Shown piece by piece: positions 1 to 64,000 of a stretch of DNA of 64,000 nucleotides. The stretch is from a phage. The DNA lies in assembly GCA_024790105.1 (NCBI GenBank), contig GCA_024790105.1_3053.1; one strand, 5' to 3'. Positions within the stretch are counted from its first letter, which is position 1. The number at the start of each line of letters is the position of its first letter. The position numbers and the translations under genes were made by a program. The notes beneath the pieces were generated by a model. It saw only the letters and a list, made by a program, of their open reading frames with translations, searched no databases and was not told the origin of the DNA.

Positions 1-278
1 TCAGGAGCATTTTCCTGTGCATATAAAGTTGCTGCATTTGAAATAATATCCTGAGCTTCACCAGTAATGATTAATCCATCACCAGATTTCTCCACCAGGC
101 CTTTTTTAATCAATACCCCAATATTACTATTAACTACTGCATTACCTAAATCTGGATGCACCTCACGAACTTCTGCAGCTGTAATGAAATCTTTCTTAGC
201 AATAGTAATTAAAATTGCAGCGGTTTTTTCATTCAGAACATCGTTAGAAGCTTTGATGATGTAAGTTACTTTAGACAT
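1..278 (-). CDS. motA: MotA middle-transcription activator, N-terminal part (3' end lies beyond window start)
   Basis: ATG at 278-276; frame open to position 1; translation MSKVTYIIKASNDVLNEKTAAILITIAKKDF... recognised as MotA N-terminal domain; early promoter cassette immediately upstream. Confidence 0.75.
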   Translation of the reverse strand, partial: MSKVTYIIKASNDVLNEKTAAILITIAKKDFITAAEVREVHPDLGNAVVNSNIGVLIKKGLVEKSGDGLIITGEAQDIISNAATLYAQENAP

Positions 279-302
279 TTTCTAATCTCCGTAATTCTGT
301 AT

Positions 303-349
303 CAGTAGTTGATAGTTGTATAGTACCACAGTATGCTTTGGTTGTAAAC
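303..349 (-). promoter_or_regulatory. early sigma70-type promoter cassette (-35 GTTTAC, -10 TGGTACTAT, conserved leader) for motA
   Basis: minus-strand GTTTAC at 349-344, TGGTACTATACAACTATCAACTAC leader; member of repeated cassette family. Confidence 0.6.
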
Positions 350-360
350 CGTTTTGTGAA

Positions 361-400
361 AAAATTTTTGAAATAAAAAGGGAGAGCCGAGGCTCTCCCT
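361..400 (-). terminator. rho-independent terminator
   Basis: GGGAGAGCC/GGCTCTCCC hairpin 379-400 followed on minus strand by U-run (361-379). Confidence 0.6.
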
Positions 401-404
401 AAAA

Positions 405-554
405 TTACTGCATGACTGTGATAACTGTCATGATAACACGTTGAATTCCGAACGCAAGAAGACCTCCTGCTACGGCTGGAACGACACCTAAACCCGCCAG
501 TAAAATGCTACCGGATACTAATGCAGCGCTTGTAATACCTATGAATGGACTCAT
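405..554 (-). CDS. small hydrophobic protein (49 aa), below ORF-track cutoff
   Basis: ATG 554-552 overlaps gene 52 stop (ATGA); MSPFIGITSAALVSGSILLAGLGVVPAVAGGLLAFGIQRVIMTVITVMQ. Confidence 0.45.
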   Translation of the reverse strand: MSPFIGITSAALVSGSILLAGLGVVPAVAGGLLAFGIQRVIMTVITVMQ

Positions 555-1879
555 TTGATTTCCTCTAAATCTTTAGTGTATTCGGTAACTACATCAGTAG
601 TTTTCCAATATTCGTTTTCTTCTTTCTTAGCTTTAGCTTCTTCAGCAAGTTTCTTTGCTTCATCAGAAGTCATGTGAAAAATATTCATTCCAATTAGTTT
701 ATCAACATAAGAAGAATACATATCGATTTTCGAAAGTTCTTCGGTCAGTTCTTTACGAGTTTTACCCTGCACAACGATTTCACCTGAAATTACTTTCTTA
801 ATGAAATGCGCCTTGGCAAAGGCTAAACGAAAAGCGGACTCAGTTTCTTTAATTTTGTTATCAATTCGTTTTTGGACATAAGTTTTACGAACTTCAACAA
901 AGTCTTTAATTAAATCAACTACGTTATCGTAAACTTGTAGTTTTCCTTTCTCATTAATAACAGTAATATTCTGAGAACGACGCTCAATCAACCCGAAGTC
1001 TTTCATAATTTTCGCGTGGCGTTCTTCTTCATTATCGCTCAAAGAATATTCTTTACGGAATTTAACTTTAAAGCCAAAACCATGCTCACCACAAGCATCA
1101 TCCCATGTAATGAAGCCTTTATCTTCAAGTGGGTCTAAGATTTTACTCACATAAGTTTCACGATCATACTTATACGGAATCTCAGTGATATTCATTTGAG
1201 TTCGTGAAGTAAACTTATATGTTCCACGAATTTCATATTGGCCATCAATCTCAACGACTTCACCACGAAATTCTGGGAATTCTACCTTCGGTTTAGTTAC
1301 TTTCTTTCCTTGAAGAGCTTGTAGTACAGCTTTCTTGACAGAAGAAACACTATGAGGAAGAATGTAAGTTGCATAACCAGTTGCAATACCGGAGACACCA
1401 TTAAGAAGAACAGTAGGAATAATAGGCAAATAGAAAGCAGGCGGAATGTGTTCTTTATCTTGATGTACCGGAGCATATTCAGTATCTTTATATACGTTAT
1501 AGAAATTTTTACTTACACGAGCAAAAATATAACGACTTGCTGCTGCTTTTTGGACGGTACGAGAACCAAAGTTTCCTTGGCCATCTAACAAAGGAAAGTT
1601 ATTATTCCAAGTATTAGCCATCAAAGCACCTGCGTCTTGCGCAGAGATTTCACCATGATGATATCCAAGGTCCGCTACACCACCTGCAATAGAAGCGAGT
1701 TTGTGAAACTTATCTTTATTTCCTCGTGCCAAATCAAGAGCTCGAGCAATAACAAATCGTTGAACTGGCTTAAATCCATCAATCATATTTGGGATAGCAC
1801 GATTTTCAACCGTGTACATAGCATAAGCCAATGCTTCATTATCAATGATACTTTTTAAATCGCGATTATTCAGTTGCAT
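551..1879 (-). CDS. 52: DNA topoisomerase II medium subunit gp52 (GyrA/ParC-like)
   Basis: 442-aa ORF, ATG at 1879; catalytic-tyrosine topo II sequence; position between motA and ndd. Confidence 0.95.
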   Translation of the reverse strand: MQLNNRDLKSIIDNEALAYAMYTVENRAIPNMIDGFKPVQRFVIARALDLARGNKDKFHKLASIAGGVADLGYHHGEISAQDAGALMANTWNNNFPLLDGQGNFGSRTVQKAAASRYIFARVSKNFYNVYKDTEYAPVHQDKEHIPPAFYLPIIPTVLLNGVSGIATGYATYILPHSVSSVKKAVLQALQGKKVTKPKVEFPEFRGEVVEIDGQYEIRGTYKFTSRTQMNITEIPYKYDRETYVSKILDPLEDKGFITWDDACGEHGFGFKVKFRKEYSLSDNEEERHAKIMKDFGLIERRSQNITVINEKGKLQVYDNVVDLIKDFVEVRKTYVQKRIDNKIKETESAFRLAFAKAHFIKKVISGEIVVQGKTRKELTEELSKIDMYSSYVDKLIGMNIFHMTSDEAKKLAEEAKAKKEENEYWKTTDVVTEYTKDLEEIK

Positions 1880-1883
1880 AAAT

Positions 1884-2024
1884 TTACCATACTAGTGAAT
1901 GTAGTGCCATAATAACATCAGAAATGAAAAGCACGACTTGAATTAATCCGAACATTACTCCATAATATAGTGCTACTAATAAAGTAGCAAGGGCTAATGA
2001 ATAGCCCAAGATTTTCTTAATCAT
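1884..2024 (-). CDS. small membrane protein (46 aa)
   Basis: ATG 2024-2022 overlaps ac stop; hydrophobic MIKKILGYSLALATLLVALYYGVMFGLIQVVLFISDVIMALHSLVW. Confidence 0.4.
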   Translation of the reverse strand: MIKKILGYSLALATLLVALYYGVMFGLIQVVLFISDVIMALHSLVW

Positions 2025-2175
2025 TAGTAGATAACAACACAAATGTTAAATATGCACACATACCCTGGGCTAAAGCTTGTGAAAACACGCTGCTGGCATC
2101 AATACAGATAGTTAAAACACATGCTACTATCCAACAAATAAATGAAATAACTCCTAATAATTTTGCGATATTCAT
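2017..2175 (-). CDS. ac: small membrane protein, acridine-sensitivity (ac)-like (52 aa)
   Basis: ATG 2175-2173; MNIAKLLGVISFICWIVACVLTIC...; position between stp and gene 52 as in T4. Confidence 0.6.
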   Translation of the reverse strand: MNIAKLLGVISFICWIVACVLTICIDASSVFSQALAQGMCAYLTFVLLSTND

Positions 2176-2182
2176 ATTTTTC

Positions 2183-2263
2183 TCATTGGCGTCCGAAGAC
2201 GCCTTTAGTTTTAAGATTGTTACGATAGAACTGCATCACATGTTCGTTATGGAAATTACTCAT
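2183..2263 (-). CDS. stp: Stp peptide (26 aa)
   Basis: translation [26 protein letters not shown] recognised as T4 Stp; ATG overlaps ndd stop (TAATG). Confidence 0.85.
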
Positions 2264-2721
2264 TAATATGCCTGCAAAACGAATTTAAAGTTATCAGCCA
2301 GCATACGGTTCATTTCTTCAAGTGTTTGATACTCAGAATGATGATTACGAGTAAACGCTAAAGCTAACTGTCCTTTTCCAAATCCCGTCGTCAGAGGTTT
2401 CATCTTAGAAGCAGGCAGATAAAACACTGTGTATGGAACATTGTTATTTGCAATAGTACGTGCAAGCTGAGACCGACGTTGACGAATATGACTTAGAACT
2501 GCACTGAATCCTTGCTTAGAACGCTGATTACCTACATAAAATCGTGCTGACACACATGGATTACTAAATGGACGACCATCTAATTTACTTACTAAAAAGT
2601 AAAATCCAGGTTTAGATAAAATATCTTTATGCGGAGTTCCCAAAAACCATTCACCATTCTTGATTGTACCAATAACAGTAGCGCCTGCATTATTCAGATC
2701 AGTAACAGTCATATATTTCAT
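2263..2721 (-). CDS. ndd: Ndd nucleoid disruption protein
   Basis: 152-aa product from ATG at 2721 ([13 protein letters not shown]...) preceded by GAGG SD; ORF-track start is an upstream non-ATG. Confidence 0.85.
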
Positions 2722-2779
2722 ATTAATTTCCTCTAAATTATTTTCTACTCCAAGGCCGCATGAATACGCGGCCATTAAA

Positions 2780-2995
2780 TTAATCGTCGCAGTCGACGCT
2801 CAATTCCCAAAACTCTTCTACGGTATAAGTTTCAGTATCATTTTCAATACAGAAACGTTCATTACTATTGTTTGCTAAAGTAGCGTTAACTGTCATTTTT
2901 TCGCTAGTGCTCTTAAGAGGTGAAATACGAATTAACTGATCGCCGTTATCTAAACAAAAAATTTCACCAACTTTTACATCTTTAAAGATTTTCAT
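2780..2995 (-). CDS. hypothetical protein (71 aa)
   Basis: ATG 2995 with GAGGTG SD. Confidence 0.6.
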
Positions 2996-3003
2996 AATTC
3001 ACC

Positions 3004-3114
3004 TCAAGGAGTATAAAATCCGAATGCAGTTGTTGACCATCCCATCCAATATGGAAAATTTGCACCAATGTAAAACATAAGAATATAAAACCAACCGCTC
3101 AACAAATTCATCAT
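3004..3114 (-). CDS. tiny hydrophobic ORF (36 aa)
   Basis: ATGATG at 3114; overlaps stop of upstream gene; Trp-rich membrane-like peptide. Confidence 0.3.
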   Translation of the reverse strand: MMNLLSGWFYILMFYIGANFPYWMGWSTTAFGFYTP

Positions 3115-3308
3115 TTTACACCATTCCAAATTGTTTCAACCACAGATTTTAAACCATTTTGATGAATATCAATTCCGACTACTGTCATCAAATAAATTCC
3201 AACTACAACTGAACCTAAGGCAAAAATCAGCATAAAAATGAATAAAGCCGGAAAAATATTATCGAAAAACCATTCAATAAATGTAAAAGCACTGCGTTTA
3301 CGCTTCAT
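3111..3308 (-). CDS. small membrane protein (65 aa)
   Basis: ATG 3308 with GAGGAAAAT SD; hydrophobic; ORF-track start lies upstream. Confidence 0.55.
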   Translation of the reverse strand: MKRKRSAFTFIEWFFDNIFPALFIFMLIFALGSVVVGIYLMTVVGIDIHQNGLKSVVETIWNGVK

Positions 3309-3315
3309 ATTTTCC

Positions 3316-3429
3316 TCACATAAATCCAAAGTAAACGTTTAATACATCAATCATTAAAACGATTGGGAATATACTCAAAACTATTAGTATTATAACTACA
3401 TTCCATATAGCTTTAACAATCTTTTTCAT
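3316..3429 (-). CDS. small membrane protein (37 aa)
   Basis: ATG 3429 directly after promoter-leader GGAGGAACAGAAA; MKKIVKAIWNVVIILIVLSIFPIVLMIDVLNVYFGFM. Confidence 0.45.
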   Translation of the reverse strand: MKKIVKAIWNVVIILIVLSIFPIVLMIDVLNVYFGFM

Positions 3430-3440
3430 TTTCTGTTCCT

Positions 3441-3487
3441 CCGTAGTTGATAGTTGTATAGTACCACAGAGGAACAGTCTTGTAAAC
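3441..3487 (-). promoter_or_regulatory. early promoter cassette
   Basis: GTTTAC (3487-3482), TGGTACTATACAACTATCAACTACGGAGG leader supplies the SD. Confidence 0.6.
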
Positions 3488-3493
3488 AACTTT

Positions 3494-3592
3494 TTAAAAA
3501 TATTCGTAATAAATGTGAATACCAATCACCACTGCTGAAACCTGTGCAACCCACCACGCACAAGCAATAAGTACAGAATTCAAAATTTTCAT
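3494..3592 (-). CDS. tiny hydrophobic ORF (32 aa)
   Basis: ATG 3592 overlapping upstream stop (ATGA); MKILNSVLIACAWWVAQVSAVVIGIHIYYEYF. Confidence 0.3.
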   Translation of the reverse strand: MKILNSVLIACAWWVAQVSAVVIGIHIYYEYF

Positions 3593-3675
3593 AATAACCT
3601 CATCACAAAAGTAAATGTTAAACAAATTAATGGAATACTAATTAACCAAACGAAACACCACCATAATGAACTCAT
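3589..3675 (-). CDS. tiny hydrophobic ORF (28 aa)
   Basis: ATG 3675 overlaps upstream stop (ATGA); MSSLWWCFVWLISIPLICLTFTFVMRLL. Confidence 0.3.
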   Translation of the reverse strand: MSSLWWCFVWLISIPLICLTFTFVMRLL

Positions 3676-3935
3676 AGCTCAATCTCAGCGATTTTCATTT
3701 CATTACTATTAATAGCCGCTTTAAGACTATCTGAAAGAATTACATTCCAATGGTCATTCATATGACCATTAACTAAGCGTGTAATTTCTTCGGGAGTTGA
3801 AAAATAAGGCGTATCAGACTCCCAATGCGATAATCCTAAGCGAGTATAAATCATACCTTCATCATCGCTAGAATATTCAACTGACATAAACTCATCAGTT
3901 ATTTTATGTTTAGCGTAATAAAATTTAAATTTCAT
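3672..3935 (-). CDS. hypothetical protein (87 aa)
   Basis: ATG 3935 after GGAGGAGCGGAAA leader. Confidence 0.65.
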   Translation of the reverse strand: MKFKFYYAKHKITDEFMSVEYSSDDEGMIYTRLGLSHWESDTPYFSTPEEITRLVNGHMNDHWNVILSDSLKAAINSNEMKIAEIEL

Positions 3936-3945
3936 TTTCCGCTCC

Positions 3946-3993
3946 TCCGTAGTTGATAGTTGTATAGTACCACAGTCCTTGTGGTATGTAAAC
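3946..3993 (-). promoter_or_regulatory. early promoter cassette
   Basis: GTTTAC 3993-3988, conserved -10/leader block. Confidence 0.6.
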
Positions 3994-4010
3994 CGTTTTG
4001 TGAAAATTTT

Positions 4011-4568
4011 TTAAATGGAAAGATACCATCCGTTGTAGTTGCTTTTTCTTACAACCTTACGAAGGTCTTCTCTATCACCGATGAACTTCGGAGTGTACTG
4101 GATGACACCTGGGTGAATTTCTTTAGTGTTGAATATAATTATACAGTCAGCGACCTGATGATTCAGAATGGGCCCTAGATTTATTCCAGAACCGTATGGA
4201 TACTCTCCGCTACATCCTGTTGTTACAGAAATCCAACGTGAGTCAGTTTGATGTGTCTTAACTTCTACACGAAGCCCGCAGTATCTTGGATGCGCCAATA
4301 CATCCCATGCGTATGTATACGGGTCATTAACGTCCTCTTGGCCTTTGTTAACATACCCGCTTAGCCAATCTGCTACAAAAAACTCTGCGTACACCGCGAT
4401 ACGGCATCTTTCGATAACTTCTGCCTTATCCTGATTTGGATTTTGTTTTAAAGAGTATCTTGCTGTATCAGCAATTTTGACCTTCATTTCACTAGTCAAG
4501 TCACTGTTAGATAGGGTAAATGATGGAATCTGAAATAGTCTCTGCAAACCCGGATTTGTTTTCTGCAT
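4011..4568 (-). CDS. denB: endonuclease IV (DenB)
   Basis: 185-aa ORF, ATG 4568 with AAGGAAAG SD; length and position match T4 denB. Confidence 0.8.
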   Translation of the reverse strand: MQKTNPGLQRLFQIPSFTLSNSDLTSEMKVKIADTARYSLKQNPNQDKAEVIERCRIAVYAEFFVADWLSGYVNKGQEDVNDPYTYAWDVLAHPRYCGLRVEVKTHQTDSRWISVTTGCSGEYPYGSGINLGPILNHQVADCIIIFNTKEIHPGVIQYTPKFIGDREDLRKVVRKSNYNGWYLSI

Positions 4569-4626
4569 TTAAACTTTCCTTTATGTCGGAATCACTGATA
4601 TTCATATAATAAATCATAATTTCTCT

Positions 4627-4650
4627 TAAAACAAAAGGGCCGAAGCCCTT
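4627..4650 (-). terminator. C(UUCG)G hairpin terminator
   Basis: AAGGGC-cgaa-GCCCTT hairpin 4635-4650 plus U-rich tract on minus strand. Confidence 0.5.
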
Positions 4651-4653
4651 ATT

Positions 4654-4848
4654 TTATTTGAATTGTGCGATTCTTTTTTCTAAACACTCTGCGTAAGATT
4701 TCATTGAGATGAACTGTGAAAGCAGCAGTTCTTGCTCAACTGCACTAACCGTTAGAAACTTTGCGCTTTCTAAAAATTTGCTCAGTGCATTAATTTTGAG
4801 CATTAATTGATCGTATTCTTCTTTTACTCGTGCTTGATAACCTAACAT
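4654..4848 (-). CDS. hypothetical protein (64 aa)
   Basis: ATG 4848 with AAGGA SD. Confidence 0.6.
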   Translation of the reverse strand: MLGYQARVKEEYDQLMLKINALSKFLESAKFLTVSAVEQELLLSQFISMKSYAECLEKRIAQFK

Positions 4849-4876
4849 AATTTTCCTTAGTTAAGGGCCGAAGCCC

Positions 4877-5815
4877 TTATTTAAATTGTTCAGTAACGTC
4901 TTCAATTACTTCGTATTGGCAGGTACGCATTTTAGCGTCGTTGTAATCAATCGGAATTGATACTACATCACGAGGATGAACTTTAACTTTTACAACTCGG
5001 CTGGTTGAACCACCGAAGTGACGAATATAAGATTTAGAACACACATGCAGACCACGAGAACAAGTTTGTGTATCATCGTCATTTACACGAGTACGTGGCA
5101 TTTTAACTACTTTACCAGGACTGTTATCAAAGGTATTTGAGTGACAGTCAAAGTAATTGCTACGAACTACTTTCCAAGCATAGAAGTAACCATCTTCTGT
5201 AATTTCAATATCGTTTGCTACCAAGAAATCAAAAAGTCGAGATACCGCTTTCTGGCTTGGGTTTTCCAGCAGATTTTCCAAGAACGGAAAATAAAATTCA
5301 AAGTTTTCACCTTTTTCCATCGAATCGAGAATACGATCAACTAAACCAGACCGCAATTCAATATTTTGATAGAATAAGCTTCCACCTTCAATTCGAACAT
5401 CGCCGGAAATATATTTTTCAACAGCGCGACGAACGTTAATTTTTTGTGCCGCTTCTTCCAACTTATCTGCTACAAGCAGATTAAGAATTTCCTGGAAGTT
5501 TGAATGAGTATTAGGAGTTGCGTTATAAGTTACACCGTCAACAGTAATTGAAATGAATTTTTTAGATGCATTCCAAATAATGTCAGATTTAGCAACTGGA
5601 GCAATAACTGCATCGCTATTAACTTTAACTGTAATATCACCGCTAATAGTAACTTTAGAGCGTTTAGCTTCTTCAGAATTTTTCAAAACACGACGGATTG
5701 TGTCAACCGATACACCTTGCCAATCAGCCAATTCCTGTTGGGTGTAATTACCACTTGAATACAGCTTAACAATTTCAGCTTGTTCGTTTTTGGTCAGGCA
5801 TTTAATATTGTACAT
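4877..5815 (-). CDS. rIIB: rIIB membrane-associated protein
   Basis: 312-aa ORF, ATG 5815 with AAGGAAAATT SD; immediately downstream of rIIA. Confidence 0.95.
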   Translation of the reverse strand: MYNIKCLTKNEQAEIVKLYSSGNYTQQELADWQGVSVDTIRRVLKNSEEAKRSKVTISGDITVKVNSDAVIAPVAKSDIIWNASKKFISITVDGVTYNATPNTHSNFQEILNLLVADKLEEAAQKINVRRAVEKYISGDVRIEGGSLFYQNIELRSGLVDRILDSMEKGENFEFYFPFLENLLENPSQKAVSRLFDFLVANDIEITEDGYFYAWKVVRSNYFDCHSNTFDNSPGKVVKMPRTRVNDDDTQTCSRGLHVCSKSYIRHFGGSTSRVVKVKVHPRDVVSIPIDYNDAKMRTCQYEVIEDVTEQFK

Positions 5816-5826
5816 AATTTTCCTTA

Positions 5827-8004
5827 TTAGGCCGCAAGGGCCTTCATAGTTTTAGCGATTTGAGAAACTTCATCATCGCTTAAAGAGTTGCGATAACCGA
5901 TGAAGTCGGAAACAATACGGAATTTCTTGGTAAACTCAGCAACCATTTTATCACTGTTTTTTGAAGCATTATTTGATAATACATCAAAAAGATTAGTTAC
6001 TGTCCAGATGTCATGACCGATGGTATCTTTTCCACCGTTGAAATATACACCCTGTAATGAACTAACCATATTAGCGAGTCGTGTATATTCTTCAGAAACT
6101 TCATCTACACTGAAGTACTTCATCATAAAATCTAATTCAGGATACTTGATAATTTTATCAATATATCGTTTAGCTGAACTTGAATAACCTACATACTTAT
6201 CATAATCTACATCATCAAAAGCATCTACATATAAATCACGCAAAGCTTCAAAAATACATTGGCACTGACCGAGTTCTTTTACCTTTTTCTGTAAAAGCGG
6301 ACGAATAACATAAAATTCATTAATGCCAATAAGATTAGCCATACGAGTCAAAATACTCGTAGATGGATGACAAAGCGATGTAGTACCATCCATAGAGAAA
6401 ATATCAGAACGATGCATGTATGCTACATAACCAGTAATTTCATCTGCTTCTGACGTAAGTGTAAACAATTCCTCTTTTTCCCAGCGCCCGTCTTTAATTT
6501 CAAACTTAAATGCAGTAGCAGCTTTAGGACGAGGAGCTGTACTTTTTACTGCCTTTGGAATATAACTTTTAACTAAAGCTTCAATTTCTGACAAATAATG
6601 AATGTTAACTTCATCACTTTCAAACATTGTCATAATATCAGGGAGCAAATCAATCTGTGATTCTACTTCTGGATTGATAAACAGAAGACGCTCATTGTGA
6701 TGAATATTTAAGGTGTTATTAAATTCACTATCATCTAATGCATGTGCTAATCCACGGACAATATTAACACGATTTTTAATATTATCAATAACAATATTAA
6801 TTTTTGTCGTATTAATACCAAACAGACGATAACTTGATGCAACGGCTGAAGTTTCATGACTTTGCTTAATGCGTTTCAGTCGAGGGTCAAGATTTACTTC
6901 ATACACAACCCCTGCATTACATAACTTACTATCAGGTTCAAACATACTCTGCATCTTCTTATATGACAGATTTTTAGTCGTGAATTTGACTGAATTACTA
7001 ATCATATAATCTCGAGCAGAATACCCCATCTTCATCAATTCACGATATGTATGACGGGGAGATGTAGATTCTTTAAATCGTTTTACATCTTCATTAAATG
7101 CTTTCTCACTGAGTTCTTTAACTCGTTCAATAATATTTTTACGAGTACGATCATCTAGTGAAAGAGCCTCACGCGATGGAGCAATATCAAGTGAACCCAT
7201 TGGAAACTTAATGTAATTCACTTCATTGCGAATGCTCAACCAGTTACGATCTCTAATAACACCATCGATAGGATAAACAATACCGCCGTAGATAGCATAT
7301 AATCCACCACGATCTGGCCAGTATCTTTCTGGATTTACACCGTAATAATCATCAAAATCCGGAAAATAATCAATTTCACGGTCAAGACCATTAATAATAG
7401 CCAAATCTTTGAACGGTCGCATGATATAAGAAACTTCATAAGCAAAGTTTCTAAAGTCTTTTTCTTCAACTGGAACTACGATTTCAATACCAGTTTTATC
7501 ATCTGGACCCATTTCTTTTACGAATGTAGGTTTAATCTGCGGACCGTCACCATCCATGTAAGCTACATAACCACGAATTTCGCCTTTATGATATGAAGTA
7601 ATACTAAATGTATCAGTATAACTAAACGGAGATTTAGAACCTAAACCAAATCCGCCAATGAAATCGTTGGATTCAGCCTTAGATGAACTGAAGTATGAAT
7701 TATATAACCCAGGAGAATTATCATCACCCTGAATATCAAAATCGCTCATACCCGGACCAAAATCTCGACAAACAAATCGCGGATCTAATCGTCCTGGAAC
7801 TTGAATGATAAATTTTTCAGGATTTCCATTGAGAGCATGGGCGTCAATCATGTTGGTAATCAATTCACGAACTACTGCGCGAATCTTGTTTGTATACAAA
7901 TCAGATGACAGAATTTTAAATACTTTAGGAGATGCTGTGATGCTAAATGCTTTTGATTTAGAACCATTACCAAGAATTGTTTCTTTTTCAGTGGTGATAA
8001 TCAT
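5827..8004 (-). CDS. rIIA: rIIA protein
   Basis: 725-aa ORF, ATG 8004 with GAGGAAATT SD. Confidence 0.95.
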
Positions 8005-8014
8005 AATTTCCTCA

Positions 8015-8218
8015 TTAATTCATATTGCGTTTAATAACTTCAGCAACTTCTAGTAGTTCATCTTTAGTTGCGGTGTCGGATTGAATTTTATCTCTAATAT
8101 CCTTAAAGCGGTTTTTAAACTCTTCGGCTTCTCCCATATCGAAAAAGCGTTGAATGATTCTATATTCTCGGTGAACTGCTTTATCAAAAAGTTCTAAATT
8201 TACTTTATATGATTTCAT
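8015..8218 (-). CDS. hypothetical protein (67 aa), rIIA.1 position
   Basis: ATG 8218 with AAGGATATTGAA SD. Confidence 0.7.
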
Positions 8219-8243
8219 TTCAATATCCTTATTTGCCCAATTA

Positions 8244-8273
8244 ATTATACCACATCCTTGTGGTAAAGTAAAC
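8244..8273 (-). promoter_or_regulatory. early promoter (GTTTAC, 15 nt, TGGTATAAT)
   Basis: minus strand GTTTAC 8273-8268 and extended -10 TGGTATAAT at 8252-8244, inside 3' end of gene 60. Confidence 0.55.
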
Positions 8274-8805
8274 TACTGGCTCATCCATTCTTTACGAAGG
8301 TCAGCATTATCTCCCATGAGCATTTCAAAAAGCTCTTTCCAGTTCTCAGGAAGTTTAACAACATCATATACTGGGTTTTGAATCATTTCTTTATATTCAT
8401 CCCGCTGAAGTGAGCCCAATCCCTTGATGTATCGAATACTATGTTTAGGTAGAGCATCTTTAGCACTCTCATATTCAGCGACTGTATAAAACCATTCTTG
8501 TTTTTTACCTACCTGAGCGATGATTACAGGAGTTTTGACGAAGCGAATTCTTCCTTGTTCAAACAGTTCTGGCCAATTACTAAAAAATCCGAGCAGAGAA
8601 GGATAAATAGAACCTAATCCAATAATCTCTTAATTATGAGGTATTTCTATAGATAGCCCGAAGGCTATCCATCGTGATCTGCGTCTGTCATAATAGCGAC
8701 ATTCGCATAGTTCATTGAAGAGGATTTAATAGAACGACGAACATTGTTCTGCAATTTATATTTTTTCATATCAACGCTAGAAGAATCAATTTTTACAAAT
8801 TTCAT
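8273..8805 (-). CDS. 60: topoisomerase II small subunit gp60; join(8273..8617,8668..8805) with 50-nt translational bypass
   Basis: codons 1-46 (MKFVKIDSSS...TDADHDG) end at take-off GGA 8670-8668 followed by UAG; decoding resumes at UUA 8617-8615 after landing GGA 8620-8618; downstream 345-nt segment has no start codon and encodes LGSIYPSLLGFFSNWPELFEQGRIRFVKTP... Confidence 0.9.
8618..8667 (-). other. 50-nt untranslated coding gap (ribosomal hop) inside gene 60
   Basis: sequence GGA UAG CCU UCG GGC UAU CUA UAG AAA UAC CUC AUA AUU AAG AGA UUA UUG GA read directly on minus strand; take-off hairpin with UUCG loop. Confidence 0.9.
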
Positions 8806-9604
8806 TATACACCTCATAGAACTTTTCATCAGGAATCCAACCGCGTTTAAATTCATTAAATGCTCGGCCGAATAATTTTGAATTCACAGTTATATTATTA
8901 ACTGATTTCCATTTAGCAACTCCCGTTCGTTTATAATGATCGGGGTCATATTTCGTGACGTACCATTCATATAAATTTGGTATTAATTTTACAGCCTCTG
9001 GATTTGTCGCTGATTTATTATACCATGGTTTCGCTTTTTCAAGTTCAGCTGCTTTTGCAGTAGCAGCAACAGTATTTCCAATACCAACTAATTTTTCAGT
9101 TTTAATGCGTGGATCATTAACATGAAGACGAAAAACTTCGCCCTTTTCATTTTTAAAGCATGTCATGCCTTTAATTCCAGGAAGCTTAACACCTTTATTA
9201 ACACCGCACCATTCCTTTGGGTTAAATGATCCTTTAATTAATAAGGCGCATTTACCCGATTTAATATTTCTCATTAAAACTTTATCTTTCATAAAGTTTT
9301 TTGACCATTCAGATACTGCTCTTTGATGGTAAATTCTAGCAATTTCATATAATTTACTAGAACGTAAATATTTTTCAGTGTTTAACATTCTATTCATCGC
9401 ATATGCCATTTCACGATTACGATGAATTTTATATAGTAGAAAATGTGCTAAAAAGTGTTCACGAAAAGTCAGTTTCACCAAATTTTCTTTATCATCAGAA
9501 CCTCCCATTGATCTTGGAAGGATATGATGAATTTCACCCTTAAATTTAGAAACGCGGGTTTTACCCCGCACTATTAAGTCATTATAGATTTTTTCGTAAT
9601 TCAC
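8786..9604 (-). CDS. mobA: HNH homing endonuclease (MobA-like) inserted between genes 39 and 60
   Basis: 272-aa ORF with EIHHILPRSMGGSDDKENLV...H motif; ORF-track start at 9604 is GTG without SD, first in-frame ATG at 9508, so true start uncertain. Confidence 0.7.
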   Translation of the reverse strand: MNYEKIYNDLIVRGKTRVSKFKGEIHHILPRSMGGSDDKENLVKLTFREHFLAHFLLYKIHRNREMAYAMNRMLNTEKYLRSSKLYEIARIYHQRAVSEWSKNFMKDKVLMRNIKSGKCALLIKGSFNPKEWCGVNKGVKLPGIKGMTCFKNEKGEVFRLHVNDPRIKTEKLVGIGNTVAATAKAAELEKAKPWYNKSATNPEAVKLIPNLYEWYVTKYDPDHYKRTGVAKWKSVNNITVNSKLFGRAFNEFKRGWIPDEKFYEVYNEICKN

Positions 9605-11132
9605 CTACTGTTATCCATTTACCATTAATCTGTACTTCATCATTTTCATTTACGATAATTGTATCGCCATTTAGCTCGAAAGTAAACCACTCGCCATCTT
9701 CTTTTTCTTCAAACGCTTTTTCACCAAGAACTAATCCAGTGATTGCGCAAATATCAAACAGTTCTTTGTTTTTAAGCATATCAGCATATGACATACCCCA
9801 ACTGTTGAGAACTTTACCACGCAATGGATAACCACCGTGAAGTTCTTTATCACGAACATCAATAAGATATCCGATAGCAGAATCACCCTCAGTCAAGAAA
9901 AGAGTAGTGTCAGCATCTTTACTACAAAGATTCGCTTTGATATGTTTATGAACCTTAGCTTTAGAAGCCTTTTTAGCTGCTTTAGTTTCTGCTGCTTTCT
10001 CTGCCGCCAATTTACGAGCCAAAGCAGCTTCAATAATCGGCATCAGAATTGCTTCATTATTTAGAATAGCGCGTGAAATCTTTTTAGCATCAAGTTGAAT
10101 ATGACTACGAATTTCACCGAATGGAGAAGTCAAACGCTCTTTAGTTTGAGAATCAAATCGCATGTTTTTCATATCACGAACAAACATAACGATAGTCAAA
10201 CATTCTTTAACGCGTGCTTTAGTTACATCAATTTTGAACTTACGTTTGATTTGTGGAATAAGGTCTTCACAAATATCATCCATAACACAGTCAATGTGAT
10301 GGCCACCATTCTTAGTGTGAATGTTATTCACGTAAGTTAATTGACGAAATCCATCCGGTGAACGACCAACCGCAATAGAGCAATTTTCCTGTTCTTGAAC
10401 GATAGCATGCTCATCATACTGGCGTGCATACTTCTTAAAATTGCCCTGAACCTTTTTACCGTTAAAGGTAAATTGAATATCAGGATAAACTACTGCAAGT
10501 GTCTGGAGACGATCTAGTGTAATGTCAAGATAAACTTGAGATAGCTCATTAGTTTCAAATGACATAAAATCAGGAATGAAAGTAACGCGAGTTCCTTTCC
10601 ATTTTCCAGGAATAGTTTCCCATGATTTATTTTCCATGCCGTTTGAACAACGAACTACAATATTATTTTGACCGTCGCCAGTTTCACCGACAAACATCAC
10701 AGAAAAAATGTTAGTTAAACTAGAACCAACACCGTTCATACCACCGGTGACACGTTCTTTATCATCACCAAAGTTACCACCCGCTTTTGGAATAGTCCAC
10801 GCAGCAACAGGACCAGGAATTTCTTCACCGGTAGGTGTTTTAACCATCGCCTGTGGAATACCGCGACCGTTATCTTCAACTGTTACTTGATTATTTTTAA
10901 TAGTAACATTAATTTTATTCGCGAATTTAAACTTAGTACGAATACCTTCATCTACCGAGTTATCGATAATTTCATCAATAAGCTTAACAAGACCAGGTAC
11001 ATACTGAACACTTTCCCATTTACCAAACAGAAAGCGCTCATGCATTTCATTAGCAGAAGAGCCAATATACATGCCGCTACGCTTTTTGATATGTTCAATA
11101 TCGCTCAGAATTTTAATTTCATTCTTAATCAT
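9582..11132 (-). CDS. 39: topoisomerase II large subunit gp39 (GyrB-like ATPase), truncated form completed by gp60
   Basis: 516 aa from ATG 11132 (MIKNEIKILSD...) with GAGGATAA SD; ORF-track start is GTG one codon upstream. Confidence 0.95.
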   Translation of the reverse strand: MIKNEIKILSDIEHIKKRSGMYIGSSANEMHERFLFGKWESVQYVPGLVKLIDEIIDNSVDEGIRTKFKFANKINVTIKNNQVTVEDNGRGIPQAMVKTPTGEEIPGPVAAWTIPKAGGNFGDDKERVTGGMNGVGSSLTNIFSVMFVGETGDGQNNIVVRCSNGMENKSWETIPGKWKGTRVTFIPDFMSFETNELSQVYLDITLDRLQTLAVVYPDIQFTFNGKKVQGNFKKYARQYDEHAIVQEQENCSIAVGRSPDGFRQLTYVNNIHTKNGGHHIDCVMDDICEDLIPQIKRKFKIDVTKARVKECLTIVMFVRDMKNMRFDSQTKERLTSPFGEIRSHIQLDAKKISRAILNNEAILMPIIEAALARKLAAEKAAETKAAKKASKAKVHKHIKANLCSKDADTTLFLTEGDSAIGYLIDVRDKELHGGYPLRGKVLNSWGMSYADMLKNKELFDICAITGLVLGEKAFEEKEDGEWFTFELNGDTIIVNENDEVQINGKWITVGELRKNL

Positions 11133-11201
11133 CACTTATCCTCGTTTGGTTTCGGGAATATTATACTCCGGTAGTCATAAAGCTAAAGGCCCGAAGGCCT
11201 T

Positions 11202-11462
11202 TTATTTAAAGCGAATAGTCGAATCCTTGAAGAATAGTCCAGAACATACTGTTCCTTCTACTTTCTGTCCAGTAGGTCCAATAGCACGAAATCCAGTATG
11301 CTGGAAATCATTTTCAGAGCAACCGAACCAATTATATCCAGTGATTTCAATATTAGTAAAACCACTTGAAGACAAAACTTTGGTTGCATTATCAGCATCA
11401 GTACATCCTATTAAAGACACTGCTAATACTAATGCTGCAATAGAACGATTAATATATTTCAT
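11202..11462 (-). CDS. putative lipoprotein (86 aa)
   Basis: signal peptide with lipobox LIGC; ATG 11462 with AAAGGG SD. Confidence 0.6.
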   Translation of the reverse strand: MKYINRSIAALVLAVSLIGCTDADNATKVLSSSGFTNIEITGYNWFGCSENDFQHTGFRAIGPTGQKVEGTVCSGLFFKDSTIRFK

Positions 11463-11464
11463 AA

Positions 11465-11641
11465 TTACCCTTTAAGCAAGTCGTAAAATCCGCCATTCAC
11501 ATGCTTAGGGGCAGAGACTAACCGAATAGCAATCCGATGACAATCAGGACATACATCAGTATCTCTTTCAGAAATTTTCTTGATTTTTTCGTATTCTTTT
11601 GCGCAATCTTCGGATTGGCATTTATAATCATAAAGCGGCAT
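11465..11641 (-). CDS. small zinc-ribbon protein (58 aa), below ORF-track cutoff
   Basis: MPLYDYKCQSEDCAKEYEKIKKISERDTDVCPDCHRIAIRLVSAPKHVNGGFYDLLKG; two CxxC pairs; ATG 11641. Confidence 0.45.
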   Translation of the reverse strand: MPLYDYKCQSEDCAKEYEKIKKISERDTDVCPDCHRIAIRLVSAPKHVNGGFYDLLKG

Positions 11642-11643
11642 AA

Positions 11644-12057
11644 TTATTCCTTAAAGTGAGCTTTCAACATCTGATACAAGGACCATGCTTGTTCATTATT
11701 TTCAATAGTAACTTTCATTACCGGGAATTCAGATGGTTCAGTTACTGGTGCAGGGTCTTCCTGCTCTTCAGCAGCCTGATATGGATTTTCCACTTCATTA
11801 AAGAACTCGGCTTCGTTGCTAGAAAGCCAGATAAAGTTTTCATCAAGGATATCACCGCCTGTTGCGTATCTAACCATGCCAGTAGATGTCACAATTTTAG
11901 TAGGACGCCCGTAATAGTCAACATCTAAAATTTTAAAAGGTTCCATACCTAAACGCCGCGCATAGATTCCGTTATCAGTATGGTCTTTAATAAAATTTTC
12001 TTGAGCTTGTTTATTTTTAAATTGATACCATTTATTAACTTCAAATTTAATAGCCAT
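11644..12057 (-). CDS. hypothetical protein (137 aa), goF position
   Basis: ATG 12057 overlapping upstream stop (TAATG). Confidence 0.65.
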
Positions 12058-12272
12058 TAATAAATTTCCTTCCAGTAAGTTGTGCCATCTTCAGTAATTT
12101 CACGAAATACGCCGTAAATTGGCTGTTTATCACCAACCTTTTCGTAAACATAAACCGAAGTCAAGTGAGTAAACTTAATGGTGTGTTCCTTTTGAACCAC
12201 TACCAAATCTGGATCGAATAATACATCTTCAAATTCGTCATTAGTGCATTTCTGAACAGTTTTACGTTTCAT
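12057..12272 (-). CDS. hypothetical protein (71 aa), cef position
   Basis: 71-aa ORF; length and position match T4 cef. Confidence 0.6.
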
Positions 12273-12360
12273 TACAATTTCCTCATTAATTGAACAGTGG
12301 AGCGATGCGTTTCAGAAGAGTAGCAGCACCTTTGGCAAATTTTCCATTTTATTCTCCAAG

Positions 12361-12420
12361 TTGTTTTCTGTATCAGTAGTTGATATTGATATAGTACCAT
12401 AATCAACTACTGATGTATAT
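12361..12420 (-). promoter_or_regulatory. degenerate early-promoter cassette carrying an inverted repeat
   Basis: TCAGTAGTTGAT...ATCAACTACTGA palindrome flanking the -10-like block; lacks canonical GTTTAC. Confidence 0.3.
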
Positions 12421-12445
12421 AGTTTTATGAAAAAAAATTTAAACT

Positions 12446-12943
12446 TTATGCACAGCGAGCTTTGCTATAGTGTTTAATCCAACTTTCAGGAATGACTTTG
12501 TATGTTCCTAAAAATACCGCGTTGTACAACTTAACGCCATCTTCTACCCATTGATCGGTAATGTATGCACACATAGCACGAGTACGATGTTTTTGAACAA
12601 CCCCTTCCTCATCTTCGGTAAATTCGAATTCATAAGGAGCAATGAACTTAATAGCCTGACCGAGTTTCCACTTAAAGTCTACACCTACATGCGAAGTATC
12701 AATCGTTTCAATTCCTTTAGCAGGAACAGCTTTCAAAAACGCAGACTCAAGAAATTTCGCACGAACATAGCCAAACTGAGGTTTAGACTTTCCATCTTTA
12801 GGAATGATACGCACTTTTACTTCAGAATCTTCATCTTTAACACCGTGTTTAAGCTGAATGCTTACAATTTCAACCAATTTTCCTGCTGCTTTAGAACGGG
12901 ATTTATCAGATACACGAGCAATTTCACCAATATTAATAATCAT
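12446..12943 (-). CDS. hypothetical protein (165 aa), MotB position
   Basis: ATG 12943; C-terminal ITDQWVEDGVKLYNAVF region paralogous to next gene. Confidence 0.65.
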   Translation of the reverse strand: MIINIGEIARVSDKSRSKAAGKLVEIVSIQLKHGVKDEDSEVKVRIIPKDGKSKPQFGYVRAKFLESAFLKAVPAKGIETIDTSHVGVDFKWKLGQAIKFIAPYEFEFTEDEEGVVQKHRTRAMCAYITDQWVEDGVKLYNAVFLGTYKVIPESWIKHYSKARCA

Positions 12944-12969
12944 AGTTATCTCTCACTTGTTAAAAAGAT

Positions 12970-13017
12970 TTTATACTCCACAGGACCATTATACTCTGGT
13001 CCCAAGAGTTTGTAAAC
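12970..13017 (-). promoter_or_regulatory. early promoter
   Basis: GTTTAC at 13017-13012 with downstream -10-like block. Confidence 0.45.
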
Positions 13018-13019
13018 TA

Positions 13020-13565
13020 TTAATTCAAAATAGCTACCACTGCACTACGAGGTACTACGCTAAAATCACCTGCATGAACCACGTTCAAAAGTTCAACACC
13101 ATCTTCAATCCACTGGTCTGTTACCCAACCACAGATAGGATTATCAAAAGGACGACGGATAGACACAGCAGCACACAACAGGTCTGTAGGGTCTTGTTCT
13201 TCAACTTCTTGGAACAGGATGAACTCTGCTTCATAAACCAGGATTTTCTCTATTTTGTTATTGTCTAAACGACGACCGTGGACAATATAAGATTTAGTAA
13301 ACCATTTACTTTTTTCAAAGTCTTCAACGGTAAATTCGCCTTCGCCAAAAACATCAGTCAGAATTTTATGGCCGGAAATCAAGGCATTAGTTTTAATTTC
13401 AGGTTCAACCAGTTTGTAGGTTTTGCCGATTTCAATAGCGGTAGTCATAGTAGGTTCCTTAATTTCCAGCGGTTTAACAGGGCATACATAAGTGCTTACA
13501 ACATCAAAATCAATCAGTTTAGCTACCGGATTTGGTGTGTATTCAGGATTATAATTAAATTTCAT
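13020..13565 (-). CDS. hypothetical protein (181 aa), paralog of preceding gene
   Basis: ATG 13565; shares C-terminal VTDQWIEDGVELLNVVHAG motif. Confidence 0.65.
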   Translation of the reverse strand: MKFNYNPEYTPNPVAKLIDFDVVSTYVCPVKPLEIKEPTMTTAIEIGKTYKLVEPEIKTNALISGHKILTDVFGEGEFTVEDFEKSKWFTKSYIVHGRRLDNNKIEKILVYEAEFILFQEVEEQDPTDLLCAAVSIRRPFDNPICGWVTDQWIEDGVELLNVVHAGDFSVVPRSAVVAILN

Positions 13566-13567
13566 AA

Positions 13568-14068
13568 TTATCTCATTTCAATAAAATCTACAAGTTCAGC
13601 ATGCGATTTGCGGAACATTACTTGGTGCCCGCCAATGATAACTTGATCATCTGGAACTTCGTATATAGCGAGATAAAATCCTTTAGAAGATAATTCTTCC
13701 CGCTCTTCTCGTGTGAACCATCTCATCATATCATATTCACTAGCGAAAGCAAAATGATAAAGAGCTATAAACCATCCTGGAATATGATATTCTACTCCAA
13801 CATAATCTTTCTTGAACTTAGTATTAATTACTATATTAGCGTTTTTAACTAATAGCTTATCTTCGTGTGGTAAAGGAATTCTTTTATTATTATCGCTATG
13901 GTGCATAAAATTAGGTCTGTCATAACCTACGTGTAATAACCACTCTTCGCTCCATGAATCTATTATACTCCTGTACGGCGTTATTTGAACACAAAGATTT
14001 CGACGTATTGTTATAGCATCTTCATAATTAAGAATACTAAAAGATGATTCAACACGATAAATTTTCAT
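13568..14068 (-). CDS. hypothetical protein (166 aa)
   Basis: ATG 14068 with GAGGATAATAAA SD. Confidence 0.65.
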   Translation of the reverse strand: MKIYRVESSFSILNYEDAITIRRNLCVQITPYRSIIDSWSEEWLLHVGYDRPNFMHHSDNNKRIPLPHEDKLLVKNANIVINTKFKKDYVGVEYHIPGWFIALYHFAFASEYDMMRWFTREEREELSSKGFYLAIYEVPDDQVIIGGHQVMFRKSHAELVDFIEMR

Positions 14069-14091
14069 TTTATTATCCTCAGTAGCTATGG

Positions 14092-14124
14092 TGTTATAAT
14101 ACCATAACTAACCGAGGAAGTAAA
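14092..14124 (-). promoter_or_regulatory. early promoter
   Basis: GTTTAC 14124-14119, -10 TATTATAA. Confidence 0.5.
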
Positions 14125-14131
14125 CAACTTT

Positions 14132-14815
14132 TTATCGTTTTGTTGGAAGAGACAGAGGATCGCATTCTTCCTCTGATGGAGCATCTTCAAGACCCATGGC
14201 ATAGCGCAAAGCATACTTCATCATCAGGATGTCTTTCGCACAGTCATGAATAGAATCATGTGCAACGAATCCATCTAAAGTTCCCTTTGGAAGAGGACAC
14301 GTGGTCATATCACGAACAAGGAGAAGTGCTTCAATTCTGGTACGAATATCACGCTGATTCCAGAATTTACATGGTTCTAACTTAAATGTGTCAAGTTCAT
14401 TCTCAGAAACGCCGTTAAGACGTTGAATATCGCGAATGAGATCGACTAAAATTGGAAAATCAAATGACATTCCACGGCACCAGCCATGAGATTTCCAAGG
14501 ATCGATGTTATGTGCATTGATGTAATCATTAAATTTTACAATACCATCGATAGTGCTTACATCTTCATCTGACGGCGCAATATTTTTTCGAGCTTCAGGA
14601 GACTGATTTTTCCACCATTCGATAGTGCTTTTAGTAAAAAGACGTTGTCCTTTTTGGCTTTTTAAATCAAATTTGATTTTAATGCCGCGTGAAACTAATT
14701 CATCAAATGTTTCAACTACTTCTGGGTTAGGGTCAAAGGCAATAACAGCCAAATCAATAACAGCTGCTTTTTCACCGCTTCCCATTGTTTCAAAATCTAT
14801 AATAAAATCAAACAT
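14132..14815 (-). CDS. dexA: exonuclease A (DexA)
   Basis: 227 aa from ATG 14815 (MFDFIIDFETMG...) with GAGGAAAATTTA SD; ORF-track start is TTG upstream. Confidence 0.85.
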   Translation of the reverse strand: MFDFIIDFETMGSGEKAAVIDLAVIAFDPNPEVVETFDELVSRGIKIKFDLKSQKGQRLFTKSTIEWWKNQSPEARKNIAPSDEDVSTIDGIVKFNDYINAHNIDPWKSHGWCRGMSFDFPILVDLIRDIQRLNGVSENELDTFKLEPCKFWNQRDIRTRIEALLLVRDMTTCPLPKGTLDGFVAHDSIHDCAKDILMMKYALRYAMGLEDAPSEEECDPLSLPTKR

Positions 14816-15057
14816 TAAATTTTCCTCGCTAAATCGCAAATTTGACCTACAGTATAATCTTGGATATAAACTTTATTAATAGGCTCATCAATAAATTTTG
14901 CCATAGATTCAATATCTTTTTGTATCTCTTCAAGACTGTATACTATCTTTGAAGCTTTTTCGCGAATAGTAACATTATCAGGTCCTGGATTTTCCTCAAT
15001 GACAGCTTTAACATTTGTCATAAGAGATTTAAATTGGTGTAAACTTAATTCAATCAT
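14815..15057 (-). CDS. hypothetical protein (80 aa), tandem paralog
   Basis: ATG 15057 (MIELSLHQFK...); ORF-track start 15090 is GTG. Confidence 0.55.
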   Translation of the reverse strand: MIELSLHQFKSLMTNVKAVIEENPGPDNVTIREKASKIVYSLEEIQKDIESMAKFIDEPINKVYIQDYTVGQICDLARKI

Positions 15058-15295
15058 TAATAACCGCCTTATAAAGATGGCTAATTTCACCTAAAATATA
15101 ATCACTTATTGTAACAGTTTTCACTTCACCACAAAAGAATTCTAACGCAATCAAATCTCGTTCAATTTCTTCCAATTGAAGCATTAACTTGCCTGATTCA
15201 ATTTTCACGTTTTTGCGATTTTTACTATAAGCTATTTCATAAATTTCGCTCACTTTATCTTGAAGTAGATAAAACTGGTCTTTAGTTATTTCCAC
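15050..15295 (-). CDS. hypothetical protein (81 aa), tandem paralog
   Basis: no in-frame ATG near 5' end; GTG 15295 preceded by GAGGAAG SD; LEEIERDL...ISDYILGEI motif shared with neighbour. Confidence 0.5.
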   Translation of the reverse strand: MEITKDQFYLLQDKVSEIYEIAYSKNRKNVKIESGKLMLQLEEIERDLIALEFFCGEVKTVTISDYILGEISHLYKAVIND

Positions 15296-15316
15296 GAATA
15301 GCTTCCTCAAATTTAA

Positions 15317-16636
15317 TCATACATAAAACACATCATAACGACCACGTGTTACACCAACATAAAGAAGCTGCTGTGCTAGTTCAGCATCTGCATAATGAAT
15401 ACAAGGCGTATAGATGAAAGCACGGTCTACAGACATACCTTGCGTCTTATGGATTGTTGATGCAGGAAGTGCTTTCACTTTACTAAATTGTGATTTAGCA
15501 TCCCAAAAATCACTCCACGGAGCTTTTCCACCTTTATTCCAATTTTTGTAAGTTTCTGCCGTTTTACCTAAAAATAAGTTAAACTTATACAGCTCTTCAT
15601 CAGATGAAATTATTTTAATCTTTTCACGATAATATTCATCATCGCCGTAAGTTTCTACTGTTAAATCCCAATGACGAATTAAGTATTCTCCAGAAACACC
15701 ACGAGCTTTAACAAAGGTTGATGTATACTCTGCTTCTATAATACGAACTAATTGTCCGTTATTAAAAATAATTTCTGACACAGGCTTTCCATCAATTTTA
15801 TATGTTTTAATTAATGGTTCCTGCATTACAATAATTTCACCGACAATAAAATCTTTATCAGTTTCAAAAATCTTTTTACGAATAATGCTATTTAACTTGT
15901 CAACAGATTTATTCGTAAATGCCATTACGCGATTTTCAAATAAATCATCTAGTGATTTGACGATTGAAAAATAATTTACCATAAAATCGCGTAAAGCGGT
16001 ATCACCGGTAAATCCACGTACTCCATGCCCGTCAACAACTTTATCATAAATCCACTTACCGTTGCGAACATCAGTAGCTACATCAATAATAGGAGCATTA
16101 CTGCGTTTAACTTCAGTAAGTTCACACTGATAAAAATCTTTGTGTGTAAAGAATGGACTGATATAAGCAGTATTTTCTCCTGGATCAACAGGTCTAATTT
16201 GCTTATTATCACCTATTCCAATTATAGTACACCAGGGTGGAATAGTTGAAAGCAGAATTTTAAATAGCTTTCTATCATACATTGACACTTCGTCGCAGAT
16301 TAATACCCTGCATTTAGCTAAATCTGGTACTTCCTTCTGTTCAAAAAGAACATTTTCTTCATATGTTACTGGGTTAATTTTAAGAATACTATGAATAGTA
16401 CTCGCTTCTTTCCCCGACAGTTTTGAAAGAATCTTTTTAGCTGCATGTGTAGGAGCTGCTAAAATAATACCAGTTTCACCCGTAGATATTAAAGCTTCAA
16501 TGATGAACTTGGTAAGAGTAGTCTTACCAGTACCAGCAGGTCCATTAATAGTTACATGATGTTTCTTTTCTTTAATAGCCCTCATAACAATGTTAAAGGC
16601 ATTTTTCTGGCCTTCGGTCAAATCATCAAATGTCAT
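15317..16636 (-). CDS. dda: Dda DNA helicase (SF1)
   Basis: 439 aa, Walker A GPAGTGKT; ATG 16636. Confidence 0.95.
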   Translation of the reverse strand: MTFDDLTEGQKNAFNIVMRAIKEKKHHVTINGPAGTGKTTLTKFIIEALISTGETGIILAAPTHAAKKILSKLSGKEASTIHSILKINPVTYEENVLFEQKEVPDLAKCRVLICDEVSMYDRKLFKILLSTIPPWCTIIGIGDNKQIRPVDPGENTAYISPFFTHKDFYQCELTEVKRSNAPIIDVATDVRNGKWIYDKVVDGHGVRGFTGDTALRDFMVNYFSIVKSLDDLFENRVMAFTNKSVDKLNSIIRKKIFETDKDFIVGEIIVMQEPLIKTYKIDGKPVSEIIFNNGQLVRIIEAEYTSTFVKARGVSGEYLIRHWDLTVETYGDDEYYREKIKIISSDEELYKFNLFLGKTAETYKNWNKGGKAPWSDFWDAKSQFSKVKALPASTIHKTQGMSVDRAFIYTPCIHYADAELAQQLLYVGVTRGRYDVFYV

Positions 16637-16944
16637 CGTAAATTCCCTGCAATTGGTATACTAACAATACGCCCAGTATCTAAAATTCGCTGATATAATC
16701 TTTGTGTGTCTACATCAGGCTTAACATGTTTAACTTCTATTTTATTAAACCAAAATTTACGTGGAGTCTCAACTAATCTTGGAATTCCCTTACCTAAAGC
16801 TAGTTGATACTGCTCTTTAAGAGTGGTAAATACTTTATCAGCAATCTCCCTTTCAAAAAATACAGCAGGACGATGTTCATCAAGCGGAACTGGCGCCGTA
16901 AATCCGTCTTTGTCTCGGTAAACTATCGCATATACATAAACCAT
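16633..16944 (-). CDS. hypothetical protein (103 aa)
   Basis: ATG 16944 with GAGGATAAT SD; ATGA overlap with dda. Confidence 0.65.
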   Translation of the reverse strand: MVYVYAIVYRDKDGFTAPVPLDEHRPAVFFEREIADKVFTTLKEQYQLALGKGIPRLVETPRKFWFNKIEVKHVKPDVDTQRLYQRILDTGRIVSIPIAGNLR

Positions 16945-16945
16945 A

Positions 16946-17692
16946 TTATCCTCGGATAAGTTTAAAAATTGAACAATTCAGCGGGTATCCTCTTTTCAGT
17001 TTAAGTTTATCAATAAAAGACAAGTTTTGATACCGCTCTACACCTTGAATAATTTTATCACACATGTCATATTGCATTTCTGCTTCTGACAACTTTTTCA
17101 CAGTTTTCCAATCCGAGCCTTTAAGAAGAACGTTCAATTTAACAACTTCAGCGCCTTCTGCTATACGAGAACCATCAATACGAGCTTTAAGTGCTATAAT
17201 CGTTAGCTTAACGTCAGAAGTTTGTTTTGATTTAGAAAGCTGAGAAATGTGTTCAATTCGATTTTCACGTTTTTTCTGTATAGCTTTAATTTGATTATAA
17301 GTCTTTTTGATTTTAGCCCATTTCTTTTCATCTAAATTTAGTTTATGAACTTTTTTCGCAGATGAACGACCAATTCGCAAAGCAAATAAATCACGCTTTT
17401 CAATCAACTCTTCTAAAGTATAATCAGAACGAAATGTATTATACTTTTTCTTTACTGCAATAACATTCCCTTTAATGTATCCAACGTTATTATCAAAACG
17501 TTCTAATGATAATTTCTCTCCTTCAATACGATTATCAAAAGGTTCTCCCGAGTAAGCACAAACTTTTTGGTCTAAAATATTCTTAATGTAATTGAAGTCT
17601 AAGTTAAAATCTTTAGAACGTCTTTTTGCAGATGCCTGAGTATGCTCTAGACGACGTTTAATTTTACGAATTTGGTTATTAGACAGCTTCAT
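16946..17692 (-). CDS. hypothetical basic protein (248 aa), Srd position
   Basis: ATG 17692 with GAGAAAAAT SD. Confidence 0.65.
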   Translation of the reverse strand: MKLSNNQIRKIKRRLEHTQASAKRRSKDFNLDFNYIKNILDQKVCAYSGEPFDNRIEGEKLSLERFDNNVGYIKGNVIAVKKKYNTFRSDYTLEELIEKRDLFALRIGRSSAKKVHKLNLDEKKWAKIKKTYNQIKAIQKKRENRIEHISQLSKSKQTSDVKLTIIALKARIDGSRIAEGAEVVKLNVLLKGSDWKTVKKLSEAEMQYDMCDKIIQGVERYQNLSFIDKLKLKRGYPLNCSIFKLIRG

Positions 17693-17730
17693 ATTTTTCT
17701 CACATCTTACGGACGATTTAATACTTTATT

Positions 17731-17760
17731 ACTATAACATTTTTACCTTAACTTGTAAAC
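17731..17760 (-). promoter_or_regulatory. early promoter
   Basis: GTTTAC 17760-17755, -10 TGTTATAGT. Confidence 0.5.
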
Positions 17761-17773
17761 AACTTTATGTAAA

Positions 17774-17800
17774 AATGCTTTAAAAATTTCATGGTATAAT
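17774..17800 (+). promoter_or_regulatory. MotA-box middle-promoter-like element on plus strand, antisense to modA
   Basis: aaTGCTTTA (17776-17782), 12-nt spacer, TATAAT (17795-17800) on plus strand. Confidence 0.35.
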
Positions 17801-17817
17801 GAATCTAAGTCCTTCCA

Positions 17818-18420
17818 TTATAGATTAAATCTTTCAAAATCAAGAGTATAGATAGTGTATGTTGAATACTTTTTGTACTCATATCTATCTGCAATTCTAA
17901 ATACACTTCCAGCTGGTATCATTACTTCTTGTTCATCTGAAACTAATTCCATATTACGATAACGATGGCTATCCGGAAACTTAAAGTTTGGATTGTATTC
18001 TTTACAGCGTAGAGCTTTTATAGCATACTCCTGGAAATTGAATACCATAGGAGCTTTGAATTCAAAAATAACTTGTGTGTTATACTCTAAACCGGAAGCA
18101 AAATGTAGAGCTATATTTTTATCATATGAAGCTGATACGACTTTATCAAATATAATAATATCAATTCCTTGATTTAACACTTGCTTAGTCTCGACTGGAA
18201 CACCTCTCCAAAGAGGTTTATCGTTTGGAACCAAACGAGATTTGATTATTTCATTTAACCAAGTATGGTCATCTGGCTTATTGGTAATACAATGAATTAA
18301 AAGTTCAATTTCAGATAAATTAAACCCTTCAGAAAGCAATTCTTCACGAATAGAAGCACGCACCGATGCATCCATTGATTTTATTTTAAAATCTTTTAGT
18401 TGCATTACTGAGTATTTCAT
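17818..18420 (-). CDS. modA: ADP-ribosyltransferase ModA
   Basis: 200 aa; ATG 18420 overlapping modB stop; length and position. Confidence 0.8.
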   Translation of the reverse strand: MKYSVMQLKDFKIKSMDASVRASIREELLSEGFNLSEIELLIHCITNKPDDHTWLNEIIKSRLVPNDKPLWRGVPVETKQVLNQGIDIIIFDKVVSASYDKNIALHFASGLEYNTQVIFEFKAPMVFNFQEYAIKALRCKEYNPNFKFPDSHRYRNMELVSDEQEVMIPAGSVFRIADRYEYKKYSTYTIYTLDFERFNL

Positions 18421-19040
18421 TCAACTACCTCAATATCATAAACTTTAAATGTTCCAAATGAATCGTGTAATTTTTCTTTTGAAATAGAAGTTATTTTATA
18501 CTTTCCAATTGGAATCATCCATTCTTGTTCACGCACAATCATCATTAAGTTATCAGTACGCTCTGAATCTAGCCCATCAGTATCTTCATACGTGTACTTG
18601 AACTCAGTATTAGGAGAAGAAAGTATAATATCGCTGATATGGTCAGAGTAATTAAAAGCTTTATCAGTTTTTAAACGAAATATTATTTCAGTGAAATACT
18701 CAACATAAGAAAAAGAACATGCTGTGTGCAAACTAGTAGTAAATGAATCTACCCTGTTCGTTGAAAACACTTCTCCAACTTGTAAATCTTTAATGAGCTC
18801 TTTTGTCGATTTTGATATACCACGATATAACTGATAAGGCGATTTAGTTAAATGCTTTTTAATGATTTTATTCAACTGTCTGTGAAGAGCTTCATTCTTT
18901 TTGGCTTCCATACATTGCCAAAGAATTGACTGTTCAAAGTCAGTAAATTTTTCACAAACCTTTTTATACATATCATATTGAAAATCAACGCTTTCAGCTT
19001 TTATAGATAACTGTTCAACATCTGCAAGATTAATAATCAT
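18417..19040 (-). CDS. modB: ADP-ribosyltransferase ModB
   Basis: 207 aa; ATG 19040 with GGAGG SD. Confidence 0.8.
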   Translation of the reverse strand: MIINLADVEQLSIKAESVDFQYDMYKKVCEKFTDFEQSILWQCMEAKKNEALHRQLNKIIKKHLTKSPYQLYRGISKSTKELIKDLQVGEVFSTNRVDSFTTSLHTACSFSYVEYFTEIIFRLKTDKAFNYSDHISDIILSSPNTEFKYTYEDTDGLDSERTDNLMMIVREQEWMIPIGKYKITSISKEKLHDSFGTFKVYDIEVVE

Positions 19041-19065
19041 GATAGCCTCCGTATACTTCAGAAGC

Positions 19066-19096
19066 TATCATATCATCGTTAAAAAGGAAAGTAAAC
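19066..19096 (-). promoter_or_regulatory. early promoter
   Basis: GTTTAC 19096-19091, -10 TGATATGAT. Confidence 0.5.
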
Positions 19097-19107
19097 AACT
19101 TTTTGAA

Positions 19108-19290
19108 TTATTTTGCCCAGGGAGCCCAAGGCGGAGGGTCAAGATGGTATGAAGCTAGTTCTTCTAGAAGAGCATCTGGGGCTTCAATTCCATAATTCTG
19201 TAATACTATACGGTACTCTTTCTTATAATCACTAGAATCATTCTGGATATTCGTAGAATGATTATTTTCTAACATCTCAAATAAATCCAT
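19108..19290 (-). CDS. hypothetical protein (60 aa)
   Basis: ATG 19290 with AGGAAT SD. Confidence 0.55.
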   Translation of the reverse strand: MDLFEMLENNHSTNIQNDSSDYKKEYRIVLQNYGIEAPDALLEELASYHLDPPPWAPWAK

Positions 19291-19298
19291 ATTAATTC

Positions 19299-19769
19299 CT
19301 AGCGATAAAAACCAAAGTGACGATTAGCTTCAACAATCTTTCTTTCTTCTTCAGACATTCTCCAGCGTAGTCCAACATCAAAATGAGCCCAGACCATCCT
19401 AACAAATGCATTTATATCTTTAATATCTTCAATAATGAATGTTTTACTTTTAGAAGGTTGACTCGCTAATTTAACTTTATCGTCTTCAAACATGTCAAAA
19501 AGACCATATTCATGAGCTCTTTTATAGCCTTTAATAGTTAAAGCTTCAGAAGAAGAAAACGGTGAATCAGTATTCTGCAAAATATCTTCAGTATGCTTTA
19601 TAATTAGAATAATATTTTCTGGATATTTTCTTTCTTTTATATCTTTAATTAAAATATCCGGATTTTCTGCTAAAGGAATAATTAACGAGCATTTTTTATC
19701 AAGTGTATTTACTGATTTACCTTCTTTGGACATAAATTCTATTGAATAGTGTTTTGCTACTTCAATCAT
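19299..19769 (-). CDS. hypothetical protein (156 aa)
   Basis: ATG 19769 with AAGGAAAT SD. Confidence 0.65.
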
Positions 19770-19914
19770 GGGATTTCCTTTTGCCTACTAATGGACCATC
19801 AGGAATTTTGTTTTCCTGGATATATTTCTCATTTTCTTCCATCATTTTACTACCGATTTTAAGAAGCAAATCCAACGCTTCATTTGCTTTAACCTTAGCT
19901 TCTTCTAATGTCAT
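19762..19914 (-). CDS. small ORF (50 aa)
   Basis: ATG 19914; stop overlaps next start; weak SD. Confidence 0.3.
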
Positions 19915-19922
19915 ATCTTTGT

Positions 19923-20126
19923 TCACGATTTATCCCCATAGATGTCTCTCATCAATTTAAGCGCTGAGCGTTCTAGTTTCTTTTCTTTCTCAGCACTAAT
20001 CATTGATTTCATCCATTCTTCTGATTCATTCTGCATTTCTTTATTTGCTTGTTCAACCCAACCATCGTCAATGTACATTGAGTTTGGTCTATTGAACCAT
20101 TCAAACATTTTCTTCAGAACTTTCAT
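19923..20126 (-). CDS. hypothetical protein (67 aa)
   Basis: ATG 20126 with AGGTAAAA SD. Confidence 0.5.
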
Positions 20127-20586
20127 TTGTTTTACCTAAAACAACAGTAGGAGCATCATCAAATTCATGAATTTTTAGCAAATTTGGATGTAAACTATTC
20201 CATACAGAAGAAATAAAGTATGATAACGCATCTTCACTCGCAATTATAAATTTGTTTCCTTTGTCTATTTTCCAGTTATATACTGAATCGTACGAATAAA
20301 AAGATAAGGGTTTATCATTATATTGTTCTGCGCTAACATTAATGTATTCGGATTTAGTAAATGCTTCAATTGCTCTAAATGGAATATTTGGTACAGTTTC
20401 AATAATACCAATCTTTTTAAGTTTTATTTCAGCATCTTCTGGAACTGGCATTGAAACGAAATTTTCTACGAGATACATTGGGTCACAATAACCCTTATCA
20501 ATCATTACGGCTACAGTAATTGGAACATCTTTAGCAAACGACATGCTATTACTGCTAATATACATTTCAAACAAAATCGCTTCCAT
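20101..20586 (-). CDS. hypothetical protein (161 aa)
   Basis: ATG 20586 with GAGGAAAATT SD; ORF-track start is TTG. Confidence 0.6.
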
Positions 20587-20594
20587 AATTTTCC

Positions 20595-21098
20595 TCAATC
20601 GCAAGATGTAGATGAACAACCAGAATCACAAGAACTTCCACATGAATCACCAGTCCAAGAACTAACAGCCGTGGCTGTTATAATAGGAGCGGTATCGATA
20701 TAGCTTTCTGAACGTCTTGAATCTAAATGTTCTTTTAACTTTTTAGAATTCAATGGAAGCGCACCTGCACCAACATTACCAGCTTTTTCTGGTTGACGAA
20801 TAATTTCTTCCATCGTATCGTCGCTCGCATAAACATTAGTATCATATGAATCAGAACTAGACTGTGTATTCTGTGTGTTAGATGATGTAGTAGGTGTTGA
20901 CCAGCGCCAAGGATTTTTATAATATTCTTGGGCTTCTTCATAAGTCATAGTAACTGCTTCTACTGTTCCATCTCCCATATAAACATATTCAACTACAGTT
21001 AAAGGAAGGTAGTCATTTGAAATAGGAACTACACCTTCCCCAGGAGTCGTAGAGAAAAAATCCGTAAAGAAACTTTTAAACCAATTAAAGATAAACAT
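20595..21098 (-). CDS. hypothetical protein with Ser/Thr-rich and Cys-rich C-terminus (167 aa)
   Basis: ATG 21098; low-complexity [17 protein letters not shown] tail. Confidence 0.6.
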
Positions 21099-21310
21099 TA
21101 CAAAAAGCCTCTTTGAAATTCGACTCTTTGAAATCCACCCCAGTCAGTATATCGCATTTCAGCATTGAACTCGACTGAACCATCTGCATGCATCATGAAT
21201 GAATGCGTGACGACATCGCAATCCCAGCTTTTCATACCCCATTTATCAGCGATAGCTTTATCAAGAACCTTCTGGAGGTCTTCATTTGGTTTAATCCAAC
21301 GATTTAACAT
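21098..21310 (-). CDS. hypothetical protein (70 aa)
   Basis: ATG 21310 with GAGGAGAG SD. Confidence 0.6.
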   Translation of the reverse strand: MLNRWIKPNEDLQKVLDKAIADKWGMKSWDCDVVTHSFMMHADGSVEFNAEMRYTDWGGFQRVEFQRGFL

Positions 21311-21370
21311 AGTGCTCTCCTCTATAAGATAATTCTATTATACCACACTCATTTTGGAAAGTAAACCATA

Positions 21371-21401
21371 AAATGAAAAAAGGACTCCCGAAGGAGTCCT
21401 T
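21371..21401 (-). terminator. rho-independent terminator downstream of soc
   Basis: AAGGACTCC-cgaa-GGAGTCCTT hairpin then U-run on minus strand. Confidence 0.65.
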
Positions 21402-21407
21402 GAATTA

Positions 21408-21644
21408 TTAACCACCTATTGCTGTAGGCGTAAACATTGCAGCATTCTTAGTTTTCCAAGTTGCTGCATCAGAAACTACAGTAGAATATGCCGCCTTTTC
21501 AGAAGGAAAGGTCTGATAATGAGAATCTGCAATACGGTGTTCATTTGAATATACATCAAATGCTACAGAAACTTCCATACCTTTAACTTCTTTGCCTTCA
21601 CCTGCTGGATGAGTAAAGGTCTTGATGTTAACGAAACCACCCAT
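21408..21644 (-). CDS. soc: small outer capsid protein Soc
   Basis: 78 aa, ATG 21644 with AAGGAG SD; late promoter TATAAATA 32 nt upstream; Soc-like sequence. Confidence 0.8.
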   Translation of the reverse strand: MGGFVNIKTFTHPAGEGKEVKGMEVSVAFDVYSNEHRIADSHYQTFPSEKAAYSTVVSDAATWKTKNAAMFTPTAIGG

Positions 21645-21675
21645 AATAAACTCCTTTGTTGTTTAATTACAAGTG

Positions 21676-21683
21676 TATTTATA
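21676..21683 (-). promoter_or_regulatory. late promoter TATAAATA for soc
   Basis: minus-strand TATAAATA (plus-strand tatttata) upstream of soc start. Confidence 0.6.
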
Positions 21684-21857
21684 TCAGTCTTCAATGAAAA
21701 CTTGTGCCAGGAATTCGTGTTCATCTTGAATTTGTTTATATAAAGCCATTACAGCATTTATATTAGAGCTATCTACTTTAAGTTGATAAGCATACCACTC
21801 GTATAAATTAATTAAAGCTTTTTGACGTCTAATAAATTCTTCTTTGGATATTTTCAT
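21684..21857 (-). CDS. small ORF (57 aa)
   Basis: ATG 21857 overlapping upstream stop (ATGA). Confidence 0.4.
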   Translation of the reverse strand: MKISKEEFIRRQKALINLYEWYAYQLKVDSSNINAVMALYKQIQDEHEFLAQVFIED

Positions 21858-22063
21858 TTTGAATGCTCTATAATTAATTTTAAGGCTTCTTCGCTGACAA
21901 AAATTTCATCAGGACCTTCTTCTACAACCCAATCAACCCAATCAACCGTACGAAGCTGATTAGATAAGAGCTCACATACGAGCTCTTTGTCATAATCTTT
22001 AAATAGCTGGTTAATACGTTTCTTGCGGGCTTTCTTAAGCTGGCGTTTATTTAAACGAGCCAT
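21854..22063 (-). CDS. hypothetical basic protein (69 aa)
   Basis: ATG 22063 with GAGGTTATTG SD; overlaps gene 56 stop. Confidence 0.55.
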   Translation of the reverse strand: MARLNKRQLKKARKKRINQLFKDYDKELVCELLSNQLRTVDWVDWVVEEGPDEIFVSEEALKLIIEHSK

Positions 22064-22581
22064 CAATAACCTCGGTCTTGACGTGCGAAATTTTCGGCAT
22101 TTTTCAGATAATAAAGTTTAAAGATTTCTTCAGCTGTAAGACCAAGACCCTGGAACATATTCAGAACGAAATGAAGAATATCAATCATTTCAAATTTAAT
22201 TTCTAATTGGTCTTGCGGAGACAGTTCATCGATACGACGATTTCGATATTCAGCATGTTGTGCTTTCCATGGCTTCCATACACTGCTAGCGGCTTTTTCG
22301 CCATTGCTCATACCACCAAGAGAAGTCAGAAGTTCGCGGAATTCATCATCAATATAGTCTTTCTGATTGCGCAGCCAATCAACAACTTCACCTGCGGTAG
22401 CCAAATCATCAGGATGACGGTTATATTCAGGTTTATCTTTAGCTAAACGAATCTGCAGAGATTTCTGCATGTCAAGCATTACCTGCAGCGGGTCTTTTTC
22501 ATCACCGAGAATATCCCAATATTCATTTTGAGCTTTATCAGCGCCTTCGATCAGTTGACTACATTCGTTAAAGTAAGCCAT
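22063..22581 (-). CDS. 56: dCTP pyrophosphatase gp56 (MazG-like)
   Basis: 172 aa from ATG 22581 (MAYFNECSQ...) with AAGGAAAAATA SD. Confidence 0.85.
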   Translation of the reverse strand: MAYFNECSQLIEGADKAQNEYWDILGDEKDPLQVMLDMQKSLQIRLAKDKPEYNRHPDDLATAGEVVDWLRNQKDYIDDEFRELLTSLGGMSNGEKAASSVWKPWKAQHAEYRNRRIDELSPQDQLEIKFEMIDILHFVLNMFQGLGLTAEEIFKLYYLKNAENFARQDRGY

Positions 22582-22641
22582 TATTTTTCCTTTCAATTCA
22601 TCAATAAGTTAAATAATTATATCATTTGAGTATGTAAGCAA

Positions 22642-23981
<1,340 letters not shown>

Positions 23982-24004
23982 TATATCATCCTCAGCAATT
24001 TATT

Positions 24005-24036
24005 TTATAATACCATAACAAGCTGAGAAAGTAAAC
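24005..24036 (-). promoter_or_regulatory. early promoter
   Basis: GTTTAC 24036-24031, -10 GGTATTATAA. Confidence 0.5.
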
Positions 24037-24071
24037 AAATTTATGATAAATATTAATTTAAAGGAGGACAT

Positions 24072-24272
24072 ATGGTACAAAAATTAATGGCACTTGTTAA
24101 TGCCATCAAAGGTAATAAAAAGCGTATAGCTTTTACTATTTCTGCTATGATAGGAATTTTACTTTGGAATTTTGTTTTATCGCCAGTTGCTATTGCTCAT
24201 GGCGTTAGTATTCCAGTAGTTACTCTTGATACATTCGTAGATTTAGCATTTGCTTTAGTTGGGTTAATTTAA
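24072..24272 (+). CDS. small membrane protein (66 aa) on plus strand
   Basis: strong SD AAGGAGGA 6 nt before ATG 24072; hydrophobic; convergent with gene 61. Confidence 0.5.
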   Translation: MVQKLMALVNAIKGNKKRIAFTISAMIGILLWNFVLSPVAIAHGVSIPVVTLDTFVDLAFALVGLI

Positions 24273-25297
24273 ATCTTAGCATATTTAGATAACCGCATTT
24301 TAGCCATTAACCCCTGGGCAATATTATTTTTCATATATTCCATAATTTGTTCAGGGGTTGCACCTTCCTTTCTAATCATATCATTAACATCTTTTGATTT
24401 CCAGGGAGATTTATCCCAAAACATAACCCTTTCTCCTGCATCAACTAATTTAGTCATTCGTTTAATAGTGTCAGGGTGACGAGGTTCATTATCTAAGACC
24501 CACACTCGTCTATCTTTAAATGGAACAACTTCTAGGTCTAATTGACCACCCGTAATAGCTATACCATTTTCAATAAAAAGTGAATCTATAGGTCCTTCTA
24601 GAACATATACATCACCATCTTTAACTCGTTCGACTCCATAGATTTTTGTTGCCTCAGGATAAGCTTTGATGGTGATATATTTTTGAGGAGCATCTTTCTT
24701 TAATGCACGTCCTTGAAAAGACTCAGCTTTTCCATTAGCATTATAAATTGGAATAACAAGACGAGGCTCAGAAATTTCCTTTTTATATGTTCCCGGTACT
24801 ATGCTATTAACCAATTTAGGCCATTCGGTTGTAAACCAAAGATATTTCCATTTATCCTTTGGAATACAACGAGCTTTTACATATTTTATAATTGGATGGT
24901 CTTCCGCCAGTTTATCTAATCTAACACATGACGGAAGAGATTTAATTATTTTCTTCTCAGGTTGTTTAGGAAGTTCTTTAGGTTTTTCTACTGGACGACT
25001 TTTACCTTTTTCTTTTCTTATTTCAAAGATATACTCACGATATAAATCAGGTTCAAACTCCTTTAAATATATTCCGATTGGTGCATGATAGTTACAGTTA
25101 TAACAATGAATATTTCCTTCATTATTATCACCATAATACCATCCACGGGCTTTATTTTGGTCGGTTTTTGAATCTCCACACACTGGGCATCTAAACCGTA
25201 ATTTAAAAGTTGAACTATTATTTACTTGTGTGAATTTAGGTAAATGAGCTAATGCACGGTATGCAAACTCATTATCAATCCAAGGTATTGATGACAT
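24269..25297 (-). CDS. 61: DNA primase gp61
   Basis: 342 aa with zinc-binding CPVCGD...CYNC; ATG 25297. Confidence 0.95.
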   Translation of the reverse strand: MSSIPWIDNEFAYRALAHLPKFTQVNNSSTFKLRFRCPVCGDSKTDQNKARGWYYGDNNEGNIHCYNCNYHAPIGIYLKEFEPDLYREYIFEIRKEKGKSRPVEKPKELPKQPEKKIIKSLPSCVRLDKLAEDHPIIKYVKARCIPKDKWKYLWFTTEWPKLVNSIVPGTYKKEISEPRLVIPIYNANGKAESFQGRALKKDAPQKYITIKAYPEATKIYGVERVKDGDVYVLEGPIDSLFIENGIAITGGQLDLEVVPFKDRRVWVLDNEPRHPDTIKRMTKLVDAGERVMFWDKSPWKSKDVNDMIRKEGATPEQIMEYMKNNIAQGLMAKMRLSKYAKI

Positions 25298-25299
25298 TT

Positions 25300-25464
25300 T
25301 TACTCTTCTTTTTCTTTAGATTCCTCTTTTTTCTTTTTAGGAATCTGTTCAGGACCTTTATTTACTACAGCGCCTGATGTTGTTCCAGTAGAGATATTTT
25401 CAGGACTACCACCTGAATCTCCAGCGACCATATCTTCTTTGATAAATTCTTTAAATGTTTTCAT
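25300..25464 (-). CDS. small acidic/lysine-rich protein (54 aa)
   Basis: ATG 25464 with AGAGGTTAAT SD. Confidence 0.45.
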   Translation of the reverse strand: MKTFKEFIKEDMVAGDSGGSPENISTGTTSGAVVNKGPEQIPKKKKEESKEKEE

Positions 25465-25465
25465 A

Positions 25466-25822
25466 TTAACCTCTATTCATAAAAGCATTAAAAATTTGGT
25501 CATCAATAGATGGTACAGTAATATTTTCTGCATCATTTAGCAAATCGTTAATTTCATCAGATAGCATAACACATGTACCTTTATTTCCTGTAATTGTTAC
25601 TGCGCAATTACGAACGTTTTCTTTATTAAATTTTAGGTTAATATTTTCGTAATGAAAATCCTTTAATGCTGAATATACTTTTAAAATAAAATTGTCTTTT
25701 ACTACAATAAACCCAACCTCACTATTAAAACGTGGTTCATGGAAACTGTAATAAACCTTTTCATCTATAAAATCGTATGAAATTTTTTCCATTTTTAAAT
25801 ATGAAAATTCAGAACTATACAT
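25466..25822 (-). CDS. hypothetical protein (118 aa)
   Basis: ATG 25822 with AGAGGTTAAT SD. Confidence 0.65.
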   Translation of the reverse strand: MYSSEFSYLKMEKISYDFIDEKVYYSFHEPRFNSEVGFIVVKDNFILKVYSALKDFHYENINLKFNKENVRNCAVTITGNKGTCVMLSDEINDLLNDAENITVPSIDDQIFNAFMNRG

Positions 25823-25834
25823 ATTAACCTCTAA

Positions 25835-26128
25835 TTACTCACCTACCACTTCAGCGATGATATTTTTATTATTAAAGTTTTTATCGCAATACAGAACATA
25901 ATTATACTGCATTACACCACCAGACTTAAGCTGTTTTTGCACTTCAGCTTTCATTTCAGGACGATCACGCTTAACGATATTCATAATATCTGCTTCAATT
26001 TGAGTTTCAACCTCAGTCTGATCCGCAGTCATAGACCATTCGCACAAATCTTTATCATAACCTGCCATAGCAGGCTGAGCAGCACAAGAAGCCAAAGCAA
26101 AAATTGTAGCAAAGATAAATTTTTTCAT
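25835..26128 (-). CDS. sp: periplasmic protein Sp (spackle)-like, 97 aa with signal peptide
   Basis: ATG 26128 (MKKFIFATIFALASCAAQPAMA...) with GAGGAG SD; ORF-track start upstream. Confidence 0.7.
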   Translation of the reverse strand: MKKFIFATIFALASCAAQPAMAGYDKDLCEWSMTADQTEVETQIEADIMNIVKRDRPEMKAEVQKQLKSGGVMQYNYVLYCDKNFNNKNIIAEVVGE

Positions 26129-26151
26129 GATTAATCTCCTCAGTAGTTTAT

Positions 26152-26187
26152 GTTTATATAGTATCTCAATTTCCAACAAAAGTAAAC
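26152..26187 (-). promoter_or_regulatory. early promoter
   Basis: GTTTAC 26187-26182, -10 TACTATATA. Confidence 0.5.
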
Positions 26188-26189
26188 AG

Positions 26190-26447
26190 TTATTTTAAAA
26201 CTTTTGCGTAATCACATGTTACAAACTGTTTCTCTAGCTTAACGATCTTACGAAAGTATCTTTTGCATTGGCGAATCTGCCGCTTCGTAGGGCGAACAGC
26301 AAACTTAATAAATTCTACTCGACCAGATGGAGGACTTTCTTCTGGTGGAATATCTAACACCAATTCCCACGTATCTGCAATAAGTGCTTTGAATTGCGTA
26401 TTTTTCCTGACATTATACGGAGTAGGTTTAAATAAAACAATATGCAT
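26190..26447 (-). CDS. hypothetical protein (85 aa)
   Basis: ATG 26447 with GAGGATAAT SD. Confidence 0.55.
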   Translation of the reverse strand: MHIVLFKPTPYNVRKNTQFKALIADTWELVLDIPPEESPPSGRVEFIKFAVRPTKRQIRQCKRYFRKIVKLEKQFVTCDYAKVLK

Positions 26448-26448
26448 A

Positions 26449-26631
26449 TTATCCTCGGCAATCCACTTCACATACTTTCTTGTCATCAATGAAAGCTTTA
26501 ACTAATGCTTTATTAACTTCAGCATATTGAGTAGTAGCCCATTGAACGTCATCTTTCATCATTGTGGTTTCTTTAGTAAACATGCTTTCATTCTTAAACC
26601 ACCCCATAAAAACTACCTTTACCAATTCCAT
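26449..26631 (-). CDS. dmd: Dmd (discriminator of mRNA degradation)-like, 60 aa
   Basis: ATG 26631 with AAGGAG SD; length and position upstream of gene 41. Confidence 0.7.
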   Translation of the reverse strand: MELVKVVFMGWFKNESMFTKETTMMKDDVQWATTQYAEVNKALVKAFIDDKKVCEVDCRG

Positions 26632-26659
26632 AACAATCTCCTTATTTAACCAACAAGAC

Positions 26660-26690
26660 TACTATACCATAGTCTTGTCAGCTTGTAAAC
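26660..26690 (-). promoter_or_regulatory. early promoter
   Basis: GTTTAC 26690-26685, -10 ATGGTATAG. Confidence 0.45.
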
Positions 26691-28117
26691 TAAAATTTTA
26701 ATTCATTTGCCAAAGCATCTAACTGAGCTCGAGTGGATTCATTTCTTTGATAGCGATTCTGCTCAGCCTGAATCTGTTGTGAACCTGCTACTTCACTCAC
26801 TTCTGTTGGAGTAGAATCTTGTTCAATTTCTACCCATTTTTGATTTCCCTTTTGAACACCCATCAAAAACTTATTCCACTTATTCTTATCGCCATATCGT
26901 GATTTGATTTGCTTAATGAGTTGTTGTTCAGCAGCTGCTAGCTCCTCGGTTTCAATGACCGCAAGCATAAAATCAGCTGTTGCTGGAAGACCAGCAGATT
27001 CTGCAATATCGCTCATGTTAACATCGGAAGAGTCCCAAGCTTGTTTACCAACCTGTGCTGCAGTCCAAAGAACAGTTTCGGTTTCAACAGCCAGAGCACG
27101 CAATTCCTCTGCAATAGCTTTAACAGTTGTGTAACTGTTTTCTGAATAAACTCTAATGCGGCAAGATTTACAAATACCTAGATAGTCGACAATAATGATT
27201 GTTGGAACAAAATTCTTTTTAAGCTTCAATTCATTCAAGAGAGACCTGAATGTATTAGCATCTGCTCCACCAGTAGGGTACTGTTTAACGATTAAACGAC
27301 CAAGAGTAGATTTCTCACGCCATTTTTCCATTTTTCCTTTATACTCAGCGTAAGAAATATGTCCATCATCAATATCGTCAAGAGAAACGTCAAGCATATT
27401 AGCATCAATACGTTTAGCACAGACTTCTTCTGCCATTTCCATGGAAATGTAAAGAACATTATGTCCGAGCTGCAAATAATCTGCTGCCAATGAACACAGA
27501 CCTAATGACTTACCAACGTTAACACCAGCCATTAAAACGTTCAGTGTTCCAGTTTCAGCTCCGCCTTTAGTAATTTTGTTTAGAATTCTGAGTTTAAATG
27601 GAACCTTACGAGCTTTATTCATATAAGATAGCCAGCGTGCTTCGTAGTCATCCATCCAATCATGACCAACATAACTATCAAATGAAATTGATAATGCTTG
27701 ACGCATGATGTCAGGAATAGCACCAACATCCGGCATTTTCTTATTTCGTTTTTCTGGAGGAAGCTCAGCATTAGTTTGAATTTCGATTATTTTAGACGTA
27801 GCATTAAACATCGCCCTTTGCTGAACATATTTTTCTGTTTCTTTTATTAACCAACTGTGGTCTTCCGGAGAATCAGCTAGTTTTGAAATAAGTGTTTTTA
27901 CACCAGAATATTCTGTTTCAGTAAATGAACTATTTTCTAATGCAACATTTAACGCATTAATAGATGGAACGCTATGGTACTCATTAACATGAGATTTAAT
28001 TAATTTGAATGTATTTTTAGCTGGACCACTTTCAAAATATTCTGAATCCATATATGGCCAAACTTTTGAAAAATAAGCTTGATCAAATATGAGATGAGAA
28101 AGAATAATTTCTACCAC
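26690..28117 (-). CDS. 41: replicative DNA helicase gp41 (DnaB-like)
   Basis: 475 aa; start GTG 28117 preceded by AAGGAG SD; Walker A GVNVGKS. Confidence 0.95.
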   Translation of the reverse strand: MVEIILSHLIFDQAYFSKVWPYMDSEYFESGPAKNTFKLIKSHVNEYHSVPSINALNVALENSSFTETEYSGVKTLISKLADSPEDHSWLIKETEKYVQQRAMFNATSKIIEIQTNAELPPEKRNKKMPDVGAIPDIMRQALSISFDSYVGHDWMDDYEARWLSYMNKARKVPFKLRILNKITKGGAETGTLNVLMAGVNVGKSLGLCSLAADYLQLGHNVLYISMEMAEEVCAKRIDANMLDVSLDDIDDGHISYAEYKGKMEKWREKSTLGRLIVKQYPTGGADANTFRSLLNELKLKKNFVPTIIIVDYLGICKSCRIRVYSENSYTTVKAIAEELRALAVETETVLWTAAQVGKQAWDSSDVNMSDIAESAGLPATADFMLAVIETEELAAAEQQLIKQIKSRYGDKNKWNKFLMGVQKGNQKWVEIEQDSTPTEVSEVAGSQQIQAEQNRYQRNESTRAQLDALANELKF

Positions 28118-28126
28118 ACTTACTCC

Positions 28127-28471
28127 TTAAAAGAATTTAAACTTTTTCTTTGACCTTTTATTAAATGCATCTTGTAGTTGCATTGTAATACATTTTTCTA
28201 CATGAGGAGCTAACTCAGCTTTTCTTTCTTGGTCAAGAACAGCAAAGTCCATTACGACTTTTCCATCAACCCAATCTAATTTTGTCACATACACAATGTG
28301 TGTAGAACCATCTTCTAGTTTAATGACAATCTCCTGGATAACATTTTCCATGGCAGATTTAATTATCTTAAGAGATTCATTAAAAAGACGTTCTTTTCTT
28401 TCTTCTTCCCCCTCCGAAGAGGGGGATTCATCGATAATTTCTAGATCTAAGTCTAAATCATCTTTATTCAT
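28127..28471 (-). CDS. 40: gp40-position protein (114 aa)
   Basis: ATG 28471 with GGAAG SD; ORF-track start is GTG. Confidence 0.6.
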   Translation of the reverse strand: MNKDDLDLDLEIIDESPSSEGEEERKERLFNESLKIIKSAMENVIQEIVIKLEDGSTHIVYVTKLDWVDGKVVMDFAVLDQERKAELAPHVEKCITMQLQDAFNKRSKKKFKFF

Positions 28472-29639
28472 TAAATTCTTCCATATCACTTAACTGTTCG
28501 AGGTCAGTTTCTAAATCAGCTGCTGATTTACTTTTACTTTCTGGGGATTTAAATTTTTCAACCTTTGAGTTAATCAATTCATCAACTTCAGCTTCAACAA
28601 TTTCATTACTATCAATAGCACCTAACTGATAAGCACGTTTAATAGCATCTCGGAATGGTTGATGCTTAAATAAAGGACCCCAGAATGTAGTGCAGTTAGT
28701 ATCTTTTGCACGCCAAGATTTTTCTTCGCGAATCATCTCGCCGGTTTCTTCATCAAGAAATTCACGAGCATACCAGCCATTTTTAGGTTTTACCACGAAT
28801 CCTAATTCTAGAGCCATATCTAACAATCCAGAATAAGGATCGATACCACCGTCAAATTTAACATCAATAAAGAATTTACTTTTTTCTTTAACGGTACGAG
28901 ATTTTTCTACATTTAGAACAAATTGATACCCCTGAAGATCAGAACCATCTTTAATCTGGCGCTTACCAATAATGAATACGGTATCAGCCGAATACATCGG
29001 TCCAGTACCACCTCCCATAACTGTTTTACTAAACATTTCTTGTGTTTCGTATGTATGATTAATAGCAATACATGGAATATTTTTAGTACTAAAATAGGGA
29101 GTTACGATACGAAATAAGCTTTTCATTGTTTTAGCTCTAGTCATATCACTAACAACTTTTTCATTTAAAGCATCTTCAGTTTCTTTCTTAGAAGCTAAGT
29201 TACCAAGTGAATCGATAAAAACGACTACCTTTTCGCCGCGTTCAATTGCATCCAATTGATTAACCATGTCAATACGTAATTGCTCAAGTGATTGAACCGG
29301 AGTATGAATTACTCGTTCTGGATCGACTCCCATAGACCGCAAATAAGCAGGAGTAATACCAAATTCACTATCATAAAACAAACATACTGCATCAGGATAT
29401 TGACGCATGTAAGATGACACCATTGTTAATCCAAAGTTTGATTTAAATGATTTTGATGGACCTGCCAAAATTAACAGACCAGATTGCATACCACCAGTAA
29501 TTTCACCAGAAAGTGCAATATTCATCATAGGAATTTTTGTTCGAACTACATCCTTTTCATTAAAGAATTTAGATGCTGTTAATTCTGCAGTCAATTTAGA
29601 AGTAGAAGCTTTAATCAAACGAGATTTTAAATCAGACAT
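28464..29639 (-). CDS. uvsX: UvsX recombinase (RecA-like)
   Basis: 391 aa; ATG 29639 with AAGG SD. Confidence 0.95.
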   Translation of the reverse strand: MSDLKSRLIKASTSKLTAELTASKFFNEKDVVRTKIPMMNIALSGEITGGMQSGLLILAGPSKSFKSNFGLTMVSSYMRQYPDAVCLFYDSEFGITPAYLRSMGVDPERVIHTPVQSLEQLRIDMVNQLDAIERGEKVVVFIDSLGNLASKKETEDALNEKVVSDMTRAKTMKSLFRIVTPYFSTKNIPCIAINHTYETQEMFSKTVMGGGTGPMYSADTVFIIGKRQIKDGSDLQGYQFVLNVEKSRTVKEKSKFFIDVKFDGGIDPYSGLLDMALELGFVVKPKNGWYAREFLDEETGEMIREEKSWRAKDTNCTTFWGPLFKHQPFRDAIKRAYQLGAIDSNEIVEAEVDELINSKVEKFKSPESKSKSAADLETDLEQLSDMEEFNE

Positions 29640-29647
29640 ATAATACC

Positions 29648-30313
29648 TTATAGTAGTGTTCTTGTTCCACGAAATACTTCGAGCATTCTTGCATAAGATT
29701 TATTTGGAAATCCAGCTTCAATTGCTAATTTTTTAAGCTTAATAGCACCGGGTTTTCCAGAGTTTTCCCATATTTCTTTAATCTTTTCAATGTTATCCCA
29801 CATTATTGGGTCACGTTTATGTGATGGTTTATTTCTATTATAACCATATGGATTATTAAGCAAAGCTTCTTTTCGTTTTGCTTTAGTTTCTTCTGACTGC
29901 TTTTTGCCTAGCTGGGCTTTCCGGCAAACATCACTAAATCCAAGATGTTTTGGTTTTCCTTTTTGAGCTTTTGAAATTTTTTCTTTGGTTTCTGATGAAA
30001 CTCTATAACCAATTCTTCTACCACCCTCTCCACCAATTTTTAAATTATAAGTCATAGGATCATTTACCACATCTATTGTTACTAATTCTCTTTCAGCATC
30101 ACGGGCTGATTTAAAATCTTTATAAAACCCAAGAATGCTTAAATTAAAATTTTTCTTACCATACTTTTTCTTGGCTTGTGCTAATAAAGTTCCTGATCCC
30201 ATATAACCATCATTTAAATCATCGGTTGAATGAGTTCCATAGTAAATTTTATTATTAACTAAATTAGTTATAACATAAGTATAATTATATTTCTTTTCTT
30301 TATGTCTTTTCAT
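29648..30313 (-). CDS. segA: GIY-YIG homing endonuclease SegA
   Basis: 221 aa from ATG 30313; YVITNLVNNKIYYGTHS GIY-YIG motif; between uvsX and glycosyltransferase. Confidence 0.8.
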   Translation of the reverse strand: MKRHKEKKYNYTYVITNLVNNKIYYGTHSTDDLNDGYMGSGTLLAQAKKKYGKKNFNLSILGFYKDFKSARDAERELVTIDVVNDPMTYNLKIGGEGGRRIGYRVSSETKEKISKAQKGKPKHLGFSDVCRKAQLGKKQSEETKAKRKEALLNNPYGYNRNKPSHKRDPIMWDNIEKIKEIWENSGKPGAIKLKKLAIEAGFPNKSYARMLEVFRGTRTLL

Positions 30314-30317
30314 GTCA

Positions 30318-31160
30318 TTAATCAACTGCTATTGGATGAATAGCATTAAACTTATGAAATGCTTCTGATTTTTCTTTACGCGAAACACACATGCGAAGAA
30401 CCTTTAATGGCTCGTCTTCTTCACCCAATGATTTTCGTTTTTCAATATTCGATGTTTTCCAACGAGCTTGCTCTGGAAACTCTCTATTGATTTGCTCAAG
30501 CGCTCTATTATGTTTAGAATTACTACGAATTGAACTACACCCACCGGGAGCCTGTGATTTTCCAGATACAACTAGATATTTGAACAAGGCCAAATGCGGA
30601 TAACCTTGATTAATTAAATTGAGAAATGCATACATATCTTCACATAAATCAATTTTTCCATACCCAATTTGTTCTGTCGTAAGTTTTCCGAGGTCATACC
30701 ATGTATTCGTGAATCCATATGAGTTTTCACGATAATTACCCCAAGATGAAGTAATTTTAAAAATTGGTAGACGAGCATGACCGTGATAATACCCGCAATC
30801 CATGGCATCTTCAACGTATTGAATTAATTCATAGAACTGTTCACGAGTTAATTGATTAATTTTATCTACACGCCGTTTATCGTCTCTCTTTCGTATTGAA
30901 CTCATACGAATAGTAGTATCATCATCAATCATCCAGATTCGTTGACCTGCATACATATCAGTAATTGCTTTACGAGTACCGGAAATTCCATTAACATCAT
31001 CAGGAATAGTTACAATTTTAGCTCTAGACCCATAAGCGTCATGATAAGCTTTTTCTTCATGTTCACGCACTACAATATGGGGTTCATAATCAGTCGGAAA
31101 CATATTAAGGGCAGAAACTGCCCCTACACGTTGATAGCTCGGAATTACGAATTGAATCAT
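30318..31160 (-). CDS. GT-A fold (family 2-like) glycosyltransferase at the beta-gt locus
   Basis: 280 aa from ATG 31160; VIPSYQR and IWMIDDD (DxD) motifs; does not resemble T4 beta-gt; ATGA overlap with gene 42. Confidence 0.7.
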   Translation of the reverse strand: MIQFVIPSYQRVGAVSALNMFPTDYEPHIVVREHEEKAYHDAYGSRAKIVTIPDDVNGISGTRKAITDMYAGQRIWMIDDDTTIRMSSIRKRDDKRRVDKINQLTREQFYELIQYVEDAMDCGYYHGHARLPIFKITSSWGNYRENSYGFTNTWYDLGKLTTEQIGYGKIDLCEDMYAFLNLINQGYPHLALFKYLVVSGKSQAPGGCSSIRSNSKHNRALEQINREFPEQARWKTSNIEKRKSLGEEDEPLKVLRMCVSRKEKSEAFHKFNAIHPIAVD

Positions 31161-31897
31161 TTCCACTCACCGTTATAATCTTTTTTCATAATATGAGTTT
31201 CGCCAGTATTCCACCAATGATCAACCAAGTAAAAATGACGAGAATATACATGAAGACTTCCAACATTCCATATAATAGAACCTGCTTTATACTGACGAGT
31301 TGAATCGCCTGCATTCAAATCAGATACTAATTTATCTAATACGTATTTTTGCCATGCATAGTCATTACGATAGCCTGCCCAACAGTCATTGCTTCTCATA
31401 TTAACAACCGCATTGACTTTCTTATCACGAATCAGGTACTGTACTGTATTAGTACACATGAAATCTGACATACCATCTTTATTGTAGTCAAATTGCATGG
31501 ATGGACGAGTATAAATCATGATACCACGTCGAGAATCAGGATTTTGACCAAGTTCAGCTAAACACATATCATACTGGGCATAGTTATCTTCTGACCAGAT
31601 AGCCCAACCATAATTCGAGTTAATTTCACCTTTAGAAGATGCTACCTGCTGCCAAATCTTCGGTGTTTCACCCGGAATATCTTTAACGAACAAGCTCTTA
31701 GATTTATACCATTCAAGTTCACGCTGAATGTATTCATCATTAAGAGCGCCAAAAATAAACGGTTCATCTGCTACAAATGATGCGCCAATAATTTCAATAG
31801 TTTTAACACCAGTTTTATCAACTACGAAATCTTTTTCTTTTAATGCAAGCCCCAAATGAAGACGGATTTCTTCAACTGTCATAGAGTCACTAATCAT
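31157..31897 (-). CDS. 42: dCMP hydroxymethylase gp42
   Basis: 246 aa; ATG 31897 with GAGGT SD. Confidence 0.9.
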   Translation of the reverse strand: MISDSMTVEEIRLHLGLALKEKDFVVDKTGVKTIEIIGASFVADEPFIFGALNDEYIQRELEWYKSKSLFVKDIPGETPKIWQQVASSKGEINSNYGWAIWSEDNYAQYDMCLAELGQNPDSRRGIMIYTRPSMQFDYNKDGMSDFMCTNTVQYLIRDKKVNAVVNMRSNDCWAGYRNDYAWQKYVLDKLVSDLNAGDSTRQYKAGSIIWNVGSLHVYSRHFYLVDHWWNTGETHIMKKDYNGEWK

Positions 31898-31904
31898 TTA
31901 AACC

Positions 31905-32054
31905 TCAATTGATACATTCATATTTAACTTGTAACAGTAATAAACCCCAACCTAAAATAATAGTTGGAATCATAAGAGGAACCGTTACACTATAGTATAT
32001 ACTTATTATAACCATCAAGATTAAAAGCAATGCTGTTATAATTTTGCTTTTCAT
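31905..32054 (-). CDS. small membrane protein (49 aa)
   Basis: ATG 32054 overlaps imm stop (ATGA); re-translated codon by codon. Confidence 0.35.
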   Translation of the reverse strand: MKSKIITALLLILMVIISIYYSVTVPLMIPTIILGWGLLLLQVKYECIN

Positions 32055-32302
32055 TCCTTCTCTCTGATGATAATTACCTGATTTGGCTGCGCAGACTTTT
32101 TAGTTTCACCTGCAATTGACCAAATAAATGTAATAAACCAACCAATAATTGACCAGTTAAACAGTAAAGATGTGAAAAAGATTCCTACTGTCGATTTTGA
32201 CCCACGCATCAAGGCGATAAACCATGGAAGCATGTATATAATAATAGCCAACACGCCTGAAACTAAAACCATAAAAATTGAACCTGCTACTAAAGTTTCC
32301 AT
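32051..32302 (-). CDS. imm: Imm superinfection immunity membrane protein
   Basis: 83 aa, two TM helices; ATG 32302 with GAGGAAAAC SD. Confidence 0.8.
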   Translation of the reverse strand: METLVAGSIFMVLVSGVLAIIIYMLPWFIALMRGSKSTVGIFFTSLLFNWSIIGWFITFIWSIAGETKKSAQPNQVIIIREKE

Positions 32303-32309
32303 GTTTTCC

Positions 32310-32690
32310 TCACTTAGTTAAATTTTTTACGCATGAATTATAAGAATTCACTACATACTCCATCGGAGCATTTTTACCAGTACGCCATTGGTAATTATTA
32401 GCCCAATTAGCCCAAAGTTCTGCACAGTAATTTTCAATTTTTTCTTCGCGTGTAATTACATCCGAATTACGATATGCTTGAGCAGATTCATCTGGACGAA
32501 TAGCTTCGTCAAAATTCGCCTGCATTTGTTCTACTGTTTGCTTTGGAGCTTCTTTATAACACTTGACATTAGGATTATAAAATTTGCTTGAACAGTTTAC
32601 AATTTTTCCTACATCAGACTGATTTACTACCGGTCCTTGAGCTACACAACCAGTAAGACCTAATGCAATAACCAAAATAGCGATTTTCAT
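32310..32690 (-). CDS. putative lipoprotein (126 aa)
   Basis: ATG 32690 with GGAGAATGAA SD; lipobox LTGC. Confidence 0.65.
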   Translation of the reverse strand: MKIAILVIALGLTGCVAQGPVVNQSDVGKIVNCSSKFYNPNVKCYKEAPKQTVEQMQANFDEAIRPDESAQAYRNSDVITREEKIENYCAELWANWANNYQWRTGKNAPMEYVVNSYNSCVKNLTK

Positions 32691-32708
32691 TTCATTCTCC
32701 AAATCCGT

Positions 32709-32757
32709 ATCAGTAGTTGATAGTTGTATAGTACCATAGAAGAACAGGGATGTAAAC
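32709..32757 (-). promoter_or_regulatory. early promoter cassette
   Basis: GTTTAC 32757-32752 with conserved -10/leader block. Confidence 0.6.
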
Positions 32758-32840
32758 AGTTTTGTGAAAAAAAAATTTTTAGGGAATCAAAAGGGTCCAG
32801 AATCATCTCTTTTTCATAAGTATAGATTTATATTACTTGT

Positions 32841-32865
32841 ATGAAAAAGGGACCTGGAGGTCCCT
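32841..32865 (-). terminator. rho-independent terminator downstream of gene 43
   Basis: AGGGACC-tgga-GGTCCCT hairpin then U-run on minus strand. Confidence 0.6.
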
Positions 32866-32877
32866 AGATTTATTCTA

Positions 32878-35574
32878 TCAGCCAAACAGGAAGTCTAACG
32901 AAGCTTTTTCTTCATAGTCCATGCCAGCCGATTCACACATACCCGCAAGCGGTTTAACAAACGATTTTTGGAACAAAGTTGAGTGGTCAATCCAAGATAG
33001 TACGTCAGAACGAATTTCTTTTGGAAGTTCTGTACCCGACGGCCAAGCAATGCACTTGTCACCAAATGGATTTCCTTCACGTAATGGAAGAACCATTACC
33101 TTATTTCCATCCAAAATTGGAGCTACACCTAGACCACTAACAGCTCGACGATAAGTTAGCACCCCACGAATGTGGAACGGGCATTTAAATCCTGGCCAAC
33201 CTTTATCATCATATTTCGCTATATCGTTCGCAGTTTTTACTTCAGCAATAACTTTATAGTCGAGTTGACGATATTCTTTCTCGAAGTTCTTGTAGTATTC
33301 TTGGACAGACTCTTCGCCTTCCTGAAGAATACGACGAATACTTTCTTCGAGAGCTTCTTGTACTGCTTTTGGTGTTGAACTCTGCTGAGTTTCCATACCC
33401 ATGATTTTTAGATGCGGTTCAGCAAATCGCTTATCTTCCATATCATAAACGTTCAGAGCATAACGCTTTTTCGCTTTCCAAAATCCACCAACGCCCTTTG
33501 AACCAAGCGGAGGGCAAGAAATAGCTTCACGGTCCATATGCATCAGATGCTCGCGGTTATTCATATAATCACATAACTCACGATATGCAACATCAATCAT
33601 AGGTTCCATCTTTTTCTTACCGAACTGATTCATGAATTCAACTAAATCGTTCTGCTCTTTGAATCGGTCAAGACCAACTTTTTCAATAACTTTATCTACG
33701 CAAACATATACCGAATCAGTATCACCTGCTGCGATGAAATCTTCATCATTAGTTCCGCATACTTTATTCAGATATTCATTAATTTTACGAGCAATCCACT
33801 GAATACCAACTTGGCCGAAAATTGTGATAGCAGTAGCATTTCGCAAATCATAGTAACGGAAATGAATATTACCAAGAGCACCATAAAGACTGTTAATAAG
33901 AATTTTACGGTTCAGCTGATTTGTATTAGCAAGTGTAGCTGCTTTTTCACATTCTTCAATCAGACTATTAAGAACAGATTCAGTATAATTCGATAGTTCA
34001 TTTAAGAAATCATCATTGAACTTAACATATCGTTCAACTTCTGGTTTAGTTGAACAAGACCCTGCGCCTTTCATAATAATCTTTTTAATAGCTTCGGCAT
34101 TCATTTCTTCAGCGAACATTTTCTTTTTCCAGTCTTTACGCTGGAAAAATACTTTAGCAATTTCCTTTGGAATGATACCTTCTTGATGCTTATCATACAT
34201 CCATCCATTCGGAGAACAAGAATATTCATCACTCGGTTTAGGAGCTGTTCCTGCGATATATTCATGAATTGGATGAACTTTAAACTGACCACGAATAGTC
34301 TCAGGACTAATGTTAACCTGACGAATAATGCTCGGATACAGAGACGTCAAGTCAAAACTCATAATATATCGACGAGCAATTGGTTTAGGTTCAAACACAA
34401 ATGCACCCGGAAAACTTTGTTTAACGTGCGAACCTTGTTGAGGAATAACCTTATGTTCACCTTTCAATGAGTTAAAAATAATAGCATCCCAAGTTTTAAT
34501 AGGACTCATTACACCGGAAAAAGGCATTTTAGCGTAATAAGACATACTTAAAACTAGATCGATAAACCCGCGAATTTTATCAATTGCTTGAACTGATTCT
34601 ACGTCAATGATGTTATAACTAATGTATCGTTGATGATTAGTCTCACGAAGTTTATTAATAGGACCGTCGTATGGTAATTTACCTTTTTTGGTTTCATGCT
34701 GAGCAACTGATTCCAAAGAGAATGACGGCAAATTAGTAAAAGCGAATTTCTTGTACAAATCTAAATAATCAAGAATAGATACGCCATCAATAGAATAAAT
34801 TTCTTTGCTACCGTACACATTTTGAATTAGTTTAGATTTTACTCGACCGATTGGAGAGAAGCGTTTCATACTACGTTCACCGAGAACCATTTTAACACGA
34901 TTCATGATATATGGAACGTCAAATCCCTCAATATTCCAACCGGTAAAAATAGCAGGTCGTTTCTGTTCCCAAAGATTAATATATTCCATGAGCATATCAC
35001 GCTCATTATCAAATGGCATATAAATTACTCGGTCAAGAATTTCTTGAGGAACTTCATCACCACCTTCACAGTCAAGCTTAGCAGCTAACTTTGCATCCCA
35101 TTTTGATACTGAACCGTACATTGAATTCAAAAGGTCGAAAACATAAAAACGATCATCAATTGAATCGTAATGAGTGATAGCATCAATTTCATATTCAGCT
35201 TTCATTGGGTCAGGAAATTTATCACCAGTAACCTCAATGTCGCAGTTAGCTACACGAACAAATTTTCGGTCATAAACAATTTCTGAACCATATGTATCAC
35301 TGATGTAAGCGAGTTTAAAATCGTTCATACCGAGAGCTTCGAGACCGATGTCTTCCATTCGCTTCATCCAGTCTCGAGCATCTTTCATTGATGGAAATTT
35401 TTGAGGAGCGCAGTTTTTACCATAGATGTCTTTGTACTTTGACTCTTCCTTACAATGTCTAAACATAGTCGGAAGATATTCTACTTCGCGAGTACGTTCC
35501 TTTCCGTTTTCATCAATATAACGTTCAACAATGTTATTTCCGACTGTTTCAATAGAGATATAAAATTCTTTCAT
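32878..35574 (-). CDS. 43: DNA polymerase gp43 (family B)
   Basis: 898 aa; ATG 35574 with AAGGAA SD. Confidence 0.97.
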   Translation of the reverse strand: MKEFYISIETVGNNIVERYIDENGKERTREVEYLPTMFRHCKEESKYKDIYGKNCAPQKFPSMKDARDWMKRMEDIGLEALGMNDFKLAYISDTYGSEIVYDRKFVRVANCDIEVTGDKFPDPMKAEYEIDAITHYDSIDDRFYVFDLLNSMYGSVSKWDAKLAAKLDCEGGDEVPQEILDRVIYMPFDNERDMLMEYINLWEQKRPAIFTGWNIEGFDVPYIMNRVKMVLGERSMKRFSPIGRVKSKLIQNVYGSKEIYSIDGVSILDYLDLYKKFAFTNLPSFSLESVAQHETKKGKLPYDGPINKLRETNHQRYISYNIIDVESVQAIDKIRGFIDLVLSMSYYAKMPFSGVMSPIKTWDAIIFNSLKGEHKVIPQQGSHVKQSFPGAFVFEPKPIARRYIMSFDLTSLYPSIIRQVNISPETIRGQFKVHPIHEYIAGTAPKPSDEYSCSPNGWMYDKHQEGIIPKEIAKVFFQRKDWKKKMFAEEMNAEAIKKIIMKGAGSCSTKPEVERYVKFNDDFLNELSNYTESVLNSLIEECEKAATLANTNQLNRKILINSLYGALGNIHFRYYDLRNATAITIFGQVGIQWIARKINEYLNKVCGTNDEDFIAAGDTDSVYVCVDKVIEKVGLDRFKEQNDLVEFMNQFGKKKMEPMIDVAYRELCDYMNNREHLMHMDREAISCPPLGSKGVGGFWKAKKRYALNVYDMEDKRFAEPHLKIMGMETQQSSTPKAVQEALEESIRRILQEGEESVQEYYKNFEKEYRQLDYKVIAEVKTANDIAKYDDKGWPGFKCPFHIRGVLTYRRAVSGLGVAPILDGNKVMVLPLREGNPFGDKCIAWPSGTELPKEIRSDVLSWIDHSTLFQKSFVKPLAGMCESAGMDYEEKASLDFLFG

Positions 35575-35592
35575 AGATATTCCTTAGTTTAT

Positions 35593-35610
35593 AGCCCGAG
35601 TTATTAGGCT
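35593..35610 (-). promoter_or_regulatory. gp43 translational operator hairpin
   Basis: mRNA AGCCUAAUAACUCGGGCU stem-loop just 5' of the gene 43 SD, matching the known autoregulatory operator. Confidence 0.6.
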
Positions 35611-35652
35611 CTTGATATATTATACTCCAAATAAGGGCCGAAGCCCCATTGC

Positions 35653-36021
35653 TTAATTACCAATCGTATATTTAGGAACGAGTTTCCATTCATGTTTTTG
35701 TTTAAAAGAAATAACTCGGAAGTTATTAGTTAAATCTTTCATAAAAGTTCTTTGACCAGGAACGATTTCAATCAGTCCCCAATCTTCTAATAGCCATGCA
35801 ATCGAATCACGACGAACTTCATCTTCTTCTGTCATTTCAACTTGACGACCATCCATACGAAGCATTTCTTTAAAATGAACGATATAGTATAGTCCTTTTT
35901 TCTGAAGAATATGACAGGATTGATACAGAACTTTATCTTTATTATTAGCAATTCCCATACGAGTCAAAGTTTCTTTTACTTTCAGAAAATCTTCAGGTTT
36001 TTTAAGAGTAATTTCAATCAT
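35653..36021 (-). CDS. regA: translational repressor RegA
   Basis: 122 aa; ATG 36021. Confidence 0.9.
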   Translation of the reverse strand: MIEITLKKPEDFLKVKETLTRMGIANNKDKVLYQSCHILQKKGLYYIVHFKEMLRMDGRQVEMTEEDEVRRDSIAWLLEDWGLIEIVPGQRTFMKDLTNNFRVISFKQKHEWKLVPKYTIGN

Positions 36022-36022
36022 T

Positions 36023-36586
36023 TTACCATTCCAATGCTAGTTTTTTGAGTTGTTTCTGTTCTTTTACGTTCTTAGTCACTTCTTTCAAAAAATCATCCGT
36101 GACTAATCCTTTAAGTTCTTTTAATACTAAAGGAAGTTTTCCATTTTTAGTAAGAATTGATTTATAGTTAATTGCATCATTTGTATTAACTTGATACCGC
36201 TTAGCAAGTAACTTAATAATCAATACTTCGGTGGAATCTTCAACTAGTTTTGCCCATTTACCATATCTTTTACCACGAGGAACTGCAGCCATTAGATAAT
36301 TAAAATGAGCTTCATCACTTAAGCCTGATCCAATTAAATTCATAGCATATACAGCTGGCATGCACTCTGGAAATTGTGATAATGCATTTTCAACCATGAA
36401 TTTTGAATAATCTTTTTGAGCAATAGAGCATTTAGTTTTATTATTAATAGCTCCAATTATTTCAAAAAACTCATTTTCAGCTTTTTCTTTAAAAGAATCA
36501 GCAGCGGATTGGACAGCTGTCCAATCTTTTGAATACCAAGCAACTTGATGCTCGTTTAATTGAATATCATCTTCAAATAAGCTCAT
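36023..36586 (-). CDS. 62: clamp loader small subunit gp62
   Basis: 187 aa from ATG 36586 (MSLFEDDIQ...), one nt after gene 44 stop. Confidence 0.9.
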
Positions 36587-36587
36587 A

Positions 36588-37547
36588 TCACTTCCACTGC
36601 ATTTCACATGCTAACTGAATGAAAAGATAAGCTAGATGCAATTCAGTATTAGCTGCAATACCATGATACTGGTTATTTTCACCAACAATTTCATACATAC
36701 GAATAATACTTTGCGGAGTTACGCGTGTATAAATTTCTTCGGCAAGTTTACCAACGAACCACGAATAATCAGCCGCATATTTTGGTGCTAAAGCTCTGAG
36801 TTGTTTAACATCTTTATTTTTGAGAGACTCAAGAACATCATCAATAGCACCACGATCGTTAGTAACCAGTGATAAAATACCAGCATCCAAAACACCTTTA
36901 GATGAATAACTATCGAGCTCGCCAATAGTTTTACGAAAATCAGGAAAATTCTTTTTAACCAAAGCTGCTACAACTTTCATATCAGCTATAGCAATTCCTT
37001 CATGCTTACAGATTTCAGTCAACCGACGAATCATCTGCTTCATCATTTCAATTTTATCTTCATCGGTCGGTTGACCGAATGTAATAACTCGGCAGCGTGA
37101 CTGAAGCGGTTTAATAATACCATCAATATTGTTAGCAGTAATAATAATACTACAGTTTGAACTATAAGCTTCCATAAAGGAACGAAGATGTCGCTGAGAC
37201 TCTGCTAATCCTGAGCGGTCAAATTCATCAATAACGATTACTTTTTGACGACCATCAAATGAAGCGGCGCTGGCAAAATTAGTCAAAGGACCGCGAACGA
37301 AATCAATTTTACAATCTGATCCATTCACAAACATCATATCAGCATTTACATCATGACACAATGCTTTTGCTACAGTTGTTTTACCTGTTCCTGGAGAAGG
37401 AGAATGAAGAATAATATGTGGAATCTTACCTTTACTTGTAATAGATTTAAAGGTTTCTTTATCAAAGGCGGGAAGAATACATTCATCGATAGTAGATGGA
37501 CGATATTTCTGTTCAAGAATGTGTTCTTTTTCATTTACGGTAATCAT
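36588..37547 (-). CDS. 44: clamp loader ATPase subunit gp44
   Basis: 319 aa from ATG 37547 with GAGGAAATT SD; Walker A GTGKTT. Confidence 0.9.
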
Positions 37548-37570
37548 AATTTCCTCATTCAAGTTTTAGT

Positions 37571-37595
37571 GTAAATTATAAAGGGCCGAAGCCCT
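37571..37595 (-). terminator. C(UUCG)G hairpin between genes 45 and 44
   Basis: AGGGC-cgaa-GCCCT hairpin with U-rich 3' tract on minus strand. Confidence 0.5.
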
Positions 37596-37598
37596 CTA

Positions 37599-38285
37599 TT
37601 AAAAATCGTGGGTAGAATCAGCTTCAAGAGCTACTACATAATTCGCGTGTTCACCTTCAAATTTAGCAGCGCCTTGTTTACCTTTTGCCCAAAGCAGAAG
37701 TTTATAATTTCCTGGTTGCATTTTCATATTTGCCATATTGATAATGAAATTAAATGTATTTTCACCATCATAATCACCAAGAGTCAAAGAATATTTAACA
37801 CGGGTAAGAGCAGAATCTTCTACTTTATTAAAACCGTTAATTACGATTTTACCTTCTTTTACCGTGATAGCAATTGTATCAATTTGCAGACCACGAGATA
37901 CACGCAATAGTTGTTGAAGGTCTTCAGCTTTAATTTCAGTAACAACAGATGCTACCGGGAATGGAATTGGTTTATTAGGAGCAACTACTGTACTCGGATC
38001 GGCTGCTGGCCAAAAAATTGTTGAACGAGCATCAGCAATTTTAATATTTCCATCTTCTGACTGGGAAATTTCTGCATCGTCATTAACTAGAGACAGAATA
38101 CCGAGAAAACCGTTCAAATCGTAAATTGCTACATCAAAATCAATAACGTCAGAAATATTTGCTTCCGCATAAGTTGTACCATTAACTGCGCGAGTCATAA
38201 TAAATTGACCAGATTTAAGCATAATGCCAGAGTTAATAGTAGCGAAATTTTTCAAAATATTCAGTGTGTCTTTAGATAATTTCAT
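37599..38285 (-). CDS. 45: sliding clamp gp45
   Basis: 228 aa; ATG 38285 with AGGAAATTGAA SD. Confidence 0.95.
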   Translation of the reverse strand: MKLSKDTLNILKNFATINSGIMLKSGQFIMTRAVNGTTYAEANISDVIDFDVAIYDLNGFLGILSLVNDDAEISQSEDGNIKIADARSTIFWPAADPSTVVAPNKPIPFPVASVVTEIKAEDLQQLLRVSRGLQIDTIAITVKEGKIVINGFNKVEDSALTRVKYSLTLGDYDGENTFNFIINMANMKMQPGNYKLLLWAKGKQGAAKFEGEHANYVVALEADSTHDF

Positions 38286-39169
38286 TTCAATTTCCTATTT
38301 ACATAATAGTTAGACCAGGACCGTACAGCACCCTGATAAGATTCGTCGTTAAACCCATTAGCTACTGCAATTTTACGAAATTTATTATAACTCGGTTTTC
38401 CGTAAGCATGCCATAAAGATTTTAATTCATCTTCATGTTCAATCCAAGTTCCTCTAGCTTTAGATTTTCTAAATTTTGATTTGAATTCCGGTAAATTATT
38501 TCTAACAGTTGCTTGAATTGAAGCTCTCTGTCTTCTTTCAGCATTATTCCATAATTCTTTTTGAGATTTAGAAATTTTTGATCTTACACTTTCTGAATTC
38601 ATTATATCACTAAACTTTTTAGCATAACTACAATCAAGATATTTCAATTTCATCTTATTTGAGAGTTTAAGCTTTTTCTCATCGGTCCAGTGATTCTTCA
38701 TTGAATTAGATATTTTGTATTTTACCTCAGAACTATGTTTGTAACCTTTACGAATACCGACATACTCAGGCGTAATTTCAGATTGCGAAAGCTTTACAAT
38801 TTTTCCAGTTAAAACATTTTTATATGTTCCATATCCTTTAGCACCAATTAAAGTATTTTCATCCGCGTATGCTTTATTAAAATATTTTATATTACTTTTT
38901 GCTTTAACTTTTAATTGAAAAAATCTTTCCAATTTTCTTGGATCTAATATAGTTTCAGCTAAAATTTTGACGGTATATTTAGTGGTTTTAATAAGCTCAA
39001 AATATTCATCACTATAACTAGATGACACGCTTCCAGTATAAATCTTTCCAGCTGAATCAATTATATTTGTTCCATCGAAAATTGCGTTAATTTTTGAACC
39101 TATATAATAACACGGAAAAATATTTTTAGCTTCCCGCTCTGGAAAGCTAATAAGATATACTAAATTCAT
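38282..39169 (-). CDS. Seg-like GIY-YIG homing endonuclease (295 aa) between gene 45 and rpbA
   Basis: VYLISF...YYIGS motif, NUMOD-like repeats, C-terminal domain resembling SegA; ATGA overlaps with both neighbours. Confidence 0.75.
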
Positions 39170-39555
39170 TTATTAAAATCAGCTGCGATTGTTTCGGCAA
39201 CAATTTGTGCAGCAACAATTAGACGTTCATCTGCATTACCGCAATATTCATCTTCTAAACGTTCACCGCATGAAGTCATAATAAATTTAGCAGCGGCGTT
39301 TAGGGATTCTGCAGTATGTTTGCGCATTAGTTCAATCCATTTATTACTTACTTCACGATCGATAGCTTCATAATACGCATGACGAGCAGGTGCAGATTTA
39401 ATTTTGTTCTGAATAACTTCCATTGCGTTATCAGAAAGAGACGAAACCCATGCGCGACGAATTTTATTTTGGTTTTGCGGATTTGAGTCAGAACGCACGT
39501 GTTTTGGCTGAATATCTTTTACATCAACAGTATAATTCACAGTAATTTTAGTCAT
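39166..39555 (-). CDS. rpbA: RNA polymerase-binding protein RpbA-like (129 aa)
   Basis: ATG 39555 with AAAGGTG SD; length and position. Confidence 0.7.
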
Positions 39556-39564
39556 AATACACCT

Positions 39565-39756
39565 TTAGTCATAATAATCAGTAACAGTCCAAGCTTCATT
39601 TCTATTGGACATTATTTTTGTATATTCTGCTTTAAATGCATTCCTAAGCATAGATTCAGTAACTATATGCTCTTCATTAGAAAAATTATTTCTCAGAATA
39701 TATCGTTTTATTTCAGGAAAAGTTAATAGATGCTGTCCAGTTGAATATTCTGCCAC
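39565..39756 (-). CDS. hypothetical protein (63 aa)
   Basis: GTG 39756 preceded by GGAGGAACT SD. Confidence 0.5.
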   Translation of the reverse strand: MAEYSTGQHLLTFPEIKRYILRNNFSNEEHIVTESMLRNAFKAEYTKIMSNRNEAWTVTDYYD

Positions 39757-39766
39757 AGTTCCTCCG

Positions 39767-39774
39767 TATAAATA
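39767..39774 (+). promoter_or_regulatory. late-promoter-like TATAAATA on plus strand
   Basis: TATAAATA 34 nt upstream of the plus-strand HNH gene start. Confidence 0.4.
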
Positions 39775-39807
39775 TGCTTATCACTCGCTGTATCAAAAGG
39801 ATATGTT

Positions 39808-40524
39808 ATGAATTATAAACTAATTTATGAAAAGTTAATATCTAATGCTAAATCTCGAAAACTTGATTGCTATACTGAATCTCATCACATTATACCGCGC
39901 TGTTTAAATGGAAGTGATGATGCTTCAAACTTAGTAGATTTAACACCAGAAGAGCACTATGTAGCTCATCAACTTTTAGTAAAAATTTATCCTTCTGAAC
40001 CAAAATTAGTCTATGCTGCTAACATGATGACAGTTTCTACGAAATACGCTAAACGCAACAATAAAACTTTCGGTTGGATTCGTCGTAAACTCTGGGAAAT
40101 AGAAAAGAACAAAGAATTCTCCCAGGAGACACGAAAGAAAATGTCTGATGCAGTAGCTAATAAAGCAAGACTAACTTGTCCTCATTGCGGTAAGTCTGGA
40201 TTAAGCGGGAATATGAATCGTTGGCATTTTGATAACTGCCCAAATCACCCTAATCCTAAAGTTAGACCACCAATGTCTAAAGAACACAGAAATAATATCT
40301 CAAACGGGCTTAAAGCAATCGTTCTTGAAGAAACATCCTGCGAATTCTGCGGAATGATAGGCAAGAAATGCGTTATCGCAGCGCATAGAAATTTCTGCAA
40401 GAAAAATCCAAATGGACGCAAGAAAACTGAAAAGACTGGTACTTGCGTCCATTGCGGTAAAGTTACCACTTTCGGAAATTTATCAAGGTGGCATAATGAT
40501 AACTGTAAATATAAACCTAGCTAA
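39808..40524 (+). CDS. Mob-family HNH homing endonuclease (238 aa) on plus strand
   Basis: ATG 39808 with AAGGAT SD; ESHHIIPRCLNGSDDASNLV...H motif similar to MobA N-terminus; duplicated CxxC...WHxDNC modules. Confidence 0.8.
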   Translation: MNYKLIYEKLISNAKSRKLDCYTESHHIIPRCLNGSDDASNLVDLTPEEHYVAHQLLVKIYPSEPKLVYAANMMTVSTKYAKRNNKTFGWIRRKLWEIEKNKEFSQETRKKMSDAVANKARLTCPHCGKSGLSGNMNRWHFDNCPNHPNPKVRPPMSKEHRNNISNGLKAIVLEETSCEFCGMIGKKCVIAAHRNFCKKNPNGRKKTEKTGTCVHCGKVTTFGNLSRWHNDNCKYKPS

Positions 40525-42205
40525 TCTTAGCTAAACTAAATCTACCAACTTTTTCCATCTGAATATGCTGACCATATTCTTGTGGGTCATGGTCTTTATG
40601 CGAAATTATGAAGAAGTTGGTATCCTTCAAACCATCTAAAATTTTAGCTACATTTTTAATGCCTTCAGCATCAAATGCACCATCATACACTTCATCAAGA
40701 AATAAACAACTTATTTTAACACCTGAAACTTTTTCAGCAATATCACGCCAAGTAAATAAAAGAGCAATATCAATTCGTGCTTTTTCGCCTTGACTAAATG
40801 AAGCATAACTAAAATCTTCACGACCACGGGATTTAATTGTCTCATTAAATTCTTCATCTAATGTAAACACATAATCCGCTTCCATTATTTTAAGATAATG
40901 GTTAATCTGCTTATTAAATAATGGAATGTACTTTTTAATAATAGCACCTTTAATACCAGAATCTTTGAGCATATCAGTCAAAATTCCTCGGTGGTATTTT
41001 TCCATTACTAAATTAGTTTTTGTCTTAACAATTTTATCAAGTTCTTCTTGAAGCAGTGCTATTTCATCAGCATGGTCAATAAACTCAGAAGATGCTTTTT
41101 CTATAGCTGCTTTAACTTTTTTAGCTTTATCTACCGTCGTGATTAGAGATTGCTTTTTATTGCGAATATCATTTGCCAACGACTGCTGGGTTTTAATATT
41201 ATCTCGGTATTCATCAACAAGAACTTTTAAATTATCACGATGTGTTGAAAGCTGTTCAAACGAATGCGTACATTCAGAAACTTTATCTTTAATTTTAGAA
41301 ACAACTTTATCACCGGAACTTAATTGTGACAGACAGGTTGGACATAATCCGCCTTCGTGATACATATTAATGACTTTATTATACGAGTCAATTTTTGATT
41401 TAATTAAAACTGCTTCTTGACCGATTTTATTAAATGCATCAGTCGGGTCTTCATCCAAAACAATATTAACTAATCTTTCATTAGCTTCTTCTATTTCCGA
41501 TTTTAGCGTTCTAGCTTCTTTTGCCAAATCATCATACATATTTTGTAGACGAGTAAGGTTGTCACCCGTTAATTTTTTCTGGCGTTCAACGTTATCATTA
41601 TATATTTTAATTTGTTGGATAATACTATCTTTTTTAACATCAAGCACTTGGTTTTGTGAATTTAATTCACGTATTAGTGCTTTATTAAGCTTATCCATTT
41701 CAGCTAATGTTCCTACCTCAAGCAGGTCTTCCACAAGCTTTCTTCGCGCAGGGGTCGACAAACCCATGAAAGGGGTATACCCTGCTGTACCAAGGACAAC
41801 AATCTGCTTGAAACTGGCATATGACATTCCGATAAGCTGTTCAAATTCTGCTTGGAAATCTTTACTGCTGGCAGATTCATTAAGACGTGTACCGTTAACG
41901 GTGATTTCGAAAACGTTTGGTTTTTGTCCTCTTTTGATATAGTACTTTTTCTCATCATATTCCATCCACAGTTCAACTAAAAGTTCTTTCTTATTTGTGC
42001 TGTTTATTAATTGACCTTTCTTTACATCACGAAATGGCTTGCCAAAAAGCCCAAATGTGATGGCTTCTAACATAGTAGACTTACCACCGCCATTTCGTCC
42101 AGTAATAAGAGTTTTTTGAACCTTATCTAATTGAATGTCAATCCCATTTTGACCAACTGACATTATATTTTTATATTTTACTCTGTTAAGTTTAAAATTC
42201 TTCAC
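40517..42205 (-). CDS. 46: recombination nuclease subunit gp46 (SbcC/Rad50-like)
   Basis: 562 aa; GTG 42205 overlapping upstream stop with AAGGAA SD; Walker A GRNGGGKST. Confidence 0.9.
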   Translation of the reverse strand: MKNFKLNRVKYKNIMSVGQNGIDIQLDKVQKTLITGRNGGGKSTMLEAITFGLFGKPFRDVKKGQLINSTNKKELLVELWMEYDEKKYYIKRGQKPNVFEITVNGTRLNESASSKDFQAEFEQLIGMSYASFKQIVVLGTAGYTPFMGLSTPARRKLVEDLLEVGTLAEMDKLNKALIRELNSQNQVLDVKKDSIIQQIKIYNDNVERQKKLTGDNLTRLQNMYDDLAKEARTLKSEIEEANERLVNIVLDEDPTDAFNKIGQEAVLIKSKIDSYNKVINMYHEGGLCPTCLSQLSSGDKVVSKIKDKVSECTHSFEQLSTHRDNLKVLVDEYRDNIKTQQSLANDIRNKKQSLITTVDKAKKVKAAIEKASSEFIDHADEIALLQEELDKIVKTKTNLVMEKYHRGILTDMLKDSGIKGAIIKKYIPLFNKQINHYLKIMEADYVFTLDEEFNETIKSRGREDFSYASFSQGEKARIDIALLFTWRDIAEKVSGVKISCLFLDEVYDGAFDAEGIKNVAKILDGLKDTNFFIISHKDHDPQEYGQHIQMEKVGRFSLAKIS

Positions 42206-42465
42206 AAAAGATTCCTTTTAATGTATCTTTTAGACCATTCTATCATATCATCATAATCTAAAAAGTATTCATCAAATTCAGCCATGCAAACAACACCTTG
42301 TGCTGTTTTTGATGTGATATAAATTATTCCAACATATCTAGAATCTTCTTCGGTATAATCAATATTTGCTATGAATTCATCGTTAATGTCAAATGTCGAA
42401 AACTTCACAGTATGCATCCTTAATACAAGATACAGCCATATCTCGTAATGATTTGGGTGTGTCAT
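42202..42465 (-). CDS. hypothetical protein (up to 87 aa; start uncertain)
   Basis: ORF overlaps upstream ORF by 77 nt; alternative ATG at 42417; no good SD for either. Confidence 0.45.
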   Translation of the reverse strand: MTHPNHYEIWLYLVLRMHTVKFSTFDINDEFIANIDYTEEDSRYVGIIYITSKTAQGVVCMAEFDEYFLDYDDMIEWSKRYIKRNLL

Positions 42466-42652
42466 TATCTAAAATGTTGAAGTTAAAAGATACAGCCCAG
42501 TCAGTGCAGACCGTAACCTTTTTAATACAATTATCTTCAACCTCTAGCGGTTCAAACCAATATTCAATAATTTCTTTATGCCCAATATCATCTTTTACTT
42601 CGCATTCAAAATGCTGACTCATCATAACATTTTTAAATTCATCAAAAGTCAT
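42389..42652 (-). CDS. hypothetical protein (87 aa)
   Basis: ATG 42652 with AGAGG SD; ATGA overlap with gene 47. Confidence 0.6.
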   Translation of the reverse strand: MTFDEFKNVMMSQHFECEVKDDIGHKEIIEYWFEPLEVEDNCIKKVTVCTDWAVSFNFNILDNDTPKSLRDMAVSCIKDAYCEVFDI

Positions 42653-43668
42653 TGTGTTGCCTCTACATATAACTGATTTGCATATTGAATAAGTGCTTCA
42701 CGGTCAGAATCAGTGATGTCTGGAATTGCATTAATGTATTCTTCCATCAACGTCTGAAGAGATTGAACTTCAACTTCTTCACTATCATCTGACTCGACAG
42801 AGTTATCAATCTTTGACACAACTCGTAATGAATGCACAACTTTTTCTAGTTCAGATTCGAACTTCGTTAGATTTTTGTCTACCTCAGTTACTATAACACG
42901 TACTGATAGATTTGTAAAATCTTTATAGTCAATTTTTCCCTTAAATGGATATTGAATTCGACGATGCCAGGTGGTGTTGTTTGGAATAAATTCCATTCGT
43001 TCTGTTTCTGTATCAAACATCCAGAACCCACGAGGGTCATTCTCGTCACCTGCAGTTAGTGTCCATGGTGTCCCAATATATCTGACGTTAGCAGCCTCAG
43101 AGATAGTATGGAAGTGACCAGACCACACCTCTTTATAAGTCTTAAGGAAATCAGGTTCAAGACCGTGAGATTTCATTCCTTTATAAAAATAAAATCCATT
43201 CAATTCCCAGTGACCAACACAAAAAGAAGCAGATGAAGTTTTGATGTGTTCAAGAATTTCACCAGTGTTTTCTTCACACATCCAAGGAATCAAATCAATC
43301 AAACATCCGTCAAAATCTACTGTAGTAGGCTTATCATATACTTTAACATTAGGATATTTAGCCAAAAGCTCAGTAGAGGCATTTGGATGCATTACATTTT
43401 TGTAGTGAAGATCGTGATTTCCTACAATAGTATGTAATGTGATTCCAGCACCATCAAGCATTTGAACTATTTCACGGGCAAACTCCATAGTTTTATGCGT
43501 GATTGCTTTTCGCACATCAAAAATATCACCGTATTGAATCCAGGTAGTAATTCCATTTTTCTTAGAATATTCTATTGCTTGTTTAATTCCATCAATTTGA
43601 ATACCGCGAATCCACTCATCATCAGCTTTAACGCCTAAATGCCAATCACCTAAATTTAAAATTTTCAT
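42649..43668 (-). CDS. 47: recombination nuclease subunit gp47 (SbcD/Mre11-like)
   Basis: 339 aa; phosphoesterase motifs DWHLG, GDIFD, GNHD. Confidence 0.9.
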   Translation of the reverse strand: MKILNLGDWHLGVKADDEWIRGIQIDGIKQAIEYSKKNGITTWIQYGDIFDVRKAITHKTMEFAREIVQMLDGAGITLHTIVGNHDLHYKNVMHPNASTELLAKYPNVKVYDKPTTVDFDGCLIDLIPWMCEENTGEILEHIKTSSASFCVGHWELNGFYFYKGMKSHGLEPDFLKTYKEVWSGHFHTISEAANVRYIGTPWTLTAGDENDPRGFWMFDTETERMEFIPNNTTWHRRIQYPFKGKIDYKDFTNLSVRVIVTEVDKNLTKFESELEKVVHSLRVVSKIDNSVESDDSEEVEVQSLQTLMEEYINAIPDITDSDREALIQYANQLYVEATQ

Positions 43669-43805
43669 ATATCAAGAACCGTCATTGAAATGCAAAATAA
43701 AATTATTGAAATAAATCCATCTGGAGTGCTAAAGAACCCAATCCAACATGCTCTAGTGAATAGATAAAATGCAAGAAAAAGTATCACATATCCAAGAAAT
43801 ATCAT
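43665..43805 (-). CDS. tiny hydrophobic ORF (46 aa)
   Basis: ATG 43805, stop overlaps gene 47 start (ATGA). Confidence 0.3.
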   Translation of the reverse strand: MIFLGYVILFLAFYLFTRACWIGFFSTPDGFISIILFCISMTVLDI

Positions 43806-43828
43806 TATATCAAACTCTGTATAAAGCT
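43804..43828 (-). promoter_or_regulatory. MotA-box middle-promoter-like element
   Basis: minus strand aGCTTTAt then 12 nt then TATAAT. Confidence 0.4.
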
Positions 43829-43846
43829 AAAGGGCCGAAGCCCTTT
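43829..43846 (-). terminator. C(UUCG)G hairpin at a-gt stop
   Basis: AAAGGGC-cgaa-GCCCTTT overlapping a-gt stop codon. Confidence 0.5.
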
Positions 43847-45047
43847 ATTTTGTAATAATGTCAAACTGTTCTTTAAAGCAGAAGCTTGAATCTTGGTGCT
43901 GATACAAAAATTCATATGCTTTTTCTCGCTCGCGGTCATAAAGAGCTCGGTCAGATGACAGTTCTTTAATACGTTCAAATGTTGATTCCATGTCATTTTC
44001 ATCAAACCAAATGATACCGCTATCATGCGAGGTCAAAGGAGTATTATCAACACGGAATTTTAAATTTTCGCCAGTAGATTTCCAAAATACCGGAATTGTT
44101 CCACATGCACCAAGCTCGAGATGAGTATATTCTAAAGAACGTTGCAGATATTTTTTATCCAACTTACTCAACTGATAACCAAAACCGGATTTACTCATGC
44201 GTTCAAGCATTTCGCTATTTACATAACGGTCAAGAATTTGCGTTGGCAAATTAGGAGCAATTTTAATTTGGTCTACTTGATGAAGACGATAATACTCGTA
44301 TGGAATTCCCTTTTCTTTAATAGGAATGAACGCTGGAGAACGTTCCAGACCTTCCATAATAGTACTTAGTCCTGCAGGTTTAAGATGTTTTTCGTGAAAA
44401 TCAAACATCTGATAAAAGCCTTTCCATGTAGTAGTACGACCAATCCAACGGTTGATATTCATGTTAATTTCAGAAACATCTTTCCAATAGGTTGATCGAA
44501 CCTTCGCAATATCCATAGGAGGCTGGAAGTTATATACGGTCGGTGCTTCTTCAATATCATCAAACAGAGAAACTGTTTCTGGATACCATTCTTTCATTAA
44601 AACTTTATTAAAATCACCATTATCAGAATGACTAAAAATAACATCAGCTCGACGAACAGTTTCTTCTAATCCCAAATTTCGGCGCAAAGAAAGAGAAGAA
44701 TGGTCATGCTGATAAACTACAACACGAACCGAAGGTTTAATGTTATCAATAATTTTTTTATAGTTATTGATGGTGTCTTCTTCAACCGAAGTAGCAGGAA
44801 CTGAATTGATAATTAGAATATCACAATCATTTACCAGCTTAAGTGTTTTATCATATTCTTTTGCCAATAAAACCGGAATTGAAAATGATTTATAATCATG
44901 CGCGCAATTACGAGTAAATGATTTATCTTTAGCATAAACCAAAGTTACTTCATGACCATTTTTAATAAACCAATCACGTTGCTCGAGTGAGAATTTTGTT
45001 ACACCACAACCTTCAAGACCTCGAGCCAGAAAAATGCATACTTTCAT
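43845..45047 (-). CDS. a-gt: DNA alpha-glucosyltransferase
   Basis: 400 aa; ATG 45047 with GAGGATATTA SD; recognised sequence. Confidence 0.9.
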   Translation of the reverse strand: MKVCIFLARGLEGCGVTKFSLEQRDWFIKNGHEVTLVYAKDKSFTRNCAHDYKSFSIPVLLAKEYDKTLKLVNDCDILIINSVPATSVEEDTINNYKKIIDNIKPSVRVVVYQHDHSSLSLRRNLGLEETVRRADVIFSHSDNGDFNKVLMKEWYPETVSLFDDIEEAPTVYNFQPPMDIAKVRSTYWKDVSEINMNINRWIGRTTTWKGFYQMFDFHEKHLKPAGLSTIMEGLERSPAFIPIKEKGIPYEYYRLHQVDQIKIAPNLPTQILDRYVNSEMLERMSKSGFGYQLSKLDKKYLQRSLEYTHLELGACGTIPVFWKSTGENLKFRVDNTPLTSHDSGIIWFDENDMESTFERIKELSSDRALYDREREKAYEFLYQHQDSSFCFKEQFDIITK

Positions 45048-45077
45048 TTAATATCCTCATTGTTTTGGTTTATTTTA

Positions 45078-45118
45078 CCAAAAAAATTATAAAGCAATAT
45101 AGGAGCCGAAGCTCCTAT
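45078..45118 (-). terminator. rho-independent terminator
   Basis: ATAGGAGC-cgaa-GCTCCTAT hairpin followed by U-run on minus strand. Confidence 0.55.
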
Positions 45119-45288
45119 CCACATAATACGCCATACAGAGGCTCGTTAGAACTTTTAAATTTTATGCGCTTATATGTTATAGTTCCTTCTGCTTTAGCTT
45201 TATCATGAGACTCTTTAAAGCGTCTCATCATTTCTACTTTAGAGGAACGAATTTTATTATAATCTATTTCAGAAGTCTGGGTGTTCAT
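45115..45288 (-). CDS. small ORF (57 aa)
   Basis: ATG 45288; stop lies inside terminator hairpin. Confidence 0.4.
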   Translation of the reverse strand: MNTQTSEIDYNKIRSSKVEMMRRFKESHDKAKAEGTITYKRIKFKSSNEPLYGVLCG

Positions 45289-45291
45289 CTT

Positions 45292-45495
45292 TCACAGTTG
45301 CCACCATTTTTTGACTTGATAAGAATCAACCCACACTTTCATATTAGGGTCTGCTCTTACAATAGGAGGATTAACTTCTTTAATTGAACTATCATGGTAT
45401 TCTTTTTCAGAAATTTTCACACAAAGATGACCATTCAAAGATTCAGTAAATCCTGCATTAATTTTAAGACGCTTGAATTTTACGTGTGTAAGCAT
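45292..45495 (-). CDS. hypothetical protein (67 aa)
   Basis: ATG 45495 with GAGGATATGATTG SD. Confidence 0.5.
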   Translation of the reverse strand: MLTHVKFKRLKINAGFTESLNGHLCVKISEKEYHDSSIKEVNPPIVRADPNMKVWVDSYQVKKWWQL

Positions 45496-45781
45496 CAATC
45501 ATATCCTCAATTTGCGATCTAGTAGTCTTCCAAAGAATACTGATGAGTTCATCGTTATATGGCTGTTTTAGAATATCCCGACTTTTCTTGATAGCATATT
45601 CGTATTGAGCAAAATTATTGTTTTCAGCTGCAATCTGAGCGTGCTTATAAAGACGATTCAGTTCGCGTTTGTTTTTAGACAATAACTTATTTGCTTTTCT
45701 TTCTGCTTCAAGACGGTTCTTTTCTTCAATAGAAGAAATAAGCTTTTCCACTTCATCATTAATTTCGGGTTTATCAGTCAT
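45464..45781 (-). CDS. hypothetical protein (105 aa)
   Basis: ATG 45781 with AGAGAAATAAT SD. Confidence 0.6.
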   Translation of the reverse strand: MTDKPEINDEVEKLISSIEEKNRLEAERKANKLLSKNKRELNRLYKHAQIAAENNNFAQYEYAIKKSRDILKQPYNDELISILWKTTRSQIEDMIDAYTRKIQAS

Positions 45782-45782
45782 A

Positions 45783-46001
45783 TTATTTCTCTAATATAAA
45801 ATAAAAATCATCATCTGTTAAATGATACCGATAGTTTAATTCTACACCATTAGATTTAAAAGCGGTATCATACGGATTTTCTGGATCAATATCAATGTCA
45901 AGAGCTAAAACTTCCCTGAGATACATTTTAAGTAAATAGGGAATAGCTTCAACTTCAGGTATTTCTTCCAAGAATCCGGAGAGGTTAATCGTTAGCCTCA
46001 T
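45783..46001 (-). CDS. hypothetical protein (72 aa)
   Basis: ATG 46001; overlaps gene 55 3' end. Confidence 0.55.
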
Positions 46002-46542
46002 ATAAAAAATCCAAACTAGGAGAATCGTCTACAACACTTTTCTTTTCAGCCCCCGGTGTTCTATAGGTTGATTCTTCGTAATGCGTCATTTTATCGTAGA
46101 TGTCTTGAATAAAAGTTTCATCTACTAACGCAACCATATCGTCGTCACGACTGTCATAGACATTGTGAACGAAGTAACTATATTTCTTTGCAACTTCCTT
46201 ACGTTCTTTTTTAATACGCTGGACGAATGCATTAAAACAAGCTTGAGTTATATATGCATGCGGGTTTTTATATTTCGTTTCATCAAAATTGTGAAGCCCC
46301 TTAATAGAAGCTTCTATACCATCTGCAATCATTTCTTGTTTCCAAGACTGGGTGTATCCTGAAAAGTTGAAACGTTTAGATAAGCCTTCTGCAATAAGCA
46401 TAATGGCTAATCCGATAGTATCATTCTGACGAACTACTTTATTTGGGTCTTTATTATTTGCTAATTCTGTTTTCCAATCAATAATAGCTTGTAAAAGCTC
46501 TTTATTGTTTACGTAATTATATTTAGGCTTAGTTTCTGACAT
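45985..46542 (-). CDS. 55: late sigma factor gp55
   Basis: 185 aa from ATG 46542 ([20 protein letters not shown]...) with AGAGGTGAAA SD. Confidence 0.9.
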
Positions 46543-46620
46543 TTTCACCTCTTAGCTCAATTCATAGATCTATTATATCATAATATTTGAAGATCTATCT
46601 TAAAGCATAGAGGATATCAG

Positions 46621-46890
46621 TTATCTAAGTAAACAGTATGCTTGGAACACTTTCTCCATCATCTTTTTAAATTCATGAATATCTATATAATGACTAGTTA
46701 AATCAGCATGATATAAAAAGTCTAAAAACTTTTCATGTGTACTAACATATTCACTTTCATTTAATTCAGAAACATGGCTTTCCCAATATCCAACACCAGT
46801 CTTATTTGGGAAAAATGAAATTTTCATGTATTGGTCAACATAGAAAATGCCATAATTTTCAATAGTAATAGAAATATTAATAAATTTCAT
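46621..46890 (-). CDS. hypothetical protein (89 aa)
   Basis: ATG 46890, ATGA overlap. Confidence 0.6.
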   Translation of the reverse strand: MKFINISITIENYGIFYVDQYMKISFFPNKTGVGYWESHVSELNESEYVSTHEKFLDFLYHADLTSHYIDIHEFKKMMEKVFQAYCLLR

Positions 46891-47102
46891 ACATTCATCA
46901 ACTTAGCCGCTTCAAGAGCTGCATCTAGTGAATCAAATTGGTCAACATATTCAATCAATTCGCCGTAATTGGCATATAACCACCATTGGCTAAATTCATA
47001 CTCAAGGATGAATCCGTTTCCTTCAATTTGAGTTAAACCAATGCCATTTGTATTTACTTCATATCCAGCAAGACGCAAATCGTTAATAAGAGCTTCGTTC
47101 AT
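46887..47102 (-). CDS. hypothetical protein (71 aa)
   Basis: ATG 47102 with AAGGT SD. Confidence 0.6.
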   Translation of the reverse strand: MNEALINDLRLAGYEVNTNGIGLTQIEGNGFILEYEFSQWWLYANYGELIEYVDQFDSLDAALEAAKLMNV

Positions 47103-47104
47103 AA

Positions 47105-47431
47105 TTATACCTTAGTAATTTTCAGGTCTGCAAATTTTTTCTTACGTTGATTTTTCATGCGACGAATAGTTTTATCGGAAATTTCATGCTTTTGATAAGC
47201 TTTAGATTCTACACCAAAAGCTTTAACATCAAATTCTGACAAGATATATTGAACCAACAATTCACGGACAGTATTGCGTCCAATCTTCTGATCATTCTGT
47301 TTCATCGTCTGATGAAGCTCTTTTTCCCATTTATCCAAAATTTGAGGAGTTACAATATCGCCTTTTTCTAGCAAAGAAACTACTTTATCATATGCGTAAG
47401 AATTGATGGCGTTTTTAATTTGAATAGTCAT
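47105..47431 (-). CDS. hypothetical protein (108 aa)
   Basis: ATG 47431 with GAGGATAATGT SD. Confidence 0.65.
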   Translation of the reverse strand: MTIQIKNAINSYAYDKVVSLLEKGDIVTPQILDKWEKELHQTMKQNDQKIGRNTVRELLVQYILSEFDVKAFGVESKAYQKHEISDKTIRRMKNQRKKKFADLKITKV

Positions 47432-47460
47432 ACATTATCCTCAATTACGTTAAAATTTTA

Positions 47461-47485
47461 TTATCCAAAAAGGGCCGAAGCCCTT
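47461..47485 (-). terminator. C(UUCG)G hairpin terminator
   Basis: AAAGGGC-cgaa-GCCCTT plus U-run on minus strand. Confidence 0.55.
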
Positions 47486-47684
47486 AGCTAAACTTTTTGG
47501 CACCCTTCCAGCCTTCGTACATCATTGCGACTGACAATGACAATGCTCCTTCACATGCTGCATACTTATTATTCCAGAACCAATTTAGAAAAACTTCATC
47601 CTCAATACCATTGTGTTTCATGTTCTGGAAAAATTTGGCGCGTTCTTCAGCAATTCGCTGCGATAATTTAGATTCAGGATTCAT
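47484..47684 (-). CDS. hypothetical protein (66 aa)
   Basis: ATG 47684. Confidence 0.6.
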   Translation of the reverse strand: MNPESKLSQRIAEERAKFFQNMKHNGIEDEVFLNWFWNNKYAACEGALSLSVAMMYEGWKGAKKFS

Positions 47685-47816
47685 TTAAATTTCCCAATTA
47701 CCATTTTCATCAATAAATTTAATCCAGTCATTTACTGACCACTTAGTTGTATCGCCTTTTGGAGTAGCATTTAAAGTATATAGCCCTTGCTTAAAAAGCA
47801 TTCGTTTGGTATTCAT
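47685..47816 (-). CDS. small ORF (43 aa)
   Basis: ATG 47816 with GAGGAAAAT SD; ORF-track start is TTG upstream. Confidence 0.4.
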   Translation of the reverse strand: MNTKRMLFKQGLYTLNATPKGDTTKWSVNDWIKFIDENGNWEI

Positions 47817-47823
47817 ATTTTCC

Positions 47824-48117
47824 TCAGCTGTAACGATAGCACTCGTTTGATTTACGTTTAGCAACTCGTTGAGAAATATTATAATCAAAATCATCGTCAA
47901 TGTAAACTGATTTTTTCAACTTTCTTACTTCACCACGTAATTGACGATTCAATTCATTCTTAACCTCTGAATCAACACCTCGCATACGTCGCCATTTATC
48001 TGAGCGAAAAATGTTTTCAACCATATCTTTATGACTTACACCATCAGGAGCTTTACGCTTTCCGAAATAGTCATAATCACGAACTTTCAAGTCTTTACGA
48101 CGATACGTTTTACCCAT
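47824..48117 (-). CDS. hypothetical basic protein (97 aa)
   Basis: ATG 48117 with AAGGAAATT SD. Confidence 0.55.
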   Translation of the reverse strand: MGKTYRRKDLKVRDYDYFGKRKAPDGVSHKDMVENIFRSDKWRRMRGVDSEVKNELNRQLRGEVRKLKKSVYIDDDFDYNISQRVAKRKSNECYRYS

Positions 48118-48292
48118 GGAGTTTAATTTCCTTAGCAACTGAACTAAATGCAGCACGATCGCAAATCATGCGTTTATGTAACTTGAGTATAATATAGCAA
48201 ACTTCAAAACTATTTACATGAGTAACACGAACAGCATTACCATTAATGAGATAATACTGTCCATTTTTAATTTCTTTATCAACCATAACCAT
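48110..48292 (-). CDS. hypothetical protein (60 aa)
   Basis: ATG 48292 with GAGGAATTGAT SD. Confidence 0.55.
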   Translation of the reverse strand: MVMVDKEIKNGQYYLINGNAVRVTHVNSFEVCYIILKLHKRMICDRAAFSSVAKEIKLHG

Positions 48293-48317
48293 ATCAATTC
48301 CTCAAAGGCAATTCATA

Positions 48318-48352
48318 TGTTAATAATACCACAGTTTGAGCTTGTTGTAAAC
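48318..48352 (-). promoter_or_regulatory. early promoter
   Basis: GTTTAC 48352-48347, -10 GGTATTATTA. Confidence 0.5.
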
Positions 48353-48450
48353 AACTTTGTGAAAATTATTTTAGGGAATGATAAGAAGGGAACGATAGCT
48401 TAGAATGGTAATATACAGAATGTGAGAAAGAAAGGCCCAGAGGGCCCGTC

Positions 48451-48774
48451 TTAGTCTTCTATGATATCTCTATCATATCCAAGTGAAATGAGAGTTTCTT
48501 TGAAGTGTTTAATGTTCTTTTGTCTAGAATCATTAATGAAAATGACTGGATAACGAATGTTAAGAGATGTGAATCCAGCGCGTTTAGCAAGAGATACAAT
48601 CAGCGGACGATCATACTCAATCTTACCGTTATTTGTAAGAACTTTATAGAAAGTAAAAGGAGCATTGAGCTCCTTTAGAAGTTTTGTAACTGATTGACAT
48701 CCAGGACAACGACCTACTTCTTCGGGGATGCCATAGATTTCAATCTTATTCTTTAAGTTCGAGTTTTGTTCCAC
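48451..48774 (-). CDS. glutaredoxin-like protein (CPGC active site), NrdH position
   Basis: KIEIYGIPEEVGRCPGCQ; no ATG near; GTG 48774 preceded by AAGGAA SD. Confidence 0.55.
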   Translation of the reverse strand: MEQNSNLKNKIEIYGIPEEVGRCPGCQSVTKLLKELNAPFTFYKVLTNNGKIEYDRPLIVSLAKRAGFTSLNIRYPVIFINDSRQKNIKHFKETLISLGYDRDIIED

Positions 48775-49057
48775 GAGAAATAATTCCTTGATAAGCCCAG
48801 TATGGCGGGTTAACAGAATCCTCACCAGAGTTTTCTTCAGGAAAATAAACCTGGATAACAAATCCAGATGCATCAAAGGTAAAATAAACCGTAGGCAGTT
48901 CACCTAACAACTCGGCACGAGCGTTGATTTCTTCGAGGTCTTGTTCACGTCCAGCCCAGAAGCTTGGGTTCAGACTACATTCATAGAAATAATAGTCATT
49001 ACCGAACATATCAAAACCCTTCCAACTCTCTACTACATACCGCTCAAAACTAATCAT
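48746..49057 (-). CDS. hypothetical protein (103 aa)
   Basis: ATG 49057. Confidence 0.6.
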   Translation of the reverse strand: MISFERYVVESWKGFDMFGNDYYFYECSLNPSFWAGREQDLEEINARAELLGELPTVYFTFDASGFVIQVYFPEENSGEDSVNPPYWAYQGIISRGTKLELKE

Positions 49058-49059
49058 AA

Positions 49060-49275
49060 TTAAGCCTTTTTATCAAGAACAGCATTCAGCTTGTTAATAA
49101 TTTTATCCAGACGCTCATTAAACTCACTAGAAGATAAGCCCTTTTCTGGAGAAATTAAACTAATCACGAAAAATATAGCAATAAAAGGAATAAGGAAAAT
49201 AGCTCCAACTGCCATAAACAGAAAGAATGTTACAGTTGTAAGAAAATCAGCTAAACCTTTACGAAATTTATACAT
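49060..49275 (-). CDS. small membrane protein (71 aa)
   Basis: ATG 49275 with AAGGGTAAAAT SD. Confidence 0.6.
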   Translation of the reverse strand: MYKFRKGLADFLTTVTFFLFMAVGAIFLIPFIAIFFVISLISPEKGLSSSEFNERLDKIINKLNAVLDKKA

Positions 49276-49391
49276 ATTTTACCCTTAATTGATTAACCAA
49301 GCATTGATAAGCACTAAACTATATTGGGAATAAAATTCTGGACCAAAAATGAAAAATCATATCATTTATAGTATCCATAATGTAATTCAAT

Positions 49392-49862
49392 TTAATCATG
49401 TTTCCACACCCCATCGGTATTTGACCAAAGTCGCTGATTATCTGATCCTCGCCACAGCTTTTTAGTCGGAAGATTTTTCTCATACTTCCCATCAATAATA
49501 ACATCAACATATTTAAGCATTTCTAGTTGTTTAATATCCTCAAACTTATATCCTGTCCACAACCAAATGCTTTTATTTGGATAAAGATTTTTTACTGTTT
49601 GAACAATGCAATGAATAACATCTCGGTTATCAGGATAGAGAGGGTCTCCTCCAGTTATAGTCAATCCTTCTATATAATCATTATTCAAACATTCAATTAA
49701 TTGTTCCAGTGTTTCACCAGTGAATGGAACGCCATTTCTAGCATTCCATGTTGATTTATTATAACACCCTTCGCATTTATGCAAACAACCAGTAACGAAA
49801 AGAACTGTCCTGCATCCAGGACCATTAACAAAGCAGCACGGGTATATTCTGTCATAATTCAT
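49392..49862 (-). CDS. nrdG: anaerobic ribonucleotide reductase activating protein NrdG (radical SAM)
   Basis: 156 aa; CLHKCEGC motif; ATG 49862. Confidence 0.9.
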   Translation of the reverse strand: MNYDRIYPCCFVNGPGCRTVLFVTGCLHKCEGCYNKSTWNARNGVPFTGETLEQLIECLNNDYIEGLTITGGDPLYPDNRDVIHCIVQTVKNLYPNKSIWLWTGYKFEDIKQLEMLKYVDVIIDGKYEKNLPTKKLWRGSDNQRLWSNTDGVWKHD

Positions 49863-50691
49863 TTATATATTTCCAATTATAGCCTTCAACACTTTTACGT
49901 TCGCCATTTAAACATTTTAAAATATTTCCTTTGCTAGAAATATTAAAATATTTTGCTGCGTCTGGTATATAATTAAATGTTTTTAAAAGAACACCATCTT
50001 TATATGCGCCAAATAAATTAAGAGTATATTTTTCTCGAAGACGCTGATGTTTCCTTTTCATAACCTCAGGATTTGCATACGCCAACTTCAATGAATTTCT
50101 GTGTTTTTCTTTTACTTCAGGTTTTTGCATTGCTAACTTAGTTAGCCTGGAAATTTTATTTCTAACTTCGTCAGTTTTCATTGCATTTGACAAATTTAAT
50201 AAAGTTTTATTTCTAACTTCAGGTTTTTGCATTGCTAACTTAGTTAGTTCTCTATGTCTTTTTCTAAAATCGTCATCCTTCCATATATTTTTCGATAATT
50301 TTGACATAGAGCGGTGAAATAATTCCTTTTCACTGGAATACAATTTAAAAATTTCATCCAATTCATCCGCATTAAATCTATCGGTATTCGAGTTTATCAT
50401 TCTATGAAAGGCATAACACATTTTACTATTGCTTGTTTTAGCTAAATAGTAATGAGCTAACGCATGGTCATAATATGACAAATTAACAATATTCCATTTA
50501 TCTGTTTTATATTCAGGAAATATAGATTTGGGAAGCACGTGATGTGCTTCCGTTTTTCCTTTTATTTTAGGATTATTATAATTTTTTGTTATCAAATCAA
50601 CATATGACAATAGTAAATCATTATTTTCTTCAAATATTAAAGATAATTTATCATTCACAAAATCGCAAGGATAAAATCTATCATAATTCAT
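49852..50691 (-). CDS. HNH homing endonuclease (MobC-like) between nrdD and nrdG
   Basis: 279 aa; EAHHVLPKS...DHALAH motif; N-terminus MNYDRFYPCDFVN duplicates nrdG N-terminus. Confidence 0.8.
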   Translation of the reverse strand: MNYDRFYPCDFVNDKLSLIFEENNDLLLSYVDLITKNYNNPKIKGKTEAHHVLPKSIFPEYKTDKWNIVNLSYYDHALAHYYLAKTSNSKMCYAFHRMINSNTDRFNADELDEIFKLYSSEKELFHRSMSKLSKNIWKDDDFRKRHRELTKLAMQKPEVRNKTLLNLSNAMKTDEVRNKISRLTKLAMQKPEVKEKHRNSLKLAYANPEVMKRKHQRLREKYTLNLFGAYKDGVLLKTFNYIPDAAKYFNISSKGNILKCLNGERKSVEGYNWKYINEL

Positions 50692-50703
50692 TGGTGTTTA
50701 ACC

Positions 50704-53566
50704 CTATGCATGTTTTACTCGTTTTACCATTTCTTTCATTTTACCTAAATTCCATGGGACAACGCTAGGAGTTCCAAGATATCCGCATGTTCTTCTTATT
50801 GTGTTCATCTTTTTAGGATCAGTTTCTCCACAAATAGAACAAACAAATCCGTTTTCAGTAGGAGTCATTTCATGGGTACTTCCACATGTAAAACATTTAT
50901 CTACTGGCATGTTAACACCAAAATAATCTAAATGTTGTACAGCATAATCCCATACAGCCTCAAGACCTTTTAGGTTATTTTTCATATCAGGAAGTTCAAC
51001 ATAAGAAATGTGACCACCTGTCGCAATGAAATGATATGGCGCTTCACGAGAAATCTTTTCAAACGGAGTAATATTTTCTTCTACTGAAACATGGAAACTG
51101 TTAGTGTACCAGCCTTTATCGGTAACATCCTTTACACTTCCATATTTTTCTGTATCAAGTTTACAGAAGCGATAACAAAGGTTTTCAGCAGGAGTCGAAT
51201 ATAAACTAAAAGCAAATCCAGTTCTTTCAGTCCACTGTTTAAGATGAGCATTCATTTTAGTTAAAATTTCCTGTCCAATATCACGACCGACAAGAATATT
51301 CAATTCATGAATACCAATGTATCCTAGGGACACTGAACTTCTACCATTTTTAAATAACTCAATTATATCGTCATCAGGTTTAAGACGAACCCCGAATGCA
51401 CCTTCTTGGTAAAGAATAGGAGCAACAGTCGCTTTAACTCCTTTTAAGGAACTAATTCTACACATCAAAGCTTCAAAACACAGATCCATTCGTTCATTGA
51501 ATAATTCAGTAAATTTCTGTTCATTGAACTGTGTTCCAATATAAGAATCTAACGCAATACGAGGAAGATTCAGTGTTACAACACCAAGATTATTACGTCC
51601 ATCAAGAATTTCATTACCAGTCGAATCTTTCCATACGCTCAAGAAACTACGGCAACCCATTGGAGAAACAGGAACAGATGAACCAGTGATAGCTTTATTG
51701 TTCTTAGCTGAAATAATATCAGGATACATCCTTTTGCTTGCACACTCTAGAGCAAGCTGTTTAATATCATAGTTCGGATCGTCTTTGTAAAGATTAACGC
51801 CTTCTTCGACGAACATAACAAGCTTAGGGAAAATAGGAGTTATCCCATCACGACCGAGACCTTTAATACGATTTTTCAGAATTGCTTTCTGAATCATTCG
51901 TTCAGTCCAGTCAGTTCCTGTACCAAATGTAATTGTTACAAAAGGTGTTTGTCCGTTTGAACTGAAAAGTGTATTTACTTCATCATTATATTCAGCATGA
52001 GTCGCAAATTCATGCCCGTTTATATGAAACGACAAAATTTGGATAGTCCATAGATATGCAACGTTCTTTTATAGTGCTAGGATGAAAATTTAGCGCTTTA
52101 GCTGCTTCTATATAAGACGTATACTTAATACCGTCAACAACCACATATTCAGGAACTTTATGAATAGTAGTCTTAATACTCAAAACAAGAGGATGAGTTT
52201 CGACTTCACTTTCAGTGCAATTTAAATATTCCGCTGCTTTTTTAAAACTTCTAAAAGTTTTATTTTTAAGCTTTATCGATACTTGTTTTTTACTTTTTCG
52301 ACTATTGATATTATTTTGCACATGTTCCTTAGATCTTCTGTTTTTAGCATAATATTCAGCCACAGAAGATTTTATATTGTTTTTATGAGATTCGGATAAC
52401 ACTTTACCCTTATGAGCATCTCTTAATTTTTGAATATGTTCTTCAGTATCCGGATGCTTATAAAACTTTTTACCGCCTATGGATTTATTTAAACATTTTT
52501 TGCTATAAAAATATTTACGTATGACCTCTTCTTCATGTTTTAATGCATCTTTATAACTATCAAATGTTTTTAAAATTATCCATTTAGTAGGTGTATCAGT
52601 TTTTAAGCGTTCATTTATATACTTAGATGACGTTGTGTAAGTTTTCCAGTTTGTGGGCTTGTTTTTAACTGTTCTAAATTTTTTATAACCGATATAAATG
52701 TCGCCATTAGAAAACTTAACTAAGTATGTAAATGCGTCTTTATCTTTTATTTTAGTACAACGTCTTTTTATCCATTTCATTGTTTCACCTCGTATTCATA
52801 AGATAATCTTATTTATACAAGATGACTGCTGCATGTCGCCATGCAGATTAGACTATATCTTCATCTTTCGATGCCGGCCGTTTCGAATAGCATTAGCTTC
52901 TATTCTACACCGCTACATTCATCACGGTTAGTCGTTAGGCATTTAGTTCAAAAGAACATTTAGCACGGGATTGTCTACTAGAGAGGTTCCCCGTTTAGAC
53001 CGGTTTTACATGAGCCTGAATTAAATTAACTCATACGCCTGGAATGCATCGTATACGTCTTTTTCTGTTTTAGATTGAGCATAATTCAACGCATCAGCGA
53101 TTTGCCATTTTTCTGCATCTTCAATATGTTTTGCATAGGTGCGTTTAACATAAGGAGAAAGTACTTTATCTACATTAGCAAAAGTCGTTCCGCCGTATTG
53201 GTGAGAAGCAACCTGTGCAGTAATTTGCGCCATAATTGCAGTAGCAACGCCAATTGATTTAGGAGTTTCAATCTGCGCATTACCAAGCTTAAATCCGTTC
53301 TCAAGCATTCCTTTTAAATCTACTAAACAGCAATTAGTAAAAGGAAGAGCAGGGGAATAATCAATATCGTGCACGTGAATAATTCCGCTTTCATGCGCTT
53401 TCATAATAAAAGACGGGACCATATTTTTGGCAATGTGTTTAGACACAATACCAGCCATAAGGTCCCGTTGAGTTGGAAAAACACGAGAATCTTTATTAGC
53501 ATTCTCGTTTAAAAGGTCTTTATTAGTTTTATGAATCAATCCTTCAATTTCTTTTTCAATTGTCAT
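50704..53566 (-). CDS. nrdD: anaerobic ribonucleotide reductase NrdD, interrupted by a group I intron; inferred join(50704..51983,53029..53566)
   Basis: exon 1 ORF from ATG 53566 and exon 2 ORF ending in glycyl-radical RRTCGYLG and Zn ribbon; splice coordinates inferred from U/G boundary rule assuming a 605-aa product. Confidence 0.8.
51984..53028 (-). mobile_element. group I intron (sunY/nrdD type) with 3'-located endonuclease ORF; boundaries approximate
   Basis: ribozyme core CUAAACGGGGAACCUCUCUAGUAGACAAUCCCGUGCUAAAU...AAAUGCCUAACGACUA...GAGAUAUAGUCU...CUGCAUGGCGACAUGCAGC read at 52781-53020. Confidence 0.7.
52010..52780 (-). CDS. intron-encoded GIY-YIG-type homing endonuclease (256 aa)
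   Basis: ATG 52780 with GAGGTGAAACA SD; TYLVKFSNGDIYIGY motif and NUMOD-like repeats. Confidence 0.75.
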   Translation of the reverse strand: MKWIKRRCTKIKDKDAFTYLVKFSNGDIYIGYKKFRTVKNKPTNWKTYTTSSKYINERLKTDTPTKWIILKTFDSYKDALKHEEEVIRKYFYSKKCLNKSIGGKKFYKHPDTEEHIQKLRDAHKGKVLSESHKNNIKSSVAEYYAKNRRSKEHVQNNINSRKSKKQVSIKLKNKTFRSFKKAAEYLNCTESEVETHPLVLSIKTTIHKVPEYVVVDGIKYTSYIEAAKALNFHPSTIKERCISMDYPNFVVSYKRA

Positions 53567-54036
53567 TTTAAACTCTTTCTAAGCTGCTTCTTGAATGAAG
53601 CTATTAATTGTGTTTTGGTGTCAGATTCATTATATTCAAATCCTCTTTGAAGCATCTCGGCCATCATTTCCTCTTTTCCTAAACGAGAAAATTCCTTTGA
53701 TTTATCTCCAACAAAGTTAGGGTGAATATTATTTTGGGTGTAATCGGATTTTAAATAAGTAAGTAAATTTTCTAACCATTCAAGATAATCAACACCTTGT
53801 CCCTTTAAGCCAGAACGATTAAATTTATGCTTCATTTGACCTTCTGCGGCATTGCATAGATTACAAAGCAATCCACGTACCTTTCCTGCTTTTGGTCCAT
53901 TTAATTCATGGTCATGATCAAGATGATTAGCTTGAACATCAGGATTTAGTTCTCGTTGGCAAATTAAGCATTTACCATTTTGTGCATCATAAAATTTCTG
54001 TTTTTCTTCTTTATATAATTTGCCAGTCAATAACAT
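53563..54036 (-). CDS. 49: endonuclease VII gp49 (Holliday junction resolvase)
   Basis: 157 aa; zinc-binding CLICQ...CNLCN; ATG 54036. Confidence 0.9.
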   Translation of the reverse strand: MLLTGKLYKEEKQKFYDAQNGKCLICQRELNPDVQANHLDHDHELNGPKAGKVRGLLCNLCNAAEGQMKHKFNRSGLKGQGVDYLEWLENLLTYLKSDYTQNNIHPNFVGDKSKEFSRLGKEEMMAEMLQRGFEYNESDTKTQLIASFKKQLRKSLK

Positions 54037-54077
54037 AATAAACCCTTACCTTAAATAGATAAGGGTATTTATTATTT

Positions 54078-54563
54078 TCAAGTATTGTAAAACATTTGAT
54101 TCAATCGCTTATATTGCCGAATCTTTTGGTCAGAAAAAGAAATTTGAGTTTCAAGCCATTCAATATATTCTGCCGCAGCTTGCATCAGGTTACCTTCATA
54201 GCCATCGTTATTTTCTTGTGCAGCTAATTTAGCTAATGCGTATGAAATACGTTCACCTTGAAAAGCGGCTTTAGGTATTTGAACATCTTGACTAGTTCTC
54301 TCTACAACTTCTTCAATTTCGCCATTTTCGACTGATTCAGTATTCCACAAGCACCAATACGTAATTGGCTTATCGTAGATGTTAATAATCTTTCCGTCGG
54401 AAAGTTCAATTTCAATAATTCCAGTATCAGGTTCTATATCATCTTCACATTCTTTTGCAAGTTCACGAACTTTAAAGACAGTACCTGCGCTAAGTTCCGG
54501 CCAGTAATTACATAGCCCTGTATCAGCACGATTAATTCTAAACCACTTATCTACTGTAATCAT
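54078..54563 (-). CDS. pin: Pin (Lon protease inhibitor)-like protein, 161 aa
   Basis: ATG 54563 with GGAGA SD; length and position. Confidence 0.65.
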   Translation of the reverse strand: MITVDKWFRINRADTGLCNYWPELSAGTVFKVRELAKECEDDIEPDTGIIEIELSDGKIINIYDKPITYWCLWNTESVENGEIEEVVERTSQDVQIPKAAFQGERISYALAKLAAQENNDGYEGNLMQAAAEYIEWLETQISFSDQKIRQYKRLNQMFYNT

Positions 54564-54603
54564 GTCCCATCTCCATATCAATTAAGTCATTTATTGTAGG
54601 TTC

Positions 54604-54633
54604 ATTATATACTGTTTCTTCATCAGTGTAAAC
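54604..54633 (-). promoter_or_regulatory. early promoter
   Basis: GTTTAC 54633-54628, 16-nt spacer, TATATAAT. Confidence 0.5.
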
Positions 54634-54685
54634 CGGTTCTTCCGGCTCTGGCTCTACAGTTTCCCATCTAACCGCCCACCAGGGT

Positions 54686-54856
54686 TTAACCCCGAAGCTT
54701 ATTAAGTTCTTCATAATCAATCCAGGATTCTAATCCTGATGGCAAATCAGATTCAATTTCCCAAAGAAGTTCTTCAATTTTCTGAAGACGATCTAATTCT
54801 TCGGCTGGAATAGTAACCATTGACGGAGTTCTTGATACATTAATATCGTAAATCAT
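54686..54856 (-). CDS. small acidic protein (56 aa)
   Basis: ATG 54856 with GGGGTAAAT SD. Confidence 0.45.
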   Translation of the reverse strand: MIYDINVSRTPSMVTIPAEELDRLQKIEELLWEIESDLPSGLESWIDYEELNKLRG

Positions 54857-54858
54857 AT

Positions 54859-55074
54859 TTACCCCAGTTTGACCATGCAATCGCCGTATTTCCATTTAGA
54901 AATAGACTTTTCGCCATTAGAATAATAAACTTCGAGTTTAGCACGATTATTTTTAATTTGAATAACCTTGGCTGTCATCAAAGTTCCATACCCATAGTAA
55001 ACTGCAACTTCATCACCTACATATACCGCGCTTCCACGGTAATCATGGATATAGTCAGTTCCTTCGAGCATCAT
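54859..55074 (-). CDS. hypothetical protein (71 aa)
   Basis: ATG 55074 overlapping nrdC stop. Confidence 0.6.
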   Translation of the reverse strand: MMLEGTDYIHDYRGSAVYVGDEVAVYYGYGTLMTAKVIQIKNNRAKLEVYYSNGEKSISKWKYGDCMVKLG

Positions 55075-55334
55075 TTAAAGTATTCCCGCAATTGGTCAAA
55101 TCCACCAATATGACTTCCATCAGGAGCAAATACCTGAGGCATTGTCAAGCCGATTTGAGTATCACGACCTAGTTTAGTCAGAAGCTCAGCAATTTTCTCA
55201 TCATCAAAAACACCTTTTTCCGGCATAATGTTGATAAATTCAAATGGCTGTTTCTTCACGGTCAAAAGACGTTTTGCATTATCGCAATACACACATTTAT
55301 GGATGTTGCTATCATAACCATATACTTTAAACAT
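55071..55334 (-). CDS. nrdC: thioredoxin/glutaredoxin NrdC
   Basis: 87 aa with CVYC active site; ATG 55334 with AAGGAATAAT SD. Confidence 0.85.
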   Translation of the reverse strand: MFKVYGYDSNIHKCVYCDNAKRLLTVKKQPFEFINIMPEKGVFDDEKIAELLTKLGRDTQIGLTMPQVFAPDGSHIGGFDQLREYFK

Positions 55335-55335
55335 A

Positions 55336-55578
55336 TTATTCCTTAATTCCTAGTACTTGTTTAAAAGTCTCGTCGTAATCAAGACTTTGGCCCGTTTGTT
55401 CTTTATGTTTGTATATAATATCACTTACTTCTGATAGCATATTTTTATATGAACGAGTTAAAGCAGATTTAAGCACGCTGTATCTATCAGGAAATTTACC
55501 ATGTTCATTATAATACGCTATTGCTAATTCACGGACTGCCTTTTCAGCAGCCTCCATATATTCTTTACGCTTGGTCAT
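55336..55578 (-). CDS. hypothetical protein (80 aa)
   Basis: ATG 55578. Confidence 0.6.
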
Positions 55579-55580
55579 TT

Positions 55581-55793
55581 TTAATCCAAAATATTATTAG
55601 GCATTGGTTGAACACTCACAAGTTCTTTAAAGAACTCAGTAGAGTCAGGCAATTTAACCATTTCCGGAGCATGCTTACTGAATTTATGTTTACATTGACG
55701 GCATTTATATTCAAGCTCTGGTTTACGCCAGTTAATCAATTGAACTTGTTCAGCACCGCATTCAGGGCAATTAGGAACGTTTTTAGAAGCTCT
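55581..55793 (-). other. start-less zinc-ribbon reading frame in -1 frame relative to upstream 275-aa ORF (candidate frameshift fusion or decayed gene)
   Basis: open frame RASKNVPNCPECGAEQVQLINWRKPELEYKCRQCKHKF... lacks ATG/GTG/TTG before first CxxC; overlaps upstream ORF 3' end by 55 nt; A5 run at 55780-55784. Confidence 0.4.
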
Positions 55794-56563
55794 TCAATTT
55801 GCTTATTAAAATAATCAATTTGTTCAGAATGTTTTTCATTACTACGAACTGGTACAGGTTTTGTAGGCAATTTAATTGAACTGGATTCATCCGGGCGATA
55901 AATTAAAATACAACTTGAACCAATAGGGCATTTTGCACTAGATGAATATTCTAATGTTCCGGCTTCTTTTAAAATTTCAAAAGCTAAACAGAGATGATGA
56001 CCCATATTGGCATAATCTGTAGAGTGAGCTCTAACGTAATAATCATCTCCACGAGTGCTAAATTTAAAGCATTTAAGGTCTTCTGTATTATTAGTTTTAA
56101 AAATCATTTGTTTATCTAGACCTTTAGCCAATCGAGCACCTAATGCTAATAATCGTCGTTGATTTTCCCACAAATCCGCAATCATTTGATCGAATGACAA
56201 TTTCGGCATTAGTCGACCATAAAGGTCGTATCCTTTATTATAATTGCGAAGGATTTCACTCGCGTTAATACGAGACAATGCTCCAATTTTATTAAGGGCT
56301 TTCATAATGCGATTAGATAAACTCATTCCAGATCCGTTTGTTCGCTGTAAATGTTTTTCTAATCCAAATCCAATATCAACTTTAAACTTATCTAAAATTT
56401 CGGCATGAACATCTTTATCAATAACATTCAAATCCAAAGTTGGGTTAAATCTATGAAAAAATTTATCTGGCTCTCCACGACGAAGTACAGTCCATTCATT
56501 CATCATTTTCTTATTAACTAAAGATTTAATTACTGCATTGACATTATTAATTACTACTGACAT
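55736..56563 (-). CDS. hypothetical protein (275 aa)
   Basis: ATG 56563 with GAGGAAAAT SD; ORF-track start is TTG. Confidence 0.65.
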   Translation of the reverse strand: MSVVINNVNAVIKSLVNKKMMNEWTVLRRGEPDKFFHRFNPTLDLNVIDKDVHAEILDKFKVDIGFGLEKHLQRTNGSGMSLSNRIMKALNKIGALSRINASEILRNYNKGYDLYGRLMPKLSFDQMIADLWENQRRLLALGARLAKGLDKQMIFKTNNTEDLKCFKFSTRGDDYYVRAHSTDYANMGHHLCLAFEILKEAGTLEYSSSAKCPIGSSCILIYRPDESSSIKLPTKPVPVRSNEKHSEQIDYFNKQIEELLKTFLIALNAVLNKFN

Positions 56564-56570
56564 ATTTTCC

Positions 56571-56978
56571 TCACTCAATTTCAATTTTACTAAATATACA
56601 GAATAAGATGGAACAGACTATATAAGCACCACACACAGATTGAACTAATACCATTCCAAAGAACCAAACAATATTATCAAACAATGTCTGTTTTACGTCG
56701 AAAGGACGTAAACTTACAGTAATATTATCACCTTTTTCTATTGATGAATACATCTCTGGCGAAATATATTCGCTAAATCTATAACCGTCTTTGAGTTCAT
56801 ATACGGCAATAAACGATAAACTAGATCCCTTTCCTTGTGTTCCTGTAATGGTATTAACTACAGTAACATCATAATCTTTATAATGCATATAATCATTAAT
56901 TGCGTAATAACCATATGCAATTACTATACATAAACAACATATCAATAAATTCAATCTTTTAATTATCAACTGTTTCAT
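56571..56978 (-). CDS. membrane protein (135 aa)
   Basis: ATG 56978; N- and C-terminal TM segments. Confidence 0.65.
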   Translation of the reverse strand: MKQLIIKRLNLLICCLCIVIAYGYYAINDYMHYKDYDVTVVNTITGTQGKGSSLSFIAVYELKDGYRFSEYISPEMYSSIEKGDNITVSLRPFDVKQTLFDNIVWFFGMVLVQSVCGAYIVCSILFCIFSKIEIE

Positions 56979-57007
56979 AATAATCTCAATTAAAAGGGCT
57001 TAGAACC

Positions 57008-57031
57008 ATTATACCATCCTTGGTATAAAGC
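57008..57031 (-). promoter_or_regulatory. MotA-box middle-promoter-like element
   Basis: minus strand cGCTTTA then 12 nt then TGGTATAAT. Confidence 0.45.
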
Positions 57032-57033
57032 GG

Positions 57034-57561
57034 TTATGCGAGTACCGTCTTTAACCGTTCTTCAAATTTCCGAAGAGTATTCTGGCGTTCAGCTCTTTGC
57101 TTTTTGTAAGTTTCAATACGCTCTGAAATGAGAGTGTATCGTTCATTTACTGATTCTTTCATAAAATCAGGAATTTCACGAGAAGCTTTAATCTCATCAA
57201 ATTTATCAATAACAGCTTGCTCTTCAGCAATTAAGTTATCATACATCAAAATATCTTTCTTGATGAACTCAATATCTTCTTGAGTTACACGAGATAATTT
57301 AGATGCTTTATCCTTTTTGTACTGCTCATTGGTGTCACGAGACCAGTGTAATGTACGATTTTTATTCGTATTCTTGTAAATTTCTACAATACCAATCTCA
57401 TCGATAATAACGATCCAATTCCAACGAGATTTGTAAATTTGTCCTCCATCAACAGTGATTTCACCTCCGATTGAGATGTCATTAAAGAACTTGCTTTGAG
57501 CTTCAGATTTAAATTTACCATCGTTATAATTTACCAGGTTGAAAATATCTTTAGCGTTCAT
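57034..57561 (-). CDS. hypothetical protein (175 aa)
   Basis: ATG 57561 after GGAGGAACAAAA leader. Confidence 0.65.
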   Translation of the reverse strand: MNAKDIFNLVNYNDGKFKSEAQSKFFNDISIGGEITVDGGQIYKSRWNWIVIIDEIGIVEIYKNTNKNRTLHWSRDTNEQYKKDKASKLSRVTQEDIEFIKKDILMYDNLIAEEQAVIDKFDEIKASREIPDFMKESVNERYTLISERIETYKKQRAERQNTLRKFEERLKTVLA

Positions 57562-57571
57562 TTTTGTTCCT

Positions 57572-57618
57572 CCGTAGTTGATAGTTGTATAGTACCACAG
57601 AGGAACGGTCTTGTAAAC
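57572..57618 (-). promoter_or_regulatory. early promoter cassette (near-identical copy of 3441-3487)
   Basis: GTTTAC 57618-57613 with conserved -10/leader. Confidence 0.6.
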
Positions 57619-57620
57619 AA

Positions 57621-57923
57621 CTAAAAGAAACTTCTTTCACAATTTTTTCCACTGAACCAAGCGCTCACTGCTTTCTTAGTCTCAGGAGCCGTGTTATCCA
57701 TAAACCACTCAAAGGCAGCCTTTTTATGATTCTGGAGAGCTTCTCGGGCTTTAATCTGCTCACGGTCTATTAACACTAACATATGAGCCTTTCTTGTCAC
57801 CAGGGGCTTCTTATGATTCTTGGAGTATTCCCAGTCATTTGTCCATCGCATTGTTGTTGCGAATTGAAGCACAGCTTCTTTAATCTTAGTTTCGTAAATT
57901 TCACGAGCCTTTGAGTATAACAT
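57621..57923 (-). CDS. hypothetical protein (100 aa)
   Basis: ATG 57923 with GGAGGT SD. Confidence 0.55.
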   Translation of the reverse strand: MLYSKAREIYETKIKEAVLQFATTMRWTNDWEYSKNHKKPLVTRKAHMLVLIDREQIKAREALQNHKKAAFEWFMDNTAPETKKAVSAWFSGKNCERSFF

Positions 57924-58025
57924 CATTACCTCCATTCACCAGTTTAATTCTAGTCATCTTTTTAATGGCAGTCCATATAATCTATTTCTGAACTGCCTTT
58001 TTGTCTTAGAAGGCCTCTTATGAAT

Positions 58026-58994
58026 TTATTTCAGAAGAGTAACCTCAGCGATTTCTTGCCAACCGTTTTTGTCGGTCATAATAAAGTCAGCAAGATAAAG
58101 TGCAGTACGCAGTGAAACATTGCGTAAACGATTAACATTGACTTTCATCCATGATAATGCTTTATAAGTTTCTTCATCAGAAAGACCGCGCTTTTGCATC
58201 ATGTCAGTTGAAAGAATAACATCTTCAACCCTGACCATAATTTCTTCATTAGTGTGAACACCCAAATCCAAATAAACTGAGCGGGACACTAATGCTTGTA
58301 AATGTGGAGCAAGTTTAGTACCACGGTCTAATTCGCGGTCAATGTCAACGTTTGTGATAAAAACAATCGTTCCTTTAAATTCAAACTCACGCTCAATGCC
58401 TTTTTCTTCTAAGTAAGAAGATGCGGTGCTCCAGCAGACTTTACGGGTCTCTCCAGTGTCCAGAGCAGCTTTTAGAAGATTAAGAATGTCCATATCAGAG
58501 AAAACATCCACATCGTCAATCAAAAGGACAGAATTCTCTTCACGATTATTCCAGAGTTGTTCATAAAGACCGATACCGGAGATTTTACCGTTAATGCTTT
58601 TATATTCAATGTATCCAATATCATTTGCTTTATTTAAAGCTTTATCTAAAGAATACGTTTTACCAATACCCGCCGCACCAGAGATAATTAATGAACGAAT
58701 GTTTCCGTTAATAATACCATTCGTCATCATTCCCATAACATTAAATCTTTTATTAATGCGGGTTTTCATATCTTCATATGATTCTTTAACTTCTTCAACT
58801 TTTACACCATCATATGAAATGTCTGATTTGTAAACCCAAACACCGCGACGCTTACCGTCAATTTCAACAAAAACTTTACCATCTCCTTGTGCATCTACCG
58901 GAGCATTATCTGGGAACCATTCACCTAAGAGCTCAAAAGTTCCAGAGATTTCTTTACCGAAGTAGATACCCTTATTGATAGTTACAGTTTTCAT
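58026..58994 (-). CDS. P-loop ATPase (AAA+-like), 322 aa
   Basis: ATG 58994 with GGAGAATAAA SD; Walker A GAAGIGKT, Walker B VLLIDDVD. Confidence 0.7.
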   Translation of the reverse strand: MKTVTINKGIYFGKEISGTFELLGEWFPDNAPVDAQGDGKVFVEIDGKRRGVWVYKSDISYDGVKVEEVKESYEDMKTRINKRFNVMGMMTNGIINGNIRSLIISGAAGIGKTYSLDKALNKANDIGYIEYKSINGKISGIGLYEQLWNNREENSVLLIDDVDVFSDMDILNLLKAALDTGETRKVCWSTASSYLEEKGIEREFEFKGTIVFITNVDIDRELDRGTKLAPHLQALVSRSVYLDLGVHTNEEIMVRVEDVILSTDMMQKRGLSDEETYKALSWMKVNVNRLRNVSLRTALYLADFIMTDKNGWQEIAEVTLLK

Positions 58995-59010
58995 TTTATT
59001 CTCCAAATCT

Positions 59011-59061
59011 GTATCAGTAGTTGATAGTTGTATAGTACCATAAAGCTTTATGCTTGTAAAC
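59011..59061 (-). promoter_or_regulatory. early promoter cassette
   Basis: GTTTAC 59061-59056 with conserved -10/leader. Confidence 0.6.
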
Positions 59062-59070
59062 AGTTTTGTG

Positions 59071-59112
59071 AAAAAATTTTTGAAATAAAAAGGGGGACCT
59101 CTAGGGCCCCCT
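59071..59112 (-). terminator. rho-independent terminator
   Basis: GGGGGACC/GGGCCCCC hairpin plus U-run on minus strand. Confidence 0.55.
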
Positions 59113-59120
59113 TTATGCTT

Positions 59121-59606
59121 TTATTCCATTTCTATTATATGCATGTTCTTTTTGCTATCAAAATATATGTTTTTAACTGTTAACTCCGAATTAATTGGCA
59201 ATAAAAACTCTCTTTCATAATCTACCATACAAAGGTTATCATAAAGCTTGTTAAGCTTATCATCATCAGTTTGGCCAGATTCTTCAATTGCGATTAAATT
59301 TTCTAAAATGTCAATCATAGCAGTTGAATAGTCAAAAACGTTTGCATTTTTTAACACTACTAAAACATTAGTCATATAGCGTTCTGCAGCAAACGTTTCA
59401 GCTATATGAGACTCACTGCTAAAGGAAGTTATTCTTTTAAATTTGATTCTCCTATTAACTTCAAACTTATGAGATAGTACTTCCTCTATTGTAAGTCCTC
59501 TAAAAAGCACGTCTTTAATCTCAAGTTTGTCTTTAATGTAATCATTAACACGCTTATGATTAAAATCATTAATTTTGTTGCCAAGGCATTTCATTAAAAT
59601 ATGCAT
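59121..59606 (-). CDS. hypothetical protein (161 aa)
   Basis: ATG 59606 with AAGAGAAACACA SD. Confidence 0.6.
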   Translation of the reverse strand: MHILMKCLGNKINDFNHKRVNDYIKDKLEIKDVLFRGLTIEEVLSHKFEVNRRIKFKRITSFSSESHIAETFAAERYMTNVLVVLKNANVFDYSTAMIDILENLIAIEESGQTDDDKLNKLYDNLCMVDYEREFLLPINSELTVKNIYFDSKKNMHIIEME

Positions 59607-59649
59607 TGTGTTTCTCTTCAATTTTTAAAGAACAATTAATTAACTACAA

Positions 59650-59683
59650 ATATATTATAATATGCTTTATGATAGAAGTAAAC
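59650..59683 (-). promoter_or_regulatory. early promoter
   Basis: GTTTAC 59683-59678, -10 TATTATAATAT. Confidence 0.5.
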
Positions 59684-59700
59684 AACTTTGTGAAAAATTT

Positions 59701-59731
59701 TTGAAATAAAAAAGGGAGCCCGAAGGCTCCC
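59701..59731 (-). terminator. rho-independent terminator
   Basis: GGGAGCC-cgaa-GGCTCCC hairpin plus U-run on minus strand. Confidence 0.6.
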
Positions 59732-59733
59732 TA

Positions 59734-60612
59734 TCATTTATAATAACTTCGGTGGTTTTCAAGATAGACCTTCTCAAGGAAGTCATCCCAGAAACTCATG
59801 TCTACTTTTTGCTGCATACCGTTCTTAGAAGCTTCAGTAGATGCTGCTTCTACTTGATCGACCACATCTTCCAAAAACTCTTGAACTGTTTTAAATGGAT
59901 GTTTACCCAACTTCACGTCGAGAATAAATGGAGCGTCTTGAAGTGGATAAACCAAGTCACCAGTTTTGTAAATTTCCAATAGTTGAAGTCCACCACGACA
60001 AGCATGGCTCAGAGCTTTCCAGTCGATGCCTTCATTGGCTTCGGCCTTACGAGCGCGTTCACCATATTCAGCATTTAATTTGTTCAGTGACTGCTTAAGC
60101 TCAATAAGAGAAAGCGTTGTCTGATATTTACGACCCAACACAGTGTAGAACGTTTGTGGGCCTGTTTTCTCATGATTATGGAACACCCATTCACAGAATT
60201 CGTTTTCTGGAAGACGATGCTTAATATCTTCAACTTTAGTGCGACGCTGCTTAATGGAACCGTCTTCTTGGTAATCAACCCATTGCTCGGGGATTTGATT
60301 AACTACTTTCAATACATCACGTAATGCAGCCAAACGAGAACCCTTGACACCGTATTTAGAAGCTTGCTTGCGGACATATCCTAAATATGATTTCATGTTA
60401 GTCGTATAAAAACGAGAACGGTTGTCTTGAATAAACTTCCACACATCAGGCAAATCAGATTTAACCACTAGTTCAGGTGGAGTGTGAAGCATATCCAATG
60501 CTGCAGTTTCACCATCTGCTGCTAATTTAAAGAAATACTTAAGACTATACAATTCGTGGTCAATATCATCTTTAGTGTTTTTAGATGATGTGTTGTTAGT
60601 GTTTTTACTCAT
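59734..60612 (-). CDS. hypothetical protein (292 aa)
   Basis: ATG 60612. Confidence 0.7.
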   Translation of the reverse strand: MSKNTNNTSSKNTKDDIDHELYSLKYFFKLAADGETAALDMLHTPPELVVKSDLPDVWKFIQDNRSRFYTTNMKSYLGYVRKQASKYGVKGSRLAALRDVLKVVNQIPEQWVDYQEDGSIKQRRTKVEDIKHRLPENEFCEWVFHNHEKTGPQTFYTVLGRKYQTTLSLIELKQSLNKLNAEYGERARKAEANEGIDWKALSHACRGGLQLLEIYKTGDLVYPLQDAPFILDVKLGKHPFKTVQEFLEDVVDQVEAASTEASKNGMQQKVDMSFWDDFLEKVYLENHRSYYK

Positions 60613-60727
60613 GTGCTCTTTGACGTTTCCGATAAGAATATCGCGAGCAGGAGGAACAAAAATTTCTTTAAAATCTACATCAGATTCTGGGGTAGAAGTT
60701 CCATAAAGATGACTACCAAAATAAGAC

Positions 60728-60916
60728 TTAACTACTCCACCTAATCATTTCAAGATATTGAACTAACTTAGCTTTAGATTTATCCAAATCCTTTTTAGCT
60801 GCTTCTATACCGTCGTATGAATATCCTTCACAATGCTCAACTGCTAATTGATATGAATCTATTTCAATATCACGTGCTAATTTAATGATTTTTTCAAACT
60901 GTTCGCATGTTAGCAT
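60728..60916 (-). CDS. hypothetical protein (62 aa)
   Basis: ATG 60916 with GAGAG SD. Confidence 0.55.
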   Translation of the reverse strand: MLTCEQFEKIIKLARDIEIDSYQLAVEHCEGYSYDGIEAAKKDLDKSKAKLVQYLEMIRWSS

Positions 60917-60918
60917 AC

Positions 60919-61101
60919 TTAAACTCTCGTATTATGATCGATAATTTCATCAAGAAACATATCTAACGCTTCTAAAGCATTATCAACTTTAGCTTCAAAT
61001 TCTTCAATACCTGATAAGGCAAAGTTAATGCGCTCCTCATCTGCTTTACGAATTAAAGCTACCAATTCCTTAATTTTATCAGCTTGTTCGATACTAATCA
61101 T
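60919..61101 (-). CDS. hypothetical protein (60 aa)
   Basis: ATG 61101 with GGTGGA SD; ORF-track start is GTG. Confidence 0.5.
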   Translation of the reverse strand: MISIEQADKIKELVALIRKADEERINFALSGIEEFEAKVDNALEALDMFLDEIIDHNTRV

Positions 61102-61289
61102 TATTCCACCACATATGAAAGAGAGAATATTGCACACGCCATGTGAGTTGCAACTTCATCACACATATTATAACGTTTCTTAAGAAGTTCTACAAGTTCT
61201 TCACTAGTAACTTCATCCATGTCGACGAAAAAATCACCATTAATGATGACGTAGATATTTCCTTCTTGATTGAGTGCTTCAATTTTCAT
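61101..61289 (-). CDS. hypothetical protein (62 aa)
   Basis: ATG 61289 with AAGAGGAG SD directly after promoter cassette. Confidence 0.55.
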
Positions 61290-61310
61290 GATGTTCTCCT
61301 CTTTATCCGA

Positions 61311-61347
61311 TAGTTGTATAGTACCACAGCTCAAACGGAAAGTAAAC
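61311..61347 (-). promoter_or_regulatory. early promoter cassette
   Basis: GTTTAC 61347-61342, TGGTACTATACAACTATC. Confidence 0.6.
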
Positions 61348-61353
61348 CGGTAA

Positions 61354-61380
61354 AATGAAAAAAGTCTCCCGAAGGAGACT
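61354..61380 (-). terminator. rho-independent terminator
   Basis: AGTCTCC-cgaa-GGAGACT hairpin plus U-run on minus strand. Confidence 0.6.
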
Positions 61381-61384
61381 AATG

Positions 61385-61771
61385 TTATTCGAGGGAAAGA
61401 AGATACTTACTCTGGTAAAACATTCCAGTAATATCATCTATCGTGCTTTGAATGGCTGGAGGCATTTCTTTATAAATGCTGTTAGATTGGTCTAGTATGT
61501 GATCAATCATTTTAATTGTGTCGGTAGGAAGTTTACTGGCATCTGGAATTGAAGGTGTGTATTTTCTACCAGAATACCCCAAATATTGCTCACCAAATTT
61601 ATCAATCAAATCTGGCAACTCGGAGAAAATAAAATCGTATGCTTTGTGTCTAGCATAACTTTTAGTTTCAAAATGTGCAGAATGAAAATAAGCTTGTGCA
61701 GCCATTAATAAACCTAAGTATTCATCTGCCTTTGAAGGTTTTCCACTTTGTGAAAAGTCGCTGAATTTCAT
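61385..61771 (-). CDS. hypothetical protein (128 aa)
   Basis: ATG 61771 with GGAGACTGA SD. Confidence 0.65.
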
Positions 61772-62061
61772 TCAGTCTCCAATTTAATGTTCATAATTCT
61801 AGCGTATGATTGTGCCATCTCCGCGCCTCGTTCTATACATTCAAAATCAGAAGAGCACGGGTCATTTTTATAGGTCGTTCTCATAAAACTATAGAATTGT
61901 TCAGACGATTCTACGCTTTTATTTTCAAAAAGCATATAAACGTGCCTAATACCAGATTCCATAAATTTATCAAAATGAGGATCGACATTCGCTTCAATTG
62001 ATGGAGATAAAACAAATGACAATCCTAGCATGGCAAATAGTGCCGTTGCTTTTAAGGCCAT
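61768..62061 (-). CDS. rI: lysis-inhibition protein RI-like (97 aa, signal-anchor)
   Basis: ATG 62061 with GGAGG SD; N-terminal hydrophobic segment; length and position upstream of tk. Confidence 0.7.
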   Translation of the reverse strand: MALKATALFAMLGLSFVLSPSIEANVDPHFDKFMESGIRHVYMLFENKSVESSEQFYSFMRTTYKNDPCSSDFECIERGAEMAQSYARIMNIKLETE

Positions 62062-62073
62062 AAAGGCCTCCTA

Positions 62074-62286
62074 TCATTTTTGTCCTGTATTTACTTTATG
62101 CCGATGCACGGCCTTAACTTTATCAAGGTATTTTTCAAAATTTCGCAATCTAGTATAGTCTGCCGGAGATTGGTTGAGTGATACTTCTCGACGCAAAGCT
62201 GAAATGATATTTCCAACTTCCCTACGAATTTCATCTAATTGAAGCACAGTAAGATTGCGAAGTTGCTTTTCAGTTAATTGTAGCAT
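62074..62286 (-). CDS. hypothetical protein (70 aa)
   Basis: ATG 62286 with AAAGGGG SD. Confidence 0.6.
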
Positions 62287-62328
62287 ATATACCCCTTTAG
62301 TTAGATAAACCTATTTATAACTTTTGCA

Positions 62329-62910
62329 CTAACCGAGCTTTTTAGTTAATTCATTCCAATGTTTTCTGCACAAAGAAACATAAATTTCATCACCAATACA
62401 GATTTGATTACCTTCTTTAACTGGTGTTCCATCTTCCATTAATCGAGCTGTCATAATCGCTTTTTTGCCGCAATGACAGACTGCTTTCAGTTCAATAAGT
62501 TTATCTGCAATCGCTAAAAGTTCTTTAGAACCTTCAAACAATTTTCCAGCGAAATCAGTCCTTAATCCATAAGCCATAACAGGAACATTATATGTATCAA
62601 CAATTCGGCTCAATTGATGTACTTGTTCAGTTTTTAAAAACTGAGCTTCATCTACAAATACGCAATGAATATCTTTTTGTGCTTCAGCCCATTTATAGAA
62701 TTCGAAAATGTCCATATCATCTGTAATAATATTCGCTTCCTGCTTAATTCCAATGCGAGAAACGACTTCACAGACAGAATCGCGAGTATCAATAGCAGGC
62801 TTAAGAACTAATACACTCATTCCACGTTCTTTATAATTATGTGCAGCAGTCAAAAGAGAAGCAGATTTTCCAGCATTCATTGCTGCATAAGTAAAAATTA
62901 AACTCGCCAT
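62329..62910 (-). CDS. tk: thymidine kinase
   Basis: 193 aa; P-loop AMNAGKS and zinc CHCGK...C motif; ATG 62910. Confidence 0.9.
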   Translation of the reverse strand: MASLIFTYAAMNAGKSASLLTAAHNYKERGMSVLVLKPAIDTRDSVCEVVSRIGIKQEANIITDDMDIFEFYKWAEAQKDIHCVFVDEAQFLKTEQVHQLSRIVDTYNVPVMAYGLRTDFAGKLFEGSKELLAIADKLIELKAVCHCGKKAIMTARLMEDGTPVKEGNQICIGDEIYVSLCRKHWNELTKKLG

Positions 62911-62919
62911 ATCACCTTC

Positions 62920-63105
62920 TTAAAGCGTATTCACATAAGCTATTAATTCGTTTTCTTTCTTATCAAACCGATCAGCAAATTCTTCCTGCTGTTCGGGAGA
63001 TAGCGGGCCATATTCATCATAAAAGGTGTTTGCTTCTGTATGCTCATCTAGAAGTTCATGGATAAGCTCAAACAATTTATCTTTTTGTTCTTTACTTAGA
63101 CTCAT
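62920..63105 (-). CDS. hypothetical acidic protein (61 aa)
   Basis: ATG 63105. Confidence 0.55.
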   Translation of the reverse strand: MSLSKEQKDKLFELIHELLDEHTEANTFYDEYGPLSPEQQEEFADRFDKKENELIAYVNTL

Positions 63106-63275
63106 ATATTAATTTCCAGGAGTTTTAAAATAATTCGCTTTTGCTTAAATATTTCCATAGTTAAATGACCAGTATCTTTTTGACCGATTCCAATGGCAAA
63201 ACCTTTATTAACAGCGAGTTCAATTAAATTATCAAGCTCACGTAACACTTCGTATTGTAACTCAAAACTATTCAT
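63102..63275 (-). CDS. small ORF (57 aa)
   Basis: ATG 63275 with AAGAAGGTAAA SD; ATGA overlap with downstream gene. Confidence 0.45.
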   Translation of the reverse strand: MNSFELQYEVLRELDNLIELAVNKGFAIGIGQKDTGHLTMEIFKQKRIILKLLEINI

Positions 63276-63484
63276 TTTGGTTTACCTTCTTTAACGAAAT
63301 CAGGATAAGGATAAAATCCTGAATAAAATCCTTCACCTTTATGATTGATGCATCCTTTATTAGAACAATAGCACCAATAATCGAAATCACAAGCCATTTC
63401 ATCGTTGCATAAAGCAAAAACAACAGGCCACTTACACTTTTCACAGTGGGCATTTTTAAGAATACTAGTTTGGCTCATAACCAT
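63272..63484 (-). CDS. Cys-rich small protein (70 aa)
   Basis: ATG 63484 with AAAGG SD; multiple CxxC-like pairs. Confidence 0.5.
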   Translation of the reverse strand: MVMSQTSILKNAHCEKCKWPVVFALCNDEMACDFDYWCYCSNKGCINHKGEGFYSGFYPYPDFVKEGKPK

Positions 63485-63687
63485 GTAACCTTTAAGCAAT
63501 ATTCTTCTACATGTTGTTTACGACCTTTCTTATCAATAAAGGTATATTCAACGAATGTTCCAATGTAGTCTTTATCTACATCATGTGGACTATTAATTGG
63601 ACATTTAGTACGGCAAATGCGTTCCCATTGACGAATAATTTCCACTTTGTTTTTAGGATCAAACGGATGTGGGTAATGTACTTTCAT
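63475..63687 (-). CDS. hypothetical protein (70 aa)
   Basis: ATG 63687 with GGTGGATT SD. Confidence 0.6.
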   Translation of the reverse strand: MKVHYPHPFDPKNKVEIIRQWERICRTKCPINSPHDVDKDYIGTFVEYTFIDKKGRKQHVEEYCLKVTWL

Positions 63688-63949
63688 AATCCACCACTAT
63701 TAAATCAATATCAGGAGTAAACATGTCGATTAATTTAGAAACCTTATCCCAATCACCGCCAGCAATACCACAACCTATGCGTGGAATATAAATTACTGGT
63801 TTAAACAAAAGGGTTTCTGCCTGTAGATTTAATTCTATCATGCAGTTTACTAAAGCACCATAATCAAGATTAGGACCTGGTTCGTATTGCGTATACAAGT
63901 TATAACATATGCCAAAACCATTAGGTTTATGTTTAAAAACAATAGACAT
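63659..63949 (-). CDS. hypothetical protein (96 aa; frame stays open to window end, so may extend upstream)
   Basis: ATG 63949 with GGTGAT SD; no in-frame stop between 63950 and 64000. Confidence 0.5.
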   Translation of the reverse strand: MSIVFKHKPNGFGICYNLYTQYEPGPNLDYGALVNCMIELNLQAETLLFKPVIYIPRIGCGIAGGDWDKVSKLIDMFTPDIDLIVVDYESTLPTSV

Positions 63950-64000
63950 ATCACCGAGTTTTTCACGCGAACCATATTCAGTTGTGGTCTTATCTATTTC

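Follow-up and report, generated by a model that had tools for sequence, protein, structure and literature searches.

The closest described counterparts of the genes considered here are the T4 genes ndd.1 to ndd.6, motA.1, 52.1 and 47.1. Those between ndd and denB, and 52.1, belong to the classical non-essential 'host-takeover' block, which is missing from the deletion saDelta9 (52.1, ac, stp, ndd, ndd.1 to ndd.6 and denB), and the phage yield of this deletion is 50% of that of the wild type (PMC6071114). The T4 orthologues of the ORFs discussed below are classed as early RNA (PMC9697503 Table S2), and the knock-down of each of them by CRISPRi-ART gave no fitness effect, all being scored 'Not Fit' (PMC11879866). 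A second system for comparison is the promoter-early stem-loop (PeSL) element, a mobile regulatory cassette described in T4-type phages (Arbiol 2010, PMC2839356; Comeau 2014, PMC4122927), with which our locus shares the consensus promoter, the near-identical copies and the variable neighbour genes; in fact, Fig. 6A of the latter paper illustrates the element with this very locus (ndd.4/.5). Moreover T4 Imm (83 aa) and Ac (~51 aa) are, like the tiny hydrophobic ORFs of the window (the whole stretch of 64,000 nucleotides of phage DNA analysed herein), early, small, hydrophobic and non-essential, and operons are shared as well, since ac adjoins 52.1 and imm adjoins 42.1. However, Imm and Ac have known phenotypes, and they show no detectable sequence relationship to the window ORFs.

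By its sequence the window is assigned to Tequatrovirus, that is, to a T4-like coliphage, and the region under study matches many Tequatrovirus genomes with 96-98% identity. The first-pass annotation had proposed a chain of tiny overlapping ORFs between ndd and denB, and such a chain was borne out: the minus strand of 2780-3935 holds seven tightly packed genes with two early-promoter cassettes upstream, in the order of orf87, ndd.6, ndd.5, cassette, ndd.4, a 65-aa ORF, ndd.2 and ndd.1, and the five sets of coordinates proposed at first, here and at four other sites, are exact ATG-to-stop ORFs, all on the minus strand. The junctions orf87/ndd.6 and ndd.6/ndd.5 are ATGA overlaps; the 65-aa ORF and ndd.2 are joined by an ATGATG overlap, which becomes TAATG in relatives having ATA for the first ATG; ndd.4 and the 65-aa ORF are separated by a 7-nt gap with a GAGGA ribosome-binding site, and ndd.2 and ndd.1 by an 8-nt gap. 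Two of the seven ORFs in the chain (71 and 87 aa) are soluble and lie above the 60-aa cutoff of the ORF track, and the 65-aa ORF likewise exceeds it.

The ORFs can be identified as orthologues of the named, uncharacterised T4 early genes ndd.1, ndd.2, ndd.2a/ndd.3, ndd.4, ndd.5, ndd.6, motA.1, 52.1, 42.1 and 47.1. The T4 feature table places ndd.1 to ndd.6 (NC_000866 T4p269-T4p275), motA.1, 52.1 and 47.1 at matching positions, with the same strand, order and overlaps, and the proteins are near-identical to the T4 products (0-2 substitutions); the syntenic slots and strand (ndd-denB, gp52/motA, ac/gp52 and a-gt/gp47) are the same as in T4, as judged from the T4 table and the alignment of 18 relatives. 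The tiny ORFs are missing from the ORF track because of its 60-aa threshold, and the novelty that had been read into this absence does not hold, most of them being already annotated in public records. The T4 gene list has included them for decades, they have PHROG or Pfam families, and their locus has served as a textbook case of PeSL shuffling. The tiny hydrophobic frames are best described as real, conserved and already known genes. Differences from T4 are few: a single 65-aa gene of the window stands in place of the two (ndd.3 and ndd.2a) of the T4 reference, an additional 87-aa gene, which T4 lacks, precedes ndd.6, and ndd.4 is called with 37 aa here against 42 aa in T4. In RB14 and PST a further gene of 68 aa (RB32ORF266c) is inserted between orf87 and denB, and the window is without it.

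The operon begins with orf87 (3672..3935, like all genes below on the minus strand), which encodes an 87-aa soluble acidic protein of phrog_2390 (E 2e-45) and has RB14 ORF269 and RB69 ORF270c as its orthologues, the former being recorded as RB14ncORF269c and annotated 'similar to RB69ORF270c'. Its length is constant at 264 nt despite about 40% amino-acid divergence, its pN/pS is 0.47, and its homologues in JS98 and phiC120 are in every case followed by ndd.6. A comparison of orf87 with Pfam gave no match, and PDB sequence searches with orf87 and Ndd.1 gave no meaningful one. The start of ndd.6 (3589..3675) overlaps the orf87 stop, and its product is a 28-aa single-helix hydrophobic peptide (hydropathy, here the maximum 19-residue Kyte-Doolittle value, 2.31; phrog_8851; pN/pS 0.08), and at 11 of 29 positions the residue is the same in Tequatrovirus, Dhakavirus, Mosigvirus and a further two T4-like contigs. 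The following ndd.5 (3494..3592), preceded by GAGG and with its start on the ndd.6 stop, encodes a 32-aa hydrophobic peptide (hydropathy 2.18; phrog_5011; pN/pS 0.09), with variable columns distributed as 1/1/10 over the three codon positions. We considered Ndd.5 as a lipoprotein for its L-I-A-C at residues 8-11 and rejected this, as the would-be signal peptide has 10 residues only and the 'mature' part would be the hydrophobic helix.

Directly behind the second cassette lies ndd.4 (3316..3429), whose 37-aa product combines a basic N-terminus (MKKIVK) with a single hydrophobic helix (hydropathy 3.06; phrog_3098). Its pN/pS of 0.73 is uninformative, since only a few changes enter into it (I/V, V/A and one P/T), therefore we relied on cross-genus conservation for this gene, and in the comparison with JS98 and a 177-kb T4-like contig 18 of its 38 positions do not vary. 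The 65-aa ORF (3111..3308) corresponds to T4 'ndd.3' plus 'ndd.2a', and its product shows a KRKR N-terminus, a hydrophobic segment of some length and, at the C-terminus, a GLKSVVETIWNG tail that is conserved; it matches Pfam DUF7248 (E 6.5e-19, with 68.1 bits where the cutoff is 27, covering model positions 4-57 of 58) and phrog_2401, with a pN/pS of 0.08. Its stop is overlapped by the start of ndd.2 (3004..3114), whose 35- or 36-aa product is rich in aromatic residues and has zero charged ones (hydropathy 1.17; phrog_4135; pN/pS 0.13), and its N(F/T)PYW(M/L)G motif is found in a distant contig too. The last gene ahead of ndd is ndd.1 (2780..2995), encoding a 71-aa soluble acidic protein (phrog_2183, E 3e-38; pN/pS 0.09).

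The other four sites hold ORFs of the same kind, with pN/pS from 0.09 to 0.40. At 405..554 is motA.1, whose start overlaps the gp52 stop and whose product is a 49-aa glycine-rich hydrophobic peptide (phrog_3487; pN/pS 0.14), while at 1884..2024 is 52.1, a 46-aa hydrophobic peptide gene that overlaps the end of ac by 8 nt, matches Pfam DUF7396 (gp52.1) over positions 1-46 of 46 (E 3.5e-23, 81.9 bits, cutoff 27), has a pN/pS of 0.19 and is near-identical in JS98. At 43665..43805 is 47.1, encoding a 46-aa peptide with two hydrophobic stretches, its stop overlapping the start of gene 47; a conserved RACW(I/V)GFFSTPDGFIS loop is seen in it, pN/pS is 0.09, and 25 of 47 positions are invariant in contigs where gp47 is only ~71% identical. 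No clear Shine-Dalgarno site was seen upstream of 52.1 and 47.1. The remaining ORF at 31905..32054 (49 aa, two hydrophobic stretches; phrog_3610; pN/pS 0.40) is not T4 imm.1 but 42.1, named gp42.1 in RB14.

The position of 42.1 brings in the question of superinfection exclusion or immunity, according to which the peptides would change the envelope so that the DNA of later T-even phages stays out, as with Imm, or would assist Imm or Sp. In fact, 42.1 is coupled to imm by an ATGA overlap within the operon cassette > imm.1 > imm > 42.1 > 42, the expression of the genes is early, and Imm too is a small (83 aa) and hydrophobic protein; moreover the null result of the single-infection knock-down says nothing on this point, because exclusion was not assayed there. 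However, PHROG, Pfam and NCBIfam searches showed no similarity to Imm or Sp for any of ten peptides, 42.1 is absent from other genera that retain imm, and no link of the ndd-denB block to exclusion was found in the literature examined, thus we consider such a role unlikely.

Considering that random ORFs tend to be hydrophobic because AT-rich DNA gives T-rich codons, it has to be asked whether the chain consists of chance ORFs in an AT-rich spacer, or of regulatory upstream ORFs with an irrelevant peptide. ATG-ORFs of at least 25 aa on the minus strand were compared with those in 1000 dinucleotide shuffles. They tile 93.2% of the strand, against 28% +/- 14% in the shuffles (maximum 73%; none of the 1000 comes up to the real strand), and four strongly hydrophobic ORFs are observed against 0.61 expected, so that about 0.6 such ORFs per region is what chance does supply. 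Frames and lengths are kept in the 18 relatives, as the first-pass annotation had suggested to check: the ndd-denB ORFs taken together have a pN/pS of 0.12 when read in frame and of 1.3 and 1.6 when the frame is shifted, and the in-frame value is 0.08-0.19 in 8 of 11 ORFs, the exceptions being 42.1 (0.40), orf87 (0.47) and ndd.4 (0.73). Homologues of Ndd.6, Ndd.4, Ndd.2, the DUF7248 protein, 47.1 and 52.1 are found in other T4-like genera, where the flanking Ndd and DenB are 43-72% identical and gp47 ~71%. In a PHROG scan of ten peptides (47.1 being left out), all ten match families over their full length with E from 1e-17 to 1e-45, the ids are the same as those listed for the T4 genes in PMC11879866, and nine of the ten tested peptides correspond to named T4 genes; NCBIfam has no family for any peptide. 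The hydrophobic peptides are also unseen by mass spectrometry, a point that could be taken in favour of chance: T4 Ndd.1 has been detected as an early protein, while ndd.2, 2a, 3, 4, 5, 6, motA.1, 52.1 and 47.1 gave no detection (PMC9697503). This is weak evidence, because short hydrophobic peptides make poor targets for the method, and no data set on ribosome profiling of T4 came up in the literature searches. Against chance stand the low in-frame pN/pS, the amino-acid motifs kept across genera on a strand tiled to 93%, and the almost complete lack of frame-breaking indels in 18 relatives; the chance or upstream-ORF explanation is thus close to refuted, and the ORFs are very probably genuine translated genes.

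As for the membrane character, the hydropathy lies between 2.0 and 3.1 in 8 of the 9 small hydrophobic peptides (ndd.4, ndd.5, ndd.6, DUF7248, motA.1, 52.1, 42.1 and 47.1), the four within the ndd-denB chain ranging from 2.2 to 3.1 and ndd.2 being the exception with 1.17, and basic N-termini are seen in Ndd.4, Ndd.5, the DUF7248 protein, 42.1 and 52.1. From this we infer that the hydrophobic products probably reside in the inner membrane. Some of these peptides are labelled 'outer membrane' or 'periplasmic' in T4 annotations, unlike the location proposed here. Bacterial small inner-membrane regulators such as AcrZ, MgrB, MgtS and SgrT, and type I toxins such as TisB and Hok, have a similar size class and the same one-helix architecture. 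Pfam and NCBIfam gave no homology between them and the window peptides; they serve as a working analogy for the way in which such peptides may act. Nevertheless the size of 28-37 aa and the single hydrophobic helix do recall type I toxins, and one may imagine a toxin-like host shut-off in which the peptides depolarise or permeabilise the inner membrane as TisB, Hok or Ibs do. T4 development, as is generally known, requires an energised membrane, and no toxin-family similarity was found in Pfam and NCBIfam, which argue against this. Though many small immediate-early T4 genes are host-lethal once cloned (Kutter et al.), toxicity as the function of these peptides seems decidedly improbable.

The two cassettes of the region belong to a 67-nt repeat family (D1), the 25-nt core of which has 6 copies in the window against 0 expected. 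Cassette 1 with its 5'UTR (3946..4012, minus strand) is of PeSL type and lies ahead of orf87; it has the -35 hexamer TTTACA at 3992..3987, a 17-nt spacer with TG, the -10 hexamer TACTAT ending at 3964, and a GGAGGAG ribosome-binding site. Cassette 2 (3440..3506, minus strand), ahead of ndd.4, has TTTACA at 3486..3481, N17 with TG and a TACTAT whose end is at 3458, GGAGGA serves as the ribosome-binding site, and the upstream AT-rich part of the cassette overlaps the last ndd.5 codons. The hexamers fit the PST/T4 PeSL consensus TTTACW-N17-TAYWAT (PMC4122927). A generic sigma-70 scan showed no enrichment in the region (9 sites against 11.5 expected), and only the two repeated cassettes appear credible as promoters there. 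It had been claimed at first that the tiny ORFs often lie directly behind a promoter cassette, which turned out to be too general, for a tiny hydrophobic ORF directly follows only one of the six cassette copies. In the terminator scan, G+C hairpins with a T-run came out only further upstream, at 4635-4650 and 4863-4888, and none was seen immediately ahead of 3440-3506 or 3946-4012; the published T4/PST PeSL stem-loops are weak and variable (PMC4122927).

Gene content at the cassettes differs between relatives: orf87 is absent in T4, where the junction falls in cassette-derived sequence, it is replaced in UFV13, and an extra gene is present in RB14. Such a fast turnover of presence and absence is typical of arms-race cargo, and the peptides might accordingly neutralise membrane-associated abortive-infection or exclusion systems of certain hosts or prophages, like rIIA/rIIB against RexAB. 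The neighbours include classic host-specific counter-defence or trigger genes, namely stp (PrrC) and rIIA/B (Rex), and the genes are dispensable in laboratory strains. However, this case is circumstantial, the amino-acid sequences are highly conserved (pN/pS ~0.1) rather than diversifying, and the libraries searched (PHROG, Pfam, NCBIfam) gave no match to a known anti-defence protein. Counter-defence is thus unlikely as the function of the chain.

Altogether we favour, with a probability of roughly 0.8, the identity with the T4 genes together with a general mechanism, in which the ORFs encode real small membrane proteins that are made early, are translationally coupled and play an accessory role on an unspecified target. 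In the first minutes of infection the sigma-70 host RNA polymerase would fire both PeSL cassettes and give two short polycistronic mRNAs, one with orf87 > ndd.6 > ndd.5 and the other with ndd.4 > 65-aa ORF > ndd.2 > ndd.1, reading into ndd. Ribosomes would then cross from gene to gene via the ATGA or ATGATG overlaps, or over the 7-8-nt gaps with a Shine-Dalgarno site. The hydrophobic products, with one or two helices and mostly a basic N-terminus, would be inserted into the host inner membrane in a topology that we likewise only predict, and there they might modulate proteins or lipids of the host envelope in an accessory way, useful in some hosts or conditions only. Whether the accessory role is directed at the envelope is in our estimation an even bet. 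Literature searches by name from ndd.2a to ndd.6 returned neurodevelopmental-disorder papers only, or nothing.

A more specific idea is that the block is a lipid-synthesis module, at least one membrane peptide causing the post-infection stimulation of phosphatidylglycerol and phospholipid synthesis that is lost in T4 saDelta9. It is true that this deletion abolishes the lipid stimulation, and the authors pointed out that several products of the block are predicted membrane proteins, none with a known lipid role (PMC6071114). On the other side, the stimulation of PG is equally lost in mutants where only dCTPase, EndoIV and Alc are missing (PMC6071114), therefore effects of denB or of cytosine-containing DNA are favoured over the small genes, and this explanation is quite unlikely. 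We may still mention, as a long shot, that orf87 and Ndd.6, and Ndd.4, the DUF7248 protein and Ndd.2, could form one envelope-remodelling module rather than miscellaneous cargo, either as the long-sought T4 determinant that switches host phospholipid synthesis to phosphatidylglycerol after infection or as a means of defeating membrane-based defence. If true, a function would be known for an ndd.x gene for the first time, and this would make a case of phage micro-proteins reprogramming host lipid metabolism.

Apart from function, the accessory small membrane proteins favoured here are of use as a clean positive control, since sub-60-codon frames in a T-even early region are seen to be true genes under strong purifying selection; they are also a reminder that roughly a dozen conserved, uncharacterised membrane micro-proteins exist in the best-studied phage. 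Two points of curation follow for the T4 reference. Frame-breaking indels, which the first-pass annotation had named as the observation that would speak against its genes, were sought in the relatives, and its proposal came through for the most part, as only two frameshifts were found: a 2-nt insertion in a G-run at the end of ndd.6 in one assembly, and the loss of one base, a G missing from AF158101 within 166,620-166,630, which is seen in the T4 reference alone and in none of the resequenced T4 stocks. The 65-aa ORF is 198 nt long in all aligned relatives except the T4 reference, which has the 1-nt deletion, and Sf25, which has a fusion. Thus T4 ndd.3 and ndd.2a most likely represent a single gene of 65 aa, which a deletion present in the reference only has divided. 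The second point is the omission of gene 42.1, which is intact in T4 DNA yet missing from the feature table of NC_000866 (T4 RefSeq). Finally, when the whole window was scanned for other tiny hydrophobic ORFs on the minus strand, only ac and two further ORFs, at 49060-49275 (71 aa) and at 63268-63453 (61 aa), came up.

The region between ndd and denB (2780-3935) carries a chain of seven genes on the minus strand, which is also the strand of all flanking ORFs (gp52, Stp, Ndd, DenB, rIIB and rIIA), and hundreds of Tequatrovirus genomes, from T4-like phages infecting E. coli, Shigella, Yersinia and Salmonella, match window 2200-4600 at 96-98% identity. Behind a minus-strand early-promoter cassette, composed of an AT-rich upstream part, TTTACA, 17 nt with TG, TACTAT, the conserved 5'UTR CAACTATCAACTAC and GGAGGAG, lies orf87 (3935..3672), a soluble 87-aa ORF, followed by ndd.6 (3675..3589, 28 aa) and ndd.5 (3592..3494, 32 aa), each entered through an ATGA overlap with the gene before it. 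A second cassette copy on the same strand separates ndd.5 from ndd.4 (3429..3316, 37 aa); 7 nt 3' of the latter begins a 65-aa ORF (3308..3111), whose GAGGA ribosome-binding site contains the ndd.4 stop, then ndd.2 (3114..3004), with an ATGATG overlap, and 8 nt further the soluble ndd.1 (2995..2780, 71 aa), after which comes ndd. The chain of tiny overlapping hydrophobic ORFs proposed by the first-pass annotation is thereby borne out, with ATGA/ATGATG overlaps and five of the seven products hydrophobic; the maximum 19-residue hydropathy is 2.2-3.1 in four of these five and 1.17 in ndd.2, whose peptide is aromatic and uncharged. Since the T4 RefSeq feature table names ndd.1, ndd.2, ndd.2a, ndd.3, ndd.4, ndd.5 and ndd.6 between ndd and denB, and elsewhere motA.1 (behind gene 52), 52.1 (behind ac) and 47.1 (ahead of gene 47), the finding falls on named genes; all of its items are already annotated, and the cassettes are already published for this exact locus.

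As for the coding capacity, tiling by ATG-ORFs with 25 codons or more reaches 93.2% on the minus strand and 9% on the plus strand, while 1000 dinucleotide-preserving shuffles gave a mean of 28% and a maximum of 73%, so that the ORF chain exceeds chance expectation and the tiny-ORF observation is correct and statistically solid. We further aligned the interval with 18 Tequatrovirus relatives (88-98% identity) and computed pN/pS by pairwise Nei-Gojobori. The conservation of frame that the first-pass annotation had named as a check was found for each small ORF, with start, stop and length kept in nearly all 18 relatives, and the variable columns accumulate at codon position 3. The pN/pS values are 0.08 for ndd.6, 0.09 for ndd.5, 0.08 for the 65-aa ORF, 0.13 for ndd.2 and 0.09 for ndd.1; ndd.4 alone, with few changes (I/V, V/A and one P/T), gives an uninformative 0.73. 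For the five hydrophobic ORFs pooled, the ratio is 0.12 in frame versus 1.3 in one shifted frame and 1.6 in the other, and an origin of these reading frames as chance ORFs or uORFs is essentially excluded. At the four further sites on the minus strand, it is 0.14 for motA.1 (405-554), 0.19 for 52.1 (1884-2024), 0.40 for 42.1 (31905-32054) and 0.09 for 47.1 (43665-43805), and no frame-breaking indel was seen at any of them in the aligned relatives.

Moreover, the small-ORF homologues persist in T4-like genomes of other genera, where Ndd and DenB are only 43-72% identical and gp47 about 71%. Ndd.6 has 11 invariant positions of 29 (MSS..W...W...IP.IC..F); it directly follows and overlaps an orf87 homologue in JS98 (Dhakavirus) and phiC120 (Mosigvirus), while in two T4-like contigs (L008 and L009) an unrelated 69-83-aa ORF takes the place of the latter. 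Tequatrovirus, Dhakavirus and Mosigvirus thus have in common that the soluble ORF (3672-3935) and Ndd.6 (3589-3675) stay side by side and overlap; the two could form a functional pair. JS98 and a 177-kb contig also encode Ndd.4, in which 18 of 38 positions do not vary (KAIWN...VL.IFPIV..ID), and the 177-kb contig has Ndd.2 and DUF7248 homologues too, with the common motifs NxPYWxG and GLKSV.(D/E)TIWNG. Likewise, 47.1 keeps 25 of 47 positions, including the loop RACW(I/V)GFFSTPDGFIS, and 52.1 is nearly identical in JS98. Conservation at this distance settles that selection acts on the peptides themselves, beyond the mere act of translation.

The T4 reference deserves separate attention, as its copy of the 65-aa gene (window 3111-3308, minus; NC_000866 166432-166628; T4 locus L002 4433-4629) has 197 nt against 198 nt in all relatives. 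One G is missing in codon 2 (ATGAA-CGT versus ATGAAGCGT), which yields 'ndd.3', an out-of-frame product of 26 aa listed as a PHROG singleton (PMC11879866), and 'ndd.2a', which starts at an internal Met and has 40 aa. Among the matches listed, a 76-nt probe over the site is 100% identical only to X75802.1, AF158101.6 and NC_000866.4; the other records listed have a 77-nt span, and the G is thus present in five independently sequenced T4 stocks (KJ477684, KJ477685, HM137666, OZ209023 and OZ209057) and about 465 other records. Direct translation of KJ477684 and OZ209023 gives an intact 65-aa ORF, and the match of the 65-aa protein to Pfam DUF7248 is full-length. The deletion most likely reflects an error in the reference sequence or a mutation private to a stock, and 'ndd.3' and 'ndd.2a' are probably one conserved DUF7248 gene split by the missing G, a merge that is one curation point for the T4 reference. 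Frame-disrupting indels in close relatives had been named in advance as the observation that would speak against coding; being confined to three T4 reference-type records, the deletion is no such evidence. The other break is in the IMG/VR assembly L006 (IMGVR_UViG_2974742932), where a G-run is longer by two G (AGG to AGGGG, window equivalent about 3598), which changes the last two ndd.6 codons and extends the frame; it is the sole ndd.6 frame break among the 18 relatives and may be a homopolymer assembly error.

Other relatives differ by whole segments. In Sf25 (L017 3332-3520; window equivalent 3207-3336), a 130-nt deletion links codons 1-31 of ndd.4, without a shift of frame, to the final 31 codons of the 65-aa gene, giving a 62-aa chimeric two-segment protein, which the Sf25 record labels 'Ndd.2a with a 22-residue N-terminal extension'. 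A 72-nt in-frame deletion removes most of ndd.2 in TB004, another gene replaces orf87 in UFV13, and RB14 has one additional 68-aa gene. T4, which lacks orf87, has an imm.1-type cassette 5'UTR and ATGAAAATCGCT fused to the last eight orf87 codons (L002 about 4990-5100; compare window 3690-3960), so that a mini-ORF, MKIAEIEL*, overlaps the ndd.6 start. An 18-nt stretch, AATGAAATGAAAATCGCT, occurs both at the imm.1 start (window about 32690-32710) and at the 3' end of orf87, and is likely the recombination site behind the loss of orf87 in T4; this candidate junction is a further by-product of the analysis. Such gene turnover at cassettes matches the modular shuffling mediated by PeSL (promoter-early stem-loop) elements of Arbiol et al. 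and Comeau et al., for which Comeau 2014 (Fig. 6A) gives the example 'ndd.4/.5 in T4 versus ORF268/269 in PST', and both cassettes of the region fit the PeSL consensus TTTACW-N17-TAYWAT of that paper. The 25-nt cassette core has six copies in the window against 0 expected. The gene that comes first behind a copy is motA, ndd.4, orf87, that of the imm.1-like lipoprotein and, in two cases, one of 125 aa or more; the earlier statement that the tiny ORFs often lie directly behind a cassette therefore holds for one of them only.

At 31905-32054 (minus), between imm and gene 42, lies a 49-aa ORF with an ATGA overlap with the imm stop, which is named 42.1 in RB14 and belongs to family phrog_3610. It is confined to Tequatrovirus among the loci compared and is intact in T4 DNA (NC_000866 26220-26372; T4 locus L024 1221-1373); its omission in the feature table of NC_000866 is a second curation point for the T4 RefSeq, and some other records, that of Ge15 among them, also lack it. 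An assignment of this ORF to T4 imm.1 was rejected, as imm.1 has 125 aa, lies upstream of imm and has its counterpart at window 32310-32702 (minus). This orthologue has 130 aa from the listed TTG start or 126 aa from ATG, begins with a lipoprotein-type signal with lipobox (MKIAILVIALGLTGC), and stands first behind a promoter cassette, with imm and 42.1 downstream. The RefSeq label of T4 imm.1, 'iduronate sulfatase', looks like a propagated mis-annotation.

With regard to expression, the T4 counterparts all belong to the early RNA class, and Ndd.1 and Imm.1 are detected early proteins while the hydrophobic peptides are undetected (Wolfram-Schauerte et al. 2022, PMC9697503, Table S2). The products of ndd.1 to ndd.6 are described as unknown, several being predicted membrane proteins (Kutter et al. 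2018, PMC6071114), and ndd.1 to ndd.6, 52.1, ac, stp, denB and 47.1 scored 'Not Fit' in knock-down (Adler et al. 2025, PMC11879866). It is reasonable to read the ORFs as coding for genuine small peptides of membrane type that belong to the early programme. In the most likely mechanism, whose steps up to and including transcription are shown or published, the two cassettes direct early sigma-70 transcription of two short polycistronic mRNAs; from there we infer that the overlaps would couple translation of successive small ORFs, that the hydrophobic products would enter the inner membrane, where the basic N-termini of Ndd.4, Ndd.5, DUF7248, 42.1 and 52.1 suggest an N-in topology, and that they may adjust host envelope proteins or lipids, mattering only in some hosts or conditions. 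A specific role in stimulating lipid synthesis is improbable: T4 saDelta9, which lacks 52.1, ac, stp, ndd, ndd.1-6 and denB and yields 50% of wild-type phage, does lose the stimulation of phospholipid and PG synthesis that follows infection, but a dCTPase/EndoIV/Alc mutant shows a similar loss (PMC6071114), and the lipid link of the small genes is therefore weakened. PHROG, Pfam, NCBIfam and PDB sequence searches gave no functional hint from family, structure or named homologue; superinfection exclusion, counter-defence and toxin-like shut-off are each, as specific roles, unlikely to the same degree.

Three further small hydrophobic ORFs absent from the first-pass annotation were seen in the window, namely a 71-aa ORF at 49060-49275 (minus; hydropathy 2.89), a 61-aa ORF at 63268-63453 (minus; 2.15), which a Cys-rich ORF of 70 aa overlaps in a different frame, and, preceded by a Shine-Dalgarno site, a 66-aa ORF at 24072-24272 (plus; 2.01), likened to a Ge15 hypothetical gene by length (66 aa) and strand only. 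Finally, a 26-nt hairpin repeat, AAGGGCCGAAGCCCTT with a T/A-rich tail, is terminator-like on both strands and is located at 4635-4660 and 4863-4888, one copy upstream of denB and one upstream of denB.1; these hairpins may represent the stem-loop component of PeSL-type elements.

Follow-up and report, generated by a model that had tools for sequence, protein, structure and literature searches.

Recurring cassettes in the early region of a T4-like phage, very probably sigma-70 early promoters of the PeSL type

On the minus strand at positions 3431-3490, next to the small gene ndd.4, lies a block of about 60 bp that recurs at distant sites of the 64,000-nucleotide stretch of phage DNA analysed here (the window). 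What is this repeat, and why are copies that lie so far apart so alike? A reading made from the letters alone (the sequence-only reading) had proposed a family of at least eight near-identical early promoter/leader cassettes. The window belongs to a T4-like Tequatrovirus: it is about 95-97% identical to T4 and other Tequatrovirus genomes and runs from motA through rIIB/rIIA to tk. A 5-kb probe of the window matched 539 phage records, most of them at 90-99% identity. In T4 (AF158101) the colinear segment starts at 163.3 kb (motA), passes the end of the record at rIIB/rIIA (168.9 kb / position 1) and reaches tk at about 60.9 kb; individual blocks are 85-99% identical, and the early genes of the window lie on the minus strand.

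Extent and layout of the repeat family

The minus strand contains seven near-identical copies of GTTTAC-N18-TACTATACAACTATC(AACTAC), together with a degenerate copy that is palindromic and a copy that has diverged further. The 29-mer TGGTACTATACAACTATCAACTACGGAGG matches this strand exactly at 3438-3466, 3944-3972 and 57569-57597 and, with three mismatches that all fall within its last five bases, at 300-328, 32708-32736 and 59012-59040; 100 dinucleotide-preserving shuffles yielded no match. The pattern GTTTAC-N14-20-TACTATA gives 8 matches on the minus strand against 0.03 expected, and a 19-mer core also gives 8, among them the degenerate copy (12381-12399) and a copy at 61308-61326. By these searches all eight copies listed by the sequence-only reading are present on the minus strand where it had placed them, and a further divergent member, missing from its list, lies at 26157-26187. 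The near-identity that it had noted between 3431-3490 and 57561-57620 extends over 57 of 58 bases, from AGTTGTTTAC to GGAACA, once the intervals are offset by one base; between this stretch and the ATG there are a single substitution and an indel of 1 nt.

In the alignment of the nine copies GTTTAC, TGG and TACTAT are invariant (apart from ATATAC in the palindromic copy, 12419), the spacer is variable, and two leader classes, A and B, diverge after ATCAACTAC. The cassettes and the elements that adjoin them, all on the minus strand, are as follows.

276-378, minus: motA cassette; A/T-rich UP region, -35 GTTTAC 349-344, TGG and -10 TACTAT 325-320, predicted +1 at about 313, class-B leader ATCAACTACTGATAC, Shine-Dalgarno (SD) sequence GGAG 290-287, ATG 278-276
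379-400, minus: intrinsic terminator adjoining the motA promoter upstream; AGGGAGAGCC-TCGG-CTCTCCCT, then a T-run
3427-3512, minus: ndd.4 cassette (the focal copy); UP region, -35 3487-3482, -10 3463-3458, predicted +1 at about 3451, class-A leader, SD GGAGG 3442-3438, ATG 3429-3427; ndd.4 is a 37-aa membrane peptide
3933-4020, minus: orf87 cassette, 3´ of denB; -35 3993-3988, -10 3969-3964, class-A leader CGGAGGAGCGGAAAATG; putative promoter of orf87 (3672-3935)
12345-12445, minus: degenerate palindromic copy between motB and cef; -35 ATATAC, TGG and TACTAT 12396-12391, perfect 13-bp arms ATCAGTAGTTGAT / ATCAACTACTGAT around the -10, leader ending GGAGAATAAAATG
26126-26187, minus: divergent member 5´ of sp (spackle); GTTTAC-N18-TACTATATAAACATAAACTACTGAGGAG; T4 orthologue at 20.1 kb
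32688-32790, minus: imm.1 cassette; UP region, -35 32757-32752, -10 32733-32728, class-B leader, SD GGAGAATGAAATG
57559-57640, minus: nrdC.8 cassette, twin of the ndd.4 copy; -35 57618-57613, -10 57594-57589, SD GGAGG, ATG 57561-57559
58992-59111, minus: nrdC.10 cassette; terminator 59111-59093, UP region, -35 59061-59056, -10 59037-59032, class-B leader, SD GGAGAATAAAATG
59121-59732, minus: extra module absent from T4; terminator 59732-59713, UP region, early promoter with -35 59683-59678 and -10 TATAAT, gene (59606-59121) for a 161-aa ModB-like ADP-ribosyltransferase
61287-61380, minus: mobD.5-homologue cassette; terminator 61380-61363, -35 61347-61342, -10 61323-61318, leader diverging after ACAACTATC, SD GAGGAG; T4 orthologue at 58.78 kb

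T4 has these blocks at the same sites. The motA block is identical there (163.67 kb, upstream of motA), and the palindromic copy is 100% identical over about 100 nt (motB/cef interval, about 6.6 kb); the others lie at ndd.6 (167.09 kb), ndd.4 (about 166.8 kb), imm.1 (27.08 kb), nrdC.8 (53.94 kb), nrdC.10 (55.38 kb), mobD.5 (58.78 kb) and sp (20.1 kb). Between the promoters of the window and the early promoters (Pe) of T4 nothing essential differs, only details: the T4 ndd.4 promoter carries TACCCT at -6 to -1, whereas that of the window carries ACAACT; the T4 denB-proximal promoter has the same spacer as its counterpart but a class-B leader and drives ndd.6 directly, whereas the window has a class-A leader and orf87; and the start of the spacer differs between the two imm.1 promoters.

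The block marks a subset of a larger promoter set. At least ten other early-type promoters in the window have the -35/TGn/-10 frame in common with the family and lack the block at -6 to +9, and a stricter scan (GTTTAC or TGn plus 17-nt spacing) finds about 19 credible promoters of the early type on the minus strand, whereas the plus strand has practically none. A generic sigma-70 scan of this AT-rich DNA returned promoter-like matches no more often than shuffled sequence did (21 vs 19; 23 vs 23.6), so that the generic consensus by itself carries no information; significance attaches to the extended family pattern alone. As judged by alignment and pattern searches, the repeat family is a subfamily of T4 early promoters that additionally share -6 to +9.

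Minus-strand hairpin terminators are found at 400-379, 59111-59093, 59732-59713 and 61380-61363. Terminators lie directly 5´ of five promoters (348, 59060, 61346, 59682 and 21365), and several are of the C(UUCG)G type. The sequence-only reading had several copies followed by a shared AT-rich spacer plus hairpin terminator. The hairpins do exist at the sites it cited, but, read in the sense of transcription, they stand ahead of the promoters rather than behind them, and the one at 59680-59731 has to be removed from the listed copies, as it belongs to the separate promoter with the -10 TATAAT.

Promoter elements, leaders and RegB sites

The published T4 early promoter, used as a search consensus by Nolan et al. 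2006, has GTTTAC at -36 to -31, an A-rich stretch at -40 to -44, a GT-rich stretch before -12, A-11 and T-7 (PMC1524935), and Hinton 2010 describes these promoters as "UP/-35/TGn/-10" with additional consensus regions (PMC2988021). The copies in the window show the same layout. The -35 element GTTTAC(A/T) occurs in every copy except 12419, with 17 nt from TTTAC(A/T) to the -10 hexamer; TGG-TACTAT, which is present in all core copies, combines an extended -10 (TGn) with a hexamer carrying A-11 and T-7; and the sequence directly 5´ of the -35 reads ...AAAATTTTTTCACAAAAC(G/T) or is an A/T-rich variant of it, as is typical of an UP region. In a MotA-dependent middle promoter the box (a/t)(a/t)(a/t)TGCTTtA, centred at -30, replaces the -35 element (PMC1524935); the copies here have GTTTAC at -36 and no TGCTT at -30. 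Another early-type promoter of the window, 14124, is the orthologue of T4 P8.1, which has been dissected by mutation. A search of the available literature for genome-wide mapping of T4 start sites found nothing relevant.

With GTTTAC at -36, the predicted transcription start is the A of ATCAACTAC, which makes most of what the sequence-only reading called the leader a part of the promoter (-15 to -1), followed by nine transcribed bases. On the minus strand the cassette would thus begin with an optional GC-rich tetraloop terminator that closes the upstream unit, followed by an A/T-rich UP region that would be contacted by the alpha C-terminal domains of RNA polymerase. GTTTAC(A/T) at -36 to -30, an 18-nt variable stretch (-30 to -13) ending in TGG as the extended -10, TACTAT at -12 to -7, ACAACT at -6 to -1 and the predicted A start would come next, and the short leader ATCAACTAC would run into the SD and ATG. 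By analogy with T4 biology, the host polymerase would fire these promoters immediately after infection. T4 early promoters out-compete host promoters, and Alt, by ADP-ribosylating the alpha subunit of the polymerase, stimulates some of them (PMC2988021).

The copies stand immediately 5´ of an SD and ATG, on the strand of the early genes, and are orthologous to the promoters of T4 early genes. The proposal of early promoter and leader cassettes is thereby upheld: the window is T4-like, blocks orthologous to those of T4 precede early genes on the same strand, and the published architecture is matched. With function transferred from T4, RB49 and PST, the repeats are very probably early promoters (Pe) of a T4-like phage that depend on sigma-70 and come in PeSL (promoter-early stem-loop) cassettes.

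Every cassette ends with an SD and the ATG of the downstream gene, but the shared block supplies the SD in one leader class only. After ATCAACTAC, the class-A leader continues GGAGG...ATG (copies 3463, 3969 and 57594) and the class-B leader TGATAC...GGAG...ATG (copies 325, 12396, 32733 and 59037). The proposal that the conserved leader provides the SD therefore stands for the three CGGAGG copies and fails for the CTGATAC copies, in which the SD (GGAG) lies 10-20 nt farther downstream than the shared block.

The SDs also resemble targets of the RegB/S1 endonuclease, which cleaves single-stranded GGA(G) followed by an A-rich sequence, with the 11-nt consensus GGAGAAUAAAA (Durand et al. 2006, PMC1702504). 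This consensus is contained exactly in the 3´ ends of class-B leaders (GGAGAATAAAATG): it is exact in the leaders of 59037 and 12396 and has one mismatch in that of 32733 (GGAGAATGAAA), while the class-A counterpart reads GGAGGAACAGA. In T4 the motA RNA is a good RegB substrate, and the nrdC.8 SD shows moderate cleavage only (PMC1702504, PMC3014915). By extension from T4, the GGAG-type SDs would be RegB/S1 targets through which the early mRNAs are later inactivated.

Gene exchange at the cassettes

Arbiol et al. 2010 defined the PeSL in RB49/phi1 as a composite in which an AT-rich region and a strong promoter of the sigma-70 type are combined with a stem-loop, an SD and an ATG; such elements accumulate in hyperplastic regions, serve as crossover points for indels and replacements, and yield mini-circles (PMC2839356). 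Comeau et al. 2014 extended the concept to T4 versus PST and to KVP40/nt-1, with the T4/PST consensus TTTACW-N17-TAYWAT (PMC4122927). The worked T4/PST example, in which ndd.4/ndd.5 are exchanged for other ORFs (PMC4122927), concerns the very locus at which the focal copy lies. In GenBank records of relatives (fPS-90) the equivalent positions already bear the annotations "predicted early promoter" and "terminator". Four copies (3486, 3992, 32756 and 57617) lack a terminator hairpin directly upstream, so that by the PST definition they are incomplete PeSLs.

Rearrangements between copies in related genomes, which the sequence-only reading had suggested looking for, are already published for T4/PST, including ndd, and we reproduced them at two slots of the window, where indels or replacements between close relatives have their junctions in a cassette. 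At the nrdC.11/nrdC.10 slot there are at least four alleles: T4 is empty (terminator, UP region, promoter, nrdC.10), KMB22 has a 66-aa gene, fPS-90 has two genes, and the window has the gene for the 161-aa protein, an allele found in only 42 of 524 records. The upstream junctions fall inside the cassette, at ACTATCAA| or GTTTAC|. Since the insert junction of KMB22 and fPS-90 lies at ACTATCAA|, within the conserved block, the nrdC.10-type promoter would now drive the insert. The extra module of the window (59121-59732) is flanked by repeats of CCCTTTTT(T)ATTTCAAAAATTTTT(T)CACAAA-N3-GTTTAC. Three alleles are seen at the denB/ndd.6 slot: T4 lacks extra genes, the window has orf87 with a class-A leader, and REP4 has orf68 and then orf87 behind a class-B leader; here the upstream junction comes directly after the common ATCAACT(AC) leader block.

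Smaller exchanges are visible as well. The T4 imm.1 promoter is chimeric, with a class-A spacer (as in ndd.4/nrdC.8) ahead of a class-B leader, and among ndd.4 orthologues the hexamer at -6 to -1 switches en bloc between ACAACT and TACCCT. As the comparison with relatives shows, blocks of 24-100 nt that recur across the early region act as homology patches at which genes are inserted, deleted and swapped, and short tracts are exchanged between promoters. Over the whole window, 5 of 37 alignment breakpoints against T4 fall inside cassettes that cover 3.9% of it (binomial p = 0.014), a modest enrichment that is confounded by the intergenic position of the cassettes, where indels are tolerated anyway. 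Many differences between the window and T4 sit at homing-endonuclease genes, such as mobB and mobD, which are present in T4 and absent here.

Near-identity over -15 to +9 might instead reflect independent purifying selection for promoter strength at each site, with no exchange and no role as recombination substrate. T4 early promoters do have consensus regions beyond the canonical elements (PMC2988021), the block is kept between T4 and the window at most sites, and the spacer, which is presumably less constrained, differs among most copies. However, the ndd.4/nrdC.8 pair also shares its unconstrained spacer and SD region (57/58 bases), the T4 imm.1 promoter joins the spacer of that pair to another leader, the -6 to -1 hexamer flips at one locus between two alleles that differ at four positions, and the upstream junctions of alternative gene inserts lie inside the block; these en-bloc patterns point to exchange rather than site-by-site selection. 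The block is also absent from the ten or more other early-type promoters noted above, which indicates that this promoter class does not require it. We consider selection by itself an improbable explanation. Far less probable still is that the repeats, instead of being promoters, are copies of a small mobile element, either MITE-like or the target of a homing endonuclease, or else operators of a DNA-binding phage regulator. Dispersed, near-identical and indel-associated copies would suit such an origin, but all of them are oriented with the early genes directly 5´ of an SD and ATG, they match the sigma-70 frame with TGn, and neither terminal inverted repeats nor target-site duplications are seen. 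A common operator is excluded by the inverted repeats around the -10, whose sequence changes from promoter to promoter, and Rfam, searched with the whole window at gathering thresholds, matched no family. We rejected the mobile-element, operator and MotA-box readings on orientation, the want of common arm sequences and the lack of TGCTT at -30. Early promoters whose shared blocks are exchanged between sites remain the preferred reading of the family.

Predicted hairpins around the -10 region and the closest known systems

The two nearly identical copies share one more property, a spacer complementary to their own SD. In folds of the RNA from -36 to the ATG, the spacer of the ndd.4 copy (3477-3463) pairs with its leader and SD (3447-3433) in a 15-bp hairpin (-23.2 kcal/mol, z -5.2), and the spacer-SD stem of the nrdC.8 copy (57617) has 13 bp (-19.4 kcal/mol, z -4.1). 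In both, the loop holds the -10, and GGAGG belongs to the 3´ arm. Stems around the -10 also occur at 14124 (z -5.6), 26689 (z -4.8) and the palindromic copy 12419 (z -5.0, -20.2 kcal/mol), and no such stem was found when the motA, nrdC.10, imm.1 and orf87 cassettes were folded (z -0.6 to +1.0). The stem-loop of a PeSL is thus represented by upstream terminators at 348, 59060 and 61346 and by stems overlapping the -10 at 3486, 57617 and 12419; copies 3992 and 32756 have neither kind.

A hairpin around the -10 is not an undescribed feature, as we had at one point considered, because promoter-overlapping stem-loops are already reported in PMC2839356, where they are read as terminators or attenuators and one of them lowered the expression of a reporter to much the same extent as a strong terminator did. 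The predicted ndd.4/nrdC.8 hairpin is an instance of the PeSL subclass in which the stem-loop overlaps the -10 box. Because the spacer is complementary to the SD, a transcript coming from upstream would fold into a hairpin that takes in both the -10 region and the SD, and a transcript begun at the promoter itself would lack the 5´ arm. Sequestration of the SD is our addition from the folding model and may stand beside the published role, which is to attenuate upstream transcription.

We surveyed early promoters pooled from the window, T4, 38 IMG/VR matches and 51 metagenome stretches. Spacer-leader complementarity with z < -3 is present in 43 of 157 unique promoters, or in 13 of 55 loci once orthologues are collapsed, and the 43 positive promoters represent 12 distinct arm sequences. 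The antisense RNA is the less stable of the two in all positive cases (mean -13.8 kcal/mol, against -19.1 for the sense RNA). Within the hairpin class of the focal copy, 95.6% of cells are paired, compared with 37-58% in slid registers, while the shuffle control was uninformative for this class. When the 5´ and 3´ halves of promoters were exchanged among promoters, long stems proved to be only about 2-fold in excess. Terminator-preceded promoters seemed to avoid the hairpin among the 157 sequences (Fisher p = 0.0009), but this was an artefact of counting orthologues separately, as p = 0.71 for the 55 loci, and we dropped the association.

Does the inverted repeat between spacer and SD serve mainly as a translational gate, in which read-through RNA hides the SD and the RegB site, as an early-promoter counterpart of the hairpins of e, soc, 49 and I-TevI? 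Late promoters inside SD-sequestering hairpins provide a precedent (PMC3014915), and the stem z-scores of -4 to -5.6, together with 12 arm sequences across classes that keep the structure and not the sequence, count in favour of a gate. The SD lies within the stem in 24 of the 43 positive promoters, but in about half the stem stops short of it. Changes at the four variable stem positions of the focal class all keep pairing through G-U, as a gate would have it, and the sense strand is always the more stable one; yet these changes are one-sided, with no compensatory double substitutions in the class. The roughly 2-fold excess in the permutation control, the loss of the link with read-through opportunity once orthologues are collapsed, and the published reading of such stem-loops as terminators or attenuators (PMC2839356) also speak against it. 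A mainly translational gate is accordingly a tentative possibility, on which we lean slightly to the side of doubt. That read-through translation and RegB access are blocked in parallel to the late-promoter hairpins is, by the same analogy, doubtful to about the same degree or a little more so. The wider proposition, that at about a quarter of Tequatrovirus early-promoter loci the spacer evolved to pair with its own SD, maybe as a translational insulator, strikes us as unlikely, though worth stating. Promoter-overlapping attenuator stems of the PeSL type remain the reading that we carry forward.

If the insulator existed, each small early gene would depend for its expression on its own immediate-early promoter alone, with no product made from read-through or middle-mode transcripts; the attenuator role of PeSLs would thereby be extended, and the shut-off of early protein synthesis, which is poorly understood, could be due in part to it. 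What may be new is that such stems occur in the T4 group proper, that half of them include the SD, and that they may block read-through translation and RegB access. What the sequence-only reading correctly recognised is the chief regulatory grammar of the early region of T4 (early promoters, PeSL cassettes, RegB sites), which is already known, and both promoter function and the role as recombination linker are in the literature for the T4-type group and for the ndd locus. For annotation, the cassettes mark transcription-unit boundaries and likely accessory-gene slots, one of which holds a rare ModB-like ADP-ribosyltransferase here. The pairing of spacer and SD, which predicts promoter-specific translation, is the only thread that might add knowledge.

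Among known systems the cassettes stand closest to the T4 early promoters (PMC2988021, PMC1524935), with which they share GTTTAC, the UP region, TGn, A-11/T-7, extra conserved positions and their location at early genes. They resemble PeSLs (PMC2839356, PMC4122927) in their composite layout, clustering in variable regions, junctions inside cassettes and stem-loops either upstream of the promoter or overlapping the -10 box, and the ndd locus is itself a published example. Unlike PeSLs, four copies of the family have no stem-loop directly upstream, which is where the 2014 paper places it for T4/PST; promoter-overlapping stems have been published only for the RB49 group and without a link to the SD, whereas here they contain it. 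The likeness to the RegB/S1 sites of T4 early mRNAs (PMC1702504), among which motA and nrdC.8 are named substrates, lies in the class-B leaders ending GGAGAATAAAA; it is limited to the 3´ end of the cassette, where the sites are predicted from sequence. With the SD-sequestering hairpins of T4 e, soc, 49 and I-TevI (PMC3014915) the predicted stems have in common a 5´ arm before the start and a 3´ arm over the SD, so that ribosomes would have access to the proximal transcript only. Those hairpins, however, belong to late promoters and delay expression, whereas the hairpin predicted here overlaps an early promoter.

Probable sequence exchange between paralogous early promoters

At two of the repeated early-promoter cassettes, short sequence blocks vary between the window and T4 (the ndd.4 and imm.1 promoters), and a degenerate copy lies between motB and cef.
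3452-3457: positions -6 to -1 of the ndd.4 promoter
32727-32757: spacer of the imm.1 promoter
12345-12420, minus strand: degenerate cassette copy in the motB-cef interval (T4 counterpart at ~6.5-6.6 kb, L001)

The ndd.4 promoter carries ACAACT at positions -6 to -1 in the window, and TACCCT or TACTCT in T4 (L002) and others; the hexamer was also compared at L007, L008, L013, L063 and L073. The ndd.4 alleles switch en bloc while the flanking sequence is unchanged, which suggests short-tract conversion between paralogous promoters. At the imm.1 promoter, the T4 spacer (27.08 kb, L003) is AAGACTGTTCTTCCATGG, of the ndd.4/nrdC.8 type, and that of the window is ATCCCTGTTCTTCTATGG; both genomes have a class-B leader (TGATAC...GGAG...ATG) at this promoter. 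The imm.1 and ndd.6 leaders are similar up to and including the first four codons (ATGAAAATCGCT). In the motB-cef copy, the -10 is flanked by perfect 13-bp arms (ATCAGTAGTTGAT and ATCAACTACTGAT) and the -35 is degenerate (ATATAC). This copy is 100% identical to T4 across ~100 nt, with diverging flanks, and is followed downstream by only a tiny ORF and then cef.

Gene content that differs from T4

59121-59606, minus strand: accessory gene of the extra cassette module, encoding 161 aa
3672-3935, minus strand: orf87, between the denB-proximal promoter and ndd.6 (PHROG 2390, unknown function)
21414-22076: map gap against T4 15.3-16.3 kb
45038-45063: map gap against T4 37.8-38.7 kb
60733-60735: map gap against T4 56.4-58.2 kb

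The 161-aa product hits PHROG 832 with E = 9e-24 (annotated 'RNA polymerase ADP-ribosylase') and shares 30% identity over 141 aa with T4 ModB (E = 2e-14), with which its R, S-x-S and E-x-E-like motifs line up as judged by eye. A Pfam search gave no match for this product, and the gene is present in only 42 of 524 matching phage records. orf87 is missing from T4 and RB3, and from a small number of further phages. Because a 541-bp query containing orf87 is at least 80% covered in 419 of the 507 matching records, T4 represents the minority (deleted) form at the denB/ndd.6 slot. Several further gaps in the window-T4 map fall at T4 homing-endonuclease genes that are missing or replaced in the window (segF; mobB; mobD with mobD.1-2a); the break at 21414 is the only one that adjoins an early-promoter cassette.

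Complementarity between spacer and leader

The -35/-10 spacer is complementary to the region from -6 to the ATG in 13 of 55 early-promoter loci from T4-like sequences (loci span L004-L095), including four sites in the window.
3425-3487, minus strand: spacer-leader complementarity
57558-57618, minus strand: the same
14062-14125, minus strand: the same
26630-26690, minus strand: the same

Across the T4-like loci, the stems comprise 12 distinct arm sequences, are in every case more stable in the sense than in the antisense orientation, and enclose the SD in approximately half of the cases. They are similar to the PeSL subclass of RB49 and phi1, in which a stem-loop overlaps the -10 box.

Follow-up and report, generated by a model that had tools for sequence, protein, structure and literature searches.

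The phage DNA analysed here, a stretch of 64,000 nucleotides (the window), carries the gene for the large subunit of a type II topoisomerase in two pieces, with an open reading frame for an HNH endonuclease between them. Does this arrangement reflect the insertion of a single mobile element, and is its endonuclease intact or in decay? The gene 39/mobA/gene 60 cassette of phage T4 was reportedly described by Huang et al. in 1988. The gene 39/60 system gave the first case of programmed ribosomal bypassing, still the most extreme one, and is an example of how a selfish endonuclease can enter an essential gene with no need of intron or intein. Our reading of the sequence, to which we give a probability of roughly 0.93, is that a selfish DNA cassette of 1106 nt has entered the large-subunit gene within its TOPRIM-coding part. 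The split gene 39/mobA/gene 60 locus is real, ordinary for T4-like phages and already known; the present one adds a natural example in a gene background other than T4's, and no new kind of element.

Features of the locus are collected in Table 1. All 2860 nt of 8273..11132 are colinear, without gaps, with positions 2458..5317 of phage T4T (HM137666), whose annotation carries the same four features (60, bypass, mobA and 39). A preliminary description had split a GyrB-like large subunit into gene 39 (516 aa) and gene 60 (160 aa) around an HNH ORF at 8786-9604 that overlaps both; its coordinates proved exact to the base, and the overlaps read from the sequence are 23 nt with gene 39 (9582..9604) and 20 nt with gene 60 (8786..8805). 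Pfam matches to gp39 (HATPase_c and DNA_gyraseB) and to the C-terminal part of gp60 (TOPRIM_C) identify the subunit, and the GHKL ATPase, transducer, TOPRIM domain and C-terminal tail of a GyrB-like type IIA topoisomerase ATPase are all present. The joined 160-aa gp60 aligns end to end, across the join, with the solved T4 gp39-gp60 structure 8yo3, and also matches T4, T6, eukaryotic Topo II and GyrB/ParE chains. Its N-terminal extension matches 5np6_C, a PDB chain of 46 residues whose deposited name is 'DNA topoisomerase small subunit'. The CTE has been reported as an 'assembly bracket' in the T4 topoisomerase II structure, in work on the split-subunit tails (PMC11461880).

Table 1. Features of the split topoisomerase locus, listed along the minus strand, with positions in the window.
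Feature	Position	Strand	Remarks
gene 39 SD	11139..11143	minus	GAGGA
gene 39 (ORF1)	9582..11132	minus	516 aa; ATG at 11132, stop 9582..9584
gene 39 residues 1-473			native N-terminal part of topoisomerase II large subunit: GHKL ATPase, transducer, first half of TOPRIM
inserted MobA/bypass cassette	8609..9714	minus	1106 nt; junctions from uninterrupted genes of IME537 and FL23
CTE of gp39	9585..9713	minus	43 aa (FEEKEDGEWF...GELRKNL), residues 474-516; cassette-encoded, in frame with gene 39
mobA	8786..9604	minus	HNH homing endonuclease, putatively nicking; 272 aa, GTG start
GC-rich hairpin	9553..9570	minus	5' end of mobA ORF; GCGGGG-UAAAAC-CCCGC core, then weak U-rich stretch
HNH catalytic motif	9443..9538	minus	mobA residues 23-54, GEIHHILPRSMGGSDDKENLVKLTFREHFLAH
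gene 60 start signals	ATG at 8805; SD at 8810..8815	minus	SD GAGGTG; stop 8273..8275
gene 60 (ORF2)	8273..8805, join(8805..8668, 8617..8273)	minus	160 aa once 50-nt gap is skipped
NTE, unique part of gp60	8716..8805	minus	30 aa, N-terminal, MKFVKIDSSSVDMKKYKLQNNVRRSIKSSS; includes nascent-peptide signal for bypassing
5' stem-loop	8680..8707	minus	upstream of take-off site; in both MFE and centroid structures
homR	8668..8715	minus	16 cassette-encoded codons, MNYANVAIMTDADHDG, replacing deleted target segment
take-off stem-loop	8649..8672	minus	predicted fold; 10-bp stem, UUCG loop; contains take-off GGA and UAG
take-off GGA	8668..8670	minus	codon GGA-46 of gene 60, next to UAG
coding gap, untranslated	8618..8667	minus	50 nt, UAG (8665..8667) through landing GGA (8618..8620)
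SD-like GAG in gap	8627..8629	minus	6 nt 5' of landing codon
native C-terminal part, large subunit	8273..8608	minus	second half of TOPRIM and tail
gene 52	551..1879	minus	GyrA-like partner in same topoisomerase II holoenzyme; Pfam DNA_topoisoIV 6e-76; context, outside the locus

Cassette junctions were set by end-anchored, ungapped comparison with the intact 1818-nt genes of phages IME537 and FL23, which took the place of a four-way alignment by MAFFT in which the large insertion between split and intact genes had been set wrongly. The cassette is joined after codon 473, within the TOPRIM-coding part, where it stands in place of 64 nt of the intact gene, and the lengths add up exactly to the 2860 nt of 8273..11132 (1818 - 64 + 1106); at the other end it extends 9 nt past the landing codon, as in T4. 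The homR segment is identical to the parental sequence at 34 of 48 nt (71%), and its 16 aa with the 30 unique aa make up the 46 codons of the NTE. These values agree with the definition of the cassette that we used: a site in TOPRIM at about codons 466-473 with 55-75 nt replaced; a length of about 1097-1106 nt, with an HNH ORF of 269-279 aa overlapping both flanks out of frame; a CTE of about 43-44 aa; and an NTE of 44-46 aa (about 30 unique and about 16 from homR). No remnant of CTE or NTE was seen in the intact genes of IME537 and FL23. The preliminary description had called for such a comparison with uninterrupted relatives, and would have given way had these shared the split without any trace of an endonuclease; that objection does not apply, because the close relatives are intact and have neither split nor remnant.

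The phage is a T4-like Tequatrovirus and not T4 itself, its nearest records being about 95% identical over the 24 kb compared. Relative to T4T, the cassette has one difference in 1106 nt (99.9% identity) as against 81 in 1754 nt of flanking sequence (Fisher p 2e-16), the two flanks being 96.5% and 92% identical. Near-identity to T4 continues without a break over 8567..9725, a stretch that includes both mobA and the gap, and co-conversion tracts would extend no further than 11 nt on the 5' side and 43 nt on the 3' side. The native part of gene 39 finds its best match in cassette-free phages (FL23, 97.7%), while the cassette finds its own in T4. Full cassettes occur in 41 records, compared with about 507 phage records that have gene 39 (about 8%), and all 41 full-length matches contain both mobA and the gap. 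The distribution is sporadic, with closely related empty sites, and the nearest relatives by flank lack the cassette. By sequence comparison the cassette is practically T4's copy in a gene background that is not T4's, which indicates that it arrived or was exchanged horizontally, and recently; near-identity combined with sporadic presence fits spread by homing. A cassette almost identical to that of T4 in a gene diverged by 3.5-8% gives independent support for recent horizontal spread with very short co-conversion tracts. One block of near-identity, clean junctions and sporadic occurrence bear out the earlier proposal that endonuclease and bypass element are one inserted mobile cassette. Separately, a divergent allelic patch lies in the native C-terminal part (8387..8438); its allele is common to other Tequatroviruses with or without the cassette, and a link between patch and cassette was rejected.

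Other histories of the locus can be envisaged. The split gene may be ancestral, with the uninterrupted genes of most relatives arising by precise loss or fusion, and a 'hit and run' loss followed by re-fusion has been published for Aeromonas phages (Manning & Atkins 2022). Those re-fused genes keep CTE and NTE, however, whereas IME537 and FL23 have neither and carry a different native 64-nt segment only 71% identical to homR; the restriction of the cassette to some 8% of gene 39-bearing records, and the decoupling of its relatedness from that of the flanks, also speak against an ancestral split, which we find barely credible. Alternatively, the endonuclease insertion and the 50-nt gap could be two independent insertions, adjacent by chance and not travelling together. 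Metagenomic relatives are reported in the literature to have the bypass with other endonuclease types or with none, and its authors consider that the two could at one time have existed apart, but here one near-identity block spans both, both are present in every full-length match, and co-transfer of mobA and the gap has been shown experimentally according to the literature, making independent insertion very improbable. Insertion as a single cassette is also the published view, in Manning & Atkins (2022) and, as represented in citing papers, in Bonocora 2011 (PMID 21930924, PMC3182709). As relayed by Manning & Atkins (2022) and Edgell et al. (2010), the latter work has the cassette mobile, MobA nicking and the bypass protecting.

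Even as a single insertion, the cassette might be a fixed relic that no longer moves, with mobA a decaying pseudogene. The preliminary description, which saw no convincing ATG or SD at the start of the ORF, had suggested decay or unusual initiation. It was right about the start: the ORF opens with GTG, its first in-frame ATG is Met33, after the catalytic His-His (residues 26-27), and no canonical SD was found in the sequence upstream of the GTG (AATGGATAACAGTAG), compared with GAGGA for gene 39 and GAGGTG for gene 60. Moreover, the reference T4 record (AF158101 / NC_000866) annotates mobA as defective or a pseudogene, T4, KARL-1 and Aes012 are listed as pseudogenised (Manning & Atkins 2022), and the Pfam HNH match (PF01844, residues 24-43) scores 20.1 bits, just below the cut-off of 21.4. 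Against decay, the 272 codons are open (chance about 2e-10 in sequence of the same composition), and the product differs from the intact T4T MobA at one residue, N113 for S113. The His-His, Asn and His residues of the HNH superfamily are kept over a span of about 30 aa; the motif EIHHILPRSMGGSDDKENLVKLTFREH aligns with the HNH domain of the group II intron maturase 6me0, and MobA matches PHROG 655 'homing endonuclease' (3e-57) and phrog_12434 'HNH endonuclease' (2e-11). Homologues in phages of Proteus, Salmonella, Acinetobacter, Shewanella and Aeromonas start at the same codon, ATG or GTG ((M/V)NY), one of them, 55% identical, with GTG AAT TAC; in all five of these clades the start overlaps the gene 39 stop, and a GUG start has been predicted for mobA in print. 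All 72 strong MobA homologues (tblastn E <= 1e-30) belong to six phage host groups and 70 of them cover at least 80% of MobA; in each of the 45 matches listed, the match lies at a topoisomerase large-subunit gene. Near-identity of the cassette in diverged backgrounds likewise argues for recent movement. Because the ORF is intact, the HNH motif is kept and the GTG stands at the start codon of the homologues, we see no support for decay of mobA and consider a pseudogene very unlikely. The broken mobA of the T4 reference record shows that loss of the endonuclease is tolerated without harm; the present phage supplies an intact allele, which is useful since that record does not.

The suggestion of unusual initiation holds in part, given the GUG and the 23-nt overlap with gene 39. 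Both were already described, together with the promoter-less status of mobA (Edgell, Gibb & Belfort 2010; PMC2988022). Neither a T4 late promoter (TATAAATA) within the region nor a MotA box upstream of mobA was found, and sigma-70-like matches in the region were below chance (6 against 12.6 expected); these scans are consistent with the published view of a promoter-less cassette. The GUG, the poor SD and the overlap suggest coupled translation or re-initiation at a low level. Since mobA has neither its own promoter nor a good SD, MobA would most likely be translated from the GUG, at low level, by ribosomes ending gene 39 20 nt downstream. Lacking a canonical SD before its GTG, mobA may yield very little protein, or none.

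The bypass element consists of GGA/UAG followed by GAG-N6-GGA, with a 50-nt gap and a 10-bp stem capped by UUCG. T4 has the same gap, take-off and landing codons, stem-loops and nascent-peptide region, with 100% identity throughout; as these are all the known cis signals, bypassing would be expected to work as in T4, with an efficiency of about 50%.

In the model that we favour, the cassette carries 43 codons with which the upstream half of the gene ends as gene 39; mobA; a new SD and ATG followed by 46 codons with which the downstream half begins as gene 60, the last 16 re-encoding the deleted target; and the 50-nt untranslated gap. Judging from the identity to T4 and from the literature, ribosomes would leave at GGA-46, beside the UAG within the stable stem-loop, and the peptidyl-tRNA would cross 50 nt and land on the matching GGA, giving a 160-aa gp60 that would form active topoisomerase with gp39 and gp52. 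Published accounts require the nascent peptide of gp60 for bypassing, also give the 5' stem-loop a role, and place the MobA nick site in the homR segment. On the literature model, MobA would nick the uninterrupted gene of related phages in mixed infections and recombinational repair would copy the whole cassette, whereas carriers would be safe from their own enzyme, their MobA site being disrupted by the 50-nt gap.

Among known systems, the closest is the T4 cassette, 'clade 1' of Manning & Atkins (2022), which shares the insertion site, the 64-nt replacement and the 9 nt beyond the landing codon; the present phage differs in its flanks, in N113 and in its intact mobA. Salmonella phage S16, Proteus PM2, Acinetobacter fHyAci03, Shewanella Thanatos-1 and Aeromonas AS-gz have the same architecture (gene 39 with a CTE, overlapping HNH ORF, N-terminal ORF of gene 60, gap), with gene 39 tails homologous to the gp39 CTE. 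However, MobA of these clades is only 37-61% identical to MobA here, four of them have a 4-nt ATGA or GTGA overlap where T4 and PM2 have 14-23 nt, and their bypass sequences differ from that of T4 (PM2 compared). The mobE gene that splits nrdA in Aeromonas phage Aeh1, like the free-standing mobE of T4, belongs to the HNH Mob family and to the same PHROG, and in Aeh1 too an essential gene is split into two ORFs with added tails that permit reassembly. Overlap with the upstream ORF limits expression of mobE, and in T4 a terminator hairpin inside the 5' part of the gene does so as well (Edgell, Gibb & Belfort 2010; PMC2988022). The mobE systems differ in having another target gene and no translational bypass, and the 5' intragenic hairpin of mobA is a prediction. 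Group I intron and intein homing endonucleases also cleave an empty allele that is then repaired, with a companion element that restores the host gene and destroys the site; the mobA cassette, in contrast, uses a split protein and ribosome hopping in place of RNA or protein splicing. An intron or intein carrying the endonuclease was considered and rejected: no Rfam family reached its gathering score in the window, and Pfam scans gave no Hint domains.

The predicted hairpin in the 5' end of mobA (centroid -11 kcal/mol) has counterparts at a similar place in five of seven mobA homologues. RNAalifold on the seven 5' regions gave no structure in a common register, so the idea of a shared element draws on folds that are stable individually, and a simple terminator scan of the region called no site, this hairpin included. 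The hairpin is a possible weak terminator or attenuator. We would suggest only tentatively, and with more doubt than confidence, that such hairpins are conserved and serve the cassette as a control element, acting as a weak terminator or as a roadblock to ribosome or RNA polymerase like the published 5' intragenic terminators of mobE and segF; if so, the hairpin would balance gene 39 expression against that of mobA and gene 60 and hold MobA low. No such element is described in the literature on mobA that we consulted. In the T4, Proteus, Acinetobacter and Aeromonas clades, mobA has a GC-rich hairpin about 30-65 nt inside its ORF, and so does a free-standing MobA-like gene of phage F1. Their stems are unrelated in sequence between clades, and one compensatory change, A-U to G-C, separates the Acinetobacter and Aeromonas hairpins.

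The topoisomerase II large-subunit gene of the window is split into gene 39 and gene 60, with mobA and the ribosome-bypass element between them inserted as a single cassette. This reading of the preliminary description is right, and the coordinates, lengths and overlaps it gave for the three ORFs were all correct against the sequence. The split was confirmed by the ORFs themselves, by Pfam matches of gene 39, and by the 160-aa protein obtained when the gene 60 halves were joined across the bypass gap; this joined gp60 corresponds residue for residue across the join to the solved T4 gp39-gp60 chain (8yo3), and is also similar to the uninterrupted T6 subunit, eukaryotic Topo II and GyrB/ParE. 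The mobA ORF shares 23 nt with gene 39 and 20 nt with gene 60.

Coordinates of features in the window and of mobA hairpins in other phage records
Feature	Coordinates	Strand	Details
Gene 39	11132..9582	minus	516 aa; strong SD GAGGA; Pfam HATPase_c and DNA_gyraseB
mobA ORF	9604..8786	minus	272 codons; first codon GTG
Gene 60	ATG 8805; stop 8275..8273	minus	SD GAGGTG; 46 codons to GGA (8670..8668), then UAG
Bypass gap	8667..8618	minus	50 nt; second GGA, then frame open to gene 60 stop
mobA hairpin	9553..9570	minus	GC-rich; 34-52 nt into mobA
Hairpin, record L005	2540..2558		
Hairpin, record L009	431..460		
Hairpin, record L011	437..454		
Hairpin, record L006 (phage vB_EcoM_F1)	2534..2554		
Gene 52	551..1879		partner topoisomerase subunit
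Mob-family ORF	38282..39169	minus	PHROG 655, 4e-33; between gene 45 and gene 46
Mob-family ORF	39808..40524	plus	PHROG 655, 9e-69; between gene 45 and gene 46
Seg-type homing endonuclease ORF	29648..30325	minus	GIY-YIG and NUMOD3, Pfam 3e-9 and 1e-6

Insert borders were mapped by end-anchored comparison and pairwise blocks against IME537 and FL23, relatives that each carry a single uninterrupted 1818-nt large-subunit gene. The window and the T4-type record T4T (HM137666) shared identity with the intact genes through codon 473 (…GEKA), after which they encode a 43-aa tail, FEEKEDG…RKNL*, and the intact genes read on as ENLNYHNIAIMTDADHDGLGS. On the 3' side, homology returned after TTA GGT TCT at 8609. 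These borders place the insert at 8609..9714, with 1106 nt replacing 64 nt of the intact gene, and the length check is exact (1818 - 64 + 1106 = 2860). The deleted segment is encoded anew by the 16 codons just before the gap, MNYANVAIMTDADHDG, at only 34/48 nt identity. Length, deletion, C-terminal tail of gp39 (CTE), N-terminal extension of gp60 (NTE) and extra nucleotides all agree with the published element, which spans 1097-1106 nt, deletes 64 nt and has a 43-aa CTE, a 30 + 16 aa NTE and, in the T4 clade, 9 extra nt past the landing codon (Manning and Atkins, 2022, bioRxiv 10.1101/2022.08.31.505936). The two tails form the 'TOPRIM insertion', an assembly bracket in the T4 topo II cryo-EM structure (PMC11461880). 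The bypass signals were 100% identical to T4, both in RNA structure (5' stem-loop; 10-bp take-off stem-loop closed by a UUCG loop) and in the UAG, the nascent-peptide region and the GAG that lies 6 nt ahead of the landing GGA; given this identity, the bypass mechanism worked out for T4 should apply unchanged to gene 60 of the window.

In a megablast search of 50,697 phage records, the 2860-nt region was colinear without gaps to T4T 2458..5317 (97.1% identity), where that record annotates gene 60 (joined), a 'non-coding translational bypass region', mobA (272 aa, H-N-H family) and gene 39 at matching positions. The window's phage itself is not T4; the best records are only ~95% identical over the first 24 kb. 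Differences from T4T numbered 1 in the 1106 nt of the insert versus 81 in 1754 nt of flank (Fisher p = 2e-16), and the contrast held without a hyper-divergent patch (p = 2e-12). On the 5' side, the window has the allele of IME537/FL23, not that of T4, already 11 nt outside the junction; on the 3' side, the alleles switched within 43 nt of it. The native gene 39 part best matched phages lacking the insert (97.2-97.7%), the insert T4 strains (99.9%). Complete inserts occurred in 41 records, versus 507 with gene 39. The 72 strong MobA homologues (tblastn E <= 1e-30) all came from six phage host groups, 70 of them covering at least 80% of MobA, and among the matches listed 45 of 45 homologues sat at a topoisomerase large-subunit gene. 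This pattern of differences, relatedness and distribution is the sequence signature of a homing element, mobile now or recently; the clean borders and the insert-flank contrast likewise uphold a single inserted cassette. The homing signature agrees with the experimental result attributed to Bonocora et al. (2011): by that account, MobA nicks the uninterrupted gene and in mixed infection moves the split together with the 50-nt gap into T2, while carriers are shielded by the gap.

A divergent patch at 8387..8438, within the native 3' portion of gene 60, showed 21 differences in 52 nt versus T4T, IME537 and FL23, turning EKSEYR into QRDEYK; CJY920, BYEP01 and F1 carry matching alleles. This is ordinary mosaicism in which the cassette is not involved.

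The mobA product matched PHROG 655 'homing endonuclease' (3e-57) and Pfam HNH (20.1 bits, slightly below the 21.4-bit cut-off), and its HNH motif, EIHHILPRSMGGSDDKENLVKLTFREH, aligned with a group II intron maturase over the HNH domain of the latter. As had been noticed, mobA has neither ATG nor good SD at its ORF start; the first ATG is Met33, and starting there loses the catalytic His-His. The decay suggested on this basis is wrong. It does not fit an open 272-codon frame (chance ~2e-10), a protein one residue apart from T4T MobA, tblastn alignments to Mob-family genes that begin at MobA residue 1, or the conservation of the start across clades. At the homologous first codon, Proteus phage PM2 (protein 55% identical, also GTG AAT TAC) and Shewanella phage Thanatos-1 have GTG, and S16, fHyAci03 and AS-gz have ATG. 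In every clade compared the mobA start overlaps the gene 39 stop, as ATGA or GTGA in four clades and by 14-23 nt in PM2 and the T4 clade. Compared with HM137666 (2014..2832), the T4 reference record NC_000866.4 (2014..2810) is 11 nt longer in the region and annotates a broken mobA and 'gene 60.1'. The intact 272-aa ORF is present in T4T, RB55, RB59 and several resequenced T4 stocks, and mobA annotation is thus inconsistent across T4 records. Counting all T4-type records apart from the reference, at least 12 have mobA intact, and the broken version is not representative.

Among the free-standing endonuclease genes of T4, mobA is listed as the sole one with a predicted GUG start; it is described as a cassette that lacks a promoter and overlaps its neighbour by 23 bp, and its translation as probably infrequent, by ribosomes 'scanning' once they have terminated on the upstream ORF (Edgell, Gibb and Belfort, 2010, PMC2988022). 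Low-frequency translation, by ribosomes that would scan on from terminated gene 39, is most likely how MobA is expressed here. A sigma-70-like match (9658..9686, minus strand; TTTACT-17-TACAAT, 9/12) lies in the CTE-coding part upstream of mobA; it was not taken as promoter evidence because the region has fewer matches of this kind than chance would give.

A GC-rich hairpin lies near the 5' end of mobA. PM2, fHyAci03, AS-gz and the MobA-like gene of F1 have comparable, stable GC-rich hairpins with unrelated stems in a similar position (z-scores -3.3 to -4.8), overall ~30-65 nt into the ORF in several clades; that of S16 is weak and that of Thanatos-1 further downstream. One compensatory change separates the Acinetobacter and Aeromonas copies. 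RNAalifold gave no consensus structure for the mobA hairpins because they are not in a common register, a simple terminator scan did not call the T4-type hairpin, and the Mob-family ORF at 39808 has no such hairpin. As 5' intragenic terminators have been published for mobE and segF, a weak terminator or attenuator role is plausible, although we rate it as less likely than not.

Everything essential about the cassette has already been published (1988, 2010, 2011, 2022); the sole local news is a non-T4 Tequatrovirus with an intact, virtually T4-identical copy.

The window also holds two other Mob-family ORFs and a Seg-type ORF. T4 is not known to carry endonuclease genes at the site of these two Mob-family ORFs, which lie between gene 45 and gene 46. 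The ORF at 39808..40524 is antisense to its neighbours, being the only plus-strand ORF of at least 200 aa in the window. In some Tequatroviruses, F1 (NC_054912, 684..3298) and NRG-P0074, the large-subunit gene is uninterrupted and directly adjoins, through a TAATG overlap, a downstream free-standing HNH ORF whose first 70 aa are ~60% identical to MobA; this MobA-like gene thus lies beside the topoisomerase target gene, whereas mobA of the window lies inside it.

Follow-up and report, generated by a model that had tools for sequence, protein, structure and literature searches.

We found that the interrupted reading frame of a topoisomerase gene in a phage DNA stretch of 64,000 nucleotides (hereafter the window) is almost certainly the programmed translational bypass of phage T4 gene 60, which forms the 3' terminus of a MobA homing-endonuclease element, by which the gene for a GyrB-like topoisomerase II subunit is split. 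Judged by its sequence, the window belongs to a T4-like phage (Tequatrovirus): it was about 95% identical over 25 kb to Tequatrovirus phages such as HY03, and the annotated phage collection contained no record identical to it. Over the 1.5-kb region of genes 39, mobA and 60, which was matched by 566 phage records, identity reached 98.1% with several T4 records. The bypass gene occupied the same genomic position in the window and in T4, between mobA and rIIA.1. We infer that bypassing takes place in the window phage from its sequence identity to T4, in which the mechanism was established experimentally; the sequence itself gave no argument to the contrary. The gene 60 bypass in the window is already known: it is the canonical T4 form, carried by a mobile element that is itself known, in a T4-like genome that is new, and nothing at the site departs from the published description.

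Gene 60 is read on the minus strand in two frames separated by a coding gap. Its start ATG (8805..8803) is preceded by GAGG and lies seven bases after it. The first frame comprises codons 1-46 (8668..8805, minus), and its translation, MKFVKIDSSSVDMKKYKLQNNVRRSIKSSSMNYANVAIMTDADHDG, is identical to that of T4; these codons are an N-terminal extension encoded by the element, with a region homologous to the replaced topoisomerase segment. Codons 14-30 (8716..8766, minus) correspond to the nascent-peptide bypass signal, the KYKLQNNVRRSIKSSSS region, read here as KYKLQNNVRRSIKSSS plus codon 30 and identical in sequence to T4, where the signal acts in the exit tunnel (bioRxiv 10.1101/2022.08.31.505936; PMC5462505). 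The conserved signal residues Y16, Q19, V22, R24, Y33, M39 and T40 were all present in the first open reading frame (ORF) of the window.

The last codon of the first frame is the take-off codon GGA (Gly46; 8668..8670, minus), and UAG stands directly after it (8665..8667, minus). Counted from this UAG, the untranslated gap, which T4 records mark as a bypass region, is 50 nt long (8618..8667, minus), and its last three bases are the landing codon GGA (8618..8620, minus). The original prediction had described this arrangement from the letters of the sequence, and we found it unchanged: in the direction of reading, codon 46 and the UAG lie at 8670..8668 and 8667..8665, and the segment ending in the second GGA at exactly 8667..8618. 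No GGA besides the landing codon lies in the gap, and the one further cognate triplet, a GGG at gap positions 9-11, falls within the hairpin described below. Take-off and landing GGA do not overlap, and the same peptidyl-tRNA can read both. An SD-like GAG (8627..8629, minus), whose function is known from the literature, was read from the sequence 6 nt upstream of the landing codon, and the order at the landing site is GAG, AUUAUU and GGA in an AU-rich setting. Decoding would resume at UUA (8617), where the second frame begins (8273..8617, minus). Its 345 nt hold 114 sense codons, numbered 47-160, and a UAG stop at 8275..8273; the translation, LGSIYPSLLGFF...KEWMSQ, matches Pfam TOPRIM_C and continues T2 gp39. 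This distal frame is offset by two bases from the first frame. Stops were found in all three frames of the gap, namely UAG at gap positions 1 and 19 and UAA at positions 32 and 36, and since every gap frame contains one, neither read-through nor a single frameshift can join the two halves of gene 60.

The same layout could be taken for a gene that has been broken or split again, with a 46-aa peptide followed either by a separately initiated distal polypeptide or by a pseudogene that is not made, and many public annotations do give two CDSs at this locus or call one of them a hypothetical protein. The features of the distal frame argue against this reading. The original prediction had the 345-nt distal segment (8617..8273) lacking a start codon, which is correct with one refinement: the frame is shut upstream by a UAA at 8632, 12 nt before the landing codon, and its first ATG, GTG or TTG is a TTG at 8419, 66 codons in. 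When the distal frame was compared with T4, 19 codons differed, 15 of them synonymously and four non-synonymously, indicating that this frame is under purifying selection at the protein level. A split at the gap would also part the DxDxD metal-binding motif from the remaining Toprim fold, and it would leave unexplained why the codons for take-off and landing match in seven cassette lineages, the window and the six diverged ones described below. We therefore regard a broken or newly split gene as very improbable.

Comparison with an uninterrupted relative supports reading the two halves as one protein. The fused gp60 aligned with residues 472-605 of the uninterrupted 605-aa T2 gp39 with 0 gaps, 93% identity and E = 2e-93, and the alignment passes straight through the junction ...IMTDADHDG-LGSIYPS... 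(the hyphen marks the joint). The continuous reading of the two halves, on which the original prediction had leaned, is thus borne out. The fused gp60 is predicted to have 160 aa and 18.66 kDa, in agreement with the roughly 18 kDa anticipated for the product. The description of the product as the small subunit of the topoisomerase needs qualification: gp60 is indeed the smallest topoisomerase polypeptide, yet it is homologous to the C-terminal portion of the large, GyrB-like subunit.

Alignment with T4 gene 60 had been named as a check in the original prediction, and the stretch of 188 nt that opens with the gene 60 ATG and closes with the landing codon proved to be 100% identical. Identity to T4 (NC_000866) spans from upstream of the gene 60 ATG to 51 nt past the landing codon, and it covers the take-off GGA, the UAG, the UUCG hairpin, the GAG, the landing GGA and the nascent-peptide signal. 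At the homologous position, the T4 and T4T records carry a two-piece joined CDS for gene 60 and a misc_feature, 'non-coding translational bypass region in mRNA', that spans the same 50 nt. The T4-identical cassette and the annotation of the T4 record support the assignment to the classic T4 gene 60 hop. From 52 nt downstream of the landing codon onward, the window and T4 differ in distal gene 60. These differences could change the downstream stem-loop and the efficiency of bypassing; this stem-loop is poorly conserved in published comparisons (bioRxiv 10.1101/2022.08.31.505936).

The take-off site is embedded in a stem-loop, AUGGAUAGCC-UUCG-GGCUAUCUAU (8649..8672, minus), with 10 bp and -13.6 kcal/mol, which was present in both the minimum free energy (MFE) and centroid folds. 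Its core, GAUAGCC-UUCG-GGCUAUC (8669..8652), has a 7-bp stem and -9.9 kcal/mol; the take-off codon sits within the 5' arm of the stem, and a stable UUCG tetraloop forms the cap. The C(UUCG)G hairpin with the take-off site had originally been placed at 8652-8669 on the plus strand; the hairpin is there, and both it and the gene are read on the minus strand. The 19-nt sequence GGAUAGCCUUCGGGCUAUC occurred once in the window, with 0 occurrences expected even when 3 mismatches were allowed. The uniqueness of this motif, the 188-nt identity to T4 and the gapless alignment of the fused protein together demonstrate that the take-off arrangement is not due to chance. The folding energy of the 91-nt surroundings was not unusual when compared with shuffled sequences (z = -1.29), and weight is carried only by the local hairpin and its covariation, not by the folding energy of the wider context. 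Covariation was examined in six 24-mers aligned by hand, a small set made up of the window and the five diverged cassettes that keep the hairpin. In these, 96.7% of take-off stem cells were paired, compared with 21-41% when the partners were slid, and compensatory changes were found in four stem pairs. One of these four involves the third base of the take-off codon and occurs as A-U, G-C and U-A. Given the size of the set and its alignment by hand, the covariation is to be taken as supportive rather than statistically rigorous. Aside from the copy of CC(UUCG)GG that lies inside gene 60 (8657..8664), the transcribed strand of the window contains such tetraloop motifs at 11190..11197, 21387..21394, 59719..59726 and 61368..61375, all minus; the pattern CYTTCGRG had 7 matches in the window against 3.45 expected, which is not significant.

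The cassette and its surroundings recur in other phages. Among phage records, 78 carry the 46-aa N-terminal extension of gene 60, and about 42 of these belong to the T4 clade; a 171-nt query that runs across the gap was covered to at least 80% by 59 records. These T4-clade counts were made in the annotated phage collection, which was used in place of a viral-contig collection. In the latter, three aligned MobA proteins, used as the query, hit little else than generic HNH endonucleases, matched through the N-terminal domain, and the only true cassette was that of Proteus phage Pm5461; a pattern scan of the viral contigs for MTDAD codons, UAG and the CC(UUCG)GG hairpin likewise yielded only Pm5461, the collection evidently being without T4-clade genomes. 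In many public phage records, gene 60 is annotated as two separate CDSs, or its first ORF as 'hypothetical protein', and not as one joined gene; this split annotation is a systematic error at the locus. A weak match to the N-terminal extension of gene 60 (37% identity, E = 8e-3) was also seen at about 1501..1745 of Pseudoalteromonas phage vB_Psh_XG4 (PP712099). It runs directly into ...DPDG... topoisomerase sequence with no gap, and the extension could have been kept in this lineage while the bypass cassette was lost or never present.

Six diverged lineages were sampled, with one cassette read for each. The codon pair, take-off first and landing second, is GGG and GGA in Proteus phage Pm5461 (gap 51 nt), GGU and GGC in Salmonella phage S16 (gap 48 nt), and GGU and GGU in Shewanella phage Thanatos-1, with UAG as the next codon in each. 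Two cassettes take off one codon earlier, at Asp45, and again have UAG next: Acinetobacter phage AC4 with GAU and GAC (gap 43 nt), and Aeromonas phage AS-gz with GAC and GAC (gap 17 nt). In Acinetobacter phage Stupor, with GGU and GGC, the rare codon AGG takes the place of the stop. Take-off and landing codons could be read by one tRNA in all six diverged cassettes, and a covarying hairpin like that of the window is kept in five of them. This distribution bears on whether the 50 nt could be an artefact of sequencing or assembly in the window, for which we found nothing specific in favour. The N-terminal extension before the gap is present in the roughly 42 T4-clade genomes, which were sequenced independently, the 59 records extend across the gap itself, and in other phage genera we read diverged forms of the gap directly. 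The probability of an artefact is practically negligible.

Removal of the 50 nt from the RNA by splicing or editing, followed by ordinary translation of a continuous message, would give the same protein. The precise joining of the gene 60 halves is compatible with such a process, and DNA alone cannot tell removal at the RNA level from bypassing. However, Rfam, introns included, gave 0 matches at gathering thresholds anywhere in the window, so that no RNA family, intron or other, explains the gap; a tRNA scan of the window found none. To our knowledge, 50 nt is far shorter than any self-splicing intron, which further counts against splicing or editing. The conserved elements of the cassette, namely matched codons, a stop, an SD-like GAG and a nascent-peptide signal, are signals of translation and not of splicing. 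Moreover, the 50 nt of the identical T4 sequence are transcribed into mRNA and left untranslated, with about half of the ribosomes bypassing them, according to a review (PMC3014915), and bypassing was reproduced in vitro on a defined gene 60 mRNA with E. coli ribosomes (PMC5462505). We consider removal at the RNA level extremely unlikely.

The steps by which bypassing would proceed in the window phage are those described in the literature for the identical T4 sequence. Ribosomes would translate codons 1-46, and the peptidyl-tRNA(Gly) would then come off GGA while remaining in the P site. At take-off in T4, the nascent peptide anchors the peptidyl-tRNA(Gly) and keeps the peptidyl transferase centre inactive, and a short hairpin in the A site shields the UAG from RF1 and from read-through; the protection from RF1 was seen in cryo-EM of the take-off complex (PMC5462505). 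The ribosome would slide ahead across the 50 nt, assisted by refolding of the mRNA behind it; the sliding is driven by EF-G with GTP, as stated in a published study (PMC6551183). Decoding would restart at UUA and give a single gp60 of 160 aa and 18.7 kDa with roughly 50% efficiency. At the level of DNA, the 50-nt insert would shield the genome that bears the element from cleavage by its own MobA (bioRxiv 10.1101/2022.08.31.505936). It has also been considered whether the phage makes use of incomplete bypassing (about 50% in T4), through the gp60:gp39 ratio or through a 46-residue stop peptide with a function of its own, or whether the changes in distal gene 60 alter the efficiency; we found no positive sign of either, and we judge this improbable.

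The bypass cassette forms one end of the MobA mobile element, which was absent from the original prediction. By comparison with T2 and insert-free phages, the element is 1106 nt long (8609..9714, minus) and consists, in order, of a C-terminal extension of gp39, mobA, the N-terminal extension of gene 60, the bypass cassette and, past the landing codon, a further 9 nt. After 9715 the window ceases to match uninterrupted T2 gene 39, and the match returns at 8608; the right boundary was defined as the point at which BLAST identity to insert-free phages resumes, 8608. Two other ways of placing this boundary were dropped: a global MAFFT alignment of the window with T2 placed only the left breakpoint correctly, and a k-mer approach initially halted within the homologous replacement region. 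Gene 39 (9582..11132, minus) encodes the N-terminal portion of the large, GyrB-like subunit of topoisomerase II, with Pfam HATPase_c and DNA_gyraseB matches; by analogy with T4 and T2, the ATG that lies one codon into the GTG ORF as listed was taken as its start. Residues 2-474 of the gene 39 ORF are 99% identical to residues 1-473 of T2 gp39, at which point the similarity ends, and the product finishes with a C-terminal extension of about 43 aa supplied by the inserted element.

The mobA gene (8786..9604, minus) is an intact ORF of 272 aa with a GTG start, which was assigned to the HNH family of homing endonucleases (phrog_655, E = 3e-57; weak Pfam HNH match). It shares bases with the end of gene 39 and with the start of gene 60, and its 819 nt equal the length of the annotated mobA of T4T. 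MobA shares 56% and 51% identity with endonucleases of Proteus and Acinetobacter phages, respectively. One base of the element, at 9267, differs from T4T (99.9% identity), whereas the flanks of the element are 96.2% (9715..10000, gene 39) and 94.2% (8273..8608, distal gene 60) identical; the flank mismatches nearest to the element lie at 9726 and 8566. At the level of sequence, this contrast between element and flanks fits recent horizontal transfer of a mobile cassette with short co-conversion tracts. With mobA intact, the homing element of the window phage may still be active. MobA endonuclease activity and homing have been demonstrated for related phages, and it has been described how the MobA element is built and how its signals are conserved (bioRxiv 10.1101/2022.08.31.505936); homing experiments by Bonocora et al. 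are cited in the same work by Manning and Atkins 2022 (bioRxiv 10.1101/2022.08.31.505936).

The window is rich in homing-endonuclease-like elements. Two more ORFs of MobA's family were found at 38282..39169 (minus; phrog_655, E = 4e-33) and 39808..40524 (plus; phrog_655, E = 9e-69), neither with a Pfam match. They flank a 129-aa ORF at 39166..39555, which we take to be rpbA, and the ORF at 39808..40524 is among the few sizeable plus-strand ORFs in a region where transcription is almost wholly minus. Further free-standing homing-endonuclease-like ORFs lie at 29648..30325, 52010..52780 and 49852..50691, all minus; two of the three are of GIY-YIG/Seg type with NUMOD motifs, and one has a weak I-HmuI-like NUMOD match. 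Adjoining the Seg-like gene, a 282-aa ORF (30318..31166, minus) encodes a TET-associated glycosyltransferase (TAGT) domain, where the corresponding position of T4 is presumably occupied by beta-glucosyltransferase. The TAGT ORF suggests a T2/T6-like set of DNA glucosylation genes.

As the case on which the concept of programmed translational bypassing was founded, the gene 60 hop also serves as a major model of the way in which the ribosome keeps or loses its grip on mRNA. Its recurrence in another T4-like phage adds no new biology; the value of the present case is that the recoding site can be recognised from raw sequence, at a locus that marks a spot where automatic annotation commonly fails. 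In addition, the intact mobA and the sharp contrast in identity between element and flanks make the window a clean natural case of a homing cassette that was shared recently.

Among known systems, T4 itself is the closest to the window, as the whole recoding cassette is equal base for base (NC_000866, HM137666). The two differ in the distal part of gene 60, where the window has four amino-acid changes and reads LQRDEYKE in place of LEKSEYRE in T4. In the window, as in T4T, mobA is an intact 272-aa ORF, whereas NC_000866 annotates a defective mobA and an ORF 60.1. The element resembles the clade 1 MobA element of E. coli phages (Manning and Atkins 2022) in its length of 1106 nt, in its insertion into the Toprim region of the large subunit gene, in the gp39 tail of about 43 aa and the 46-aa N-terminal extension of gp60, in the 9 nt past the landing codon and in the overlap of mobA with both neighbours. 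There is no material difference from this element, the published length of which is 1097-1106 nt, with clade 1 extending 9 nt past the cassette (bioRxiv 10.1101/2022.08.31.505936); from T4T the window differs by the one base at 9267.

The diverged cassettes share with the window the order of parts, in which gene 39 is followed by an endonuclease, by an ORF of about 45 codons, by a gap and by the remainder of the gene, and all except that of Aeromonas have a stable tetraloop hairpin. An SD-like triplet upstream of the landing codon was seen in the Proteus and Salmonella cassettes and is reported for most clades (bioRxiv 10.1101/2022.08.31.505936). They differ from the window in their codon pairs and gap lengths, the window having the canonical T4 form, and all six variants were already described in the 2022 preprint (bioRxiv 10.1101/2022.08.31.505936). 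A more distant likeness is found in the mitochondrial 'byp' elements of the yeast Magnusiomyces capitatus, in which inserts of 27-55 nt are skipped between matched take-off and landing codons (bioRxiv 10.1101/2022.08.31.505936). The 'byp' elements come from a sequence family unrelated to the gene 60 cassette, have a sense codon without a tRNA, rather than a stop, directly after take-off, are present in many copies per genome and depend on features specific to those mitochondria.
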